A stretch of DNA of 63,980 nucleotides, filler included, from a bacterium (GTDB taxonomy: Bacteria; UBA9089; CG2-30-40-21; SBAY01): the NCBI GenBank assembly GCA_040757115.1. It is 24 parts of 24 records of this genome, joined end to end, with 100 filler letters (N's around TTAATTAATTAA, not from the genome) between each part and the next. Parts side by side here need not be neighbours in the genome. Positions count along the whole stretch, not along the records: positions 5,996 to 29,312 come from JBFLYA010000041.1; 23 more parts are not named here. One strand, 5' to 3'. A program made the translations under genes and the position numbers. Position 1 is the first letter of the stretch. Each line of letters starts with the position of its first letter. Below the pieces are notes generated by a model. That model saw only the letters and a list, made by a program, of their open reading frames with translations, was not told the DNA's origin and made no database searches. Shown here piece after piece: positions 1 to 63,980 of this stretch.

Positions 1-88
1 CACCAGTATCAACAAATATACTGCATGTCAAATTCTTCCCCTCATCTTGTGGATTCGATATTTCAACTTGTGCTACAATTCGTCCCAT
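1..88 (-). CDS. Clan AA (retropepsin-like) aspartic protease, 5' end only; integron cassette gene
   Basis: Manual translation MGRIVAQVEISNPQDEGKNLTCSIFVDTG has the DTG catalytic motif. An AGGAGG RBS lies upstream. It resembles the N-terminus of 8819-9244. Not in the ORF track. Confidence 0.75.
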   Translation of the reverse strand, partial: MGRIVAQVEISNPQDEGKNLTCSIFVDTG

Positions 89-126
89 AATTTCTCCCTC
101 CTATATCAAGTTTTATTTGTTGAGTG

Positions 127-258
127 GGCTAACGATAAAGTTCAGGTGCGGCGAGGAGAATTACCACAAAAGTTTGATAGCAAGATAAAACTTTGAGAGA
201 CCACAAAACTCTGACCACGGCACAGTCCCCCGCCGTCAACTGCAACGCAGGGTTAGAC
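127..258 (-). mobile_element. Integron attC site
   Basis: Minus strand reads GTCTAAC-CCTGCG-TTGCAGTTGACGGCG...CGCCGCACCTGAA-CTTTATC-GTTAGCC, giving R''/L''/L'/R' boxes with unpaired bases in L''. Near-identical to 41923-42054. Confidence 0.85.
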
Positions 259-340
259 AAAAGCTTTGATTCGCTGTCTTTTCCTTTTCCTCTGCCTCAC
301 CGAATTATTGTGCATTCCACATTCACGGTTTGACCCTAAC
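252..340. repeat. Conserved ~88-bp non-coding segment abutting attC sites (also 1833-1920 and, partially, 40429-40492)
   Basis: GTTAGACAAAAGCTTTGATTCGCTGTC...CACGGTTTGACCCTAA is repeated nearly identically. Confidence 0.9.
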
Positions 341-388
341 CGGGAGTAGTCCGCCAAGGACACGATTCGGTTCATGCAGTTGTTAGAG
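334..388 (-). mobile_element. Short, degenerate attC-like site
   Basis: Minus strand CTCTAAC...GTTAGGG core sites, but the inner L arms are not complementary. Confidence 0.45.
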
Positions 389-436
389 ATTCTTACTCGA
401 CCCTAATTCTTACTCGACCCTAATTCTTCCGACCTA
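389..436. repeat. 17-bp tandem repeat (ATTCTTACTCGACCCTA twice plus one degenerate copy)
   Basis: Directly visible. There are no spacers between units. Confidence 0.9.
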
Positions 437-460
437 CTGAGAACTGTTCGGTAACAATTA

Positions 461-652
461 CTACCCGCTGATTTCCGGGATGGACAAATTACCACAAATT
501 TTCTTGGCGAGTTTATTGGAAATCTCCATATGGCGTGGCACGGCTTCAACCGCTCCTGTCCTTGGATTACACCATAAGGAGTGTGCTCGACCTTCCCGTT
601 TACGGTAGCATCCATATTTACGTAGCTGCCGCAACAAAGATTCACGCTTCAT
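461..652 (-). CDS. hicA: HicA-family toxin (mRNA interferase)
   Basis: 63 aa, basic, with the REGRAHSLW and VPRH motifs. Overlaps the hicB stop. Confidence 0.85.
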   Translation of the reverse strand: MKRESLLRQLRKYGCYRKREGRAHSLWCNPRTGAVEAVPRHMEISNKLAKKICGNLSIPEISG

Positions 653-864
653 TGCACGACAACCAGTTCTCTCACGGCATCATCAGGGATACCGCGCAAT
701 ATGTCTCCTCGCCGATCCTCAAGAATGAGAGTAATGGCTTCGACAAGACTTTCTCGACATTCTTCAAGGGTATAACCTTGCCCATTAGCCCCGGGAATCT
801 CTGGGCAATAGCCTATGTACCACTCCCCATCTCTTTCGATAATCGCTGTAAATTCGTTGTGCAT
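649..864 (-). CDS. hicB: HicB-family antitoxin (short form)
   Basis: FTAIIERDGEWYIGYCPEIPGANGQGYTLEE motif. Start taken at MHNEF after the RBS. Confidence 0.85.
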   Translation of the reverse strand: MHNEFTAIIERDGEWYIGYCPEIPGANGQGYTLEECRESLVEAITLILEDRRGDILRGIPDDAVRELVVVQ

Positions 865-905
865 ACAACACCTTCCTATTAACAAAATTTACGACTGCAC
901 TCGCT

Positions 906-1036
906 GACTAACGACAAAGCTCACCTGTAGCGGGGCGGATTACCACCAAACTTTGTAAACAAGATAAAAGATTGAGATACCACAAAACTCTAATTACGGC
1001 ACGGCCCCCGCTGTCAGGTGCAGTGAATGGTTAGGC
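906..1036 (-). mobile_element. Integron attC site
   Basis: Minus strand GCCTAAC-CATTCA-CTGCACCTGACAGCGG...CCGCTACAGGTGAG-CTTTGTC-GTTAGTC. Central region is homologous to the other attC sites. Confidence 0.85.
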
Positions 1037-1046
1037 ACATAAATGA

Positions 1047-1382
1047 TTAATAAATGCATGCATCCAAAATTCTAAGTACTTCGTTTAATAATTCATCGGG
1101 TGACCGCTCAATAAATTTTACTTCCCGCGAATTATAATCAACAGATTTAACTTGATCAACCATTACGAAACCTGTAAGAGATACAGAACCAGAAATTTTT
1201 ATATGAAAGGGGTAACTACGATCTTTGTTCGTGATAGGACACACTATCGCAAGCCCCGTTTTTTGATTAAAAAGGGTATTACTGATAACTAATGCAGGTC
1301 GTCGTCCCTTTTGTTCATGGCCAGATTGTGGATCGAATGTCAAAGCAATAAAATCTCCTTTGCGAGGGATATACTTTTCCAT
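1047..1382 (-). CDS. mazF: MazF/PemK toxin
   Basis: FDPQSGHEQKGRRPALVIS and DQVKSVD motifs. Confidence 0.92.
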   Translation of the reverse strand: MEKYIPRKGDFIALTFDPQSGHEQKGRRPALVISNTLFNQKTGLAIVCPITNKDRSYPFHIKISGSVSLTGFVMVDQVKSVDYNSREVKFIERSPDELLNEVLRILDACIY

Positions 1383-1631
1383 TTACCATTCTTCCTTTCC
1401 AACTGGAGATCCCCAATTTTCTTCTTCCGTTTTATAATTATTCGGAATTTTGGAAACAAGTTCTTTAAGATTGTATTTTCCACGAATTCTCGTAACAGGT
1501 TTGATAACAATCTCACCACGATAAATCTTAATATCAACTTCGTCACCGATTGCTATATGTGCCCGATACAGAACTTCCTTAGGGAAACGGAGACCTTGAC
1601 TATTGCCCCACTTTTGAATTTTTGTTAACAT
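1383..1631 (-). CDS. mazE: MazE/AbrB antitoxin
   Basis: MLTKIQKWGNSQGLRFPK N-terminus and WGSPVGKEEW C-terminus. GGAGG RBS before ATG at 1631. Confidence 0.92.
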   Translation of the reverse strand: MLTKIQKWGNSQGLRFPKEVLYRAHIAIGDEVDIKIYRGEIVIKPVTRIRGKYNLKELVSKIPNNYKTEEENWGSPVGKEEW

Positions 1632-1647
1632 ACCAACCTCCCTTTTT

Positions 1648-1685
1648 GTATATACAAGTATATACTGTATTGTTGTAAATGTCAA
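1648..1685 (-). promoter_or_regulatory. Sigma70 promoter with palindromic operator for mazEF
   Basis: TTGACA-17 nt-TATACT on the minus strand. Palindrome GTATATAC-AA-GTATATAC (1648-1665) overlaps the -10. Confidence 0.75.
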
Positions 1686-1709
1686 GACATTTGTTTTTTC
1701 TGCATATTT

Positions 1710-1839
1710 GTCTAACGCTGAGTTCAACGGCGGCGGGGAGAATCGCCACCAAACTTTGTAAGCACGATTACCTATTGAAATACTATAAAACTTTCAATTA
1801 CGGCACAGCCCCGCCGTCAAGTGCAACGCAGGGTTAGAC
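1710..1839 (-). mobile_element. Integron attC site
   Basis: Minus strand GTCTAAC-CCTGCG-TTGCACTTGACGGCGG...CCGCCGCCGTTGAA-CTCAGC-GTTAGAC. Confidence 0.85.
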
Positions 1840-1948
1840 AAAAGCTTTGATTCGCTGTCTTTTCCTTTTTCTCTGCCTCACCGAATTATTGTGCATTCCA
1901 CATTCACGGTTTGACCCTAAAATATCTCCTTTTTATTTTCTCACACAA

Positions 1949-2048
1949 NNNNNNNNNNNNNNNNNNNNNNNNNNNNNNNNNNNNNNNNNNNNTTAATTAA
2001 TTAANNNNNNNNNNNNNNNNNNNNNNNNNNNNNNNNNNNNNNNNNNNN
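1949..2048. other. Artificial contig linker, first of 23. Others start near 3979, 5896, 29313, 31208, 33099, 34959, 36801, 38571, 40329, 42083, 43819, 45550, 47278, 48999, 50702, 52402, 54074, 55732, 57388, 59043, 60698, 62342
   Basis: Identical N-run/TTAATTAATTAA/N-run block of 100 nt, with stops in all frames. Confidence 0.98.
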
Positions 2049-2169
2049 TTGATATTTATATTTGATATTTAATATTTGATATTTGATATTTATTTGTTGT
2101 CTCCCTCAAATCCTATTTTGCAGAACCCTATACACTATTTTAACCTTTATGCTAGATTAAGACACCACC
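2049..2169. mobile_element. Right end of composite MITE (family B end followed by family C end)
   Basis: TTTTGCAGAACCCTA followed by ...GATTAAGACACCACC. Same junction as 18366-18418 and the reverse complement of 52190-52243. Confidence 0.8.
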
Positions 2170-2186
2170 AGAAAATCTGAGTTCAG

Positions 2187-3002
2187 TTATTTATAAGTAT
2201 GTAATCCTGGCAGTAACAAATTTACTCCCAGAAAGGTAAATAAGAGACATGCAAAGCCAATTATGGTTAAATAAGCGATTTTTCTACCTCGCCAACCACG
2301 CAAGAATCTAACATGAAGATACGCCGCATAAACAAACCAGGTGATTAATGACCATATTTCTTTTGGGTCCCAGCTCCAGTATGAACCCCAGGCAGAATTC
2401 GCCCAAATAGCCCCCGTGATTATCCCTGAAGTCAAAAATAAAAATCCTATAAACACAGATTTATAACTTAAATTATCTAATATCTCTAAGGAAGGCAATT
2501 GCAAATAAGCCATTTGTTTTTTTAATCTTATTGCTTTATCCTGAACAAGATACATTATGCCAAACTCAAATCCGCAAACAAATGCCCCATAACTAAATAA
2601 ACTCAAACCCACATGAATACCCAGCCAGTAACTTTGCAATGCTGGAACTAACGGTATTATCTCTTTTGGGAAAAAATATCCACAAAGAAGTATAAAAAAG
2701 ACAATTGGCAGGACAAACAAACCTAATATCTTTAATTTATACCGATATTCAATAAAACAAAAAATAGCAACTACCATCCAGCCAAAAAATGATAGAGATT
2801 CAAACAAGCTGACCATTGGCAAGTGATTAGCCTCAAAACCTCGAACTATTAGACTTAAACTATGGACAGTTAGGCTTAAAATAGTCAGCCAGTATCCATA
2901 ATTACTCCATCTTTCTCTTTTTGAGTATAAAAAAATAAGATAAATAATAGTTGAAATGGAATATAAAACAAAGGCAAGGTTAAAAAATAATAGATTAAGC
3001 AA
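2187..3002 (-). CDS. ccsA: Cytochrome c biogenesis protein CcsA/CcsB (system II)
   Basis: WGSYWSWDPKE tryptophan-rich motif, multiple TM helices, C-terminal GLH. Confidence 0.92.
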   Translation of the reverse strand: MLNLLFFNLAFVLYSISTIIYLIFLYSKRERWSNYGYWLTILSLTVHSLSLIVRGFEANHLPMVSLFESLSFFGWMVVAIFCFIEYRYKLKILGLFVLPIVFFILLCGYFFPKEIIPLVPALQSYWLGIHVGLSLFSYGAFVCGFEFGIMYLVQDKAIRLKKQMAYLQLPSLEILDNLSYKSVFIGFLFLTSGIITGAIWANSAWGSYWSWDPKEIWSLITWFVYAAYLHVRFLRGWRGRKIAYLTIIGFACLLFTFLGVNLLLPGLHTYK

Positions 3003-3105
3003 TATTAATCCTCCTTATAAAATAAAGAACGCTTTCGGATAAAATTTACCCTTATTCCAAAGAGAGATTAATCCACAGATTACGCAGATGATACAGATTT
3101 TTTTA

Positions 3106-3735
3106 TCACACAAGCACAGAAGTTTGGGAACACGGAATTTTCCTGGTTTTTTGTGTCTTTGTGCCTTCGTGGTGAGCATTTTTAAGGGAAAGTAGTTTTT
3201 CCCAGAATAGTTTTCTTTCTTCTTCATCTTTATATTCAACCTTAATCTTATTTCGTAATTTGCCCAATGAATCTACTAATGCTTCATATTCAGTGCCATA
3301 AATAATTTCGAGGTCTTCTTTAATCTTTCTGGCTAATGCTGGACTTTTGCCACTTGTTGAGACACTAATAATTAAATCTCCCCTTACCATTGTTGCTGGA
3401 ACAATAAAATTACACATTTCAGGAGAATCAACAACATTTATTAATAAATTTAATTTATTAGCATCCCCAGCAATTTTAGCATTAAATTGTTTATCATTAG
3501 TAGCGGCAATAACTAAAAATGTGTCTTTTTTTATATGGTTAGAGTTATATTCTTCCTTTAAACAGGTTACCTTATTTTCCAATTCTTTAAATAAGGTAGA
3601 GAATTTTGGGCTGATGACAGTAACTTTCGCCTGTGCCTCAACCAATGATTTTACTTTGCGAAGTGCTACTTTCCCGCCTCCCACAACAACGCATTTTTTA
3701 TTTTTTAAATTAAGGCATACTGGGTAGTAAGTCAT
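3106..3735 (-). CDS. sirC: Precorrin-2 dehydrogenase/sirohydrochlorin ferrochelatase (SirC/CysG N-terminal type)
   Basis: YYPVCLNL, VVGGGKVA, NVVDSPEMCNF and STSGKSPALAR motifs. The last ~25 aa read into a repeat. Confidence 0.88.
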   Translation of the reverse strand: MTYYPVCLNLKNKKCVVVGGGKVALRKVKSLVEAQAKVTVISPKFSTLFKELENKVTCLKEEYNSNHIKKDTFLVIAATNDKQFNAKIAGDANKLNLLINVVDSPEMCNFIVPATMVRGDLIISVSTSGKSPALARKIKEDLEIIYGTEYEALVDSLGKLRNKIKVEYKDEEERKLFWEKLLSLKNAHHEGTKTQKTRKIPCSQTSVLV

Positions 3736-3792
3736 TGTCTTTTTCACCTGGGGTAAATAATTACTCTTTCTGTAAGCGTTTAACTTCTATCA

Positions 3793-3978
3793 TCATAATC
3801 TTTGAGCCTCTTTAAAACACTTATTTGCTTGTTCTCTTTTACCAAGATTTTGTAGAGCGATTGCTTTGTTATACCAGGCTTGTTGAAAAGCAGGATTGAG
3901 ATTTATCGCTTTATCAAAACATTCTACTGCCTCATTGTATCTTCTCAATTTACACAATGCTACCCCCTGGTTATAATA
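3793..3978 (-). CDS. TPR protein, 3' fragment
   Basis: Manual translation YYNQGVALCKLRRYNEAVECFDKAINLNPAFQQAWYNKAIAL... Confidence 0.8.
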   Translation of the reverse strand, partial: YYNQGVALCKLRRYNEAVECFDKAINLNPAFQQAWYNKAIALQNLGKREQANKCFKEAQRL

Positions 3979-4303
3979 NNNNNNNNNNNNNNNNNNNNNN
4001 NNNNNNNNNNNNNNNNNNNNNNTTAATTAATTAANNNNNNNNNNNNNNNNNNNNNNNNNNNNNNNNNNNNNNNNNNNNACCCCCTAACCCCCTTTATTAA
4101 GGGGGAATATGTGTTCTAAACCAGAGGATACGAGTCTGTGGATACTATACTAATTCGCTAATCTCTAATTCACTAATTCGCTATTTTCAGGGGAAACGCT
4201 CATGAACCGTGGGTTCACAACAGAAGAATGAAAATAGGAAAAAAGAGGTGGAGGAAAGATTCTCTCTCTACTCTCTACTTCCTATTTTCAGGAGGAAAAT
4301 AAG

Positions 4304-4906
4304 ATGAATATCCAGGAACTACTGACAATTTTTATCAGCACGGCTTTAATCAATAATTTTGTTCTGACGAAATTTTTGGGGCTTTGTATATTTTTTGGCG
4401 TCTCAAAAAGGATGGATTTGTCTATTTCTATGGGTGCGGCGGTAGTTTTTGTCATGGTCTTAAGCTCTGTGCTTGGCTGGGGAATATATAATTTTATCTT
4501 AGTGCCTTTTGGTATTGAATTTTTGCGGATTGTAGTTTTTATCGTCGTTATTGGCTCCTGTGTTCAGATGGTCGAAATGGTGATTAAAAAATATCTGCCA
4601 ACACATTATAAGATGTGGGGAATTTATCTATTATTAATTGCCACCAATTGTATTGTCTTATCTATTCCCTTGATAAATGTAGAAAATAATTTTAATTTGA
4701 TACAAAGCGTTGTCAACGCCTTTGGTTCTGGGGTAGGATTTGCCTTTGCTTTAATTTTGATGTCAAGCATTAGAGAAAAGTTAGAATTAGCCCCACTACC
4801 TAAATCTTTACAAGGTTTTGGGATTGCCTTTATTGTTGCCGGGCTGTTATGTTTAGCCTTTATGGGATTTAATGGCATGGTTAAGCCTTTATCCGGAGGA
4901 TTATAA
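4304..4906 (+). CDS. rnfA: Rnf electron transport complex subunit A
   Basis: NNFVLTKFLGLC and LIATNC motifs, 6 TM helices. Confidence 0.9.
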   Translation: MNIQELLTIFISTALINNFVLTKFLGLCIFFGVSKRMDLSISMGAAVVFVMVLSSVLGWGIYNFILVPFGIEFLRIVVFIVVIGSCVQMVEMVIKKYLPTHYKMWGIYLLLIATNCIVLSIPLINVENNFNLIQSVVNAFGSGVGFAFALILMSSIREKLELAPLPKSLQGFGIAFIVAGLLCLAFMGFNGMVKPLSGGL

Positions 4907-5713
4907 ATGGATGCCCAACTTATCATCAATATAATTTTAACCCTGAGTAGTTTGGGATTTATTTTTGGATTAGTTCTGGCTTATGCTGAACTTAAGTTTG
5001 GAATAGAAGTTGATGTGCGGGTTTATGAGGTAGAAGAGGTGTTACCCAAAGGCCAGTGCGGGGCCTGTGGTTTTCCTGGTTGTGCCGCTTATGCCGAGGC
5101 AGTCGTAGTTGAAGCTGATGTTCCACCTAATCTTTGTATTCCAGGAAAAACAGAAGTAGCAAAATTAGTAGCTAAAATTACCGGTAAAGAGATGAAAGAA
5201 ATTGAAGGAGTAAAGGCACATATCCTTTGCTATGGCACACCCGATAAAGTATTTGTTTATGATGGGATAATTGATTGCGAAGCCGCTAATTTATTACTTG
5301 GCGGAGATAAAACCTGCCAATATGCCTGTTTAGGACTGGGTAGTTGTGTTCGGGTATGCAAATTTGACGCCATCACTTTCTCCAAAACAAAATTACCCGC
5401 GATTAATCCTGAGCTTTGCACTGGTTGTGGGCAATGTGTTTCTATTTGCCCTAAAGGTATAATCGAATTGATTCCAGAAAAGGCAAAAGTAAAGATTAGA
5501 TGTCGCTCACATGATAAAGGCCCTGTAGTCAAAAAAATTTGTAGTGTTGGTTGTATTGGTTGTGGAATTTGTGCGAAAGAATGTCCTTATGAAGCGATTA
5601 AATTAGAAAACTTCTTAGCCGTAATTGACCACACTAAATGTCTTGCCTGTACAGATTATAAATGCCTGCCTAAATGTCCAACTCGTTCAATCGTTTCACT
5701 TTCACAAATCTAA
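4907..5713 (+). CDS. rnfB: Rnf electron transport complex subunit B
   Basis: CGACGFPGC FeS motif and several CxxCxxC ferredoxin motifs. Follows rnfA. Confidence 0.9.
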   Translation: MDAQLIINIILTLSSLGFIFGLVLAYAELKFGIEVDVRVYEVEEVLPKGQCGACGFPGCAAYAEAVVVEADVPPNLCIPGKTEVAKLVAKITGKEMKEIEGVKAHILCYGTPDKVFVYDGIIDCEAANLLLGGDKTCQYACLGLGSCVRVCKFDAITFSKTKLPAINPELCTGCGQCVSICPKGIIELIPEKAKVKIRCRSHDKGPVVKKICSVGCIGCGICAKECPYEAIKLENFLAVIDHTKCLACTDYKCLPKCPTRSIVSLSQI

Positions 5714-5995
5714 ATCTGTATTTGACACTTCCTCACTTCAACCTGTTTATATCCTAAATTCCCGCTTTTGATATAATATCAATTCTAATTAATTTGTGCT
5801 TCTTTAATAAGTTGGAATTTTGTCAATTTATTCAATAGAATCACGAAATTACGGAAAAATTCGACCTGTGCGGTTAGAAATTACAAGCAAATTTCNNNNN
5901 NNNNNNNNNNNNNNNNNNNNNNNNNNNNNNNNNNNNNNNTTAATTAATTAANNNNNNNNNNNNNNNNNNNNNNNNNNNNNNNNNNNNNNNNNNNN

Positions 5996-6119
5996 TTTTC
6001 CACAATCAATTTCTACCTATTTCTATAAATTTCAATCTATTTCTATTATCTTATCTCCATATCACTCTTATCTCCTTATCCCCTTTCTTACACTTTTGAT
6101 ATATAGCCTGAACGGTTAC
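5996..6119. mobile_element. MITE family A (subfamily A1), right half
   Basis: Ends in CCTGAACGGTTAC. Reverse complement of 53854-53949. Overlaps the end of 38445-38570 at TTTCCACAATCA. Confidence 0.8.
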
Positions 6120-6143
6120 ATTATTTTTATTACCCGCAAGTTT

Positions 6144-6632
6144 TTATTTAACCTTTACTTTTAAAATAAAAGTTGCAGTACCTGAAGGAGAAATTTCAGG
6201 TATGCTCCATTTTACATGACTTACTGGTTGAACATTATCATTATCAAAGTTAGTTCCACCACCATCATGACAGTAAGTAATCGTTCCTGAACCACCTGCC
6301 TCGCCAAAGGTAGTATAAGAGGGGACAGCATCAATAAAGCTAATATCTGTAATAGAACTTGTCCCGAAATTAGTGGCAATAATGGTATAGGTAATCGTTC
6401 CCTCAGGTAAAATCTCAGTCTTATCTACCAATTTAACTAATTCTACCTGTGGCGATTCCAGTGGATGAGGAGATTTATGAGAGATTTGAGGCTTTTGAGT
6501 AATAGCCTGTTGCTCTGTGACAATTTTACTATTGTTACTTGTATAACTAATCCAGGCTGCATGAGCACTTGATACCATAATTACTACTACCATCAAACCC
6601 AATAATGGTTTCATCCTATTCATAATTCTCAT
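6144..6632 (-). CDS. Secreted DUF11 (conserved repeat domain) protein
   Basis: Signal peptide and LVKLVDK..PEGTITYTI..N.G DUF11 pattern. Confidence 0.75.
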   Translation of the reverse strand: MRIMNRMKPLLGLMVVVIMVSSAHAAWISYTSNNSKIVTEQQAITQKPQISHKSPHPLESPQVELVKLVDKTEILPEGTITYTIIATNFGTSSITDISFIDAVPSYTTFGEAGGSGTITYCHDGGGTNFDNDNVQPVSHVKWSIPEISPSGTATFILKVKVK

Positions 6633-6646
6633 CTCCTAACGAAAAT

Positions 6647-7111
6647 TAGAGTTCTGCAAAACCAGGAAACTGTAGTTTTTAAGCGGGTATTTAAAACCTC
6701 TATTCTTATCAATTTCCTCCAAAGATCAAAATGCAAAAAGCAAATATAAAAATTACATATCAAAATGTAAAATTATCTCTTTCCTTTCAGCGTTAAAATA
6801 GAAGTCCTTTTGGGACGGTTCACTTTTGTTTGAAAGCTTGCGGTTAGAAAATGAAGTTAAAATTGGAAATTCGAAATTAGAAATTAGGGAAGGAAGTAAA
6901 AGCCCAATTTCTAATTTCCAATTTCAACTTTCTGTGAACGCTTACAAGTGACATTCGAAAGAAATCATAGGAAAAACGATAAAAGGAACCGTCCCGTCCT
7001 TTTTGAAATTTGATTTGTAATTTTGCATTTTGATATTTATATTTGATATTTGATATTTAATATTTGATATTTATTTGTTGTCTCCCCCAAATCCTATTTT
7101 GCAGAACCCTA
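6647..7111. mobile_element. MITE family B, complete, with 9-bp TSD
   Basis: TIRs TAGAGTTCTGCAAAA / TTTTGCAGAACCCTA. AACGAAAAT is duplicated at 6638-6646 and 7112-7120. Confidence 0.88.
6812..6995. mobile_element. MITE nested in the family B element, with 8-bp TSD
   Basis: TIRs GGGACGGTTC / GAACCGTCCC. GTCCTTTT is duplicated at 6804-6811 and 6996-7003. Confidence 0.88.
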
Positions 7112-7133
7112 AACGAAAATACTAAAGACCAAA

Positions 7134-8801
7134 TTACTTAATTACTCCCAACTTACCCGTAACTTTTTCCCCCGTATCATTATCAACAATCAAATATATA
7201 TAAATTCCACTGGCGACATTTTCATAGGCATCATTTCTTAAATCCCAACTCTTTTCCTGTCCAATATCATTCTTTTCTAATGTTCTAACTAACTCACCAG
7301 TTATACTAAATATTTTAATCGTTACATTCGTAGTTAATTCTGCAAATGTAAGTTGGTAACCATGGCGGCATGGATAGCATGGATTAGGATAAACAAATAC
7401 CTTAGATAATCTTTTAGTCGCTGGTTTCTTAGACGGGAAAATGGCAAATTCAGATAGATGATAAACTTCAATGGTAATGGTATTTTTAATCGGGTCGATT
7501 ACCCCACCCATTAATTCCCATTCCTTTTTACTATCATTCCAATAGAAGACCTTCAATGTTCGCTCATCTTCACCGGTAATATCTTCGTAACCATCATTAT
7601 CTACATCTAAATAAAGCATAGTGATGGTAACTTTATTATTAAATTCTTCCCTGGGTGAGTTAAATTCATAGAATGCCGCTGGTTTATCACCTTTTATCAG
7701 AAAATTTCCTGTGGTTTCAGGAGCTTCTTCTACCGGTTTTTGAGTTATAGAAACAGTGCCTCCTTCAGGTGCCATCTCATTTTCAGGAATGATAATCTTT
7801 GTCTCCCCATCTTCAGGATTGCCATCTATGATAGTGATAGTTCCGCCTTGATTGGTAATTGTCCCTTCAGTAGTCAAGCAGACCTCTATTTTATACCTTT
7901 GAGTTAGCGTAGCATTTAGTCCATCGGTTGAGTAGATTTGATATGTAATTCCTGTAGTCCCAACTACATCCCCTGGGATAGAATAAGAATAGATAGAATT
8001 TGGCTCAGCAGCCATCGTGCCACAAATTTCAGGCGTTTGCGTGCCATAATATAATAATGCCTTATCTACAATAGTTCCATCCGTAATCGTCCCATTAATA
8101 ACGACCTTGTTTCCTAACATACCAATTTTAGTCATTGGCGTATGGAGTATTTTAGGTGGGGTAATATCAAATCCCGTGGTCACCGTAGCCATCCGCGTAT
8201 CAGGCATACCCCAGGTGTCTATGTCAGAAGAAGAGGCAGTAATTTGAGTAGTCGTTCTCTCGCCTTCATTACCTCCATCAGGCACTACAACCTGCAGGAA
8301 AAAGTATTTTGATTGCCCAGCAAGTAATGTCACAGAGCCAATACTTGTAGTTTCAGTTGCCTGATGAATTCCATCCTGATTGGTATCCTCAATTAACTTT
8401 ACTTGCCAGCCTTGAGGTAGGCTTTTATTGTCTATGGAAAGGGTAATTGTATCCGTTCCATTACCGGTATTAGTCAGGGTGTAGGAATAGTAAATAGTTC
8501 TTGAACCGCCTAAGAGCTGGTCGGGTAATTTATCAAATGCAGATATGCCATAGCCTTGCCAGACTAAGGTAGAGACGATGTTACATGTGGTAACTGTTTC
8601 TGTTCCCCAGGTATTCTTATACCTTAAGATAACATCCCCGGGTTGAGAAATTCCATTTTGATAGGTAGAACTACCGTTATCTCCGCCATTTCTGATAATA
8701 GTTCCTGCGGTAGTAAGAGTAGCAGAAACTGGAAGGGACTGAAACAAAACCAATAACAAAAAAATCCATTTTATTAAACCTGTATTCACCATATTTGTCA
8801 T
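7134..8801 (-). CDS. Secreted Ig-like domain protein with C-terminal T9SS-CTD/FlgD-like sorting domain
   Basis: Signal peptide, TNTGNGTDT Ig-like module, and C-terminal VYPNP...IKIFSITGELVRTL...WD..N...VASGIYIY...GKLGVIK. Confidence 0.75.
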   Translation of the reverse strand: MTNMVNTGLIKWIFLLLVLFQSLPVSATLTTAGTIIRNGGDNGSSTYQNGISQPGDVILRYKNTWGTETVTTCNIVSTLVWQGYGISAFDKLPDQLLGGSRTIYYSYTLTNTGNGTDTITLSIDNKSLPQGWQVKLIEDTNQDGIHQATETTSIGSVTLLAGQSKYFFLQVVVPDGGNEGERTTTQITASSSDIDTWGMPDTRMATVTTGFDITPPKILHTPMTKIGMLGNKVVINGTITDGTIVDKALLYYGTQTPEICGTMAAEPNSIYSYSIPGDVVGTTGITYQIYSTDGLNATLTQRYKIEVCLTTEGTITNQGGTITIIDGNPEDGETKIIIPENEMAPEGGTVSITQKPVEEAPETTGNFLIKGDKPAAFYEFNSPREEFNNKVTITMLYLDVDNDGYEDITGEDERTLKVFYWNDSKKEWELMGGVIDPIKNTITIEVYHLSEFAIFPSKKPATKRLSKVFVYPNPCYPCRHGYQLTFAELTTNVTIKIFSITGELVRTLEKNDIGQEKSWDLRNDAYENVASGIYIYLIVDNDTGEKVTGKLGVIK

Positions 8802-8818
8802 TCACAATTCAATAACCT

Positions 8819-9244
8819 CTATTCCTGCTTATACATATCCGCCATCCATTTACCTTCATGACCTGGGTTAGGGATAACACTTTGAGTTCTGGGGTCAACG
8901 ACAAAATCAATGGCTTCTAAAAATAAATAGCCAATCAATGGTGGTGTAGTATCATCATTTTCCATCACTTCCATAACAAAACTGCGGTCTTTTAATTCAA
9001 TTTCAGCACCTTTAAATATCTTACGATTTGCTGGTCCATTAGCTGTTTTGATAGGGATGATATTATGAAATTGCAAGCCTAACCTTTCAATATCTACTTT
9101 ATTAATAGAGACATAAGTTGCACCTGTATCTACAATCGCCTCAATCTCTATGGTGCGAATCTGACTGCCTGGGATTATATTTTCACTTGCCTTAACTACA
9201 TCCCCATAATTCCTTATTATTATCTTCTCAGTTATTCGTCCCAT
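8819..9244 (-). CDS. Clan AA (retropepsin-like) aspartic protease
   Basis: AIVDTGAT, TANG flap and LIG motifs. Confidence 0.85.
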   Translation of the reverse strand: MGRITEKIIIRNYGDVVKASENIIPGSQIRTIEIEAIVDTGATYVSINKVDIERLGLQFHNIIPIKTANGPANRKIFKGAEIELKDRSFVMEVMENDDTTPPLIGYLFLEAIDFVVDPRTQSVIPNPGHEGKWMADMYKQE

Positions 9245-9430
9245 TCTTCTTTTCCCTTTCTTCTAAAGATGGAAAATAGGACGCAAGATTTTTCTTTGCA
9301 GATGAACAGGATTAAAATTAATTTTTGTTATTTCCTCAGTGTTTCTTAATGTTTTTAGTGCTTTAGTGATTTCTTCTTTAAAATCCTAAAAATCCTGTAA
9401 ATCTGCGTCCTAAAAAAAGTCTGCGGTCTT

Positions 9431-11602
9431 CTACTTTATCACTACCTCAAACCTACATTCTCCAGAACCTGATGGCTGGACAGAACCATTGATTGTAAAG
9501 GTGATAACCTTAGTCGCATCATCATAGGATACTGAGATACTATCTCCACCACCAGCTCCAACTGTCCCTGTCCCACTATTAGCGACATAAGTTGCCCAGG
9601 CAGGAATGACATCCTGTATCTGGACATTAATCGCCTCGGCATTACTCACATTCCTATACTTCAAGGTATAGGTCAAAGTAGCACCGGGTAGTTGAGCATC
9701 TGCTGGTGAAACACATTTTTCTAAGGTGAGATAAGGCACGGGCGCAGAGCAGGTGGTTATAGTTATATCTTCTATTGTTTCCAGGTCACCCCAGGGCACA
9801 GTATCCGTCCCAGAACAGGAGGCAATCACCTTATTAGTTGAGGTAGCACCTATATCTACTAAGGGTATATCTACCTTTAAGAAGAAGTAATTACTTTCTC
9901 CGGCGGCTAAGGTAATACTCCCAATCTGCGTCGTTTCTGTGGCTTGATGGAGTCCATTCTGATTATCATCCATTATCGTCGTTAAAGTCCACACTCCACC
10001 TGCCACATTACTGGCAGATAAAGTGATGGTATCTGTGGCATTGCCACTATTAGTCAGGCGATATGGGTAATAAATAGTCGTAGATGGGCTACCGGATAAG
10101 TCTGCCGGGCTGGTTAATTGGACGCCATAGCCTCTGGCAAAGGTCAGGGTATCATCCAACCGGACATCCGGGTCACCCCAAGCATCCGGGTGTGAAGATT
10201 CTGCCTTTACCCTAATCGTTGTGCTACCTGCAATTGAAACATCTACTTTAAGGAAAAATTTACGACTTTCATTTTGCCTCAAGGTAATTGGGCTTGGCAA
10301 TGTGGTATTTTCGTCATCCTGATGGAAGCCATCCTGATTGGTATCATCGATTAAAGCAACAGACCAGGTCGCTCCTTCAAGCGTAGTTGCAGAAATAGTA
10401 ATTGTATCCGTGCCATTACTTGAGTTACTGAGTTCGTAGTTATAATAAACCGTAGCGGTAGGCATAACCGATTGGTCTTTTGGTAACTCTAAGTAGCCAA
10501 TCCCATAGCCCTGCAGGATAGTCGTGGTAGTAGCCATGCAGGTAACGGTCTTTGTCCCACCCATACCAGAGTATATCAATATAGCATCACCCTTAGCATC
10601 GGCTACATTTAAGGTGCCGGTATCACTGCCATTGATGATATTCGTCTCCACCGGCGCCCCTAAAGTCGCCTCCTCAACGACATTTAGAATATCCCCTGTA
10701 TAATTATCATACCCCCCAATAGCATATATCTTACCATTAAGTGTAACGGCTGCTAATTCCCATCGTGCCGTAGGCATCGGTGCTTTAGTTGTCCAGGTGC
10801 CATTAGGACCGACACTCGGGTCAAATTCCTCAACTACATTTCCCCCAATAGCATAAATCTTACCATTAAGTGTAACGGCTGCTAAAGATGATCGTCCCGT
10901 AGGCATAGGTGCCTTAGTCGTCCATGTGCCATTAGGACCGACACTCGGGTCAAATTCCTCAACTACATTTTCACCTCCATATCCCCCAATAGCATAAATC
11001 TTACCATTAAGTGTAACGGCTGCTAATTCCCATCGTGCCGTAGGCATCGGTGCTTTAGTTGTCCAGGTGCCATTAGGACCGACACTCGGATCAAATTCCT
11101 CAACTACATTTAGTTTACTAGCAAAATTGTCTCCCCCAATAACATAAATCTTACCATTAAGTGCAGCTGCTGCTAACCAAGATCGCGCAGTAGGCATAGA
11201 TGCTTTAGTCGTCCAGATGCCATTAGGGCCTATGGTTGGATCAAATTCCTCAACTGTATTCCCTACTGAATTTAGATAGTTACCCCAAAATCCCCCAATG
11301 GCGTATATCTTTCCATTAAGTGCTACTGTTACTAACCTTGTTCGTGCAGTTGGCATATTTGTTTTCTGAGTCCATGTACCAGTAGGACCAACAGTTGGAT
11401 CAAATTCCGCGACTACATTTTCACCGCCATCTCCCCCAATAGCATAAATCTTACCATTAAGTGTAGAGGCTCCTAAACTACATCGTCCCGTAGGCATCGG
11501 TGCTTTAGTTTTCCATTCTAAGTCAAGTGCGAATGACTGTGTCCCCAATCCTAAATAAAACCCAATCCCGATTAATCCTAAAACTTTTTTCATTTTATTC
11601 AT
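9431..11602 (-). CDS. Secreted Kelch beta-propeller protein with Ig-like modules and C-terminal DUF11
   Basis: Six LNGKIYAIGG...WTTKAPMPT Kelch repeats, two N(S/T)GNxTDT modules and a DUF11 tail. Confidence 0.88.
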   Translation of the reverse strand: MNKMKKVLGLIGIGFYLGLGTQSFALDLEWKTKAPMPTGRCSLGASTLNGKIYAIGGDGGENVVAEFDPTVGPTGTWTQKTNMPTARTRLVTVALNGKIYAIGGFWGNYLNSVGNTVEEFDPTIGPNGIWTTKASMPTARSWLAAAALNGKIYVIGGDNFASKLNVVEEFDPSVGPNGTWTTKAPMPTARWELAAVTLNGKIYAIGGYGGENVVEEFDPSVGPNGTWTTKAPMPTGRSSLAAVTLNGKIYAIGGNVVEEFDPSVGPNGTWTTKAPMPTARWELAAVTLNGKIYAIGGYDNYTGDILNVVEEATLGAPVETNIINGSDTGTLNVADAKGDAILIYSGMGGTKTVTCMATTTTILQGYGIGYLELPKDQSVMPTATVYYNYELSNSSNGTDTITISATTLEGATWSVALIDDTNQDGFHQDDENTTLPSPITLRQNESRKFFLKVDVSIAGSTTIRVKAESSHPDAWGDPDVRLDDTLTFARGYGVQLTSPADLSGSPSTTIYYPYRLTNSGNATDTITLSASNVAGGVWTLTTIMDDNQNGLHQATETTQIGSITLAAGESNYFFLKVDIPLVDIGATSTNKVIASCSGTDTVPWGDLETIEDITITTCSAPVPYLTLEKCVSPADAQLPGATLTYTLKYRNVSNAEAINVQIQDVIPAWATYVANSGTGTVGAGGGDSISVSYDDATKVITFTINGSVQPSGSGECRFEVVIK

Positions 11603-11756
11603 CCTCCTGCTTTTTAATTAGTCCTCTCTTGAGAGGGCTAAAGAGTGTATCCCCTAATTGTTCAACCAAGGATGGTTAAATTACTTGATTAGGTTAATAT
11701 ATCACAATTGTCAAAATTTGTCAAGGAAAATTTTTTGATTTTTTTAAAACTTGGAA

Positions 11757-12130
11757 GGGGAGCGTTGCGTAGGACTTAAAGCTATATCTATGGTCCCAGG
11801 CATTGCTTTATCTCATTTTTTGCCATCTTTTTGTTTCTCTTGACATTTTGAACTACGAAATACGCGAAACACACGAAAGAGTCTGATTGACAAATCTTTC
11901 ATTCTTGAAAACTATCTGTTCTTTTCCCATTTTCGCGTCTTTTGCGTGTTTCGTAGTTTTTTCTCTCCGTGTTAAACTTTAATTATTTTTTTGAAGTTAC
12001 AACTCTATAACACCTCCTCCTCTTGATGTCAACTAAGTAGATTACCTCTTTTTTATCACTTTGGCATCTTTTATCACCTAAAATTCTCCCCAACCCGCAT
12101 CATAACTAAAAGTCATTTGCAACGCTCTCC
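11757..12130. mobile_element. MITE-like element with TSD
   Basis: TIRs GGGGAGCGTTGC / GCAACGCTCTCC, flanked by a TTGGAA duplication (11751-11756, 12131-12136). Confidence 0.7.
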
Positions 12131-12173
12131 TTGGAAATGGATCAATACCGAGAGGTCTCTTTTTAGTCCCTTT

Positions 12174-14714
12174 TTACTTCCATGTAATATTCCTACCACT
12201 TTCTAAAGATAATAACGCTTGACGAATATTATCTCGATTAGGATCTATTTCTAAAATCTTATTAAATATCATAGCAGTATTTTTTATCTCTCCCTTTTTA
12301 TAATATGACTCAGCTAATTTATAATAATTATCCACATTATTAGGTGCTAATTTTATGGCCTTTTTAAATTCCTCAATTGCTTTGCCATATTCCATATTAA
12401 AAAGATAAACGCAGCCTAATTTTGCATACCCAGTGCTATCATTTGGGGCTAATTTAATTAGTTTTTTATAACAAATAATCGCTTTCTGATATTGGTGTAA
12501 TGAAAGATATACCTCTCCAAGATTTAAATATCCAAGTACATCTGAAGGATTTAGATTAATAGATTTTTCAAAATTCTTAATAGATTGTTTCACATTACCT
12601 TTTTTATACCATAAAACTCCTTCATTGGAATATATCTTGGCATAATTATTAAATAATTTTATAGTTCTATTAATGTCAAAAGTTATCCCATCATCAATAA
12701 TCTCATCCTTTGTGCCTCTTATTTTAACTCTTAACTTATTTTTTATAAGATTATCAGATAATATATTTTTGTCTTTTTCATTCTCTACAATCTTCCACAA
12801 AAGACCACGTGGAATTAAGTGATAATCTTTTGCATATTGTTGAATAAAATCCTCCTCAAACAAAATATAGAATGGGACTTTTTTAAAATTATTTTTAACT
12901 ATCTCATCCATTATCAGTTTTTTTAAGTTTTTATTTTTAATCCTTGATTTTAATTCCATAATCCTTTCTTTTAAAAGTTCAAATTTTAATTCAGAATGTT
13001 TTTCCTTCATCTGATTAATATACCAATCATAATGTAAGAAAGTAACATCAATGAATAGTATATTGGGTTTACATTCCTCAACAAATTGGAGATAGAAAAG
13101 TGGGAAACTAGTTATATCTCCTTGAATAAAAGCTACCGTGTTTTCTTCTAATTGGGATATCATATTGTTTCCATAATCATAAGCAAAGTAGTATTGATGC
13201 CGATTAGCATATTGATAATTTGTAGTAAAAGGGAAAATTAAAAGAGCTAAGAATGTAAATGGAATGAAATAATCTATTTTAAAGAATAAGGAGTGAGGGA
13301 TAGGATTAATTTTAAAAGTAGTTAGAGTAATCAATCTAACTATTCCTATAATTCCACAGCCATTAAATATAGCAAAGAGAGCAAAAGTCAAAATATAATA
13401 ATCTTCAATATTATAAATTGAATAACATGTAGCAGAAAGTATGTTCATTAGAATTATTAGTAACAAAAAGATAAAGAGATTTCTATTTATTATAAACAAA
13501 GTTATTGCTCCAATAGGTCCAAGCCAAGTAAGATAAGGAGTAAACTGATGAGTGAAGAATTTACTTATATAAAATTTAAGTTTTTCTATTTGTTCCCTTA
13601 TAGAGGGAGATTTCATATAATCTCTATAATCCCTGGCACTAATATGGTCAATAAACCTTTCTAATGTATCTGGATCATCCCAATTAATTGATGGGTTCAT
13701 AGCAGCTCGAAGAGGAAGGTATAAGTAAAGGAATAACGGTAAGATGAATAATAGTAGCATTATTGAAATTGGCTTTAGAATTAATAATTTCCGAAGAATA
13801 GATTTCCAATAAAAGATATTCTTATGAATAAACTTTCTTTTTGAGGGTAAGTTTTCAGTTTTTTTTACTTTACTTGTTGAATACCTACTTATCCACGCCT
13901 GCCAACTAATAATTAAGATTAAGTAGATAGTAGCTGGCACAAGATAGATAGTCTGAAAGTGGTGAGTAAAAGCAACACCTGCAATGAAAGAAAATAAATA
14001 AAGTAGCCGGGGAGAAGGGGGAAGAGAGAAATTTTGGAGTAGATTATTTTCCCTTTTAACAACCTCTTGCCATTTAATCAGAATAAAGATTAAAATAGTG
14101 GCAAAGAGGATATTAAGGGTATATTTTTCAGCAACTACAGCCTGAATCCAAAAAGTGGTAGCAAAGGCAAGCATAAGTGCAGATAGAGTAGCAGGAATTA
14201 AATGAGGAAGTGAGGAAGTGAAGGAGTGAATAAGTAATTGAATATTATGAGTTTTTTCCTCTCTCCATGTCTTTCTCACTTCATCACTCAAATTTCTTCC
14301 CACTTTTAATGTAATAAAGTAGACCATCATACACGCCAGCGAAGCACATAAGGCAGAAGCAAGATTCATACGATAAGCAATATTTCCAATGGGTAAAGTA
14401 GTTATCCATAGTTTTCCAAGTAAGCAATAAAATGGATAACCCGGAGGATGGGGGATACCTAAAACAAAAGCCGCAGTTACCATCTCTCCAGAATCATGTA
14501 AACCAATAGTAGGGGTTAAGGTATGCAAGTATACCGCCCAGGAGATAAAAAATACCAATATCCCACCACCATAATCTATTGAAGTAAATGCCCTTGGAAC
14601 AATTGGTTCATCTTTTGAAATGAGAAACTTTGGTATTCTAAACTGAACCTTCCACTCCCTCTTTTTCTGCCTTCTATCATCTGAAGTCTGTTTTTTTAAC
14701 TTTTTCTTACCCAT
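12174..14714 (-). CDS. DUF2723 (TMEM260-like GT-C glycosyltransferase) with C-terminal TPRs
   Basis: DSGE..TAA..LGIPHPPGYP and AEKYTLN motifs, many TM helices, TPR tail. Confidence 0.85.
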   Translation of the reverse strand: MGKKKLKKQTSDDRRQKKREWKVQFRIPKFLISKDEPIVPRAFTSIDYGGGILVFFISWAVYLHTLTPTIGLHDSGEMVTAAFVLGIPHPPGYPFYCLLGKLWITTLPIGNIAYRMNLASALCASLACMMVYFITLKVGRNLSDEVRKTWREEKTHNIQLLIHSFTSSLPHLIPATLSALMLAFATTFWIQAVVAEKYTLNILFATILIFILIKWQEVVKRENNLLQNFSLPPSPRLLYLFSFIAGVAFTHHFQTIYLVPATIYLILIISWQAWISRYSTSKVKKTENLPSKRKFIHKNIFYWKSILRKLLILKPISIMLLLFILPLFLYLYLPLRAAMNPSINWDDPDTLERFIDHISARDYRDYMKSPSIREQIEKLKFYISKFFTHQFTPYLTWLGPIGAITLFIINRNLFIFLLLIILMNILSATCYSIYNIEDYYILTFALFAIFNGCGIIGIVRLITLTTFKINPIPHSLFFKIDYFIPFTFLALLIFPFTTNYQYANRHQYYFAYDYGNNMISQLEENTVAFIQGDITSFPLFYLQFVEECKPNILFIDVTFLHYDWYINQMKEKHSELKFELLKERIMELKSRIKNKNLKKLIMDEIVKNNFKKVPFYILFEEDFIQQYAKDYHLIPRGLLWKIVENEKDKNILSDNLIKNKLRVKIRGTKDEIIDDGITFDINRTIKLFNNYAKIYSNEGVLWYKKGNVKQSIKNFEKSINLNPSDVLGYLNLGEVYLSLHQYQKAIICYKKLIKLAPNDSTGYAKLGCVYLFNMEYGKAIEEFKKAIKLAPNNVDNYYKLAESYYKKGEIKNTAMIFNKILEIDPNRDNIRQALLSLESGRNITWK

Positions 14715-14831
14715 TTTACTACATATTATAGGACCCTTCCTTTAGAGATCAACTTAAACATCCCTTGGTTAAATAATTCTTTTGCTTTCTTCTTTGTGCT
14801 GATTTGTTAGCATAAATGTTTCATTTTAAAA

Positions 14832-15578
14832 TTACATAGCATATATCTTACCATTAAGTACTGCTGCTGCTAACCCATTCCGTGCAGTAGGCATAGGTGC
14901 TTTAGTCGACCAGGTGCCATTTGGACCGACACTCGGGTCAAATTCCTCTACTACATTTAATTTCTTACCTTCTTCTCCTTCTTCTCCCCCAATAGCATAA
15001 ATCTTACCATTAAGTGTCGCGGCGGCTAAAGCCTCTCGTCCTGTCGGCATCGGTGCCTTAGTCGTCCAGATGCCATTAGGAGCAACTGTTGGGTCAAATT
15101 CCTCAACTACATTTAGAGCTCCACTTCCTCCAATCGCATAAATCTTACCATTAAGTGCAGCGGCTGCTAAAGATGATCGTCCCGTAGGCATAGGTGCCTT
15201 AGTCGTCCAGGTGCCATTTGGACCGACACCTGGGTCAAATTCCTCAACGACATTTGCACCTTCATATCCCCCAATCGCATAAATCTTACCATTAAGTGTC
15301 ACGGCAGCTAAAATCCATCGTCCTGTCGGCATCGGTGCCTTAGTCGTCCATGTGCCGTTTGGTCCGATACCTGGGTCAAATTCCTCGACTACATTTATAT
15401 TTGAAACTCCAAGTCCCCCAATAGCATATATTTTGCCATTAAGAGCGCCTGCTCCTAAACCATATCGTCCTGTCGGCATCGGTGCCTTAGTTTTCCATTC
15501 AAGGTCAAGAGCTAAAACTTGTGTAGCACATGCTAAATAAATACCAACTCCTATTAATCCTAAAACTTTTTTCATCAT
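14832..15578 (-). CDS. Secreted Kelch repeat protein; truncated paralog of 9431-11602 (possible pseudogene)
   Basis: Same N-terminus and repeats. Stops mid-repeat at KIYAM. Confidence 0.75.
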   Translation of the reverse strand: MMKKVLGLIGVGIYLACATQVLALDLEWKTKAPMPTGRYGLGAGALNGKIYAIGGLGVSNINVVEEFDPGIGPNGTWTTKAPMPTGRWILAAVTLNGKIYAIGGYEGANVVEEFDPGVGPNGTWTTKAPMPTGRSSLAAAALNGKIYAIGGSGALNVVEEFDPTVAPNGIWTTKAPMPTGREALAAATLNGKIYAIGGEEGEEGKKLNVVEEFDPSVGPNGTWSTKAPMPTARNGLAAAVLNGKIYAM

Positions 15579-15736
15579 TTTTCTTTACTCCTTTTTTTTT
15601 ATTTTTTGTAAGCGGATTAAGCGGATTATTTATCTGACAGCATTATGCGAATTGAAAATATCATTTTATCCGCTTTATCCGCTAAATCTGCTTACTAAAG
15701 ATTACTATAATTTTCTTATTTTGTCAACAAAAAATT

Positions 15737-17626
15737 TTAAATTATTTTTTCCTTTGTCTTTATTTCTAATCCCATTTGATACTCACCTTTAATCTTCACC
15801 CAATCTTTACCGTTATTCTCGGAAAAATAGGACCGACCATAAATATGAAAGGTGTCGATAGGAAGAGAGAGAATTGCCCCATTAATCATTTTTAATGTAA
15901 TTATATTTAGTCCCTTTTTTAAAATATAAGAAGCGATTTTAATTTTGAAGCTGTTAATTGTTCCAAATTGATAAAAATTAGCACATGATATGGGAGGAGA
16001 AGATATCCCATTAATATTTATTATAAATCCCCCGATATTTCTTTCAACCATATAAGTCATGACAAAATTAATATCTTCTGCTGATGAAATATCCCTATTA
16101 ATAATCAGTTCTTTTTTTATCATCATAGAATTACCTTCTAAAGTAATTACATTACCTTCCCGCCAACTTTCGTAACCTAAATTACCACAATCTTTAATGA
16201 TTAAACATTCTTCTTTTTCAGTATATACTCCATTGGGATTAGTAAAACAAACACATAATCCATAAATACGCTCTGCATATGTAAGAACAGAACATAGAAA
16301 TAATAGAATTAAGGAAAGAAGGATAGGTTTATAATATTTTAGACGAAACTTTTCATACCAAAAATACAATAGAAATCCAGTAAAAATTGCCATGATAGGT
16401 AATACCGGTGGGCGATATCTTTCTATAACTACAAATAAAATGACAGAAAAACTATAAGCAAATATAAAACCATAAAGCAATAAAGATTTCTTCCAGGATT
16501 TTAAAGAAAAAAATATACCTGTAAGTCCTAATATGAAAAAAATATCGAAACTAATTATTATAGGTAGTCTTAATAAAGAAGAATATATTTTACCTTGTTC
16601 ATAATGTGTTTGATGTGGAACTCCCCATTTACTTACCAATAATAAAAACTTTTTAAGTTGTAATTTTATGAACTTTACAGGCTCTCTTTTTACAAAATCT
16701 AAAACATCTGCTACATAAAGCTCTTTTCCCTCTTTTTTCATCCTTTCCTGCAGGTTATTTAAATAAGGTTGACACAGGTCAAATGAAGCGTTTGCATGCT
16801 CATTATTACCTATCCAAAATTGAAATCCGCCAGCCGTGGTAAGTAAAATAAATTTCCCACCATAAATACAATTCCTAATAGTAACAGGTGAGATAGTAAT
16901 AAAAAAGGCTAATAATACAATCGCATATTTAGTGATGACCTCTTTCTTAGGTATTTTGTAGGTAATAAGCATCCATATCAAGATAAATGGAAGAAAGATA
17001 ATTACATTAGGCTGGGAAAGAGTAGCTAATCCTAAACATACTGCTCCCAAAACAAGATTTTTTGTTATCCCTTCTTCCTTACCTCTGAGAAAGAAAAATA
17101 AAGATGCACAACTAAAAAATGTAGTTAAAGCAGTAGATAAAAGCACCCCTTCATAAAATATCAATGTGCCACATACAGCACAAAGTAATGCCCCGATCAT
17201 ACCAATAGGTTTATTAAAAAGTTGCTTGCCAATAAGATAAGTCAAAAGACAGGTAATAACTCCAAGGATGAATTGAATTACCCTTGGGAAGATTAAGTTA
17301 TAACCAGAGATAAGATAGCATAAGGACAGGAAATAGTAATACAAAGGATTATAACCAAAAGGTGTTTTCGGGAAAGTTCCCTCAAGTATTTCTTTAGCCG
17401 CAGTAACATACATATATGTATCATCACCTGCGTGTGGGGCAAAAAAGTACGGGTCATTATTCTTTAATTGAAAAATATATACCAGTCGTAGAAGAATACC
17501 TACTAAGAGAATACCACCTACCAGAACATATTCCTTTTTAACCAATTTAACTAACTCAAAAGAAATCCCTCTTTTAATATTTTTAGTCTCATTATTTTTT
17601 TTACCCTTCTTTTTCTTCTTAGCCAT
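15737..17626 (-). CDS. GT-C membrane glycosyltransferase (ArnT/PMT_2, GT39-like)
   Basis: DD..Y...A first-loop motif, NPLYYYFL, GNN, ERYR, about 11 TM helices. Confidence 0.8.
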   Translation of the reverse strand: MAKKKKKGKKNNETKNIKRGISFELVKLVKKEYVLVGGILLVGILLRLVYIFQLKNNDPYFFAPHAGDDTYMYVTAAKEILEGTFPKTPFGYNPLYYYFLSLCYLISGYNLIFPRVIQFILGVITCLLTYLIGKQLFNKPIGMIGALLCAVCGTLIFYEGVLLSTALTTFFSCASLFFFLRGKEEGITKNLVLGAVCLGLATLSQPNVIIFLPFILIWMLITYKIPKKEVITKYAIVLLAFFITISPVTIRNCIYGGKFILLTTAGGFQFWIGNNEHANASFDLCQPYLNNLQERMKKEGKELYVADVLDFVKREPVKFIKLQLKKFLLLVSKWGVPHQTHYEQGKIYSSLLRLPIIISFDIFFILGLTGIFFSLKSWKKSLLLYGFIFAYSFSVILFVVIERYRPPVLPIMAIFTGFLLYFWYEKFRLKYYKPILLSLILLFLCSVLTYAERIYGLCVCFTNPNGVYTEKEECLIIKDCGNLGYESWREGNVITLEGNSMMIKKELIINRDISSAEDINFVMTYMVERNIGGFIININGISSPPISCANFYQFGTINSFKIKIASYILKKGLNIITLKMINGAILSLPIDTFHIYGRSYFSENNGKDWVKIKGEYQMGLEIKTKEKII

Positions 17627-17796
17627 TTTTTTGAATTACCTTTGTAACTATTCAGCCACAGATAAACACGGATGAAACACTGAAAATTCGTGACCTGAAA
17701 ATAGTTTTTTCACGCAAAGGACGCAAAGGTAATTTTTACCCTTATTTTCCTTTGCGTTCTTTGCGTGCTTGGCGTGAAACTTCTCCTGAAAATATC

Positions 17797-18418
17797 GGTG
17801 GTGTCTGAAAATAACTCTAATAGTGAAATCTATGCAGATTTGGTGTCCAAAAGGGATTTCATCCAAAAGAGCAAAATGCAAAACTCGTTTATAGTTTATG
17901 GTTTATAGTTTATGGTTTATAGTCCTTCAACTATAACCTATCTACTATCAACTATAAACTATCTTTGCCAAAGTTCAGTAAAATTATCTCTTTCCTTTCA
18001 GCGTTAAAATACTTGTAACTGTTCAGATAGTAATTCACCGCAGAGACGCAGAGAAACAGAAAGGAAAATATCTTTTTTTTCGTGTTTTTCGGTGTTTAAA
18101 AAAGTTTAAAAACAGTTAGGTGAAAGTAAGTATTAAAAGATTAATAAACAACGAAAGACCCGAAATGCACAAAAAAAGGAAATTTCTGTCTCTGGTGAAT
18201 AGATTTTAATTTTTTCTCTGCGTCTCTGTGGCATCTTGCGGTGAACGGTTACAAATACTTGAAGTCCTTTTTGAAATTTGATTTGTAATTTTGCATTTTG
18301 ATATTTATATTTGATATTTAATATCTGATATTTAATATTTATTTGTTGTCTCCCTCAAATCCTATTTTGCAGAACCCTATACACTATTTTAACCTTTATG
18401 CTAGATTAAGACACCACC
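17797..18418. mobile_element. Composite nested MITE: family C ends enclose family B sequence, which encloses a family A element
   Basis: GGTGGTGTCT...AGACACCACC outer ends. B right TIR at 18366-18379. A element at 18015-18252. Confidence 0.8.
18015..18252. mobile_element. MITE family A, complete, with 8-bp TSD
   Basis: TIRs GTAACTGTTCA / TGAACGGTTAC. AAATACTT is duplicated at 18007-18014 and 18253-18260. Confidence 0.88.
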
Positions 18419-18581
18419 AAAAATTCAGGGAGTGAAGTTTTGAGGATGGTTTCCCAAATGTCGCTAATTTCCTGCATAAATAGAGTCTATAGTCTTGTGT
18501 CTGATGTCCAGTGTCTAAATCACACCCCAGATAATTATTGTATTGACTTTGTATACAAAAGTATGTTATACTAAAAACACA

Positions 18582-20855
18582 ATGAATCTCTCAAATTTCT
18601 TAAAGATAGGTAGCGAATATTGTGATAAAGCAATAATCTGGATTGTGTTTTTAATGATTTTAATCATTCCACTTATCTTTGACCCACACATAACCAGTTT
18701 TGATTTAGCCAAAGTAACCGCCATGCGGATATTAACCCTTGTTATTATTGGACTTTGGTTATTAAAACTCACCTTTTTCGCTCAAGAATATCAATTCATA
18801 AAAACACCACTTGACCTGCCAATTCTTGCCTTTTTAATTATAAGCATAGCCGCCACAATAACCGGGATTCATCCAATAATGAGTTTGGTCGGCGAATATA
18901 AAAGATACGATGGATTAATTAGCACCATTAATTACATATTTATCTACTATATTGCGGTTAATTTCTTAAGACAACGCAAATATCTTAAAAGAACTGTTGC
19001 TGTTATTAGTTTTGCTGGGGTTTTAGTGGCTGGTTGTGGGATATTGCAATCTTATGGAATTGATTTAACCAGATGGGAGTCAGGGATAATCTCGACAATG
19101 GGCAATCCTAATTTCTTAGGGGGCTATTTAGCCATAGTCTTTTTTCTCCCTTTAACTTTATTTTTCCTTGTATCTTCAAAAAAGATTGGAAATCCAAAAT
19201 CCCAAATTCCCAAAAGTCAAGTAATGAAAATCATCTTTTTAGGGATTTCTTTAGTCAGTCTCCTCTTAATTTATAAATGCTTTTCTTTACTTGCACATCG
19301 AGGAGGAGCACTGGGACTTGGTGCCGGCATACTTTTGTTTGGAATCCTATTGGCAAAACAATTTCTTAAAAATAAGATGAGGACGATAGTGATTTTAAGC
19401 GTGATGTGTCTGGCAACAATCTTATTTTTTATCAAAGGGCAGTCAGGTTTAGTTCAAAAATTTACCTCAACCATTGCCGTAGAAAAAGAAGAAGGCAAGG
19501 CAATCCCAACTCTAAAATTTACCTCAACGGCTGAAACAAGATTCTATATCTGGCAGACAGGATTGGAGATTATAAAAAAATATCCTTTGTTAGGAGTAGG
19601 TCCGGATGCTTTAAGGATGGCTTCAACTCAATGTGAGAAGATTGAATTTATTCGCACCGAAGGAGGAAGAAATTGCCTGATTGATAAGGCTCATATGGAA
19701 GTGTTAGATATGGCTATAACTCGTGGGTTATTAGGTTTAGCCGCTTACTTCTGGATTATAATTTTACTATTTGTAGTTGTATATAAAACCTATTCCTCAA
19801 TTAAAGAAGAAAACAGGATTTTATTAGTCGGGGTCTTATCGGCTGTGCTTTCTTATCTTGTTCAGAATGAGGTTGGTTTTGGAATTATCGCGACTTCTTC
19901 CTTATTCTGGTTATTATTAGGAATGGCAATACCAATAGCCATACCCAAACCTCAATTCACAAAGCCCTTTAAACTGCACATTCTTCCCCGTATTATCATT
20001 TGTTTCCCTTTATTGATATTAATTTATTATCTCATCTCATTATCGTTACGACCATATATTGCGGATATTTATTATAAAAATGGGTTGGCGATGATTTCAC
20101 AGGGTAATATTGACCAGGCGATTGCCAGTTATGACCGTGCATTAGGATATAATCCGTTGGAAGAATTTTATTATGGTGAGGTTTTAAATGCCTATGATAT
20201 GAAATTTAAACAAACTCAAGATATAGTCTGGTTAGATAAACTTATAGCTAAAGGGGAAGAGGCAGTCAGATGTAATCCTCTTCACGCATATTATTACAAT
20301 CTTTTAAGTGCGGTTTATGGAGAGAAATATGTTCGGGGAGACCCAACTTACGCCGAGAAATCAATTGAGGCTTCTAAAAAGGCACTTAAATGTAAACCTC
20401 TATTTGCTGACCCATACAATAATATCGCCGCAATTTATGTTCGTCAGGAAAGATATGATGAAGCGATAAAAGAAATGGAGCAAGCCTCCCAACTTTTCCC
20501 CGATGACCCTAATTATCTCCGAATTTTAGGTGAACTATACCAGGTGAAAGCTCAGACAAATAAGGCAATAGACTTATTGAAAAAGGCGATTGAATATAAT
20601 CCGCAAAATCCAGACCCTTATGCCAAACTGGGTAAGATTTACTTTGACCAAAAAAGATATAAAGAGGCAGAAACCCAGTTTAAAAAGGCAATCTCGTTAG
20701 ATGCAAAAAATATCTTTGCCCGTAATAACTTAGGCACGATTTATATTAATCAACAGAGATTTAAAGAAGCAAGGTCTGAATTTGAGGCAGTCTTAAATGT
20801 TGCGCCAGGGGAAAATTATGCTCTGCAAATGCTGGCAATGATTAAAGGACACTAA
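18582..20855 (+). CDS. O-antigen ligase/O-oligosaccharyltransferase (Wzy_C) family protein with TPRs
   Basis: STMGNPNFLG, R..IW..G..II..YPLLGVG and KAH motifs, TPR tail. ATG at 18582 preferred over the upstream TTG. Confidence 0.85.
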   Translation: MNLSNFLKIGSEYCDKAIIWIVFLMILIIPLIFDPHITSFDLAKVTAMRILTLVIIGLWLLKLTFFAQEYQFIKTPLDLPILAFLIISIAATITGIHPIMSLVGEYKRYDGLISTINYIFIYYIAVNFLRQRKYLKRTVAVISFAGVLVAGCGILQSYGIDLTRWESGIISTMGNPNFLGGYLAIVFFLPLTLFFLVSSKKIGNPKSQIPKSQVMKIIFLGISLVSLLLIYKCFSLLAHRGGALGLGAGILLFGILLAKQFLKNKMRTIVILSVMCLATILFFIKGQSGLVQKFTSTIAVEKEEGKAIPTLKFTSTAETRFYIWQTGLEIIKKYPLLGVGPDALRMASTQCEKIEFIRTEGGRNCLIDKAHMEVLDMAITRGLLGLAAYFWIIILLFVVVYKTYSSIKEENRILLVGVLSAVLSYLVQNEVGFGIIATSSLFWLLLGMAIPIAIPKPQFTKPFKLHILPRIIICFPLLILIYYLISLSLRPYIADIYYKNGLAMISQGNIDQAIASYDRALGYNPLEEFYYGEVLNAYDMKFKQTQDIVWLDKLIAKGEEAVRCNPLHAYYYNLLSAVYGEKYVRGDPTYAEKSIEASKKALKCKPLFADPYNNIAAIYVRQERYDEAIKEMEQASQLFPDDPNYLRILGELYQVKAQTNKAIDLLKKAIEYNPQNPDPYAKLGKIYFDQKRYKEAETQFKKAISLDAKNIFARNNLGTIYINQQRFKEARSEFEAVLNVAPGENYALQMLAMIKGH

Positions 20856-20861
20856 ATTTCA

Positions 20862-21061
20862 GGTGGTGTCTGAAAATAACGCTAATAGTGAAATCTATGC
20901 AGATTTGGTGTAAAAAAGGGGATAAGGAGATAAAGGGAGATATGGAGATTATTCATTGTAATTTCCAAAATTTTAGAATGAATTTATCTCCTTATCTCCA
21001 TAATCCCCATATCTCCTTTTCTTACACTATTTCAACCTTTATGCTAGATTAAGACACCACC
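20862..21061. mobile_element. MITE family C, complete, with 8-bp TSD
   Basis: TIRs GGTGGTGTCT / AGACACCACC. AAATTTCA is duplicated at 20854-20861 and 21062-21069. Confidence 0.88.
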
Positions 21062-21093
21062 AAATTTCACCGTTTTTATAGTCAAGGAGTTAA

Positions 21094-23415
21094 ATGATGA
21101 AACAGGTTTCTAAATTTGCTACTAATTGTGATAAATTTATTGTTGGTTGTCTAATGCTCATAGTATTTGGGATACCGTTATTTTTTGGCTTGAATGTTAA
21201 TAGCCTTGATTTACAAAAAATAGCCTTTATGTGGACACTCTCGTTAATTATAGCCATTACCTGGATAACCAAAATTGTTTGGACAAGAGAATTTAACTTT
21301 GTCAGAACTCCACTTGATATTCCAATATTTGCCTTCTTGTTAGTAAGTATCCTGGCGACTATTTTCTCTATTCATCCCATCATTAGCCTGATTGGTTTTT
21401 ATAGTCATCATGAAGGATTACTCATAGTCATTACCTACATCTTTTTATTCTATGGCGTGGTTAATTTTATAAATAAAGAATTAATGCCCTGGATGATGGA
21501 TGTTATTATTCTTAGTGGGGTATTGGTGGCAGGTTATGGTATTATTCAACATTATGGTCTTGACCCGGTAAAATGGGAATTATTTATGGGCGGTCGAGTC
21601 TCATCAAGTCTGGGCAATCCAATTGGTTTCGGGAATCATATCGTTATGGTTTTAGGAATAGCGGTATGTTTATTTCTCTCCAAAGAGATTATTACCAGGC
21701 GAAAAACTAAGCAGATTCCATCATCAAAGAAAAAGAAAAAAATGATTTTAAAACCTGCCCAACAATACAAACCCATCGTAGAAATACCGTGGTGGATATA
21801 TGGAATATGTATTGGTATAATTTTGTATGGGTTGGTTTTTTCTGGTAGTCGGGCGCCTTTTCTTGGTATGCTGGGTGGAATTGGAGTAATAGGAATTTTA
21901 TTAGCTAAGAGAATAATTATCAAGAAGAAACAAGTTGGAATATTAGGAGTGATGTTTGTTGGTTATTTAGTGTTTTCCAATATAAATCCAGAGATTGCCA
22001 TAATTGGCAGGTTCACAAGTATGCTTAAACCCCCAGCGCCAAAGGTTGCTTCACCTTTTGAAGTTGGCACTTTTACCGCAACCTCTATCGCTTATCGAAC
22101 CCCTCGAATCTACCTCTGGCAAGGGGCATTAAACATCATTCGTGAGCATCCTGTTTTAGGTGTCGGATTAGATACCATCGGACTTGTTCATTCCCGGTAT
22201 AAACCCATAGAATCTGCAATAGCAGAAGGGGCTTATGCCACCGCAGCCAGTGCCCATAATGAACTATTAGATGTGTGGGTTTCCAGAGGAACAATTGGAT
22301 TAATTATCTATCTCTGGGTGCTGATTAGTTTCTTAGTTATTTCTTTAAAAAACTATTGGTCTTATAAGGGGATAGAAAAATTCTTTATTACGGGATTATT
22401 AGCCAGCTGGTTTTCTTATCTTATTCAAAATCAATTTAGCCCAACAGGTATCTCATCTTCTTATCTTTTCTGGATAATTATGGCTTTAGGTATGGTATTT
22501 AGTGCAAAGCAGAAGTCTTTCGTGTTATCTCCTCTAATCAAAGAATTTCGATGGTTTATTCTTCTGACCACATCAGGAATAGGAATTGGGCTGTGGATTT
22601 TATTAGTCGTCCGACCCTGTATTGCTGATTTTAATTATGAACAAGGAACTTTACTTCAAACTATGCCTCAATATGAGAAAGAAACTCAATACCGGTTTGA
22701 GCGGGCACTAAAATATAACCCTTATGAAACACAGTACCATCGGGAGGTGTGTTCTATTTACCTTAATCGGGCACAGACTACAGGTGAAGAGACATGGATT
22801 AAAAAGACTATTGAGCAATCTAAAAAGTTAGTCAAATTTAATCCTGAGGATGGTGTGGGGAATTCTATTTTAGGGGCAGGATACTATCTGGAAGGCAAGG
22901 AATTAAATGAGGCGGTGAAGTATTTCAAAAGGGCAATAGAGATAGACCCCTATAACCCTGACCCACATAATACCCTTGCTTTAGGCTATCAAAGACTCGG
23001 AAAATATGACGAGGCAATTAAAGAATTTAAACAGGCATTCTGGTTAAAGCCTGATTATTCTATGTCTATTGAGAACTTGATGCGTCTCTATGCCAATATT
23101 GGTAAAGGTGATATTAAATCTGATATTAAGGAGATATTAACCAGAGAATCTGGGGGGCGAACGAGCAGGATTAGAGAAAGATTAGTTGAATTTCATCTTA
23201 AAGAAAATAATCTGGATGAGGCGGCTAAAGAATGTATCATAATTCTTCACCTTATTCCAGAAAATGTAAATATCTGTAGAACTTTAGGTAATATCTATGC
23301 CCAGCAAGGAAAAATTGATGAGGCAAAAAAGGCATTTAATCATTTATTAAAGATTAAGCCAGATGATATTTATGCCAGGGAATTTTTGGCAAAGGTAGAT
23401 AAACATCATTTCTGA
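21094..23415 (+). CDS. O-antigen ligase/O-oligosaccharyltransferase (Wzy_C) family protein with TPRs; paralog of 18582-20855
   Basis: RVSSSLGNP, SGSRA, HPVLGVG and SAHNE motifs, TPR tail. Confidence 0.85.
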   Translation: MMKQVSKFATNCDKFIVGCLMLIVFGIPLFFGLNVNSLDLQKIAFMWTLSLIIAITWITKIVWTREFNFVRTPLDIPIFAFLLVSILATIFSIHPIISLIGFYSHHEGLLIVITYIFLFYGVVNFINKELMPWMMDVIILSGVLVAGYGIIQHYGLDPVKWELFMGGRVSSSLGNPIGFGNHIVMVLGIAVCLFLSKEIITRRKTKQIPSSKKKKKMILKPAQQYKPIVEIPWWIYGICIGIILYGLVFSGSRAPFLGMLGGIGVIGILLAKRIIIKKKQVGILGVMFVGYLVFSNINPEIAIIGRFTSMLKPPAPKVASPFEVGTFTATSIAYRTPRIYLWQGALNIIREHPVLGVGLDTIGLVHSRYKPIESAIAEGAYATAASAHNELLDVWVSRGTIGLIIYLWVLISFLVISLKNYWSYKGIEKFFITGLLASWFSYLIQNQFSPTGISSSYLFWIIMALGMVFSAKQKSFVLSPLIKEFRWFILLTTSGIGIGLWILLVVRPCIADFNYEQGTLLQTMPQYEKETQYRFERALKYNPYETQYHREVCSIYLNRAQTTGEETWIKKTIEQSKKLVKFNPEDGVGNSILGAGYYLEGKELNEAVKYFKRAIEIDPYNPDPHNTLALGYQRLGKYDEAIKEFKQAFWLKPDYSMSIENLMRLYANIGKGDIKSDIKEILTRESGGRTSRIRERLVEFHLKENNLDEAAKECIIILHLIPENVNICRTLGNIYAQQGKIDEAKKAFNHLLKIKPDDIYAREFLAKVDKHHF

Positions 23416-23641
23416 CAGAAAAAATAATACTCGATGTTCAAGTTTTTTAAAGATATAAAGATTTAACCGCAAAGAGCGCAAAGGAAGATTTCGCAAAGGA
23501 CGCAAAGAAAGGGAAATTACGGGACGGGGAAGGGTTCAGGTAGGATAAAAATAAGGAGAAAGGGAGAAGATGGAGAAGTGGAGAAAAGAAGAGTTAACTG
23601 ATAGGATTATTAATGCCTGTATTAATGTCCATCAAAAGTTA

Positions 23642-23818
23642 GTGTCGTGTTGAACAAATAACGCACGGAATTCGATTCTGGTAACTGGTGATTGGTAACT
23701 GGTAATTAAATACCGTTTGGCTGATCTCAGGACGAAACTATTTAACCAGTTACCAATTATCCGTTTACAGGTTATGGGATCTGATGATACGCCGTGCAAA
23801 ACTTACTCAACACCACAT
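23642..23818. mobile_element. MITE with TA target duplication
   Basis: Imperfect ~27-bp TIRs GTGTCGTGTTGAA..GCACGG / CCGTGC..CTCAACACCACAT. Excision restores the codons AAG TTA GGA. Confidence 0.8.
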
Positions 23819-23960
23819 TAGGACCTGGTTTTCTGGAGAGCATCTATCACAATGCCTTGAGGGTTGAGTTTGCAAGACAGAACATTATCTTTGAATCAGA
23901 AAAAGAAGTCAAGATATTCTATCAAGGTGTTGAGGTTGGGATTCATAGACTTGATCTTTT

Positions 23961-24144
23961 CGACCTGTGCGGTTAAATGTAAAATGGATAATGTAAAATG
24001 AGAAATGTAAAATGAAAATGTATAACTGAAAGGTAATGAGTCTGGCGAAGTAGTAAAATTTCCCATTTTTCATTTCCTATTTTACATTTTACATTTATTT
24101 TTCCTTTGCGTCTCTGCGATGAATTAGTCTAATCGCACAGGTGG
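23961..24144. mobile_element. MITE with 8-bp TSD (similar ends near 5862 and 60556)
   Basis: TIRs CGACCTGTGCGGTTA / TAATCGCACAGGTGG. GATCTTTT is duplicated at 23953-23960 and 24145-24152. Confidence 0.88.
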
Positions 24145-24462
24145 GATCTTTTTGTTGAAGATGAGATTGTGGTAGAGATTAAAACTGTTGAGGAGAGAAG
24201 TGGGAAGTATTATAATCAGGTTAGATCATACATTAGAGCAGTGGATAAAGAAATTAGGGTTACTGGTAAATTTCGCAGACTCCAGGATTGATGTCCGAAG
24301 GGTGGAGCAAGAAAAAGTTTGAGCCAATTCTCCCTTTTCCCCATTTCTCCTTGTTTACACTTCTAATGTATAGCCCTGAACGGTTACAAAAATCCGTTAT
24401 ATCCGTCTAATCCGATTACTAAAAAATTAAACTAATTAAACTAATGAGGAGGTAGATTTAAA

Positions 24463-25368
24463 ATGGGTAAAAGAAGTTTAAAGGAAAATTCAAGAGGAAC
24501 AAGGATTAAGAAGATAATGTGTAGCATTGGGGTGATGTGTATCTTGCTGGGCAGTAGCACTATAGCCCAGGGTATAGAATGGCAGTGGCCATGGTTAAAA
24601 AGTAAGGAGCAAAAGACTAAGCAGGAAAAGGTGGTTAAAAAGAAAAATCTACCACTTAGAGCAAAACAAATCGGCACGCCGACTGTTCAGGCATTGGTGG
24701 ATAAAGTCAAGGAGAATTACCAGAAGATTCAAGATTTGAAGGCAGAGATGGTAGTTACAGTAGAAAAAGTAGGAGGATGGGGGTACCCAATACTTACAGA
24801 TAAGATTACTAAGGCAGGAAAATATTACTTTAAAGCACCTGATAAAATTAAATATGAAGACCCAAAAGACCATGATAGAGATACTGTTTGGAAGGGATTA
24901 ACTCAGTATGTTAGAGCTTATCATGGCTCAAATGTTCCAAGTACTAGAGAACCTTGGTATTCTCTTTTAGAGCCTGATAATCTATATTTCTACTGGCGGT
25001 TGGATGAGATAATGACTAAGTTTGATACGAAGGTGATTGATAATCCTCAACCTGATGTCTGGGTGATTGAGGCGGTGCCGAAAGATAGTAATCATGAGGA
25101 TGATTATAATTATCCATATTCAGATGGTAGATTGGAAGTTTTTGTTAATTATGATAAAGGCGTGATTACTAAAATTGATGTACACGGTATTACTCTTGGT
25201 TTGCTTTCTTCCCGAAGAGAATCCCAAGATTTTACATTAATTAATAATATTTGGATACCAACAAAATTTATTAGGACATCTTTTGGAGATAAAGAGGTAA
25301 AAGAAGAAATAACACTTAGCAATATACAGTTAAATACTGGTATTCCAGATAGCGAGTTTGAGTTTTAG
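24463..25368 (+). CDS. LolA-like (outer-membrane lipoprotein-sorting) fold protein
   Basis: Signal peptide, YQKIQDLKA, YFKAPDKIKYE and C-terminal IQLNTGIPDSEFEF. Confidence 0.7.
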   Translation: MGKRSLKENSRGTRIKKIMCSIGVMCILLGSSTIAQGIEWQWPWLKSKEQKTKQEKVVKKKNLPLRAKQIGTPTVQALVDKVKENYQKIQDLKAEMVVTVEKVGGWGYPILTDKITKAGKYYFKAPDKIKYEDPKDHDRDTVWKGLTQYVRAYHGSNVPSTREPWYSLLEPDNLYFYWRLDEIMTKFDTKVIDNPQPDVWVIEAVPKDSNHEDDYNYPYSDGRLEVFVNYDKGVITKIDVHGITLGLLSSRRESQDFTLINNIWIPTKFIRTSFGDKEVKEEITLSNIQLNTGIPDSEFEF

Positions 25369-25423
25369 CAGGAGTAGAAAGTAGAGAGTAGAAAGTAGAA
25401 AGTTTTAAGGAGGTAAAATAATT

Positions 25424-26220
25424 ATGTTTAAAAGAGTTATAGCCTTATGTTTGGTAAGTAGTTTATTTTGGTTAAGTCCTGCTTTTGCTAAAAATCCTGT
25501 GTTGATAGTTCATGGACTCAATGGAGATTCACAGAGTTTTAAAGATGGATGTATGGTAAAGACATTACAAAATGCAGGACTACAGGTGTTTACCTTAGCA
25601 GATGTAGGTGGTGATTTTCCTAATAGAGGACAAGGATTAATACAGGAAGATGTAAAATTGCTTAAACAAGCAATAGATGAAGTTAAGAGGCGAACAGGAG
25701 CAACTAAAGTTGATATAGTAGCCCATTCAAGAGGTGGTATTGTAGCTGAACTTTATACGATGATGTATGGTAATCAGTATCAACCTACAATGGAATATAC
25801 ATATCATCCACCTGAGGATCCTCGGCTATTAAAGAAGAAGACCATCACCAACATCCCCCGCTACGGCAATGATGTCAATCAAATCATTATGATGGGGACA
25901 CCGCAGATGGGGAGTTTTTGGTCGGATTTTGGGCATGATAATCCTGTTCTTTCTGACCAACTTAGAAAACTTGGGATTGCTAAGGATGCACCTGATCAAT
26001 ATACAGTAGGTGTAGAGCAATTGCAGGAAGAAGGTAGTGCCTTTATGGAATATTTCTGGAAGAATAAATTAAATTCAGACCTACCAACGATTACTTATAT
26101 TAATTTAGCTGAGGATAGGATTTGCCCACCATTGTTTAAATAGGGTGATGGTGTAGTTACTTTTGATTCTGCCTGTGGGGTGGAATTACTTCAACAATTG
26201 CTTTTTGGACGCAGATGAAC
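25424..26220 (+). pseudogene. Secreted alpha/beta-hydrolase (lipase/PGAP1-like) with in-frame TAG at 26141-26143 and 3' truncation
   Basis: VHGLNG and AHSRGG motifs. Homology to the paralog continues in frame past the stop (GDGVVTFDSACGVELLQQLL). Confidence 0.75.
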
Positions 26221-26383
26221 GCAGATGAACACAGATTTTAAAGAAAAAATCACTTGCATTTAAAGATAAACAGGTGTATACTTTCTTTGCGGCCTTTGCG
26301 CCTTGGCGTGAAAAAAAAAGAGACTCTCACGCAAAGACGCAAAGAGAAAGAAGGGAAATCTATTTGAGGAGGTAAAAAAAACA

Positions 26384-27277
26384 ATGTGTAATCTAAAAGG
26401 TTTAAAGGAAAATTCAAGAGGGACAGGGATTAAGACCATAATGTGTAGCATTGCGGTGATATGTGTTTTGCTATGCAGTAGCACTATAGCCCAGGGTATA
26501 GAATGGCAGTGGCCATGGCTAAAAGCTAAGGAGCAAAAGACGAAGCAAGAAAAAGTGGTTAAAAAGAAAAATCTACAACTTAAACCAAAACAAATCGGCA
26601 CGCCGACTGTCCAGGCATTACTGGATAAGGTCAAGGAGAATTACCAGAAGATTCAAGACTTGAAGGCGGATGTGGCAGCAAAAGCAGAATGTACACCTAG
26701 CCCACCATTGCCAGGTTTGTATACCGTTAACATGAAGTGGTACTTTAAAGCACCAGATAAGCTTAAAATGGTTCCTCCTAATGAGAAGAGAAGAACTATT
26801 GTGAAAAATAATACCAAGTATACCCTTCACCTAAGATGGGGGAAATGGGAAATTGATTCTAAACCACTTTATTGGTATTATTTATTAGACCCGGGTAGGT
26901 TTGATTTCTACTGGCGGCTGGATGAAATAATAACTAAATTCGATACCAAAGTCATCAACCACCCAGAAGAAAATATCTGGGTCATTGAGGCTGTGCCGAA
27001 AAAAAGTAATCCTGAGGATGATTATAATTATCCTTTGCCAAGAGTTGGATTAGAGATTTATATTGATTATGAAAAAGGAGTAATGACAAAAATTGTTGAT
27101 TTTGATGCAAAAACTGGAGAAAAGGATACTCCATGGTGTGAAATTAAAGATTTTAAATTGATTAGTAATATTTGGGTACCAACAAAATTTATAAAAATTA
27201 CAGAATCAACAGAGGAAATCACACTTTCTGACATTCAACTAAACATTGGTATTCCAGATAGTGAATTTGAATTTTAG
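26384..27277 (+). CDS. LolA-like fold protein; paralog of 24463-25368
   Basis: Near-identical N-terminal ~90 aa, FYWRLDEI block and C-terminus. Confidence 0.7.
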   Translation: MCNLKGLKENSRGTGIKTIMCSIAVICVLLCSSTIAQGIEWQWPWLKAKEQKTKQEKVVKKKNLQLKPKQIGTPTVQALLDKVKENYQKIQDLKADVAAKAECTPSPPLPGLYTVNMKWYFKAPDKLKMVPPNEKRRTIVKNNTKYTLHLRWGKWEIDSKPLYWYYLLDPGRFDFYWRLDEIITKFDTKVINHPEENIWVIEAVPKKSNPEDDYNYPLPRVGLEIYIDYEKGVMTKIVDFDAKTGEKDTPWCEIKDFKLISNIWVPTKFIKITESTEEITLSDIQLNIGIPDSEFEF

Positions 27278-27301
27278 TTTAACTTTTTGGAGGTGATAAT
27301 T

Positions 27302-29107
27302 ATGTTAGCAAAAAAGGTAGCCTTATGTTTGATTCTTAACTTATTGTGGTCAAGCATTGCTTTTGCAAAGTACCCAGTGCTTATTCTTCCAGGAATTAAT
27401 AGCACTTCACAAGATATGAAGGATGGATGTTTAGTAACCACATTGAAAAATGCGGGGATAGATGTATTTACTATGGCGGATGTAGGTAAAGAGTTTTTGA
27501 ATCGTGGACAGGGATTGATTCAAGAAGATGTGAAATTACTTAAGCAGGCAATTGATGAAGTAAAGAGACGAACAGGGAGTGATAAGGTGGATATAGTCGC
27601 TTACTCAAGAGGTGGACTGGTTGCTGAACTTTATACTATGATGTATGGAAATCAATACCAATCTACAATGGAGTATACATATTATCCTGCTGGAGTTAAA
27701 AGAGAAGAAAGATTTAAAAAAACTAAGACCATCTCCAACATCCCCCGCTATGGCAACGACATCAATCAAATCATCATGCTGGGCGCACCAAATAAGGGGA
27801 GTTTTGGGGCAAATGTGGCGTATAGTCTACCTTGGTTGGCTAACTTGGTTGATGAGATTGCTAATATATTTGGCCATGACCCGCCGGATGCTGATACTGT
27901 GGGAATGGAACAATTACGCACTTCGAATAACTTTATGACCTATTTCTGGCAAAAGGCACTAAATCCTGAAGTTCCTAAAGTCAAATACATTAATCTGGCT
28001 GAAGATAGGATAGATAATGGTGATGGAGTAGTATCTTTTGATTCTGCTAAAGGGGTAGAATTACATCAACAATTATTAGAAACTATCGCATTGAGTACCT
28101 TAAATATTCCATCTGTCCATCATACAAATTTATTCAAAGATGTAGGTGTCAAGAAGGAGATATTACAAGAAGAATTTGATGCTTACCCTATCACTGCCAA
28201 TATCTCTATCTTAAGGGAATCTCCTGTCAGAGAAGGGGCAATATCTATCTCTATTACCTTATCCGAATCTTTATCTTCAGCACCAACACTATTTATTAAA
28301 GGTAACGGTGCTTTTTCTTCTCCACATCCAATATCTTTAGCCGGCTCGGGTAAGAACTTCTCTGTAATCTTGAATATTTCCAAAGGGACTGACGGCAGCG
28401 CAAGGCTTTATTTTGAGGAGAAAACACAAATGCAGGTAAAGATAGCCAGTGCTGATTGTAAAGAAGATATTATTGAAACTATTGAAGTACCAATATCAGG
28501 CTACCATTCCTTTTTAATTGACACCGAGGAGCCGGAGGTAACTGCTACTACCCCAGCAAATGGTGAGGTGATTATTGCTGAGGAGACACCCTGGACAGTC
28601 AATATCTCTGCTACGCTTTTTGACCCACCAGTTAACAGCTATGCCTCCGGGATTGATAATTCAACTATTGTATTGAATACTCCTCAAGGAACCTTTCATC
28701 AAGCATCAGCAGTGAATAATTTAGATTACGGTGAGTATTCTTGCTCAATTGAAGCAAAGGATAATGCCAATACACCAGGACATGACTTGAAAGGGTCTCC
28801 TTATCGCTGGAGTTTTGAGATTGTGCCACCTATCTTTGTATCTATCCATCCTGCCTGGCAGGATTTTACAGAGCCACATGAATCCCATACTCATTACATC
28901 ACTATCACTAACAAGGCAAAGAATAAGTCTTTTACGGCTAATATTGAGATGAAACTGATTAGGGCATCAAAATGCCTTTCTATCACTCAATATCCTGCTT
29001 CTACCTTAGAATTACCTGCAAATAGCGAAAAATCAACCTCATTTGTAGTTACCTCAGGTGAGGAATTAATACCAGATGATAATTTGATTCATCAAATAAA
29101 GGTGTAA
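27302..29107 (+). CDS. Secreted alpha/beta-hydrolase with C-terminal Ig-like domains
   Basis: AYSRGG nucleophile elbow, GDGVV and HHTNL (candidate triad), then beta-rich domains. Confidence 0.75.
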   Translation: MLAKKVALCLILNLLWSSIAFAKYPVLILPGINSTSQDMKDGCLVTTLKNAGIDVFTMADVGKEFLNRGQGLIQEDVKLLKQAIDEVKRRTGSDKVDIVAYSRGGLVAELYTMMYGNQYQSTMEYTYYPAGVKREERFKKTKTISNIPRYGNDINQIIMLGAPNKGSFGANVAYSLPWLANLVDEIANIFGHDPPDADTVGMEQLRTSNNFMTYFWQKALNPEVPKVKYINLAEDRIDNGDGVVSFDSAKGVELHQQLLETIALSTLNIPSVHHTNLFKDVGVKKEILQEEFDAYPITANISILRESPVREGAISISITLSESLSSAPTLFIKGNGAFSSPHPISLAGSGKNFSVILNISKGTDGSARLYFEEKTQMQVKIASADCKEDIIETIEVPISGYHSFLIDTEEPEVTATTPANGEVIIAEETPWTVNISATLFDPPVNSYASGIDNSTIVLNTPQGTFHQASAVNNLDYGEYSCSIEAKDNANTPGHDLKGSPYRWSFEIVPPIFVSIHPAWQDFTEPHESHTHYITITNKAKNKSFTANIEMKLIRASKCLSITQYPASTLELPANSEKSTSFVVTSGEELIPDDNLIHQIKV

Positions 29108-29209
29108 ATAAGGAATGAGGGGAAAAATGAGAAATTGAATTTGACAAATGTTAAAAAATGTAGTATAGTTAAAAAAACAAAGTTGAAAATTTTAGGAGGT
29201 GTTTGAAAG

Positions 29210-29312
29210 ATGTTTAAAGTAAAAAAAGTATTAGGGTTTTTAGTGGTTTTAAGTATGGTGATTGGGGGAGGTACAGTGTTACAAGCTATGGGTGGGGAAC
29301 CAGCTAAAGAAA
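29210..29312 (+). CDS. Secreted protein, 5' fragment
   Basis: AGGAGG RBS. MFKVKKVLGFLVVLSMVIGGGTVLQA signal peptide runs into the gap. Confidence 0.6.
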
Positions 29313-29587
29313 NNNNNNNNNNNNNNNNNNNNNNNNNNNNNNNNNNNNNNNNNNNNTTAATTAATTAANNNNNNNNNNNNNNNNNNNNNNNNNNNNNNNN
29401 NNNNNNNNNNNNAAGGGGTGAAAATCAAAAAAAAGCAAGAAATTGACGTTTGCAACTCTTTTGAAATCAAGGAGTTAGATGGCAGGAGGGCAATAAGAAA
29501 AAGAGTGCATCTGTAACTACAAGCAAATCAACATGTTGTAAATTTCGTGAAAGGCACGATTACCCAAAAAGAAGGAGGTATAGAAGT

Positions 29588-30619
29588 ATGAGTGGATATA
29601 AAGTTGCGGTTGTGGGTGCGACGGGTGCCGTGGGAACAGAAATGATAAAGGTTCTTGAGCAAAGAGATTTTCCGGTTGCAGAGTTAAAATTATTTGCCTC
29701 ATCGCGCTCGGTAGGGAGAAAATTAGAGTTTAAAAATCAACCAATACCGGTTTTTGAACTGACTAAGGATTCATTTAAGGGTATTGAGATTGCCTTGTTT
29801 TCTGCAGGTGCCTCACGAAGTAAGGATTTTGCACCTTATGCGGTCAAATCAGGTGCAGTCGTCATCGACAATAGTAGTGCCTTTCGGATGGATAAGGATG
29901 TCCCATTGGTTGTGCCCGAGGTTAATCCTCAAGATATCGCCTGGCATAAAGGTATTATCGCTAATCCTAATTGTTCGACGATTCAAATGGTTGTGGTATT
30001 AAAACCACTTCACGATTTTGCTAAAATTAAACGAATCGTGGTCGCTACTTATCAAGCTGTCTCAGGCACTGGTGGTAAAGCCATCCATGAATTAAAAGCC
30101 CAGATAATGGCTTATATTGGAGAATATAAACTGCCGATAGAGGTTTATCCACATCAGATTTTGTTTAATGTTATTCCTCATATAGGTAAATTTCTGGAAA
30201 ATGGTTATACTGAAGAAGAAATGAAGATGGTCAATGAGACAAAGAAGATTATGGGTGATGAAACAATCAGAGTTAGTGCCACGACTGTCCGGGTGCCTGT
30301 ATTTTTTTCCCATTCAGAAGCGGTAAATGTAGAGTTTGAAAAAGAAATAACCCCTCAACAAGCAAGGGAAATACTTCAGAAGGCAAAAGGGGTGGAAGTA
30401 ATTAACAACCCGGTAAATAATGAATATCCGTTAGCCATCAATGCCGCACATAAAGACCCGGTCTATGTTGGTCGGATAAGAAAAGATACCTCTGTTGAGC
30501 ACGGCTTAGACTTATGGATAGTTGCTGATAACATCCGCAAAGGTGCGGCACTAAATGCCGTCCAGATTGCGGAGGAGTTGATTAATAAAGAGAAAAACGA
30601 CTATTCAGCCACTGATTAA
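29588..30619 (+). CDS. asd: Aspartate-semialdehyde dehydrogenase
   Basis: VVGATGAVG, NPNCST and DNIRKGAALNAVQIAE motifs. Confidence 0.97.
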   Translation: MSGYKVAVVGATGAVGTEMIKVLEQRDFPVAELKLFASSRSVGRKLEFKNQPIPVFELTKDSFKGIEIALFSAGASRSKDFAPYAVKSGAVVIDNSSAFRMDKDVPLVVPEVNPQDIAWHKGIIANPNCSTIQMVVVLKPLHDFAKIKRIVVATYQAVSGTGGKAIHELKAQIMAYIGEYKLPIEVYPHQILFNVIPHIGKFLENGYTEEEMKMVNETKKIMGDETIRVSATTVRVPVFFSHSEAVNVEFEKEITPQQAREILQKAKGVEVINNPVNNEYPLAINAAHKDPVYVGRIRKDTSVEHGLDLWIVADNIRKGAALNAVQIAEELINKEKNDYSATD

Positions 30620-30831
30620 CACGGATTAGCACGGATAAATACAGAGAGCAGACGGCAGAGGGCAGATGAGAAATGGGGAAAGGGGGAAACGGAGAAAGGG
30701 AGAAACGGAGAAGGAGAGGAGACACAAGGCACTATATCTGAATTTTCAGCCTTCAGCCTTGAGCCTAATTACGGACACGGATTATGAATTTTCAGTGTTT
30801 CATCCGTGTCCATCTGTGGCTGAATAGTTAC
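30600..30831. mobile_element. MITE family A variant (similar copy 60340-60495; ends at 17644 and 38197)
   Basis: ACTATTCAGCCAC...GTGGCTGAATAGTTAC with CACGGAT tandem units. Confidence 0.75.
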
Positions 30832-30917
30832 AATAAATTTTAATCTTCTTCTCTGCGTCTCTGCGGTGAACGGTGAGCTTTCTCAACAAATGGATAGGTA
30901 AGGTTGATAACAATATA

Positions 30918-31172
30918 TTAGGAGAGAGCGAAAAGTAGTTTGGGAAGAAAAAGGTTCTTGGACAACCCAGGAGCTCTGGCAGTAGAACCTTTTGAAGGAC
31001 TGTATAGAGGTTCAACTATTGGGCGGAGAGGATCCAGATTAAGGAGTTTTAGTTTTTCGTAAACTTCCTTATCTTTTTCTGATAGTTGGAGATTTTTTAT
31101 ATGTTTTTTGACAAATTTTTTATATTTTTTTATGTGAGCGAAGGGCTGGCAACATAAAAATACACCTCCCAT
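30918..31172 (-). pseudogene. Probable transposase N-terminal remnant
   Basis: YEKLKLLNLDPLRPIVEPLYS resembles N-termini of DDE transposases (recall only). No catalytic domain is present. Confidence 0.35.
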
Positions 31173-31467
31173 GTTTTTTAATTTTGTTTAGCTGTTAATA
31201 GCTAATANNNNNNNNNNNNNNNNNNNNNNNNNNNNNNNNNNNNNNNNNNNNTTAATTAATTAANNNNNNNNNNNNNNNNNNNNNNNNNNNNNNNNNNNNN
31301 NNNNNNNACAAATCAATCAGTTCCGTAGGAACGATATATTGGTAGAAAATTTATGGAAAGCCATTTACCGATATATTGTCCCTATGGGACATTATTTGTA
31401 TTTCTAAGTAAAGTTTTGAATAATAACTGCTATAGACAAAATTTTTCCTTCCAGAGAAGATAACAAA

Positions 31468-32289
31468 ATGAGAATAAAAGTAACTTATAGAACTCATAAA
31501 TTACCTATACTTTACCGCCATAGATTTATGGCTTTAATAAAAGAGGCATTGAAAACCTCAGATGAAGGCTATAAAAAATACCTCTACCCTGCCAAAGATT
31601 CTAATGAGTCAAAGAGAACAAAGCCATTCACCTTCAATGTATCTTTACCAGCCCAAAGAACAGCCCAAAAAGAGATAATTCCCATAGATGAAGATTATAA
31701 GGTACCCATAGAGGATACGGTTTTCTACTTCCCGCCGGAGAGCTCACTTTCCCTTTATATTAGTTCAGCTGATTACCAATTCATTATTAATCTCTACAAC
31801 GGACTCCTCTCCCTGAAGGAGTTTGCTTTCAACCCAGAGGTAACTCTTAGATTGGAAAGGGTATTTATGCTCAACGAACACCAGATTACCACGGATGAGG
31901 TAGTATTCAAGACCAATTCACCGGTATCTATGGAGACTAAAGATGATATACCGATATTGCCATTTAGGGATGACGGGGAGCCGCTTGGAGAAGAAGGGTT
32001 AAAAATATTTAACCAGCACTTCAATGCTATTCACAACAGAATCTTAAAGGATATAAGGGGGCAGGAACTATTGAGGGAGATAGAATTCACCCCATTGAAT
32101 TTACGCAAACAGGTGGTAAAGCATACCTTAAAGGGCTTCAGAGAAAAGACAGGGAAGCCCTACATGAATCTGACCACCTTTCAAGGTTGTTTTAAGCTAA
32201 AGGGTGCACCAGAGGACCTTCAGACGCTTTACCAGATAGGTGTTGGCTTAAGAACAGGCCAGGGGTTTGGGATGGTGGAGGTGGGGTAA
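31468..32289 (+). CDS. cas6: CRISPR-associated endoribonuclease Cas6
   Basis: KPFTF motif and C-terminal G-rich loop GVGLRTGQGFG. Confidence 0.92.
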   Translation: MRIKVTYRTHKLPILYRHRFMALIKEALKTSDEGYKKYLYPAKDSNESKRTKPFTFNVSLPAQRTAQKEIIPIDEDYKVPIEDTVFYFPPESSLSLYISSADYQFIINLYNGLLSLKEFAFNPEVTLRLERVFMLNEHQITTDEVVFKTNSPVSMETKDDIPILPFRDDGEPLGEEGLKIFNQHFNAIHNRILKDIRGQELLREIEFTPLNLRKQVVKHTLKGFREKTGKPYMNLTTFQGCFKLKGAPEDLQTLYQIGVGLRTGQGFGMVEVG

Positions 32290-32290
32290 A

Positions 32291-32581
32291 ATGACAAAAG
32301 AAGATATTAAGAGAATAATAAAAGCGAATAAGGGAATTTTAGAACGATATACGGTGAAATCAATTGCCCTTTTTGGTTCTTATGTAAGAGGAATGCAGAA
32401 GGAAAATAGTGATATTGATTTACTTGTAGAATTTGAAATCCCCTCATATAATAATTTCATTAATCTGGTTTGGACATTAGAAAATTTGCTGAAAAAAGAG
32501 GTTACAGTTGTTACTCCCAAAGGTATAAGTCCATATATCTTACCTTATGTTTTAAAGGAGGCTGAAAAGATTGAGGGATGA
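32291..32581 (+). CDS. mntA: Minimal nucleotidyltransferase antitoxin (MntA type)
   Basis: LFGSYVRG...SDIDLLVEF motif. Confidence 0.88.
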   Translation: MTKEDIKRIIKANKGILERYTVKSIALFGSYVRGMQKENSDIDLLVEFEIPSYNNFINLVWTLENLLKKEVTVVTPKGISPYILPYVLKEAEKIEG

Positions 32582-32903
32582 TAAGGTCTTTTTAAGGCAT
32601 ATCCGTGATGAAGTGAATTATATCACAGAAGTAACAAAAGATATAGATTATGACAGCTTAATGGCTAACGGAACTCTTAACAGGGCGCTCTTGAGAAGTT
32701 TAGAAATAATTGGAGAAGCAACAAAAAATATCTCCAAGGAGTTTAAAGAGAAATATCCTGAGATTGAATGGAAAAAGATGGCAGGTCTAAGAGATAAACT
32801 TATCCATTTCTATTTTGGGGTAGACTGGGATACTGTCTGGGATGTTATAACAAAAGAGATTCCCGAGCTTAAAGTTAGGTTAGAAGCATTATTACGAGAA
32901 TAA
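32571..32903 (+). CDS. hepT: HEPN/DUF86 toxin (HepT type)
   Basis: LEIIGEA and RDKLIH (RX4H) motifs. Overlaps the MNT gene. Confidence 0.88.
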   Translation: MRDDKVFLRHIRDEVNYITEVTKDIDYDSLMANGTLNRALLRSLEIIGEATKNISKEFKEKYPEIEWKKMAGLRDKLIHFYFGVDWDTVWDVITKEIPELKVRLEALLRE

Positions 32904-32930
32904 TGAAATTTGAAAGACGGTTAAGATAAA

Positions 32931-33098
32931 ATGAAACATATAACTGAGAAAAGACTATTCTGGTTTTTAAAGGAAGGAACAACCCTTGACCTCTCCAAAA
33001 AGGAGCAGTTGGATATGTATGTCCAACAGATTCTTTCAAGGGGGAAGACATCGGATATCAAAGGCCTTTTTAGGACCATCAGCCGTTTAGATTTTATT
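32931..33098 (+). CDS. DUF6922-like small protein, partial (often the partner of an AbiEii nucleotidyltransferase)
   Basis: LFWF...LDL...YVQQILSRG..SD pattern. Cut by the gap. Confidence 0.45.
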
Positions 33099-33198
33099 NN
33101 NNNNNNNNNNNNNNNNNNNNNNNNNNNNNNNNNNNNNNNNNNTTAATTAATTAANNNNNNNNNNNNNNNNNNNNNNNNNNNNNNNNNNNNNNNNNNNN

Positions 33199-33428
33199 CA
33201 TTGTAATTTTGATATTTGCATTTTGATATTTACATTAAAGTTCTTCTTGCTATCGCTCTCCCCAAAAGAGGAACCTATTTATGAAAAAGCAATTAGGTTC
33301 GCTTTCCTGCTTGCCAGAAGCGAGGTTAAAGCCTCGCACTACAAATCTCTTTGTATTTGTGTTCATTCGTGGTTATATATTCCCTCTGTGTTCTCTGTGA
33401 CTCTGTGGCTATATCCTGAATGGTTACG
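33199..33428. mobile_element. MITE family A right portion containing a GTAG-type REP-like hairpin (copies 42241-42376, 59143-59441; left portions 38305-38444, 63854-63980)
   Basis: Ends CCTGAATGGTTAC. Contains GCGAGGTTAAAGCCTCGCACTAC. Confidence 0.75.
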
Positions 33429-33440
33429 GATTTTCGATAA

Positions 33441-34709
33441 TTATAATGCCCGATAGCCTATATCTTTTCGATAATAAATTCCATCAAAATTAATCTTATC
33501 ACAGGCTAAATAAGCCTTTTCTTTTGCCTGTTTAATATCATTTCCGTAAGCGGTTATTCCAAGCACCCGACCGCCTGAGGTAAGTATTTTATTATCTTTT
33601 TGGATAGTTCCGGCGTGAAATATCATTATATCTTTTTCAACCTCGTCAAGCCCAGAGATTTCTAATCCTTTTTTATAAGCCCCAGGATAACCTGCGGATG
33701 CCAGAACAACACATAAAGTCGCCCGATTATCCCATTCGATATTTATTTCAGATAGATTGCCTTCAAGACAGGCTTTTATAATTGTAATTAAATCTGTTTT
33801 CAATCTTGGCAAGACGACTTGAGTTTCCGGGTCGCCAAATCTACAATTGTATTCTAATACCATAGGTTTGCCAGCGGTAATAATCAATCCTGAATAAAGC
33901 ACACCGATATATTTTCTCTCTTCCTTTGCCAGTCCTTGAATAGTGGGGGTTAGGATTTTATTTTGAATTTCATCCATCATTTCTTTAGTAATAATTGGTG
34001 CTGGCGAATATGCACCCATACCACCGGTATTAGGTCCTTTATCTCCATCAAATATGGCTTTATGGTCTTGAGATGAGACCATTGGAATAACTGTTTTACC
34101 ATCAGTAAAGGCTAAAATAGAGGCTTCTTCACCATGTAAAAACTCCTCGATAACAATTTTATTTCCTGCGGCTCCGAATATTTTATCCTCCATCGTTTTT
34201 TTAATCACTTCAATTGCCTCATCTACGGTTGCACAAATAGAAACTCCTTTGCCTGCGGCTAATCCATCTGCTTTGATAACAATGGGAACGCCCTTTGACT
34301 GGACATATTTTATTGCCTCTTGCGAATTACTAAATATCTCAAATGCGGCAGTTGGGATATTATGTCTTTTCATAAATTCTTTAGCAAAGACCTTACTCCC
34401 TTCAATTAACGATGCCTTTTTTATTGGACCAAAAGGAGTTAATTCAAGTTCTTTAAAGTAATCTATTATACCTTCTGATAGAGGCACTTCAGGACCAACT
34501 ACGGTTAAATCAATTAATTCTTTTTTTACAAAATTAGCTAATTTAGCAAAATAATCAGATGAACCTATTTCAATAGGGACACTTGTGGCAATTTGGGAAA
34601 TGCCCGCATTGCCAGGGGCACAATAAATTTTATCCACCTGACTGCTTTGCTTAAGTTTCCAGCATAAGGTATGTTCTCGTCCTCCTGAGCCAATAACTAA
34701 AATCTTCAT
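33441..34709 (-). CDS. purD: Phosphoribosylamine--glycine ligase
   Basis: GSGGREH, KADGLAAGKGV, GPNTGGMG and RFGDPE motifs. Confidence 0.98.
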   Translation of the reverse strand: MKILVIGSGGREHTLCWKLKQSSQVDKIYCAPGNAGISQIATSVPIEIGSSDYFAKLANFVKKELIDLTVVGPEVPLSEGIIDYFKELELTPFGPIKKASLIEGSKVFAKEFMKRHNIPTAAFEIFSNSQEAIKYVQSKGVPIVIKADGLAAGKGVSICATVDEAIEVIKKTMEDKIFGAAGNKIVIEEFLHGEEASILAFTDGKTVIPMVSSQDHKAIFDGDKGPNTGGMGAYSPAPIITKEMMDEIQNKILTPTIQGLAKEERKYIGVLYSGLIITAGKPMVLEYNCRFGDPETQVVLPRLKTDLITIIKACLEGNLSEINIEWDNRATLCVVLASAGYPGAYKKGLEISGLDEVEKDIMIFHAGTIQKDNKILTSGGRVLGITAYGNDIKQAKEKAYLACDKINFDGIYYRKDIGYRAL

Positions 34710-34716
34710 AACATTA

Positions 34717-34745
34717 ATTATAACCTATTTAATAAAATTAGTCAA
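34717..34745 (-). promoter_or_regulatory. Sigma70 promoter of purD, likely giving a leaderless mRNA
   Basis: TTGACT-17 nt-TATAAT-7 nt-ATG, with no SD. Confidence 0.65.
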
Positions 34746-34804
34746 TAAATTTATTGACATAAAGATTATTTGGTGGTAAAATATTAATCATCTGGAGATT
34801 AGCG

Positions 34805-34958
34805 ATGTATGATATTTTAATTAAAAATGGACAGGTTGTAGATGGTTTTAATGTCCCTTCATTTAAGGCAGATGTTGGGATTAAGGATGAACGAATCGTG
34901 GCTATTGGTAATTTACGCTCAGGCTCATCACAAACAAAACTTATTGAGGCAAAAGATA
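34805..34958 (+). CDS. Amidohydrolase (D-aminoacylase-like), 5' fragment
   Basis: MYDILIKNGQVVDG...ADVGIKDERIVAIG. Confidence 0.75.
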
Positions 34959-35181
34959 NNNNNNNNNNNNNNNNNNNNNNNNNNNNNNNNNNNNNNNNNN
35001 NNTTAATTAATTAANNNNNNNNNNNNNNNNNNNNNNNNNNNNNNNNNNNNNNNNNNNNGGTCATAAAAGTCAAGTTTCTTTTTGTTCACAATCAAAGATT
35101 TCATAAACTCTCCCATGAGGAGAGAAATATTATTAAATATTAATTATAAATTAATTAATAACTATATTAAACATATTATAC

Positions 35182-35391
35182 GAGGTAGCCAACACTGCCC
35201 CTGATGATGGTGATACCAAGATATGTCTGGGTAAAAAGATTAGAATTACTTTCTCTGAAGAAATGAATAGGGAAACGATTGACACGGATACAATCCTGGT
35301 GAATAATGGTGCTATTGTTGGCTCGGTAACTTATGCTGAAGACCTCAGAACCGCATTTTTTATACCGGATAAACCGTTAGAGATAGTGTAA
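35182..35391 (+). pseudogene. Ig-like (Big_5-type) domain fragment
   Basis: Manual translation EVANTAPDDGDT...IRITFSEEMNRETI...AFFIPDKPL, with no start codon. Confidence 0.55.
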
Positions 35392-35451
35392 ATAGAAAGG
35401 AAAAAGGAAAAAAGGAAATTTTTGTTGACTTGATTGATGAGAAGGAGTATA

Positions 35452-36699
35452 ATGATTTGTGTTATGAAAAAAAGGAAATGGTTAGAAGTTAGTTTAATAG
35501 TGATACTTGGTATCTCTTTGCTGACTGGGTGTGGACAGAGAAGTAAGAAGTCAGAAGTGGGAAGTGGGGAGGTAGAGGATGAGAATATAACTGTATCTCA
35601 TGAAAAACTATTGAAAGAGACAACAGGTGTTCAGAAAAAGCAAGGAAAGATAGAAACAAAAGAACTAAGTCAAAATGTAACACCTGAACTGTCAAGAAAA
35701 GAGAAAAAACAGATAGAGGAAAGGATACTAAAAATTGTTAATAGAATAGAGAAGTTTCCTTTTTTTAATCTGGAAGGTATTAAAAGCATTGAAGATACTA
35801 AAGGGAAGGATGTGCCAGATGAAGAAGAGATTAAAAGGTTAATAAGGGAGTTGGTGAGTATTGGTAAAGCCGGTGTACCAACCTTTATAAAAATAATTAA
35901 AGATAAAAAGAGAGATGAAGAAATTCGTATGTTTTTTATCTCGTTAATAGCAGATGATAAGATAAAGGATGATAGAACAGATGAATTTTTAATAGGAATA
36001 ATAAATGATAAAAAAGAGAGTATAGCAATTCGTAATGAAGTAGTTAGTATATTGAATGAGAAGATTGGTAAGAGATTTGCACCTATTGAAATTTCATCTA
36101 AAGAGCAGGAGAAGGTTAAGAAGGAGGTATTAAAATGGCTAAGAAAGATAGAGCGAAAATGTAAATTGTGTTTGGAATATGATGAAAGGGATGCTAGGCT
36201 TGCGGCTGGTTGGATAACAGCTGGGGAAATAGATAATATAGAAAAGATTGGTAAGCCTGCTATTCCTACTTTATTAGAGGTATTCTGCCATAAGAATAGA
36301 AATTGGATGTTGAGAGCCTTTATTGGTGGACCACTTTGTAACTACCTATATTCTTTACGAGAAAAAGGAGAGGAAGATAATAGGATATTTGAACCAGTGA
36401 TAAGAGTGTTAGAAGACAGGAGTGAACATAGATCTGTGCGGCATGAAGCGGTAATAATAATAGGGGAGTTAGGAGATAAAAGAGCAGTTGAGCTACTAAT
36501 TAAATTATACAAAACAGAAGAGGATGGATTAATTCGGATTGGAATAGTATCAGCATTACGAGGTTTGAAGGATGAGCGAGCGATGAATTTATTTATAGAG
36601 ATAATGAATAATCCAAAGGAAGAGATACAAGTACGAAGTGGGAGTATATTTGGGTTAGCAATTATAGCTGAGCATCCTAAATTCCCGCTTTTGATATAA
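35452..36699 (+). CDS. HEAT-repeat lipoprotein, probably 3'-truncated by an IS end
   Basis: LLTGC lipobox and VRHEAVIIIGELGDKRAVELLI HEAT repeats. The last codons come from a 26-mer shared with 5751-5776. Confidence 0.75.
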   Translation: MICVMKKRKWLEVSLIVILGISLLTGCGQRSKKSEVGSGEVEDENITVSHEKLLKETTGVQKKQGKIETKELSQNVTPELSRKEKKQIEERILKIVNRIEKFPFFNLEGIKSIEDTKGKDVPDEEEIKRLIRELVSIGKAGVPTFIKIIKDKKRDEEIRMFFISLIADDKIKDDRTDEFLIGIINDKKESIAIRNEVVSILNEKIGKRFAPIEISSKEQEKVKKEVLKWLRKIERKCKLCLEYDERDARLAAGWITAGEIDNIEKIGKPAIPTLLEVFCHKNRNWMLRAFIGGPLCNYLYSLREKGEEDNRIFEPVIRVLEDRSEHRSVRHEAVIIIGELGDKRAVELLIKLYKTEEDGLIRIGIVSALRGLKDERAMNLFIEIMNNPKEEIQVRSGSIFGLAIIAEHPKFPLLI

Positions 36700-36800
36700 C
36701 TATTCTTTAAAAAAATCAAGAAAATGCAAAAAAAGCTTGACTTTTTGTCAAGATATAGTTATAATATTATTATAACTATAAGGAGGGGATATTATGGCAT
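36674..36800 (+). mobile_element. Probable IS left end (possibly IS1634-like) with promoter, RBS and ATG at the contig end
   Basis: ATCCTAAATTCCCGCTTTTGATATAA is identical at 5751-5776. TTGACT..TATAAT, AGGAGG and ATG follow. Confidence 0.5.
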
Positions 36801-36900
36801 NNNNNNNNNNNNNNNNNNNNNNNNNNNNNNNNNNNNNNNNNNNNTTAATTAATTAANNNNNNNNNNNNNNNNNNNNNNNNNNNNNNNNNNNNNNNNNNNN

Positions 36901-37028
36901 ATTGATTGTGGAAAACAACAAATTTCCATAAATTTCTATTAGTTTCTATTAATTTCAATTTTTTTAATAATATCTCCCTATCTCCTTAATCTCCACATCT
37001 CCTTTTGTTACACCACCTGAACGCTTAC
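36901..37028. mobile_element. MITE family A1 half (copies 38445-38570, 47378-47650, 50802-50922)
   Basis: Ends CCTGAACGCTTAC. Near-identical copies lie at contig ends. Confidence 0.85.
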
Positions 37029-37080
37029 AAACGATTTAATGCTTCAGCTTAAGCCTAATGCAAACAAAGGAAAGAACCTA

Positions 37081-38124
37081 ATGAATTCATTTAAAAGAAC
37101 AGAGAAAGAGATAGATTTGCCTTTAGGGGCTGTTTGGCTTATGAATTCTATATCAGAATATAAGGGAAAACAGGAGCTCTATAAGAAACAATCGTCTCAG
37201 ATTATTAATAGCCTTGTTGAAATGGCATTAATAGAAAGTGCTGAATCATCAAATCGTATTGAAGGTGTAACCGTAGAGAGAAAAAGGCTCAAACCACTTA
37301 TCATAGATAGAACTAAACCTCGCGACAGGTCAGAAGAAGAAGTAGCAGGATACCGCAATGCCCTTGATTTGATTCACAAGAAATATAAAACTTTGGAGAT
37401 AACACCTATGACAATAAAAGAATTACATCGTTTAAGCCATGCAGAGACAGGCGACGCAGGTGAATGGAAGGAAATAAACAACGATATTATAAGAAAAAAT
37501 CCTGATGGCTCAGTTGAGGTAATTTTTAAGCCTGTAGATGCTAAGGATACACCCGCCGCAATAGAAGAACTATGTCTTTTATATAGACATAGTCTTGACC
37601 AGATGAAATACCCCCCGCTTTATGCTGTTGGTTGTCTTATACTGGATTTTTTATGTATCCACCCATTTCGTGATGGGAATGGTAGGGTATCACGGCTACT
37701 TACTCTTCTGGTATTATATCATCACGGCTATGAAGTTGGAAGATATATCAGCCTTGAACGCATCATAGAGCAATCCAAAGAAACATATTACGAAGCCCTG
37801 CAGAAAAGCTCTTTAAAATGGCATGAGGTAAAGCACGATATTTCACCGTGGCTGCATTATTTTTTAGGAACTGTCCATTCTGCCTATAAGGAATTTGAAC
37901 AAAGGGCGAGTAGCATTAAATCGACCAAAGGGGCAAAGACAGAAATAGTGATGCAAATGATAAACAGCCAGCAAGGCGAGTTCTCTATGTCTGATATTGA
38001 ACGATTATGCCCTGGTATAAGTAGAGATATGATTCGCCTTCTCTTCAGACAGATGAAGAAAGAAGGGAAAATCACCTGCCTGGGTAAGGGACAGTCAGCT
38101 AAATGGAAACGAATAGGGGAATAA
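37081..38124 (+). CDS. Fic family protein with C-terminal HTH
   Basis: HPFRDGNGRVSR active site and SNRIEG motif. Confidence 0.92.
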   Translation: MNSFKRTEKEIDLPLGAVWLMNSISEYKGKQELYKKQSSQIINSLVEMALIESAESSNRIEGVTVERKRLKPLIIDRTKPRDRSEEEVAGYRNALDLIHKKYKTLEITPMTIKELHRLSHAETGDAGEWKEINNDIIRKNPDGSVEVIFKPVDAKDTPAAIEELCLLYRHSLDQMKYPPLYAVGCLILDFLCIHPFRDGNGRVSRLLTLLVLYHHGYEVGRYISLERIIEQSKETYYEALQKSSLKWHEVKHDISPWLHYFLGTVHSAYKEFEQRASSIKSTKGAKTEIVMQMINSQQGEFSMSDIERLCPGISRDMIRLLFRQMKKEGKITCLGKGQSAKWKRIGE

Positions 38125-38670
38125 ACCTATAAATAGGGTAATGAATGGGGTAATATAGGGATAAGTAAAACAAACTCGGATTTGCCAATCGTCTCTGTAA
38201 CTATTCAGCCACGGATTAGCACGGATAAATAAGAGAGGACAGAAGGCGGAAGTGTAAGGACAGGGCTTGTCCGTGTCCGTTCCGTAGGTGGACAACCACA
38301 AGGGGTAACCGTTCAGCCACAGAGGCACAGAGTCACAGAGAATTAGAGAAATTAGCCACATAAGGACACGAATTAACCTGTGACATTTGATAAATGTAGT
38401 GCGAACCTTATGGTTTTTGCAAAATTAACTTCCACTTTTCTGGAGTAAGCGTTCAGGTGGTGTAACAAAAGGAGATGTGGAGATTAAGGAGATAGGGAGA
38501 TATTATTAAAAAAATTGAAATTAATAGAAACTAATAGAAATTTATGGAAATTTGTTGTTTTCCACAATCANNNNNNNNNNNNNNNNNNNNNNNNNNNNNN
38601 NNNNNNNNNNNNNNTTAATTAATTAANNNNNNNNNNNNNNNNNNNNNNNNNNNNNNNNNNNNNNNNNNNN

Positions 38671-39030
38671 TGTATAACTTTACTCTGCGACTTATAGAAT
38701 TCATCGATAAGTTGCCAAAGGATAGTGTTTCTCAAAGAGTTGGAGGAATTTGGTAATATCTTTGCTTCAAGTATTTTAACGCTGAAAGGAAAGAGATTAT
38801 TTTACTGAACTTTGACAAATTTGCAAATTCTCTGAAAAACTTAAAACTAAAAATCGTTGATAGTTTATAGTAGATAGTTGATAGTTGAAGGACTATAGAC
38901 TATAAACCATAAACTATCAACTATAAACTATAAACGAGTTTTGCATTTTGATATTTGGAGGAATTTGATAAAAATAGAGGTTTTAAATACCCGTTTAAAA
39001 ACTACAGTTTCCGAGTTTTGCAGAACTCTA
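38671..39030. mobile_element. Family B element containing an internally deleted four-helix-bundle gene
   Basis: YNFTLRLIEFIDKLPKDSVSQR is joined out of frame to KELEEFGNIFASSILTLKGKR. TIR TTTTGCAGAACTCTA at 39016-39030. Confidence 0.75.
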
Positions 39031-39059
39031 TAGGTAGTGGAAAAAAGGAGGAAAAATTT

Positions 39060-40112
39060 ATGCACAAAATTGCTGTTATTCCAGGAGATGGAGTTGGCCC
39101 TGAAGTAATAAGAGAAGGACTAAAGGTATTAGAAGCAGTTGCAGAGGTAACTGCTCTCAAGTATGAATTGATAAATTATGATTTTGGTGGAGAGCGATAT
39201 TTACGAACAGGTGAGGTATTGCCTGATTCTGCCTTGAATGAACTCAAACAGATGTCGGCGATTTATCTGGGTGCCATTGGTCATCCAGATGTTAAACCAG
39301 GCATCCTTGAGCAAGGATTATTGCTTAAAATTAGATTTGGATTAGACCAATATATTAATTTAAGACCGATTAAATTATATCCGGGTGTCTATACCCCAAT
39401 TAAAGATAAAGGACCAGAGGAGATTGATTTTATCGTAGTTCGCGAAAATACTGAATGTCTTTATATTGGCATAGGTGGATTTTTAAAGAAAAATACCAGT
39501 GATGAAGTGGCTGTTCAAGAGATGCTCTATACCCGCAAAGGGGTAGAAAGGTGCATCAGGTATGCCTATGAATTAGCCAGGACGACAAAGAGAAAAAAAC
39601 TTACATTAGTCGATAAATCAAATGTCCTGACCTATGGTCATGACCTCTGGCAACGAGTATTTAAAGAGGTTGGGGAGGAATATCCAGAGGTAACTAAAGA
39701 CCATGCCTATGTTGATGCTTGCTGTATGTGGATGGTGAAAAATCCAGAATGGTTTGATGTCATCGTTACCTGTAATATGTTTGGGGATATTATTACAGAT
39801 TTAGGGGCGATGGTTCAAGGTGGAATGGGAATAGCGGCAGGAGGAAATATCAATCCTCAGGGTGTTTCTATGTTTGAGCCTATTCATGGTTCTGCCCCGA
39901 AATATACCAACAAAAATCAAATTAATCCATTAGCCACTATCTTAAGTCTCCAGATGATGTTAAATAATCTTGGTGAAAAAAAAGCGGCAACATTGGTTGA
40001 AAATGCTATCATTAAACTTCTCTCCTCCGGACTTATCAAAAATATGTCTGCCGGTAAAATGGGTATGTCAACATCTGAAGTTGGGGATATGGTAGCTAAG
40101 TTCGTTAAGTAA
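39060..40112 (+). CDS. leuB: 3-isopropylmalate dehydrogenase
   Basis: IPGDGVGPEV, VRENTE, NMFGDIITD and EPIHGSAP motifs. Confidence 0.88.
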   Translation: MHKIAVIPGDGVGPEVIREGLKVLEAVAEVTALKYELINYDFGGERYLRTGEVLPDSALNELKQMSAIYLGAIGHPDVKPGILEQGLLLKIRFGLDQYINLRPIKLYPGVYTPIKDKGPEEIDFIVVRENTECLYIGIGGFLKKNTSDEVAVQEMLYTRKGVERCIRYAYELARTTKRKKLTLVDKSNVLTYGHDLWQRVFKEVGEEYPEVTKDHAYVDACCMWMVKNPEWFDVIVTCNMFGDIITDLGAMVQGGMGIAAGGNINPQGVSMFEPIHGSAPKYTNKNQINPLATILSLQMMLNNLGEKKAATLVENAIIKLLSSGLIKNMSAGKMGMSTSEVGDMVAKFVK

Positions 40113-40523
40113 GCGTTTAATGGTCTATAGCTTTGCCATTTTTATAATGGGGGTATCAAGTAAATGCAAAATCAAAATGCAAAATGAAAAAGAAAAGTTT
40201 AAACCCAACTTCGCCGTTTAAAAAAATAAGTCTTGTATTATCAACAACTTACAGAGCAGAGAGGTTGAGTTTTGGCACTACAGTATGAATCCCCACAAAA
40301 TGATTTGACTGTTTTCCCTGGTTGATAANNNNNNNNNNNNNNNNNNNNNNNNNNNNNNNNNNNNNNNNNNNNTTAATTAATTAANNNNNNNNNNNNNNNN
40401 NNNNNNNNNNNNNNNNNNNNNNNNNNNNGCTGTCTTTTCCTTTTCCTCTGCCTCACCGAATTATTGTGCATTCCACATTCACGGTTTGACCTCAATCTCA
40501 CCCCCAACAGATTTTTTGTCCTC

Positions 40524-41041
40524 TTATCCTGTAATCTTGTTTGTAATACAGTAATCCTCTATCAATCTCGCCAAATTCTCCTCAGTAAATTCTTTGAATG
40601 GTATCCTCTGCACCAATATATATTGAGGGCTACTGTAGTACCAGTAACGACAGCCCAGGCTGTTTTCGTCGCTTTCAAATGGAGTTTTGGTGTGAAAAAC
40701 AACTAATTCCCCATGGTCCAGGTTTGCTTCTATTTTAAAACCTTGCTCATAGTTATAACCTCGATGCTCATGTTGAGGACCGCTGCGGTAGATGTAAAAC
40801 TCGTTACGTTTTTGTCTTCATCCCCATCCGTTTCGGTTCTTCCAGTGTAGCGTTTTGGCAACTGTCCTTAATACACGTTCGATAGAAGGTTTATAGGAAT
40901 TCATCAACTTCTGGTTTTGATCCTTCAACCTTTGTTTTTGCTCTTCTTTAATCTTTTTTTCTCATACTCAGCCCGGAATTCTTTATTCTCCTCTTGTCTC
41001 AAAATATCTATCGTTTTCTGAAAGCGATCTCCGTAGCTCAT
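40524..41041 (-). pseudogene. Degenerate hypothetical cassette gene (frameshift in an A-run plus internal TGA)
   Basis: AGGAGG RBS, then MSYGDRFQKT..., a shift near 40955, ...RNGWG*RQKRNEF...ITNKITG*. Confidence 0.55.
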
Positions 41042-41073
41042 TAGATTAGGGTTACCTCCTCTGCCCGTTATAT

Positions 41074-41194
41074 TCCTAACAAGAGATTATACAGTTTCTG
41101 TATATCATCCAAATGGTAATGTTATCCAGAAACCGGATAATATCAAATTCATAAGCACAGCATCTCCAAAATCAGCTTTAAGTCTCTGTTAGAT
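41074..41194 (-). mobile_element. Atypical attC-like site
   Basis: Minus strand ATCTAAC-AGAGAC-TTAAAGCTGA...GTTAGGA lies between two cassette-like genes. The L arms pair poorly. Confidence 0.45.
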
Positions 41195-41250
41195 TCCTTG
41201 TTCTATAAAATGATAGTCTGCCATTATCTTCCCTTACTCAATATTCTGAC

Positions 41251-41628
41251 TTATTCTATAAATTGTATTTCTCGCTTTTGGTAATCAATGAGGATACTAA
41301 ACCGACTTAAAATATCATTACCAACAAACCCGTTGATTCCTAATTCCGCTTGAATATCTCCAAATTCAATCTCGATATTGTTTAACTCTCTGCCTCCGAT
41401 AATAACTTTCTCCACATTTTGAGAAACTACTTCTTGAGTTCCTCTTCCTATCCCAAATAATCGTTTGACTATCGCAGATTTGTGGTAGTTGAAGTCGACC
41501 AGGTCAATATCAATCGCAGTTGCTGCCGAACCTGTATCTAAAATGCATTTGTCTATTACTACGCTGTTCCCCTCATAAGTCAGTTCAAACGTGAGCCATA
41601 TCAATCCATACTTCAATTCAAAGTTCAT
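41251..41628 (-). CDS. Retropepsin-like aspartic protease
   Basis: ILDTGSA, GIG flap and GFVGNDIL motifs. Confidence 0.85.
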   Translation of the reverse strand: MNFELKYGLIWLTFELTYEGNSVVIDKCILDTGSAATAIDIDLVDFNYHKSAIVKRLFGIGRGTQEVVSQNVEKVIIGGRELNNIEIEFGDIQAELGINGFVGNDILSRFSILIDYQKREIQFIE

Positions 41629-41879
41629 CTTATGATTCCTTTATAGGGAATATTTTCGACAATGAATTCTTCAGGCGTTGAAGGAAGAGAATATAAGACT
41701 TCCTTGCCCTTATGCTTGTATTGTTGGTAAACTCGCCTAATTTCTTTTCCCTTATCGCTGATTTTCAAAACCGTTCCTTCCAGAATTTTCGACTGAGTTT
41801 CTGATATTTTCTCTTCTAATATTTCTCCTATTAATACGAACTTATTGGGATATTGTTTTCGTATTTCTGCCCATTTCAT
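41625..41879 (-). CDS. DUF5678-like small protein coupled to the protease gene
   Basis: MKWAEIRKQYPNKFVLI...G.VL pattern. 4-nt ATGA overlap with the protease. Confidence 0.6.
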   Translation of the reverse strand: MKWAEIRKQYPNKFVLIGEILEEKISETQSKILEGTVLKISDKGKEIRRVYQQYKHKGKEVLYSLPSTPEEFIVENIPYKGIIR

Positions 41880-41922
41880 TTGTTTCCCTCCTTGTGTCGT
41901 GTTATTCAATGCTTGTATTATA

Positions 41923-42054
41923 TGCTAACGATAAAGTTCAGGTGCGGCGGGGAGAATTACCACAAAAGTTTGATAGCAAGATAAAACTTTGAGAGACCAC
42001 AAAACTCTGACCACGGCACAGTCCCCCGCCGTCAACTGCAACGACTTGTTAGGA
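41923..42054 (-). mobile_element. Integron attC site
   Basis: Near-identical to 127-258. Minus strand TCCTAAC...GTTAGCA. Confidence 0.85.
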
Positions 42055-42391
42055 AAAAATTCCACTTCGCCCTCTTTTTTCTNNNNNNNNNNNNNNNNNN
42101 NNNNNNNNNNNNNNNNNNNNNNNNNNTTAATTAATTAANNNNNNNNNNNNNNNNNNNNNNNNNNNNNNNNNNNNNNNNNNNNGATTTTTAATTTATTTTA
42201 TGGTATTCCAGAAAAGTGGAAGTTAATTTTGCAAAAACCATTAGGTTCGCTTTCCTGCTTGCCAGAAGCGAGGCTAAAGCCTCGCACTACAAATCTTTTT
42301 ATTATTCGTGTTCATTCGTGATTATATATTCCCTCTGTGTTCTCTGTGACTCTGTGGCTATATCCTGAACGGTTACGAAAATAAAGTATAA

Positions 42392-43738
42392 ATGGAACCA
42401 ATTAAAGTAGATGAGATATTACAAGCAACAAAAGGTAAATTACTTTCAGGGAATAAAGATACCTGGATTCCTGATATTTCTACGGATTCAAGACAAATCA
42501 GGGAAGGTGACCTATTCATTGCCCTTAAAGGGGATAAGTTTGATGGACATAATTTTATTGAGGAGGTGATGCAAAAACAAGCCAGTGGCTTAATAATATC
42601 TAAAGAGATACCGATTACCGATTACCGATTACCGATTACCATTATCAAGGTAACCGACACATTAGTTGCTCTGGGGAAAATAGCCGCTTATTATCGCCAG
42701 AAATTCAAAATACCAGTAGTCGCCATTACCGGCAGTAATGGTAAAACCACGACTAAGGAAATGGCAGCCACACTTCTTGCAAAAAAATTTAATACCCTGA
42801 GAAGCAAAAGTAGCTTTAATAATGCTATTGGAGTTCCATTAACCCTGTTTGAACTAAATAAGACGACCCAGGCCGTGGTTCTGGAAATAGGTATGAATCA
42901 TCCCGGTGAGATAAAATATCTCTCAGAAATTGCTAACCAGACGGCTGCCCTGATTACCAATATTGGCGAATCTCACATCGGTTATTTGAAGACAAAGGAA
43001 AATATCGCCAGCGAAAAAATGAAAATTTTAGAGCCTGCTGGTATCGCTATTTTAAATCGTGATGATGTATATCTGAGTAAAATAAAATTTAATGGCAAAT
43101 TAATTACCTATGGTATTCATAATGAAGCGGATATTACTGCCCAGAATCTGCATCAGAATATGAATGGAGTCGAGTTCACTTTGAATAATCGTTATCATCT
43201 CTCAATCCCTATTTTAGGAAGACATAATGTTTATAATATTTTAGCGGCAACGGCGATTGCTTATGCCCTCGGATTGACTTTTGAAGAGATTGAAAAAGGA
43301 TATGGTGAGTTAAAAACACCTTATGGCCGGATGGAATTAAGTTCTTTACCAGGCGGGACAAAAATTATTAATGATGCCTATAATGCCAATCCCACTTCAA
43401 TGAAATGTGCTCTTGAAACATTAAGTCAAATTCAAACTGATGGTCAAAAGATTCTGGTTATGGGTGATATGCTGGAACTGGGCGACTTAAGTCAATCTTT
43501 TCATCAAACAACAGGAAAAGAAATTGCCAATTATGGGATTAATATTTTATTTACAATTGGAGACAATGCCTCTTTATCTGCTGATGAGGCTTGTAGAAGA
43601 GGGGTAGAGGTTTATAAATGTGGTTCTAATGATGAGATAATCTCTAAATTAAAAAAACTCATTCAGTTAGAAGATATTATTCTGGTGAAAGGGTCAAGGA
43701 GAATGAAATTAGAGGAAGTGGTAGAAGGATTAAAATAG
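42392..43738 (+). CDS. murF: UDP-N-acetylmuramoyl-tripeptide--D-Ala-D-Ala ligase
   Basis: TDSR, TGSNGKTTTKE, NDAYNANP and KGSR motifs. Confidence 0.96.
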   Translation: MEPIKVDEILQATKGKLLSGNKDTWIPDISTDSRQIREGDLFIALKGDKFDGHNFIEEVMQKQASGLIISKEIPITDYRLPITIIKVTDTLVALGKIAAYYRQKFKIPVVAITGSNGKTTTKEMAATLLAKKFNTLRSKSSFNNAIGVPLTLFELNKTTQAVVLEIGMNHPGEIKYLSEIANQTAALITNIGESHIGYLKTKENIASEKMKILEPAGIAILNRDDVYLSKIKFNGKLITYGIHNEADITAQNLHQNMNGVEFTLNNRYHLSIPILGRHNVYNILAATAIAYALGLTFEEIEKGYGELKTPYGRMELSSLPGGTKIINDAYNANPTSMKCALETLSQIQTDGQKILVMGDMLELGDLSQSFHQTTGKEIANYGINILFTIGDNASLSADEACRRGVEVYKCGSNDEIISKLKKLIQLEDIILVKGSRRMKLEEVVEGLK

Positions 43739-43918
43739 ATCATCAGTAATTGATAATAGGGTTCTGCAAAATAGGATTTGGGGGAGACAACAAATAAATA
43801 TCAAATATCAAATATTAANNNNNNNNNNNNNNNNNNNNNNNNNNNNNNNNNNNNNNNNNNNNTTAATTAATTAANNNNNNNNNNNNNNNNNNNNNNNNNN
43901 NNNNNNNNNNNNNNNNNN

Positions 43919-44117
43919 GTGGCTTTCACGAAATTCACAACCTCTTGATTTACACGAAGTTACAAGCACACCTTCTTGCTTGTTGCCCTCCTGTTATATA
44001 ACTCCTTAATTTTAAGAGAGTTGCAAGCCCAAGTTCGCTACTTTTTCTTGATTTTTGCCCGTTTTAAATAGGGGTGGAGGGCAATTTTTTAAACCTTTGA
44101 ATTTCGTGAAATCCACT
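43919..44117. mobile_element. MITE-like element (related inverted copy ~29413-29557)
   Basis: TIRs GTGGCTTTCACGAAATTCA / TGAATTTCGTGAAATCCAC. Confidence 0.7.
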
Positions 44118-44258
44118 ACTTTTTAATTCTCTAGAATTATCTTCTTATTTCATTTCTATTGCCTTAAGAATTATAAAATTTTGCCTCCTCCCCTTAGAAT
44201 GTGCTATGATTGAGAACCGAAAAACATCACCTTTCACAAAATTGAGGAGGTATTCTCT

Positions 44259-45548
44259 ATGGCTTTTCAATCATGGCTCATACCACCTGAAGAATTAACA
44301 CAAGATAGACTTCAAAGATATACATCTCTGTTTTCTCAGCTCAATACACAACCAATTAGAGATTCTGTCTCTATTGTAGGACGTCCACCCCTTTCACGCC
44401 CATCTCTATTAAGGGCGCTTATATACAAAAATATTCGCTGCTTCCCTTCCCTAACAGAGCTTGTCATTGAACTTAAAGAAAATCCTCTTATCGCTGAGCG
44501 CTGTGGTTTTGATCTCTGGTCCAATCTTCCTAATGTAGAGAGATTCTCTGCCTTCCTTAGGGATACGCCCAACTACTTATTTCAAGAAATAAGAAGTAAC
44601 CTTGTCTTCCAATTGGTAGAATTAGAAGAGATATCGGGAAAATATCTGGTTACTGATTCTTGTCCCATTAAGGCAAATGTCAAAGAGAATAACCCCAAGA
44701 CAGTGATTAAAGATCGTTTTGATAAGACCAAATACCCAAAGGGTGATAAAGACTCCCGACTGGGAGTTATTGTTACCTTCCCCACCCCAAGCAAAAAGAA
44801 GATCGAATATTTTTGGGGATATCGTAATCACGTCATCTCGGATGCCATCTCCGAATTACCCGTAGCTGAAATAACAAAACCAGCCAATGTCTCTGAGGTC
44901 TCTCTCTTCATCCCTCAGTGTAGAAGGCTACAAGAGATATTTCATTTTCCAATTAATGCCGTAGCTGCTGACTCCCTTTTAGACTCAGCCACTATTATTG
45001 AATTCATTGTCAAAGAGCTTAAAGCTAAACCAGTCATTGCTAAAAATCCAAGGGCATCTAATAGAACAGATATTACTCTTTCCTTAAAAGGCATCCCCAT
45101 ATGTATCGCTGGTTTCCATATGCTCTCCAGGGGTAAGTTCAAAGATAAGAAACAGAATCGGATACGCCATAAGTTTGTCTGTCCAATCAAAGGTTCCAAG
45201 AAATTTGCTAAAGAGCAACCCTATTGTCCTTGGTGGCATCCAAAGTTCATAAATGGGAATGGATGTATAACCTATCTCAGAGTAGATGTCGATGAATCTA
45301 TTCGCAGAACTATTGATTATGGCAGCGAAGAGTTCAAAAAGATATATAATCTAAGAACAGGTGCTGAAAGAATCTTCTCCCGTCTATTAGCAATTTCTAT
45401 GCAGGAACCAACTGTCAAAGGACTTAATGCTACTGCCAATATCTGCACTATAGCTCATATCACTGTACTTTCTGTCGCCTTAACCGCTGTGAGAAGTGAC
45501 CAAGTAGATAAAATCAGATTCGTTAAATCGCTAATCCCAAATCTTTAA
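44259..45548 (+). mobile_element. DDE transposase (IS1182/IS5-like)
   Basis: GRPP N-terminus, TDSCPI, WGYRNH, AADS and YNLRTGAERIFSRL motifs. Confidence 0.85.
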
Positions 45549-46018
45549 TNNNNNNNNNNNNNNNNNNNNNNNNNNNNNNNNNNNNNNNNNNNNTTAATTA
45601 ATTAANNNNNNNNNNNNNNNNNNNNNNNNNNNNNNNNNNNNNNNNNNNNTCACTTGTATCCGAACATACTATTTTTGTGCCTTTTTAGGGATATAAGTCA
45701 AGAAAAATATTTTTAAAAAAACTTAATTTTTTACTTGACATTTCACCATAAGACTTTGTGAGTCGCAGACTCATGACCGTTTCTCCTAAAAATAGCCGTA
45801 AGAATAGAACAGGGATGACACGGATTAAACGGATGAGTACGGATTTTTTATTTTTTAGTAATCGGATTGAGCGGATTAATCGGATTTCTTTTCTGTTTTT
45901 TTATCTGCTCAATCCGCTAAATCCGCTTACTACTTATTTTCATTCTCCTTTGTGCCCACTCCCTGTGGGTAAGTCAGTCCCTACCAGACAATCTCCATTT
46001 TGTCAAAATGGGTAGATA

Positions 46019-47277
46019 TCACTTCACCGATGGTGCTGAAACTTCCTCTATTACAGATGTTTTTTCTGTTCGCAGTGGTATGGTAAAGGTAAAGGTGCTT
46101 CCTTTTCCCACTTCACTCTCTAACCAGATTCTCCCTTTATGTAGTTCTATCAGTTTTTTGGTTAGGGGGAGACCAAGTCCTGTGCCTGCATATTGTCTGC
46201 TATAAGCACTATCAACCTGTTCAAATTCCTCAAAGACCCTTTGTTGATCCTTCTCAGCAATTCCGATACCTGTGTCCTGGACTGAAATTTGCACCATCTC
46301 ATCTACTGGTCTTGCATTTACATTTATCCTTCCTCCTTCAGGGGTAAATTTGATGGCATTGGAAAGGAGGTTATACATTATCTGTTTAAATCTTGTTGGG
46401 TCTGTGTGGACAGTAGAAATGCCTTCTACCTTAAACTCAAGCAAAAGGTTCTTCTTTGAGGCTAATGTCTTGACTAATGTCTCACATTCACTTAATGTCT
46501 CTTTTAGAGGGATTTCTTCGATAGTAAGTTCTATCTTTCCTGCCTCTACCTTAGAAAGGTCTAATATGTCATTGACGAGCGTTAAAAGATGTTTACCACT
46601 GGTATGGATATTGTTGGCATATTTTGTTTGTTTCTCATTCAGTTCACCAAAAGTCTTTGCTAATAAAATTTCAGAAAACCCAATGATTGAATTTAAAGGT
46701 GTGCGGAGTTCATGGCTCATATTTGCCAGGAATCTTGATTTTGCCTCAGTTGCCTCCTGAAGCTGTTTATTAGTGACATTTAATTCTCTGGTAAGTTTGG
46801 CAATAGTCTCTATCGCCTCCTCCATTCCCGTTTTTTTCTGACTGCCCTTAAAAAACTCAACGAGTTTCTGATGTAATTTATGTTCTACTGTAAAAATTTT
46901 CTCTATGACAATCCACATAAAAACCAGAGGCACTGTGAGTAAAAAAGGTACAATAGGCAGGTGAATATGCAGGTAGGTAAAAAGTAAAAAAGAAATATGT
47001 ATAATTCCAAGCAGTATCACTACAGCTATGATGGTATTATACATAATCCGCTCCCCTTTAATGAAAAGAGCTATTACCAGCCCAAGAATAAGTATTATCA
47101 AAATAACGGCTATTTTGTTTAATGGAACAATATAATTTCCGTTTAGAATTGTATTAATTATATTAGCTTGAACTACTACACCGTTTGAAATTCCTGCGTA
47201 TTTTGAAAATGGGGTTAGTTTTTCATCACCCATTCCTCTGGCAGTGCAACCAACCAAAACAATTTTATCCTGGAAAT
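46019..47277 (-). CDS. Sensor histidine kinase with CHASE2-like domain, 5'-partial
   Basis: SHELRTPLN H-box, NLLSNAIKFT, DTGIGI and GTGLGL. GVVVQANIINTIL plus 3 TM helices. Confidence 0.88.
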
Positions 47278-47431
47278 NNNNNNNNNNNNNNNNNNNNNNN
47301 NNNNNNNNNNNNNNNNNNNNNTTAATTAATTAANNNNNNNNNNNNNNNNNNNNNNNNNNNNNNNNNNNNNNNNNNNNGGAAAACAACAAATTTCCATAAA
47401 TTTCTATTAGTTTCTATTAATTTCAATTTTT

Positions 47432-47577
47432 GTAACTATTCACCACGAAGGGTACGGAGAGCACGAAGTGAAATTTGATGAATTATCGAATAGAGTCATT
47501 GGATGCGCTATAGCGGTGCATCGAACTCTTGGGCCAGGTTTGCTTGACACCGTGAATTGTGAATGGTGAATAGTTAC
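47432..47577. mobile_element. Family A MITE nested in an A1 element, carrying a GxxExxY 5' fragment, with 8-bp TSD
   Basis: TIRs GTAACTATTCACCA / TGGTGAATAGTTAC. CAATTTTT is duplicated. From 47468 it encodes MKFDELSNRVIGCAIAVHRTLGPGLL. Confidence 0.88.
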
Positions 47578-47650
47578 CAATTTTTTTAATAATATCTCCC
47601 TATCTCCTTAATCTCCACATCTCCTTTTGTTACACCACCTGAACGCTTAC

Positions 47651-48207
47651 CAATATCTTATAACCGGCTCTATTGCTTCTATATTCTATGGAGAACCAAG
47701 GTTTACTAATGATATTGATGTAGTTGTGCAGATATTGGGGAACAGCATATTTCAGGATTGATAAGATTATTCCCTTCGGATGAATTTTATATAAGTGAAG
47801 AGACGATAAGAGATGCAATCAGACATAAATATCAGTTTAATATTATACATCCAGCATCTGGTTTAAAAATAGATGTTATTATCAGTAAAAAAGATGCCTT
47901 TGATAATAGTCGGTTTGAAAGGATAAAAAAGATTTCTCCAATTGAAGATACACAGGCAAGTTTTGCCTCTCCTGAAGATGTAATAATTATGAAGATGCGA
48001 TATTATAAAGAAGGGGAATCCGAAAAACATATTAGAGATATAACCAGTATGCTCAAAATATCTGGTGATATGATTGATAGAGATTACATTGAGCGTTGGG
48101 CAAAAAAGTTGGGAATAGATGATATATGGCAGACTATTTTGGAAAGATTAAAAACCAAAGGAGGAATAAAATGTCAAGGGTTACAACAACTAAACTATTG
48201 GAAATGA
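47651..48207 (+). pseudogene. Nucleotidyltransferase-fold protein, 5'-interrupted by a MITE and frameshifted
   Basis: YLITGSIASIFYGEPRFTNDIDVVV in one frame, continuing as KIDVII...SPEDVIIMK in another. Confidence 0.65.
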
Positions 48208-48971
48208 AGAAGGCAAATGAGAAGATAACGATGCTCACGGTTTATGATTACTCAATGGCACGGATTCTGGATAATGCTGAGGTCGATATACTTTTAGTCG
48301 GCGATTCATTGAGTATGGTGATGCTGGGTAATGAAAATACCTTAGGGGTGGGAATAGATGAGATGGTTACCTTTACCAAAGGTGTAGCAAAGGGCACGAC
48401 AAATGCCCTGGTCGTAGGAGATATGCCATTTTTATCATATAAGGTGGATGTAAGGGATGCAGTTTATAACGCCGGCAGGTTTATCAAAGAAGGTGGGGCA
48501 CAAGCAGTCAAGGTAGAAGGTGGCGAATATGTGGCTAAAACCATTTTATCTATGATTCATGCGGATATCCCGGTAATGGGACATCTTGGACTTACACCTC
48601 AGGCAATCCATTTATTGGGTGGATATAAGGTTCAAGGCGAAACCCCTGATGCGGCTAAAAAATTAATAGATGATGCCAAACTCTTAGAAGAAATAGGTGT
48701 TTTTGCCTTAGTTTTAGAATGTATTCCGTATGAATTAGCCAGAGAAATTACGGAAACACTTGATATTCCCACGATTGGTATTGGTGCTGGACCTTATTGT
48801 GACGGACAGGTGTTGGTTATTCATGATATTTTAGGGCTTTATGATGAACTGAGACCAAAATTTGTGCGGAAATATGTGGATTTAAAATCACCAATAAATG
48901 AGGCAGTAAAGAAATACATTAAAGATGTCCGAGGAGGCAATTTCCCTGCATTGGAAGAAAGTTATGAGTAA
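48171..48971 (+). CDS. panB: 3-methyl-2-oxobutanoate hydroxymethyltransferase
   Basis: LVGDSL, VKVEGG, GHLGLTPQ and GIGAG motifs. Confidence 0.97.
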   Translation: MSRVTTTKLLEMKKANEKITMLTVYDYSMARILDNAEVDILLVGDSLSMVMLGNENTLGVGIDEMVTFTKGVAKGTTNALVVGDMPFLSYKVDVRDAVYNAGRFIKEGGAQAVKVEGGEYVAKTILSMIHADIPVMGHLGLTPQAIHLLGGYKVQGETPDAAKKLIDDAKLLEEIGVFALVLECIPYELAREITETLDIPTIGIGAGPYCDGQVLVIHDILGLYDELRPKFVRKYVDLKSPINEAVKKYIKDVRGGNFPALEESYE

Positions 48972-49098
48972 AGAGGCTGTTTATAGTATAGCAGTTATNN
49001 NNNNNNNNNNNNNNNNNNNNNNNNNNNNNNNNNNNNNNNNNNTTAATTAATTAANNNNNNNNNNNNNNNNNNNNNNNNNNNNNNNNNNNNNNNNNNNN

Positions 49099-49444
49099 CT
49101 CTTTTTTATCACCTGGCGAGTACAATGGTACATCTTCCCAACTCATTACCCATTTATCACCTAAATCCTTATAAGTAATCTTACCACCATCTCCTGGATT
49201 CAGGTCTCTAAAAAATGGTGCTATCATAGCATTTGGATCTCTATTGTCAGAGATGCTTAATTTTCAAAGAACAATTAAGGAAAGAAAAAGTAAATTTTAC
49301 TATTCCTTTATTAACAATTCACAATTCAAGATGCGACCCTATCCTATCCCCTAATACTTCGTTATTCTCATCAGCAATTAATACTTTTCCCCCATCACAT
49401 AAAATTAAAGTTAACCCTATAAATATAAGTATTCTTTTCACCAT
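49099..49444 (-). pseudogene. Disrupted secreted protein (signal peptide; nidogen-like IAPFFRDL segment)
   Basis: MVKRILIFIGLTLIL... stops at 49319. The coding signal resumes near 49249 as PNAMIAPFFRDLNPGDGGKITY. Confidence 0.5.
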
Positions 49445-49454
49445 TTCTTTTCTC

Positions 49455-50701
49455 CTACCACAAATCTCGATAATTCACATATTGCATTAACAGATATGCA
49501 GGTAGTGCCCCAGGTCCTCCCATACCTCCATAAACACCAACTGTAAGCCATGCTTCTGGAAAGGTGGGATAAAATAGAGTAGGAATTTTACCTGTTAGTC
49601 TACCTACATCTTGATAACATACACCACTTATCCCATATTGTTTCATTTGCAGATATGACTTCCATCCAGAAGGTGTTTTTGTCGGATCTACTGATCTTAC
49701 TGCGACATGGCGAGCAGGTACTGGAATTGGCCATTCTCCCCTTCCAACCAAATCAGATCCATAATACCATTCCTCTCCTCCTATAGATATTTTACCTACC
49801 TTCCCCATATCTTTAAAAATTTTCCCAACAGATCTACCACTTGTTTCGAGACCTTGATTTGAAAGTAACGAGTCCCTATCTGTTTTACTCAATCCTCCTC
49901 GTACCGCCGGTTGCCAATTCATCGTTGTTTCAATTCCTGCTTGAATAAAGGCTGAAGCAAATACAGATTCCCAGAAGTTATCTATTCCTAATTCGTTTCG
50001 CACGAAATCTGTGGACATAATGACTTGAGTAATTCCAGAGGCTATTACCCTATTTGAGGCGAGTGTTTCTGCTACACCAGCACCTACTCCTGCATCCATT
50101 GCTCCTGAGAATGCTATCCCATAGGTCATCAGACTCATCATTCCACCTATAACGAACGATTCAAGGCTGAATTCACCAGTTTCAAAATAGGTTATACCCG
50201 CACTAACAAAACCACCAATCAGGAATGCTGCCCACCAAGCAAACTCACCGTTGGGGTCTACATAAACAAGTGGATTGTTATAACAATAAACATACGGATT
50301 TGAACCAACTATATCTACAGGATCCGGGGTAATGAATCTACCCAGTGCAGGGTCATAGTATCTGGCGCCGAAGTAGAATAAGCCGCTCTCATCCAGTTCC
50401 TTGCCAGTAAATGTTGGTCCACCTACAGGTCCGCCACCACCAAAGGGATAATAGAAATACTGCTCGACTACCTTGCCGTCCTTATCCGTAATCACCCTTG
50501 CTGAACCTAAGTGGTCATTATGGTAGTAATAAATCTTCGGAGCAGAGTTAATTGGTTGTTCCTGTAGCTTCGCCACTAACTGCCCATTACCATAGACATA
50601 CGAAGTTTTACTGGTAATAGTTACCTTCTCTGCCGGTGGTGATTCTAACTTCTGGACTACCCGCACTATTTCGTATGCCTTGCCATTGGCAAGTAATGTC
50701 T
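49455..50701 (-). CDS. RHS repeat-associated core protein, 5'-partial, with variable C-terminus
   Basis: YYHNDHLGS, FTGKELD, YFGARYYDPALGRF and NNPLVYVDPNG motifs. Confidence 0.92.
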
Positions 50702-50965
50702 NNNNNNNNNNNNNNNNNNNNNNNNNNNNNNNNNNNNNNNNNNNNTTAATTAATTAANNNNNNNNNNNNNNNNNNNNNNNNNNNNNNNNNNNNNNNNNNN
50801 NGTGGAAAACAACAAATTTCCATAAATTTCTATTAGTTTCTATTAATTTCAATTTTTTTAATAATATCTCCCTATCTCCTTAATCTCCACATCTCCTTTT
50901 GTTACACCACCTGAACGCTTACAAAAAATCTAAAATCCAAAATTTATACAAGGAGGTAGTAACGA

Positions 50966-51328
50966 GTGGTAGAACAAACTAATTTAGGTAATGTTAAGGT
51001 AAGTAATGAAGTAATTGCGACTATTGCCGCAGTAGCCGCAACACAAGTAGAAGGAGTAGTTGGAATGAGTGAAGGGATTATTAATGGCATTGCGAAAATT
51101 ATCAGCGGCTCTCAATTAACTAAAGGCGTAAAGGTGGAAGTAGGTGATGACGAGGTAAATCTGGATGTTTCGATTATCATTAAATATGGAACTTCTATCC
51201 CGGATATTGCAGGCAAGGTTCAGGAAAATATTAAAAAAGCAGTTGAAAATATGACTGGATTAAAAACAGTTAGAGTAAATCTGTATATTCAGGGTGTTCA
51301 TGTAGAAGAAGCAACTAAAAATAAATAG
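50966..51328 (+). CDS. Asp23/Gls24 family envelope stress protein
   Basis: GNVKVSNEVIATIA and VENMTGL motifs. Confidence 0.9.
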   Translation: MVEQTNLGNVKVSNEVIATIAAVAATQVEGVVGMSEGIINGIAKIISGSQLTKGVKVEVGDDEVNLDVSIIIKYGTSIPDIAGKVQENIKKAVENMTGLKTVRVNLYIQGVHVEEATKNK

Positions 51329-51413
51329 ATATTCACTAAAAATTAGTGATAAAATTAAAAGCAAGTAATTGGTGACTAATTACCAATTAGCTAACACAAG
51401 GAGGTAAAAACTT

Positions 51414-51980
51414 ATGAATTTCTTGAATAAACTGGGGTTAATAGTCAATGTGTTGATTCTGGGGATGATAGGTGTGGAGGCAATATTACTTGGCACAGGA
51501 TGGAGTAATTTTGCCATATTGGAGGAATATCTGAAATTACCTAATGCTAATTTGATTTTTGCAGGCATTGGATGTGGGCTGATAGCTTTAGGGCTACTCA
51601 TTCTCTATGTTGACTGCAAAATTTCTCAACAAGAAAAAGGGATTATTCAAAAAACCCCTTATGGTGAAGTCAAGGTGGCTAAAAAGGCGATTGAGGATTT
51701 TGTCAAAAGAATAAGTAGCGAAGAATCATTTATTAAAACCATAAAACCTAAATTAATCCTTAAGAAGAAATACTCAAAACTTTCATTAGTTGTTAGTGTG
51801 TGGTCGGATATTCCAACTAATGAAGCCACGCTTGCTCTCCAGGCAAGGGTCAAAGAATCATTAGAAAACATCATTGGTCTCTCTAATCTTCGGGATATTA
51901 AAGTTGCAGTTGAAGAAGTAGTTCATCGTGGTGGCAGATTAAGAGGAATTGAATATACTAAAGTAGAGAGTAGGGGATAA
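51414..51980 (+). CDS. amaP: AmaP-like membrane anchor
   Basis: Two TM helices, then GEVKVA..AIE. Lies between asp23 and DUF2273. Confidence 0.65.
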   Translation: MNFLNKLGLIVNVLILGMIGVEAILLGTGWSNFAILEEYLKLPNANLIFAGIGCGLIALGLLILYVDCKISQQEKGIIQKTPYGEVKVAKKAIEDFVKRISSEESFIKTIKPKLILKKKYSKLSLVVSVWSDIPTNEATLALQARVKESLENIIGLSNLRDIKVAVEEVVHRGGRLRGIEYTKVESRG

Positions 51981-51994
51981 AGGAGGTCAATCCA

Positions 51995-52189
51995 ATGAAC
52001 GAAATAAAAGATAAACTAATACAAATAGTATCTGCTTATCCTGGAGCGGTTATTGGGTCAGTAATCGGTTTATTAGCTGGCCTTTTAATTATTACCTTTG
52101 GCTTGCTTAAGGTTATTATTCTTTTGCTGTGTATTTCTCTGGGGATACTTTTAGGTTTTGTTGTGACCCAAACCAGGGAAGGAAAATAG
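51995..52189 (+). CDS. DUF2273 small membrane protein
   Basis: 64 aa, IG..IGL..GLLI.TFG..K pattern, operon context. Confidence 0.75.
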   Translation: MNEIKDKLIQIVSAYPGAVIGSVIGLLAGLLIITFGLLKVIILLLCISLGILLGFVVTQTREGK

Positions 52190-52401
52190 GGTGGTGTCTT
52201 AATCTAGCATAAAGGTTAAAATAGTGTATAGGGTTCTGCAAAATAGGATTTGAGGGAGACAACAAATAAATATCAAATATCAAATATCAAATATTAAATA
52301 TCAAATATAAATATCAAAATGCAAAATTACAAATCAAATTTCAAAAAGGACTTCAAGTATTTGTAACCGTTCACCGCAAGATGCCACAGAGACGCAGAGA
52401 A
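52190..52401. mobile_element. Composite nested MITE (C end, B end, A end); inverted copy of ~18210-18418
   Basis: Same junctions, including the AAATACTT TSD of the inner element. Confidence 0.85.
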
Positions 52402-52635
52402 NNNNNNNNNNNNNNNNNNNNNNNNNNNNNNNNNNNNNNNNNNNNTTAATTAATTAANNNNNNNNNNNNNNNNNNNNNNNNNNNNNNNNNNNNNNNNNNN
52501 NCAAAGAATTACAACTACTTTATTTATAAATGGTTATACTCTTGTTCCTCAATAGTTGAGCATTTTCATTTGACCTAATCTTTAACTCTATATGCTTTAG
52601 TCTGTTCTGTAAATTTAGGAATTATCAGAGCTAGT

Positions 52636-53691
52636 TCTTGGTCTCCGGCGATTACCTCAGATGCAAACGGGATACATATAGTCTGGAGGGATGATCGAGA
52701 TGGATATGGATATGGAGAGATTTATTATAAGCGTAGTCAGGATGGAGGAAATACCTGGGGACCTGATGTCCGATTGACTAATAATCCATCTTGGTCTGAG
52801 AATCCTGCGATTACCTCAGATGCAGACGGGATACATATAGTCTGGTATGATTATCGAGATGGAAATCTTGAGATTTATTACAAGCGTAGTCAGGATGGAG
52901 GAAATACCTGGGGACCGGATGTCCGATTGACTAATAATTCAGCTCCTTCTTATGATCCAGCGATTACCTCAGATGCAAACGGAATACATATAGTCTGGGA
53001 GGATTATCGAGATGGAAATCTTGAGATTTATTACAAGCGTAGTCAGGATGGAGGAAATACCTGGGGACCGGATGTCCGATTGACTAATAATTCAGCTCCT
53101 TCTTATGATCCAGCGATTACCTCAGATGCAAACGGAATACATATAGTCTGGATGGATAAGCGAGATGGAAATTGGGAGATTTATTATAAGCGTAGTCAGG
53201 ATGGAGGAAATACCTGGGGTCCAGATGTCCGGTTGATTAACAATTCAGCGGATTCTGGGTATCCTGCGATTACCTCAGATGCAACCGGGATACATATAGT
53301 CTGGGAGGATAATCGAGATGGAAATATGGAGATTTATTATAAAAGAGGGGTTTTCCCATCCCCATCCTTAGCCATTGACATTATCTTAAACCAGGGCACA
53401 TTTACAACCGGAGAGACGGCAGAGATAGAGGTCAGGGTAGATAATCCTGGTTCTGCGACAACGGTTGATGCAAGGGTCTGTATAAAGTTACCTGCTGATA
53501 ACTATCTCCAGCTGATAAAGATGGATGATGTTACTATTCCTGAAGGCGGGATTGGCCCGTTAAATCTTATGACCTACACCTTTAATGGTAATGAACCAGC
53601 AGGTGAATATGAAGTAACTGGTAGATTACTTCATCCAAACACTGGTGCGTCCTTAACTACCGACATTGAATCTTTCCAGTTCACTCCTTAA
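52636..53691 (+). CDS. BNR/sialidase-like beta-propeller repeat protein, 5'-truncated
   Basis: Five 51-aa repeats (153-nt period) with the Asp-box SQDGGNTW. The first repeat begins abruptly upstream of the called ORF. Confidence 0.75.
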   Translation, partial: SWSPAITSDANGIHIVWRDDRDGYGYGEIYYKRSQDGGNTWGPDVRLTNNPSWSENPAITSDADGIHIVWYDYRDGNLEIYYKRSQDGGNTWGPDVRLTNNSAPSYDPAITSDANGIHIVWEDYRDGNLEIYYKRSQDGGNTWGPDVRLTNNSAPSYDPAITSDANGIHIVWMDKRDGNWEIYYKRSQDGGNTWGPDVRLINNSADSGYPAITSDATGIHIVWEDNRDGNMEIYYKRGVFPSPSLAIDIILNQGTFTTGETAEIEVRVDNPGSATTVDARVCIKLPADNYLQLIKMDDVTIPEGGIGPLNLMTYTFNGNEPAGEYEVTGRLLHPNTGASLTTDIESFQFTP

Positions 53692-54304
53692 AGTGGAAGG
53701 TAGAAGAGAAAGAACCCTCGGCTAAAGCCGGGTAGAAACCTTCTACCGCACTTTAGCGCCGGGCCTTTAGGCTTCAACCTTCTACCCTACTTTAGTGGAG
53801 GGTCGTACTCCACTATCATAATCTGCGCTGAGAATCTCTGATAACCAATCTTTGTAACCGTTCAGGCTATATATCAAAAGTGTAAGAAAGGGGATAAGGA
53901 GATAAAAGTGATATGGAGATAAGATAATAGAAATAGATTGAAATTTATACTCGATGTTCAAGTTTTTTAGTTTTAGGGGCATAAAGTCCTTATTTTTATT
54001 TTAGCTCAAGTGAGACAATATGCTGTTCTCCATTTCAAGAAAGGGGTTGATTCCAAATGTCCCCACTCTCGATNNNNNNNNNNNNNNNNNNNNNNNNNNN
54101 NNNNNNNNNNNNNNNNNTTAATTAATTAANNNNNNNNNNNNNNNNNNNNNNNNNNNNNNNNNNNNNNNNNNNNAATAAATTATCAAAGAGCAGATTATGT
54201 TAACAAGATTTATCTCAAATTTTAGTTTTTTTAAATTTAGTTATATCTTGCTGGGGGATAGTCTGTCTTTTTTTACTTGACATTATACCGCACATCTTTT
54301 AAAA

Positions 54305-55731
54305 TTAATGTATCTGTCTTTGAGATTGACATATAGGACAATAAATAGTTGGAGGTGGAATAGACAAATTTAACTCACCGTCCATAATGCAACCAACACC
54401 GGGAATATGATCACCTACAATATTTACATCATGACCACATTCATGGGCAATCACACAATCAATATGTTGTGGATTTCCTCCATGGAAAAGAATTCTATCT
54501 ACATAAATAATAGCATGATCTAATCCATTAGGAGTACCTAAATAGCATACTCCAAGAATTTGACTTGTGATATCTCCTCCATCTCCTCCATTATCTAACC
54601 AAATTCCACATTGACTATTTCTACCATTAAAATTTATTTTCCGCTTGCTCACTCCTATTCCACTCCATTCATTATTATTTATACTACGGATGGTAAATCC
54701 AAGAGCTCCAATATTTCCTAAACCAACTCCATCCTCATCAAAAATAAATAAATCTTTTTCATTTGGATTAATTCTTGTATGTGCTCCACTTATCATAAAA
54801 CCTCTATACTCTTCATACCGAATTAATCCATCACCAAGGTTAGCTCCTGCAGGCACATTATCATCATCATCCGTAGCATTACCCTCATTGTATGGCCATG
54901 CATCTGCGATGTAGTTATTATCATCATCTTTTGGTATATTAACCTCTCTTTGTGGGGTATTTCCTTCTACATGGGCTATGGCTACCTTATTTTCTACTTT
55001 CGCCTTTGCCTTTATCTTTCCATATCCACCATAATCAAATGATGAAACTATTATAGTCTGTGAATTTACATCAGATATTGTCTTTGCACTCATGTTTCTA
55101 TTATAAATACTTAAGTTTGATTGTGGTGGCATGAACTTTAAATCTTTATCTGTGCCTTTACCTCCATTTAAACAATATCCTGGCTCTTTGGAGATGCCAA
55201 ATAAATCAAATTCAATCTCCCCTACCACATCATCAGGTAATATCCTACAAGTAATATCAGTAAAGTTATCCTTTTCGGGTAACCATCCAGAATTACATTC
55301 ACTTATAATCGCATCAAATACTGTTACATATATCTCGTCAAAATCTCCCCCATGAGAGCATTCAATAGAAGCTTCTATAAAGACTCTTCCTGGACCAGGG
55401 GGATAAATAAAATAAGTTGGTCCATGTCCTTCTGGGAATTCATGCTCCCCACCTTCTGCTAAATATTCTATTGCACTCCACACTATATTCTCATTTATCT
55501 CACCACATTCATCACAATACGCCTCAGCGGTACATTTTATCTCCTCTCCTACTACATAATAACTATCATTAGCTGGTGTAGTAATCATTACATTTGGTCT
55601 TGGATATTCGGTCGTCATCCCACCCTGTAACACACCACAAATTACATACAATCCATATCCGTAATATGGATCTAATATTATCCAGCCCATACCATACCAA
55701 TCATTATACATAAAGGCACGCTTTGGAATGG
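54305..55731 (-). CDS. Large extracellular-type protein, 3' part, with a zinc-metalloprotease motif
   Basis: AHECGHDVNIVGDH near the C-terminus, Asp-rich DDDNN and GDGL..YEEYRG segments. Open to the gap. Confidence 0.65.
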
Positions 55732-55831
55732 NNNNNNNNNNNNNNNNNNNNNNNNNNNNNNNNNNNNNNNNNNNNTTAATTAATTAANNNNNNNNNNNNN
55801 NNNNNNNNNNNNNNNNNNNNNNNNNNNNNNN

Positions 55832-57387
55832 AAAAACCCGGGGGTTATTGCCGATTGTACTGGTGACAACGCAGGGGACAGCGTTGGTCCCACCGCAGAT
55901 GGTTTTGAGACTTATGGTGTAACCGGTGTGGCTTTGATTGCCTTTTTAGCCCTGGCATTGTTCACTAATCAAGAAATGGGCGGTAAATTAATCGTCTGGA
56001 TTTTTGCCATGCGTATCTTGATGATACTTACCTCACTTGGTTCTTATTTTGCTAATGCAGGTATCAGTTCTGTCCTTTTTAAGAAGAAAAAAGAGTTCGA
56101 TTTCGAACATCCTTTGACAAACTTAGTCTGGATAACCTCAACGCTCTCCATTCTGGTAACCTTTGGGGCAAGTTACCTTCTACTTGGCGATTTGACTGGT
56201 AAATACAGCATGCTCTGGTGGGCATTATCCATTATCATCAGCTGTGGAACCATCGCTGGTGCGTTGATTCCTGAATTTACCAAGATATTCACCAGCGTAA
56301 AATCCAGACACTGTGAAGAAGTGGTGAACTCCTCGCGACAGGGAGGACCATCCCTGAATATTCTTTCCGGATTTGTGGCAGGAAATTTCTCGGCATTCTG
56401 GGAAGGTCTAACTATCCTGGTGTTGATGTTAATTGCTTATTTTGCATCAAAGAACCCAGCTATTGTGGCCGTGATGCCCCCGGAATTTGTCTTTGCCGCT
56501 CCTGTATTTGCCTTTGGTCTGGTAGCCTTTGGTTTCTTAGGCATGGGACCAGTCACCATTGCCGTGGATAGTTTTGGTCCTGTATCGGATAATGCTCAAT
56601 CAATCTATGAACTTTCAATGGTTGAATCTATCCCTGATGTGGCAAAAGAAATTAAGAATGATTTTGGGTTCGAACCGGATTTTGAACATTCCAAACACTA
56701 TCTTGAATCGGCTGATGGGGCAGGAAATACCTTTAAAGCCACAGCTAAACCAGTGCTTATTGGCACAGCTGTTGTTGGTGCAACCACTATGGTTTTTGGT
56801 ATCATTATTTTGATGGAGAGGCTTTTTGGAAATGTTATTGCCAACCTGAGCTTAGTTCAACCGGAAATCATCCTTGGCCTTCTTATGGGTGGTTGTGTGA
56901 TTTACTGGTTCACTGGCTCCTCAACCCAGGCTGTAGTAACCGGTGCCTACCGTGCCGTTGTCTATATTAAAGACACTATTAATCTGGAACAAAAAGAGGC
57001 TTCAATCAAGGATAGTAAAGAGGTTGTTAAGATATGTACCATTTATGCCCAAAAAGGTATGATTAACATCTTCATCGTCATCTTCTTTATGGCACTGGCA
57101 CTTTCTTTCTTCAACCCTTACTTCTTTATCGGCTATTTGATTGGTATTGCCTTTTTTGGGCTGTTCCAGGCAATCTTTATGGCTAATGCGGGTGGTTGTT
57201 GGGATAATGCCAAAAAGATTGTCGAAGTCGGTCTAAAAGAAAAAAATACACCACTTCATGAGGCAACCGTTGTCGGTGATACTGTGGGTGACCCGTTTAA
57301 AGATACCTCCTCGGTTTCAATGAACCCGGTGATTAAATTTACAACCTTATTTGGCCTCTTAGCCACAGAAATTGCCGTAACAATGAC
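55832..57387 (+). CDS. hppA: Membrane Na+/H+-translocating pyrophosphatase, internal fragment
   Basis: IADCTGDNAGD, DSFGPVSDNA, GNTFKA, GGCWDNAKK and GDTVGDPFKD motifs. Confidence 0.95.
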
Positions 57388-57487
57388 NNNNNNNNNNNNN
57401 NNNNNNNNNNNNNNNNNNNNNNNNNNNNNNNTTAATTAATTAANNNNNNNNNNNNNNNNNNNNNNNNNNNNNNNNNNNNNNNNNNNN

Positions 57488-59042
57488 CTGTAGTTTGGCA
57501 AATTTCCCATTTCTCTAATGAGAAATAGGGTGGTCTGATTCATCAGACACGCTTGCTAATAAATGCTGAGACATATTATAAAGGAACCTATAAAAAATTG
57601 ACGTGAAAGCCTTTTTGGAGTAAAATATTATTGCGAAATAATATTACCCAAAGGAGGACTTTCACGTGTTAAAGATTATAGCACCTTCAAAAGCATTAGT
57701 CAAATTTTTTTTCATGTTGAATTTAAGTATGAGCAAACCCCAGAGGGAACATGCTCTCAACACAATGGAAACACTAATTATGTGTGAATCAAGGAAAACC
57801 ATATCAAACCTTAATAGGACGATTTGCGACAGTACTGACCAGTCAGCGATGTCAGATTTCTTTACTTACAGTCCCTGGGAAAATGATACCGTCAGACGGC
57901 AAACAATAAAGTCACTTATCCGATGGTCTGTAGAACAAAACCAGCTCCAGATGTTTCAACCAACTGTAATAATATCAATAGACGATTCTCTTGCAAGGAA
58001 ACCAAAAGAGAGTAAGCATTTTGACACTGTTGACTGGCATCATGACGCACACGGGCAGAAACAACTTGCTCATGGATTATCATTTATGACATGCCACATA
58101 CAAATAGGCGACGTTTCAATTCCAATAAATTACAGGATATATCTCAAAGCAGAAACTATAAGGAAACTGAACAGGAAGTATAGAAACAAGCAAAAAATCA
58201 AATTCGCTACCAAGATAGAATTAGCCAAAGAAATGCTTGAAGAAATAGCAGAGCATTTACCTCAAGAATTCAAGATATACGTTCTTTTTGATTCATGGTA
58301 TGCAGCAAAGAAACTAATAAAGTATTGCAGGGCAAACGGATGGCACGTAATATGTGCCCTTAAGTCTAACCGTAAGTTTAACGGTAAAAAGTTAGCCAGG
58401 ATTGCCCGCCACATCAGGCACAGGAGATTCACTAAGACAATAGTGAACTCTGCAGATTCAGTATCTATTTACTGGGTCTACGAAAAGATAGGCCGAATCA
58501 ACGGTCTTGATGAAGAAGTAAAAGTCTTCATCTCAAAACGGCACCGCTCCGATAAATTCGGAGAGTTCTTCCTGTGTACAGACACAGAGATGTCTGCCAG
58601 GCAAGCACTGTCTTTCTATACGAAACGCTGGGCAATTGAGGTAGATTACTTATACCTTAAGACACGGTTAGGGCTTGAAGACTTCCGCCTGCGGTCCTAT
58701 AAGGGTATTGTCAAGTTCATGCAGCTGGTGTTTCTTACTCTTCAGTATCTGCACTGGCGTATTCATGAAGAACACAGTCCACCTGTAAAAAAATTGACTG
58801 ATGTTATTGCTCTTCACCGAACCCAACAGTGGCAGAATACTCTGTTTAGCTTCGCTCATCAGGTATTAAAACACAGGAGTATTAAAATACCTGTAGATAA
58901 TTTCCTAGCGAAAGCTGCTTGACTTAACTATTCATAGGAATTGTTCAGGTTTCTTGTGCATCCCTGTTTTACAGGGTTATTCCATTTTTGTCAATGAACA
59001 ATATGTTTCAACATTTATTAGCAAAAATTTGCCAAACTACAG
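57488..59042 (+). mobile_element. Complete insertion sequence (IS701-like)
   Basis: Perfect 18-bp TIRs CTGTAGTTTGGCAAATTT / AAATTTGCCAAACTACAG. The contig is exactly the IS. Confidence 0.92.
57666..58922 (+). CDS. IS701-like DDE transposase
   Basis: SIDDS, FDSWY, LKSNR and RWAIEV...LK..LGL motifs. Confidence 0.9.
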   Translation: MLKIIAPSKALVKFFFMLNLSMSKPQREHALNTMETLIMCESRKTISNLNRTICDSTDQSAMSDFFTYSPWENDTVRRQTIKSLIRWSVEQNQLQMFQPTVIISIDDSLARKPKESKHFDTVDWHHDAHGQKQLAHGLSFMTCHIQIGDVSIPINYRIYLKAETIRKLNRKYRNKQKIKFATKIELAKEMLEEIAEHLPQEFKIYVLFDSWYAAKKLIKYCRANGWHVICALKSNRKFNGKKLARIARHIRHRRFTKTIVNSADSVSIYWVYEKIGRINGLDEEVKVFISKRHRSDKFGEFFLCTDTEMSARQALSFYTKRWAIEVDYLYLKTRLGLEDFRLRSYKGIVKFMQLVFLTLQYLHWRIHEEHSPPVKKLTDVIALHRTQQWQNTLFSFAHQVLKHRSIKIPVDNFLAKAA

Positions 59043-59437
59043 NNNNNNNNNNNNNNNNNNNNNNNNNNNNNNNNNNNNNNNNNNNNTTAATTAATTAANN
59101 NNNNNNNNNNNNNNNNNNNNNNNNNNNNNNNNNNNNNNNNNNAATTTACAAGTATTTTTGCATTTTGCATTGTAATTTTGATATTTGCATTTTGATATTT
59201 ACATTAAAGTTCTTCTTGCTATCGCTCTCCCCAAAAGAGGAACCTATTTATGAAAAAGCAATTAGGTTCACCTTCTGGCTTGCCAGAAGCGAGGCTAAAA
59301 CCTCGCACTACAAATCTTTTTGTTGTTCAGAGAGATTCGGATTCATCTCGTTAGATAGTAAAACATCTAACAGGATTCATTCGTGATTATATATTCCCTC
59401 TGTGTTCTCTGTGGCTCTGTGGCTATATCCTGAACGG

Positions 59438-59749
59438 TTACGACGAAACGAGGGTGGCACCTGTTGAAACAATGGCTGAAACAGTTGGCACCGCCGTATT
59501 AGCTACAGTAATAACTTCATCTCCAGAACCTATATCTAATGATTTGAGGGCAAGAAAAAGACCATCTGTTTTACTATTGACACCAATTCCAAATTCAACA
59601 CCACAGTATCTGGCAAATTCTGTTTCAAACCTTTTAACATTCTCTCCAAGGATTAAAGAACCAGATTCTAATACCCTTTGAATTGCAAAATAAATTTCTT
59701 TTTTCTCATTTTCATACTCTTTAAGATAATTCCATACTTTAATTGACAT
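59438..59749 (-). pseudogene. DegT/DnrJ aminotransferase 5' part, interrupted by a family A MITE
   Basis: ILGENVKRFE, GDEVITVANT and SAIVSTGA motifs. The stop codon is supplied by the TIR GTAACC at 59441. Confidence 0.8.
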
Positions 59750-60574
59750 TTTTACTCTCCAACTCTTAATATACCATACATATAAAATTATTGCAAGAGA
59801 TTTTTAAGATGGGCAACAATTTTTATTGTAATTATTCACCGCAGAGGCACAGAGGACGCAGAAAAGATGAGTATAAATGAATGTAACTGTTCACCGCACA
59901 GACATAGAGACGCAGAGTGTCTCTGCGGTAAATTACCACTTGAACGGTTACACTGTGATTCAGACAGTAGACTATAGATATCAGACCTCAGACTAAAGCG
60001 GGCAGAAATTGCAGAAGGATGTTGGAAGAGTTGGAAGTGTTAAAAGTGTTGAAGAAGTTGGAAGTGTTGAAAACATTTCCTTAACTGATACTGACACTGA
60101 CACAGTCACTGTCACTGACATAGGTAAGGCTTAGGAAAAATTCAGGGAGTGAAGTTTTGAGGATGGTTTCCCAAATGTCTCTAATTTCCTGCATAAATAG
60201 AGTCTATAGTCTTGTGTCTGATGTCCAGTGTCTGAATCACAGAACGGTTACAGATAATTATTGACATTTGTTTAACACTATGGTATATATATCTCAAAAC
60301 CCTATATCACCTAACTATCGAGTCCCTATTAAAAAATCTGTAACTATTCAGCCACTGATTAACACGGATTAGCACGGATAAATACAGAGGGCAGAAGGCA
60401 GAAGACAACAGGAGGAAAAATCTTCAGCCTAATTACGGACACGGATTACGAATTTTCAGTGTTTCATCCGTGTCCATCTGTGGCTGAATAGTTACGATTT
60501 GGTTTATAATTCTTCGTGTCCTTCGTGGTTTTAAAAGATGTGAGGAAGGTTAATCTAACCGCACAGGTGGAAAA

Positions 60575-60697
60575 ATGTTACATGCTAATTTTGTCCATTT
60601 ACATGTTCATTCTGAATACAGCCTGTTAGATGGAGCGATAAAAATAAAGGAGCTGGTTCAAAAGGCACACGAATATAAAATGCCAGCAGTGGCTGTT
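60575..60697 (+). CDS. dnaE: DNA polymerase III alpha subunit, 5' fragment
   Basis: Manual translation [21 protein letters not shown]...MPAVAV (PHP domain). Not in the ORF track. Confidence 0.88.
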
Positions 60698-60797
60698 NNN
60701 NNNNNNNNNNNNNNNNNNNNNNNNNNNNNNNNNNNNNNNNNTTAATTAATTAANNNNNNNNNNNNNNNNNNNNNNNNNNNNNNNNNNNNNNNNNNNN

Positions 60798-61390
60798 AGA
60801 TTGGAGATAGAATGGATGAAGGAACTGAGCTTGGCAACTTAGGTATTGCCTATCGTTCTTTAGGTCAATATCAGAAGGCGATTGAATATTTTGAAGAGGC
60901 ACTGAAGATAGCTAAGGAGATTGGGGATAGGCAGGGTGAAGGAAGTCGTCTTGGCAACTTAGGTAATGCCTATTACTCCTTATGTCAATACCAGCAAGCT
61001 ATCGATTATTATGAACAGGCACTGAAGATAGCTAAAGAGATTGGGGATAGACAAGGTAAGGAAGACTGGATTGGTAACATGGGTAATGTCTTCCTTTCCT
61101 TAAAGGAATACCAAAAGGCAATAAACTGCTATGAAGAGGCAAGAAAGATTGCTGAGGAACTCGGGGATATCTTAGGGATTGGAATTACTACCGGTCAACT
61201 TGGCAGAGTTTGTGAAGATAAGGGAGAATATCAATCCGCAATCAGTAGCTATCTTAAAGCATCCCTACTGTTTAAGGAACTTGAGTCACCATATCTTGAG
61301 AATATACTTAACCACCTTAACAGATTAAAGGAGTTTTTAGGCGAGGAGAAATTTAAACAGTATATTATGAAAATTCAAGAGGAGGTATAA
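60798..61390 (+). CDS. TPR protein (40-aa repeats), 5'-partial
   Basis: LGNLG.AY..LGQYQKAI.Y.E.AL.IA.EIGDR repeats. Confidence 0.88.
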
Positions 61391-61392
61391 GG

Positions 61393-61803
61393 ATGGATTT
61401 GCTCAGACCTGAAATTAAAGAAATCCTGTCTATGTTAGAGGAGAGAGGAAGAATTAAAGAGGTGGTAAGAGACCATCCGGGGATCAATGTTAATATCTTC
61501 AACATACCTGTAGCCATAGACACCTCTTCCCCGATAACTCAAGAACCAATTGACCCAAAGATGACTGTTCTTAAAGAAAAAGAGGCATACCTTAAGATGG
61601 AAAAGGAACTTATTGAAAAGTATCAAGGGAAATTTGTTGCGCTCTTAAATGGCGAAGTGGTTGGAGTTGGTGAAGATGAGATAGAATTGGCGATGAGGAT
61701 TTATAAAGAAAAGGGGTATGTGCCAATGTATATAGGTCAAGTTGGTGTTAAGGAACAGGTTTTTCGAGTTCCCTCGCCAAGGATTAAGAAAGAGGTAGTA
61801 TGA
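61393..61803 (+). CDS. DUF5678-like protein
   Basis: ELIEKYQGKFVALLNGEVVGVGED...YIGQVG pattern. Confidence 0.75.
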   Translation: MDLLRPEIKEILSMLEERGRIKEVVRDHPGINVNIFNIPVAIDTSSPITQEPIDPKMTVLKEKEAYLKMEKELIEKYQGKFVALLNGEVVGVGEDEIELAMRIYKEKGYVPMYIGQVGVKEQVFRVPSPRIKKEVV

Positions 61804-62216
61804 TGGAATACAAGTATGCTCCTGATTTTTATCCACCTGCTCCAGTTTTAGATGTAGAGGTCACTGATCCTCTTCAAACAAAGAAGAATCAAAGGATAAA
61901 ATGTCAACTGGATACAGGAGCAGATATAACCGTCATCCCAAATAAAACCATCTCTTCATTAAGAATTCCCTTAATTAAGGTTATTCCTGTGGAAGACTAT
62001 CAAGGCAAAACAGAAGATAAAGAGGTCTATCTTGCCAGGATATTCTTTTGTAACCGTGAATTCATCGTCAAAATTGTAGCAACACCAGAGGATACAGGTC
62101 TTATTGGAAGGGATATATTGAATCAATGGATTATTCTATTAGATGGGCAAGAAGAGCGATTTAGTCTAACCCAGAAGGTTTGGAGGCTCTGGAACTTGTT
62201 AATTACAAAAACTTGA
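61800..62216 (+). CDS. Retropepsin-like aspartic protease
   Basis: PPAPVL, QLDTGADIT and LIGRDILN motifs. ATGA overlap with the upstream gene. Confidence 0.88.
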   Translation: MMEYKYAPDFYPPAPVLDVEVTDPLQTKKNQRIKCQLDTGADITVIPNKTISSLRIPLIKVIPVEDYQGKTEDKEVYLARIFFCNREFIVKIVATPEDTGLIGRDILNQWIILLDGQEERFSLTQKVWRLWNLLITKT

Positions 62217-62452
62217 GGATAAAAACAGATGAATGCTAAAGAGATATTTTTAGATTTAGTAAGTAAAGTAGTAAAAGGACAAGTTTCCTTAGATGAGGCA
62301 ATAGCAGAAGTTCATAGTCAAAGGATAAAACCCTGGCTGGANNNNNNNNNNNNNNNNNNNNNNNNNNNNNNNNNNNNNNNNNNNNTTAATTAATTAANNN
62401 NNNNNNNNNNNNNNNNNNNNNNNNNNNNNNNNNNNNNNNNNGATTTGATAGA

Positions 62453-63835
62453 GTGTATATTTTGAACGATACCATTGCCGCTATTTCTACACCTTTAGGA
62501 GAAGGTGGAATTGGTATTGTGAGATTAAGTGGTAAAAAGGCGATAGAAATAGCAGATAAGATATTTAAAGGTAAAAACCGGATTTCTGAATTTACAACTC
62601 ATACCATCCATTATGGGAAAATAGTTGAAGCAAACAGCAAAGAGGTAATTGATACAGTTCTTCTTTGTGTGATGCGAGCTCCAAAGACTTATACCTGTGA
62701 GGATGTAATTGAAATTAATGCACACGGCGGAATTGTTTCCTTAAACCGAATTTTAGAAACAGTTTTATCTCTGGGTGCACGGTTGGCACTACCAGGTGAA
62801 TTTACTAAACGAGCATTTTTAAATGGCAGAATTGACCTGTCCCAGGCTGAAGCAGTTGTAGAATTAATTCGAGCTAAAACAGACCTTGCCGCTAAATTTG
62901 CCCTTTCTCAACTATCAGGTAACCTCTACCATGAAATATCCAATCTCCGTAACCAGATTATCTCTTTATTAGCCGAGATTGAAGCGTCGATTGACTTTTA
63001 TGAAGAAGATATTGAATTATTGCCTAACACGGAAATTTTAAACAGATTAAATGAAACTAAAACAAAGATTGAGGAATTGATTGACAGTGCTAAATATGGC
63101 AAGGTGTTACAACAAGGAGTAATAACCACGATTATTGGTCGTCCTAATGTGGGTAAATCAAGTCTATTAAATGCTTTGGTTGGACAACCAAGAGCCATTG
63201 TAACTCATATTCCGGGCACAACGCGAGATACGATTGAAGAAACAATTGACATCGAAGGTATTCCTTTAAAGGTGGTCGATACTGCAGGTTTACGGCATAC
63301 TGTTGATATTGTTGAAGAACAAGGTGTCCAACGAGCAAAAAAGGCTTTAAAGCTGGCTGATTTAATTATGTTTGTGATGGATGGTTCTGAAAATATTACT
63401 CAGGATGACCTGATAATTATGGATGAACTAAAAAATAAACAGACCATCATCATTATCAATAAATTTGATTTGCCGCAACTTATTGAAATCGACAAGGTTA
63501 AAAACTATTTACCCGATAAACCCATCATAAATCTTTGTGCCACCCAGCAATTGGGGTTAAATGAGCTAAAAAAGAAAATTAAGGAAATATTTCTTGCGGG
63601 TAAAATATTATCAACTGATGCTCCTCTCATTACCAATATCCGGCATAAAGAGGCACTTATATCCTGCCTTAAGAATATAAATTCGGCTATCAAGTCAATT
63701 GAGAATAATCTTTCTTTTGAATTTAGTTCGGTTGACCTGCGAGAATCACTGGATAATCTTGGATTAATAATCGGTGAGACTGTTACTGAAGATATCTTGA
63801 ATGAGATATTTTCAAAATTTTGCATCGGGAAGTAA
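62453..63835 (+). CDS. mnmE: tRNA modification GTPase MnmE
   Basis: DTIAAIST, GRPNVGKSS, GTTRD, DTAG and C-terminal FCIGK. Confidence 0.98.
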   Translation: MYILNDTIAAISTPLGEGGIGIVRLSGKKAIEIADKIFKGKNRISEFTTHTIHYGKIVEANSKEVIDTVLLCVMRAPKTYTCEDVIEINAHGGIVSLNRILETVLSLGARLALPGEFTKRAFLNGRIDLSQAEAVVELIRAKTDLAAKFALSQLSGNLYHEISNLRNQIISLLAEIEASIDFYEEDIELLPNTEILNRLNETKTKIEELIDSAKYGKVLQQGVITTIIGRPNVGKSSLLNALVGQPRAIVTHIPGTTRDTIEETIDIEGIPLKVVDTAGLRHTVDIVEEQGVQRAKKALKLADLIMFVMDGSENITQDDLIIMDELKNKQTIIIINKFDLPQLIEIDKVKNYLPDKPIINLCATQQLGLNELKKKIKEIFLAGKILSTDAPLITNIRHKEALISCLKNINSAIKSIENNLSFEFSSVDLRESLDNLGLIIGETVTEDILNEIFSKFCIGK

Positions 63836-63980
63836 GCCAGTGAAAAGAAAATGGTAACCGTTCAGCCACAGAGGCACAGAGTTCACAGAGAATTAGAGAA
63901 ATTAGCCACAAATGGACACGAATTAACCTGTGACATTCGATAAATGTAGTGCGAACCTTATGGTTTTTGCAAAATTAACT

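Follow-up and report, generated by a model that had tools for sequence, protein, structure and literature searches.

The window analysed in this work, a stretch of 63,980 nucleotides, is composed of 24 contigs joined through linkers, and on one of them (G000:C345) the remains of a GxxExxY nuclease gene lie between two short terminal sequences at 23528-24387. The locus raises the question of whether the gene is the cargo of a mobile element, as an earlier note on this DNA proposed, and, if it is, where the ends come from and what the nuclease does inside them. The genome (G000) is metagenome-assembled, of 4.3 Mb in 462 contigs, and holds 67 PF13366 matches. The reading that we favour, with a probability of roughly 85%, is a two-layered one: a GxxExxY gene with its own inverted arms forms a cassette that sits within IS66 ends, is presumably copied by an IS66 transposase acting in trans, and decays to MITEs. 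This reading accounts for the dozens of scattered, often broken GxxExxY copies in the genome, and it separates two questions, that of the outer IS66 shell and that of the inner cassette.

Anatomy of the copy in the window

The copy and its immediate flanks contain the following features.

23430..23517, + strand: orphan D-type left end and arm, standing where the original left flank was
23528..24387, + strand: decayed, non-autonomous IS66-ended element with a GxxExxY cassette; 860 bp, intact form 496 bp
23528..23544, + strand: left end, resembling the right end of the C198 IS66 (15/17 in the intact sibling)
23545..23587, + strand: 5′ purine-rich cassette arm, overlapping the start codon and pairing with the 3′ arm; limits approximate
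23570..24322, + strand: GxxExxY pseudogene (PF13366, TIGR04256) with two inserts and one extra base at 24254
23643..23817, no strand: nested MITE C, 175 bp, with the 4-bp duplication TTAG at 23639-23642 and 23818-23821
23961..24144, no strand: nested MITE B, 184 bp, with the 8-bp duplication GATCTTTT at 23953-23960 and 24145-24152
24324..24360, + strand: 3′ pyrimidine-rich cassette arm, 8 bp shorter than that of the sibling
24361..24387, + strand: right end, whose last 13 bases are those of the left end of the C198 IS66
24388..24436, + strand: right half of a hairpin without a gene, probably the target of the insertion; the whole hairpin is found at G000:C55 before a paralogous gene

The copy is placed between two protein genes, and of the 488 bases that align with an intact sibling (G000:C68:24650-25145) 479 are identical; its left end differs from the family end by one base, the second (23529). 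With the inserts removed, the GxxExxY frame runs from the ATG at 23570 to the stop at 24320-24322, the extra base at 24254 being a frameshift. Two pieces of the gene pass the PF13366 cut-off of 22 (48.3 and 27.6 bits) and two short pieces give no match. The earlier note was thus right in placing the gene between two family ends, and also in reporting no target-site duplication (TSD) here: 7 of the 8 positions mismatch, since the left flank has been lost. The partner of the missing left duplication was not found; the end of C201 has the right 8-mer but an unrelated flank. Most likely the copy inserted into the loop of the gene-less hairpin, and a later deletion or rearrangement would have joined its left end to the D-type arm, removing the left duplication. 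D-type elements are another GxxExxY cassette family, with a 5-bp duplication; no IS family was assigned to their ends. None of the listed read contigs spans the left junction (23518-23528), so an assembly join is possible there. In the congener G001 an orthologous empty site for this copy was sought, and the comparison was dropped because the upstream TPR gene there precedes another gene and synteny is broken.

The ends of MITE C are shared with an IS1182-like element on C185, a weak assignment with an NF033551 match under its cut-off; this element (L136, G000:C185:2223-4968) is 2746 bp long and has its transposase split across two frames. The end type of MITE B is also found behind IS6/IS256-like transposase genes, these being weak family matches. 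Several copies have MITE C at one shared 4-bp site within the GxxExxY gene, in either orientation (C345, C112, C174 and C356 in one, C415 and C51 in the other), and MITE B occupies the identical 8-bp site in C75, a copy without MITE C. These shared sites could stem from hot spots of insertion, from inversion or from recombination among copies.

Downstream, at 24463-29107, there are two tandem pairs of similar genes, the first consisting of a weak LolA-like match and an alpha/beta hydrolase, with paralogues that have near-identical 5′ ends on C55 and in G001. Elsewhere in the window a Cas6 gene (31468-32289) and a Fic-domain gene (37039-38124) each stand on their own short contig, and two transposase genes, an IS701 one above cut-off (57666-58922) and an IS1182/IS5-like one (44259-45548), lack ends of types A to D in the flanks inspected. 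Three read-contig sets from one study hold the stretch; the best is labelled a groundwater metagenome and may be the source sample, and runs X2 and X3 hold small shares. The joints in these contigs that skip each insert agree with the uninterrupted siblings and are not independent support.

IS66-type ends and movement as a unit

The 13-mer of the right end occurs 17 times in the window with at most two mismatches, against 0.46 expected. Genome-wide the 12-base end pattern (A-type ends) was found 1380 times and its reversed control 15 times; the pattern far exceeds this control in most of 24 other genomes of the phylum and is near it in five of six genomes from outside the phylum. An exact 8-bp duplication bounds 139 of the 679 inward-facing end pairs that are at most 3 kb apart (7 bp in three, 6 bp in two), and an 8-bp duplication with at most one mismatch bounds 146 of 365 adjacent pairs.

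An insertion sequence with the same terminal inverted repeat is present at C198:3061-4623. It is a 1563-bp element with A ends and a single IS66 transposase frame, but this frame carries two stops and the element has no TSD. The 3′ end of the GxxExxY element agrees with its left end at 13 of 13 positions, and the 5′ end of the sibling with its right end at 15 of 17. Of six PF03050 matches in G000 this one is full-length and same-ended, and an intact same-ended IS66 was not found in the 462-contig assembly, from which it may be missing. Open single-ORF IS66 transposases with A-type ends exist in G007 and G008, and such ends are found on IS66 also in G019; a TSD was seen at none of three complete IS66 elements in relatives. 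ISDge4, an IS66 of the ISBst12 group, is described with similar ends and an 8-bp repeat (PMC12898284), so that end type and duplication length are common to both, the parent elements having a single-ORF transposase. In contrast to ISBst12-group elements, the GxxExxY element keeps only about 13-27 terminal bases and no transposase. On sequence grounds we regard it as a non-autonomous derivative of an ISBst12-group IS66, which would be mobilised in trans.

Twenty loci of the element's family are present in G000; nine have both ends and four of the nine have an exact 8-bp TSD. From G001, 32 loci were taken from BLAST matches, and among the 17 with both ends and flanks the TSD is exact in nine and has a single mismatch in one more. 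Three orthologous empty sites were found between the two genomes, the 8-mer being single-copy in the unfilled one:

filled, full-length, at G000:C430; empty at G001:C759
filled at G001 L116; empty at G000 C409
filled at G001 L118; empty at G000 C298

The candidates L109, L120 and L123 sit within other repeats and were left uncounted, a different element occupies the site in the comparison of L112 with C451, and the flanks of C68 and C174 gave no usable empty site. Copies broken by a stop, a nested MITE or a deletion (C430, C51 and C174) are still bounded by perfect TSDs. At L109 (G001:C246:13200-16000) four nested layers were distinguished, from the outside inwards A1 MITE, D element, family element with its TSD, and MITE B.

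Inward A ends stand within 150 bp on both sides of seven of the 20 near-complete GxxExxY genes, against two of 575 control ORFs of 100-160 aa, and B ends were found for four of the 20 and none of the controls. Both control ORFs with A ends are four-helix-bundle genes (TIGR02436 for the one scanned). The Fisher value of 5e-10 for the A ends is overstated, because the seven genes, belonging to four lineages, are not independent. None of the other full G000 genes with both A ends (C460, C34, C178, C25 and C438) has a TSD, and none was found around A-ended GxxExxY genes outside the element's family (0 of 55 other genes). The TSDs, together with the enrichment and the empty sites found between the two genomes, bear out the earlier note's proposal of a non-autonomous element with terminal inverted repeats that carries GxxExxY and moves as a unit. 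Its view of family A as a class specific to GxxExxY does not hold: the same ends are found on four-helix genes and on gene-less hairpins, and GxxExxY genes mostly lack them and also occur within B or D ends.

The inner cassette and the short derivatives

Cassettes that have arms but no A, B or D ends make up 12 of the 17 full G001 genes, 16 of the 21 best-scoring loci of other genera and all five further GTDB loci. The purine-rich 5′ arm type is present in homologues without IS ends (L080, L082, L087 and L088); L080, the closest homologue outside (87 percent), shares the arm type of the element and lacks an IS end, and L022, which is as close, has a different IS66-type end. The record holding L080 is titled Marinifilum, far from the phylum, and represents either horizontal transfer or a misbinned contig. 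In a protein tree of 63 proteins, built on only 117 columns and excluding L081 (the same locus as L022), the partial L086-L089, all fragments and 113 further matches, the A-end label takes eight changes, seven of them forced by well-supported branches. One clade of 19 rows has A ends in 12 rows spanning two families, and therefore allows an old association with losses. Two subfamilies switch ends between genomes: both have B ends in G000, and A ends are seen in G004 for one and in G012 for the other.

The end-free cassette L105 (G001:C568) is present in G001 and absent from G000 (C415:16140-16310) and G005, and its site has an imperfect repeat of about 11 bp at the ribosome-binding site and no trace of IS66. 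G003 shares 97 percent identity with G001 here, more than would be expected from its rank. Another end-free cassette has shrunk in place to a gene-less hairpin, and three further sites bear different hairpins in G000 and G001. Judged by these comparisons, the cassette is older than its IS66-ended shell. We also put forward, tentatively and as something rather doubtful, that the GxxExxY gene and its arms are themselves a transposase-free selfish element, in which the Cas4-like nuclease would act on the arm hairpins, the cassette would enter near ribosome-binding sites with a short duplication, and the arms would acquire and mirror IS ends. If true, such armed cassettes would quite generally supply new MITE families to IS of unrelated families.

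The earlier note took the abundant short MITEs for deletion derivatives of the gene-bearing element, which is right for many of them and wrong for A1. GxxExxY coding remnants are retained in 56 of 162 TSD-bounded A elements (37 by blastn and 52 by tblastn; 1 and 0 in shuffled controls), six such elements keep four-helix remnants, and 106 of the 162 have no GxxExxY remnant. The A1 MITE, which the earlier note met in halves because the window joins contigs through linkers, is present in whole copies in G000; one cluster holds 32 of them, and none of the 32 has a GxxExxY coding remnant. The note had matched both ends of the window copy to subterminal A1 sequence; the shared stretch is real, but it concerns one end only, the subterminal part of 24361-24387 resembling one A1 end. 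The last 63 bases of A1 agree at 59 positions with a G004 GxxExxY element, over the 3′ arm and end of that element, and the A1 arms match a GxxExxY subfamily that bears B ends in G000. As the arms belong to this other subfamily, A1 probably derives from a different cassette, in which another hairpin has taken the place of the gene. A third cassette gave rise, by deletion, to the D-ended short elements.

Two gene-poor elements lie in the window itself. Of another GxxExxY gene, the A-ended element at 47432-47577 (146 bp) keeps no more than the initial two dozen codons, and it is one of about 16 similar TSD-bearing stubs that clustered together in the genome-wide grouping. The one at 18015-18252 is gene-less and A-ended, has an exact 8-bp duplication, and consists of GxxExxY-subfamily arms around another hairpin.

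These observations are consistent with the following course of events. The inner layer consists of a GxxExxY gene flanked by inverted short-repeat arms of its own and is widespread without IS ends; the outer layer would come from the short ends of a single-gene IS66 of the ISBst12 group. The cassette may have inserted near IS ends, or an IS may have landed beside a cassette, with a deletion following in each case. Once doubly ended, the cassette could be copied across the genome by the IS66 transposase in trans, leaving 8-bp duplications. Because the gene is not needed for this movement, selection on it would be relaxed, and stops, frameshifts, nested MITEs and internal deletions would accumulate; the long inverted arms may favour loss of the gene, and the shortened copies would spread onward as MITEs. 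Capture of this kind probably took place more than once, in several cassette lineages and with IS ends of three kinds.

The nuclease, rival readings and related systems

The intact sibling of 496 bp has a 126-aa GxxExxY protein as its sole ORF and no transposase gene. The protein scores 128 bits against TIGR04256 (cut-off 35) and, besides passing the profile cut-off, has the G-x-G-x-x-E-x-x-Y and D...E-x-K motifs, with D69, E79, K81 and Q93 invariant across 70 sequences. A promoter scan of the sibling gave two sites against 1.6 expected. The structure model (pLDDT 95.5) has a PD-(D/E)XK fold; the best Foldseek match is SSO0001 (E 9e-5, TM 0.58), and by VIA the model matches Cas4 with Z 8.2 (rmsd 3.5, 101 aligned), level with a restriction enzyme at 8.1. 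A sequence search against solved structures gave no real match. The model thus resembles Cas4 and restriction-type nucleases, and nuclease activity is predicted for its family. Cas4 has the four conserved cysteines of an iron-sulphur site. The RecB-like PD-(D/E)XK core of Cas4 is matched by the model, but GxxExxY has no cysteine in invariant or nearly invariant columns and the sibling protein contains a single one. In membership, invariant motifs and fold the protein agrees with the GxxExxY/PDDEXK_3 group (TIGR04256, PF13366), which PMC3424549 describes as of unknown function and subject to multiple transfers; compared with that group in general, the genes here are tied to inverted arms and partly to IS ends.

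The earlier note left it undecided whether the nuclease is a passenger or a mobility factor. Within the limits of a sequence comparison, it is a passenger of the outer IS66-ended shell, because broken copies have moved, A ends are also found around four-helix genes and GxxExxY within the ends of other IS types, and IS ends are absent from most related cassettes; nothing suggests that it drives the movement of the shell. The dN/dS ratio is 0.36-0.42 among the family copies and reaches 0.48 in the B-ended ones; 15 comparisons across lineages or genomes gave 0.04-0.15, one near-identical pair 0.23 and another A-ended subfamily 0.10. As the copies stay below 1 and the other A-ended subfamily is at 0.10, some copies may have been under selection, and the latter value tells against its complete loss.

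The invariant residues, the intact copies in the genome, the dN/dS below 1 and the restriction of the small cargo found to GxxExxY and four-helix genes would all suit a nuclease that helps to move A-ended elements, whether in cis or from intact copies in trans; it might, for instance, resolve intermediates or cut at the arms. We nevertheless think this unlikely: the ends and the 8-bp TSD are of IS66 type irrespective of the cargo, gene-less and four-helix elements show the same TSD, and the fold is like that of Cas4 and restriction-type nucleases. Quite unlikely, too, is a single ancient family of IS66-ended GxxExxY transposons of which the end-free cassettes are degraded copies and from which all short MITEs derive. 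It would explain the A ends on GxxExxY genes in G004, G006, G018, G022 and G024, with a remnant in G012, and the agreement of A1 with the G004 element. Yet the end-free cassettes are intact, in the majority and under strong purifying selection, L105, present in G001 and absent from G000 and G005, has a short repeat at its site and no trace of IS66, subfamilies with B ends in G000 have A ends in G004 or G012, and most of the TSD-bounded elements hold no GxxExxY remnant.

That the two ends are independent neighbouring insertions mimicking one element is extremely improbable. The missing TSD of the window copy and the crowding of the intergenic spaces, with 0.33 A ends per kb, could invite such a reading, which the earlier note itself had named as a way in which its proposal might fail; but across two genomes the same gene recurs at numerous unrelated loci with the same ends at the same distances, and TSDs and empty sites are seen among these loci. 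The empty sites refute it for the family, and the 479/488 identity to the sibling for the window copy.

The two-layered reading places the element among known systems. Mobile insertion cassettes (MICs) and IS-derived MITEs lack a transposase, have IS ends and are moved in trans by the cognate IS (PMC3129680; PMC9330008). The GxxExxY element shares with MICs the absence of a transposase, the IS ends, the target duplication, an unrelated gene inside and shorter gene-less derivatives, and is by definition a mobile insertion cassette of IS66 type with MITE derivatives. It differs from MICs in that the cargo is a gene-plus-arms cassette found also without IS ends, and in the several cassette lineages, three end types and several hundred derivatives in one genome. 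In tIS66 elements such as ISPa75-fosZ (PMC12888890), IS66 ends likewise hold a captured passenger gene, but the transposase genes are kept, which the GxxExxY element lacks. The outer layer is therefore ordinary IS66 biology, in which passenger capture is already known. No paper on GxxExxY genes carried by an IS, or on an armed GxxExxY cassette, was found in the openly accessible literature searched, which was seen in part; one passage found there under GxxExxY concerns a Cas4 mislabel.

This cargo is unusual and probably selfish, and the family offers a worked case of MITE origin, from the capture of a hairpin-armed cassette by IS ends through amplification to decay into short elements, every stage of which is seen in two congeneric genomes. 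The intact proteins, arms and empty sites named above provide handles on the function of a widespread uncharacterised nuclease family.

REP/RAYT systems and ORF-bearing rRNA intervening sequences likewise combine a small gene flanked by inverted repeats with hairpin copies that lack the gene. RAYT is an HUH (Y1) transposase, and an rRNA intervening sequence lies inside an rRNA gene and is excised from the RNA. GxxExxY, in contrast, is not an HUH transposase, being PD-(D/E)XK by Pfam, NCBIfam and fold, and the copies examined lie between or inside protein genes and not in rRNA genes.
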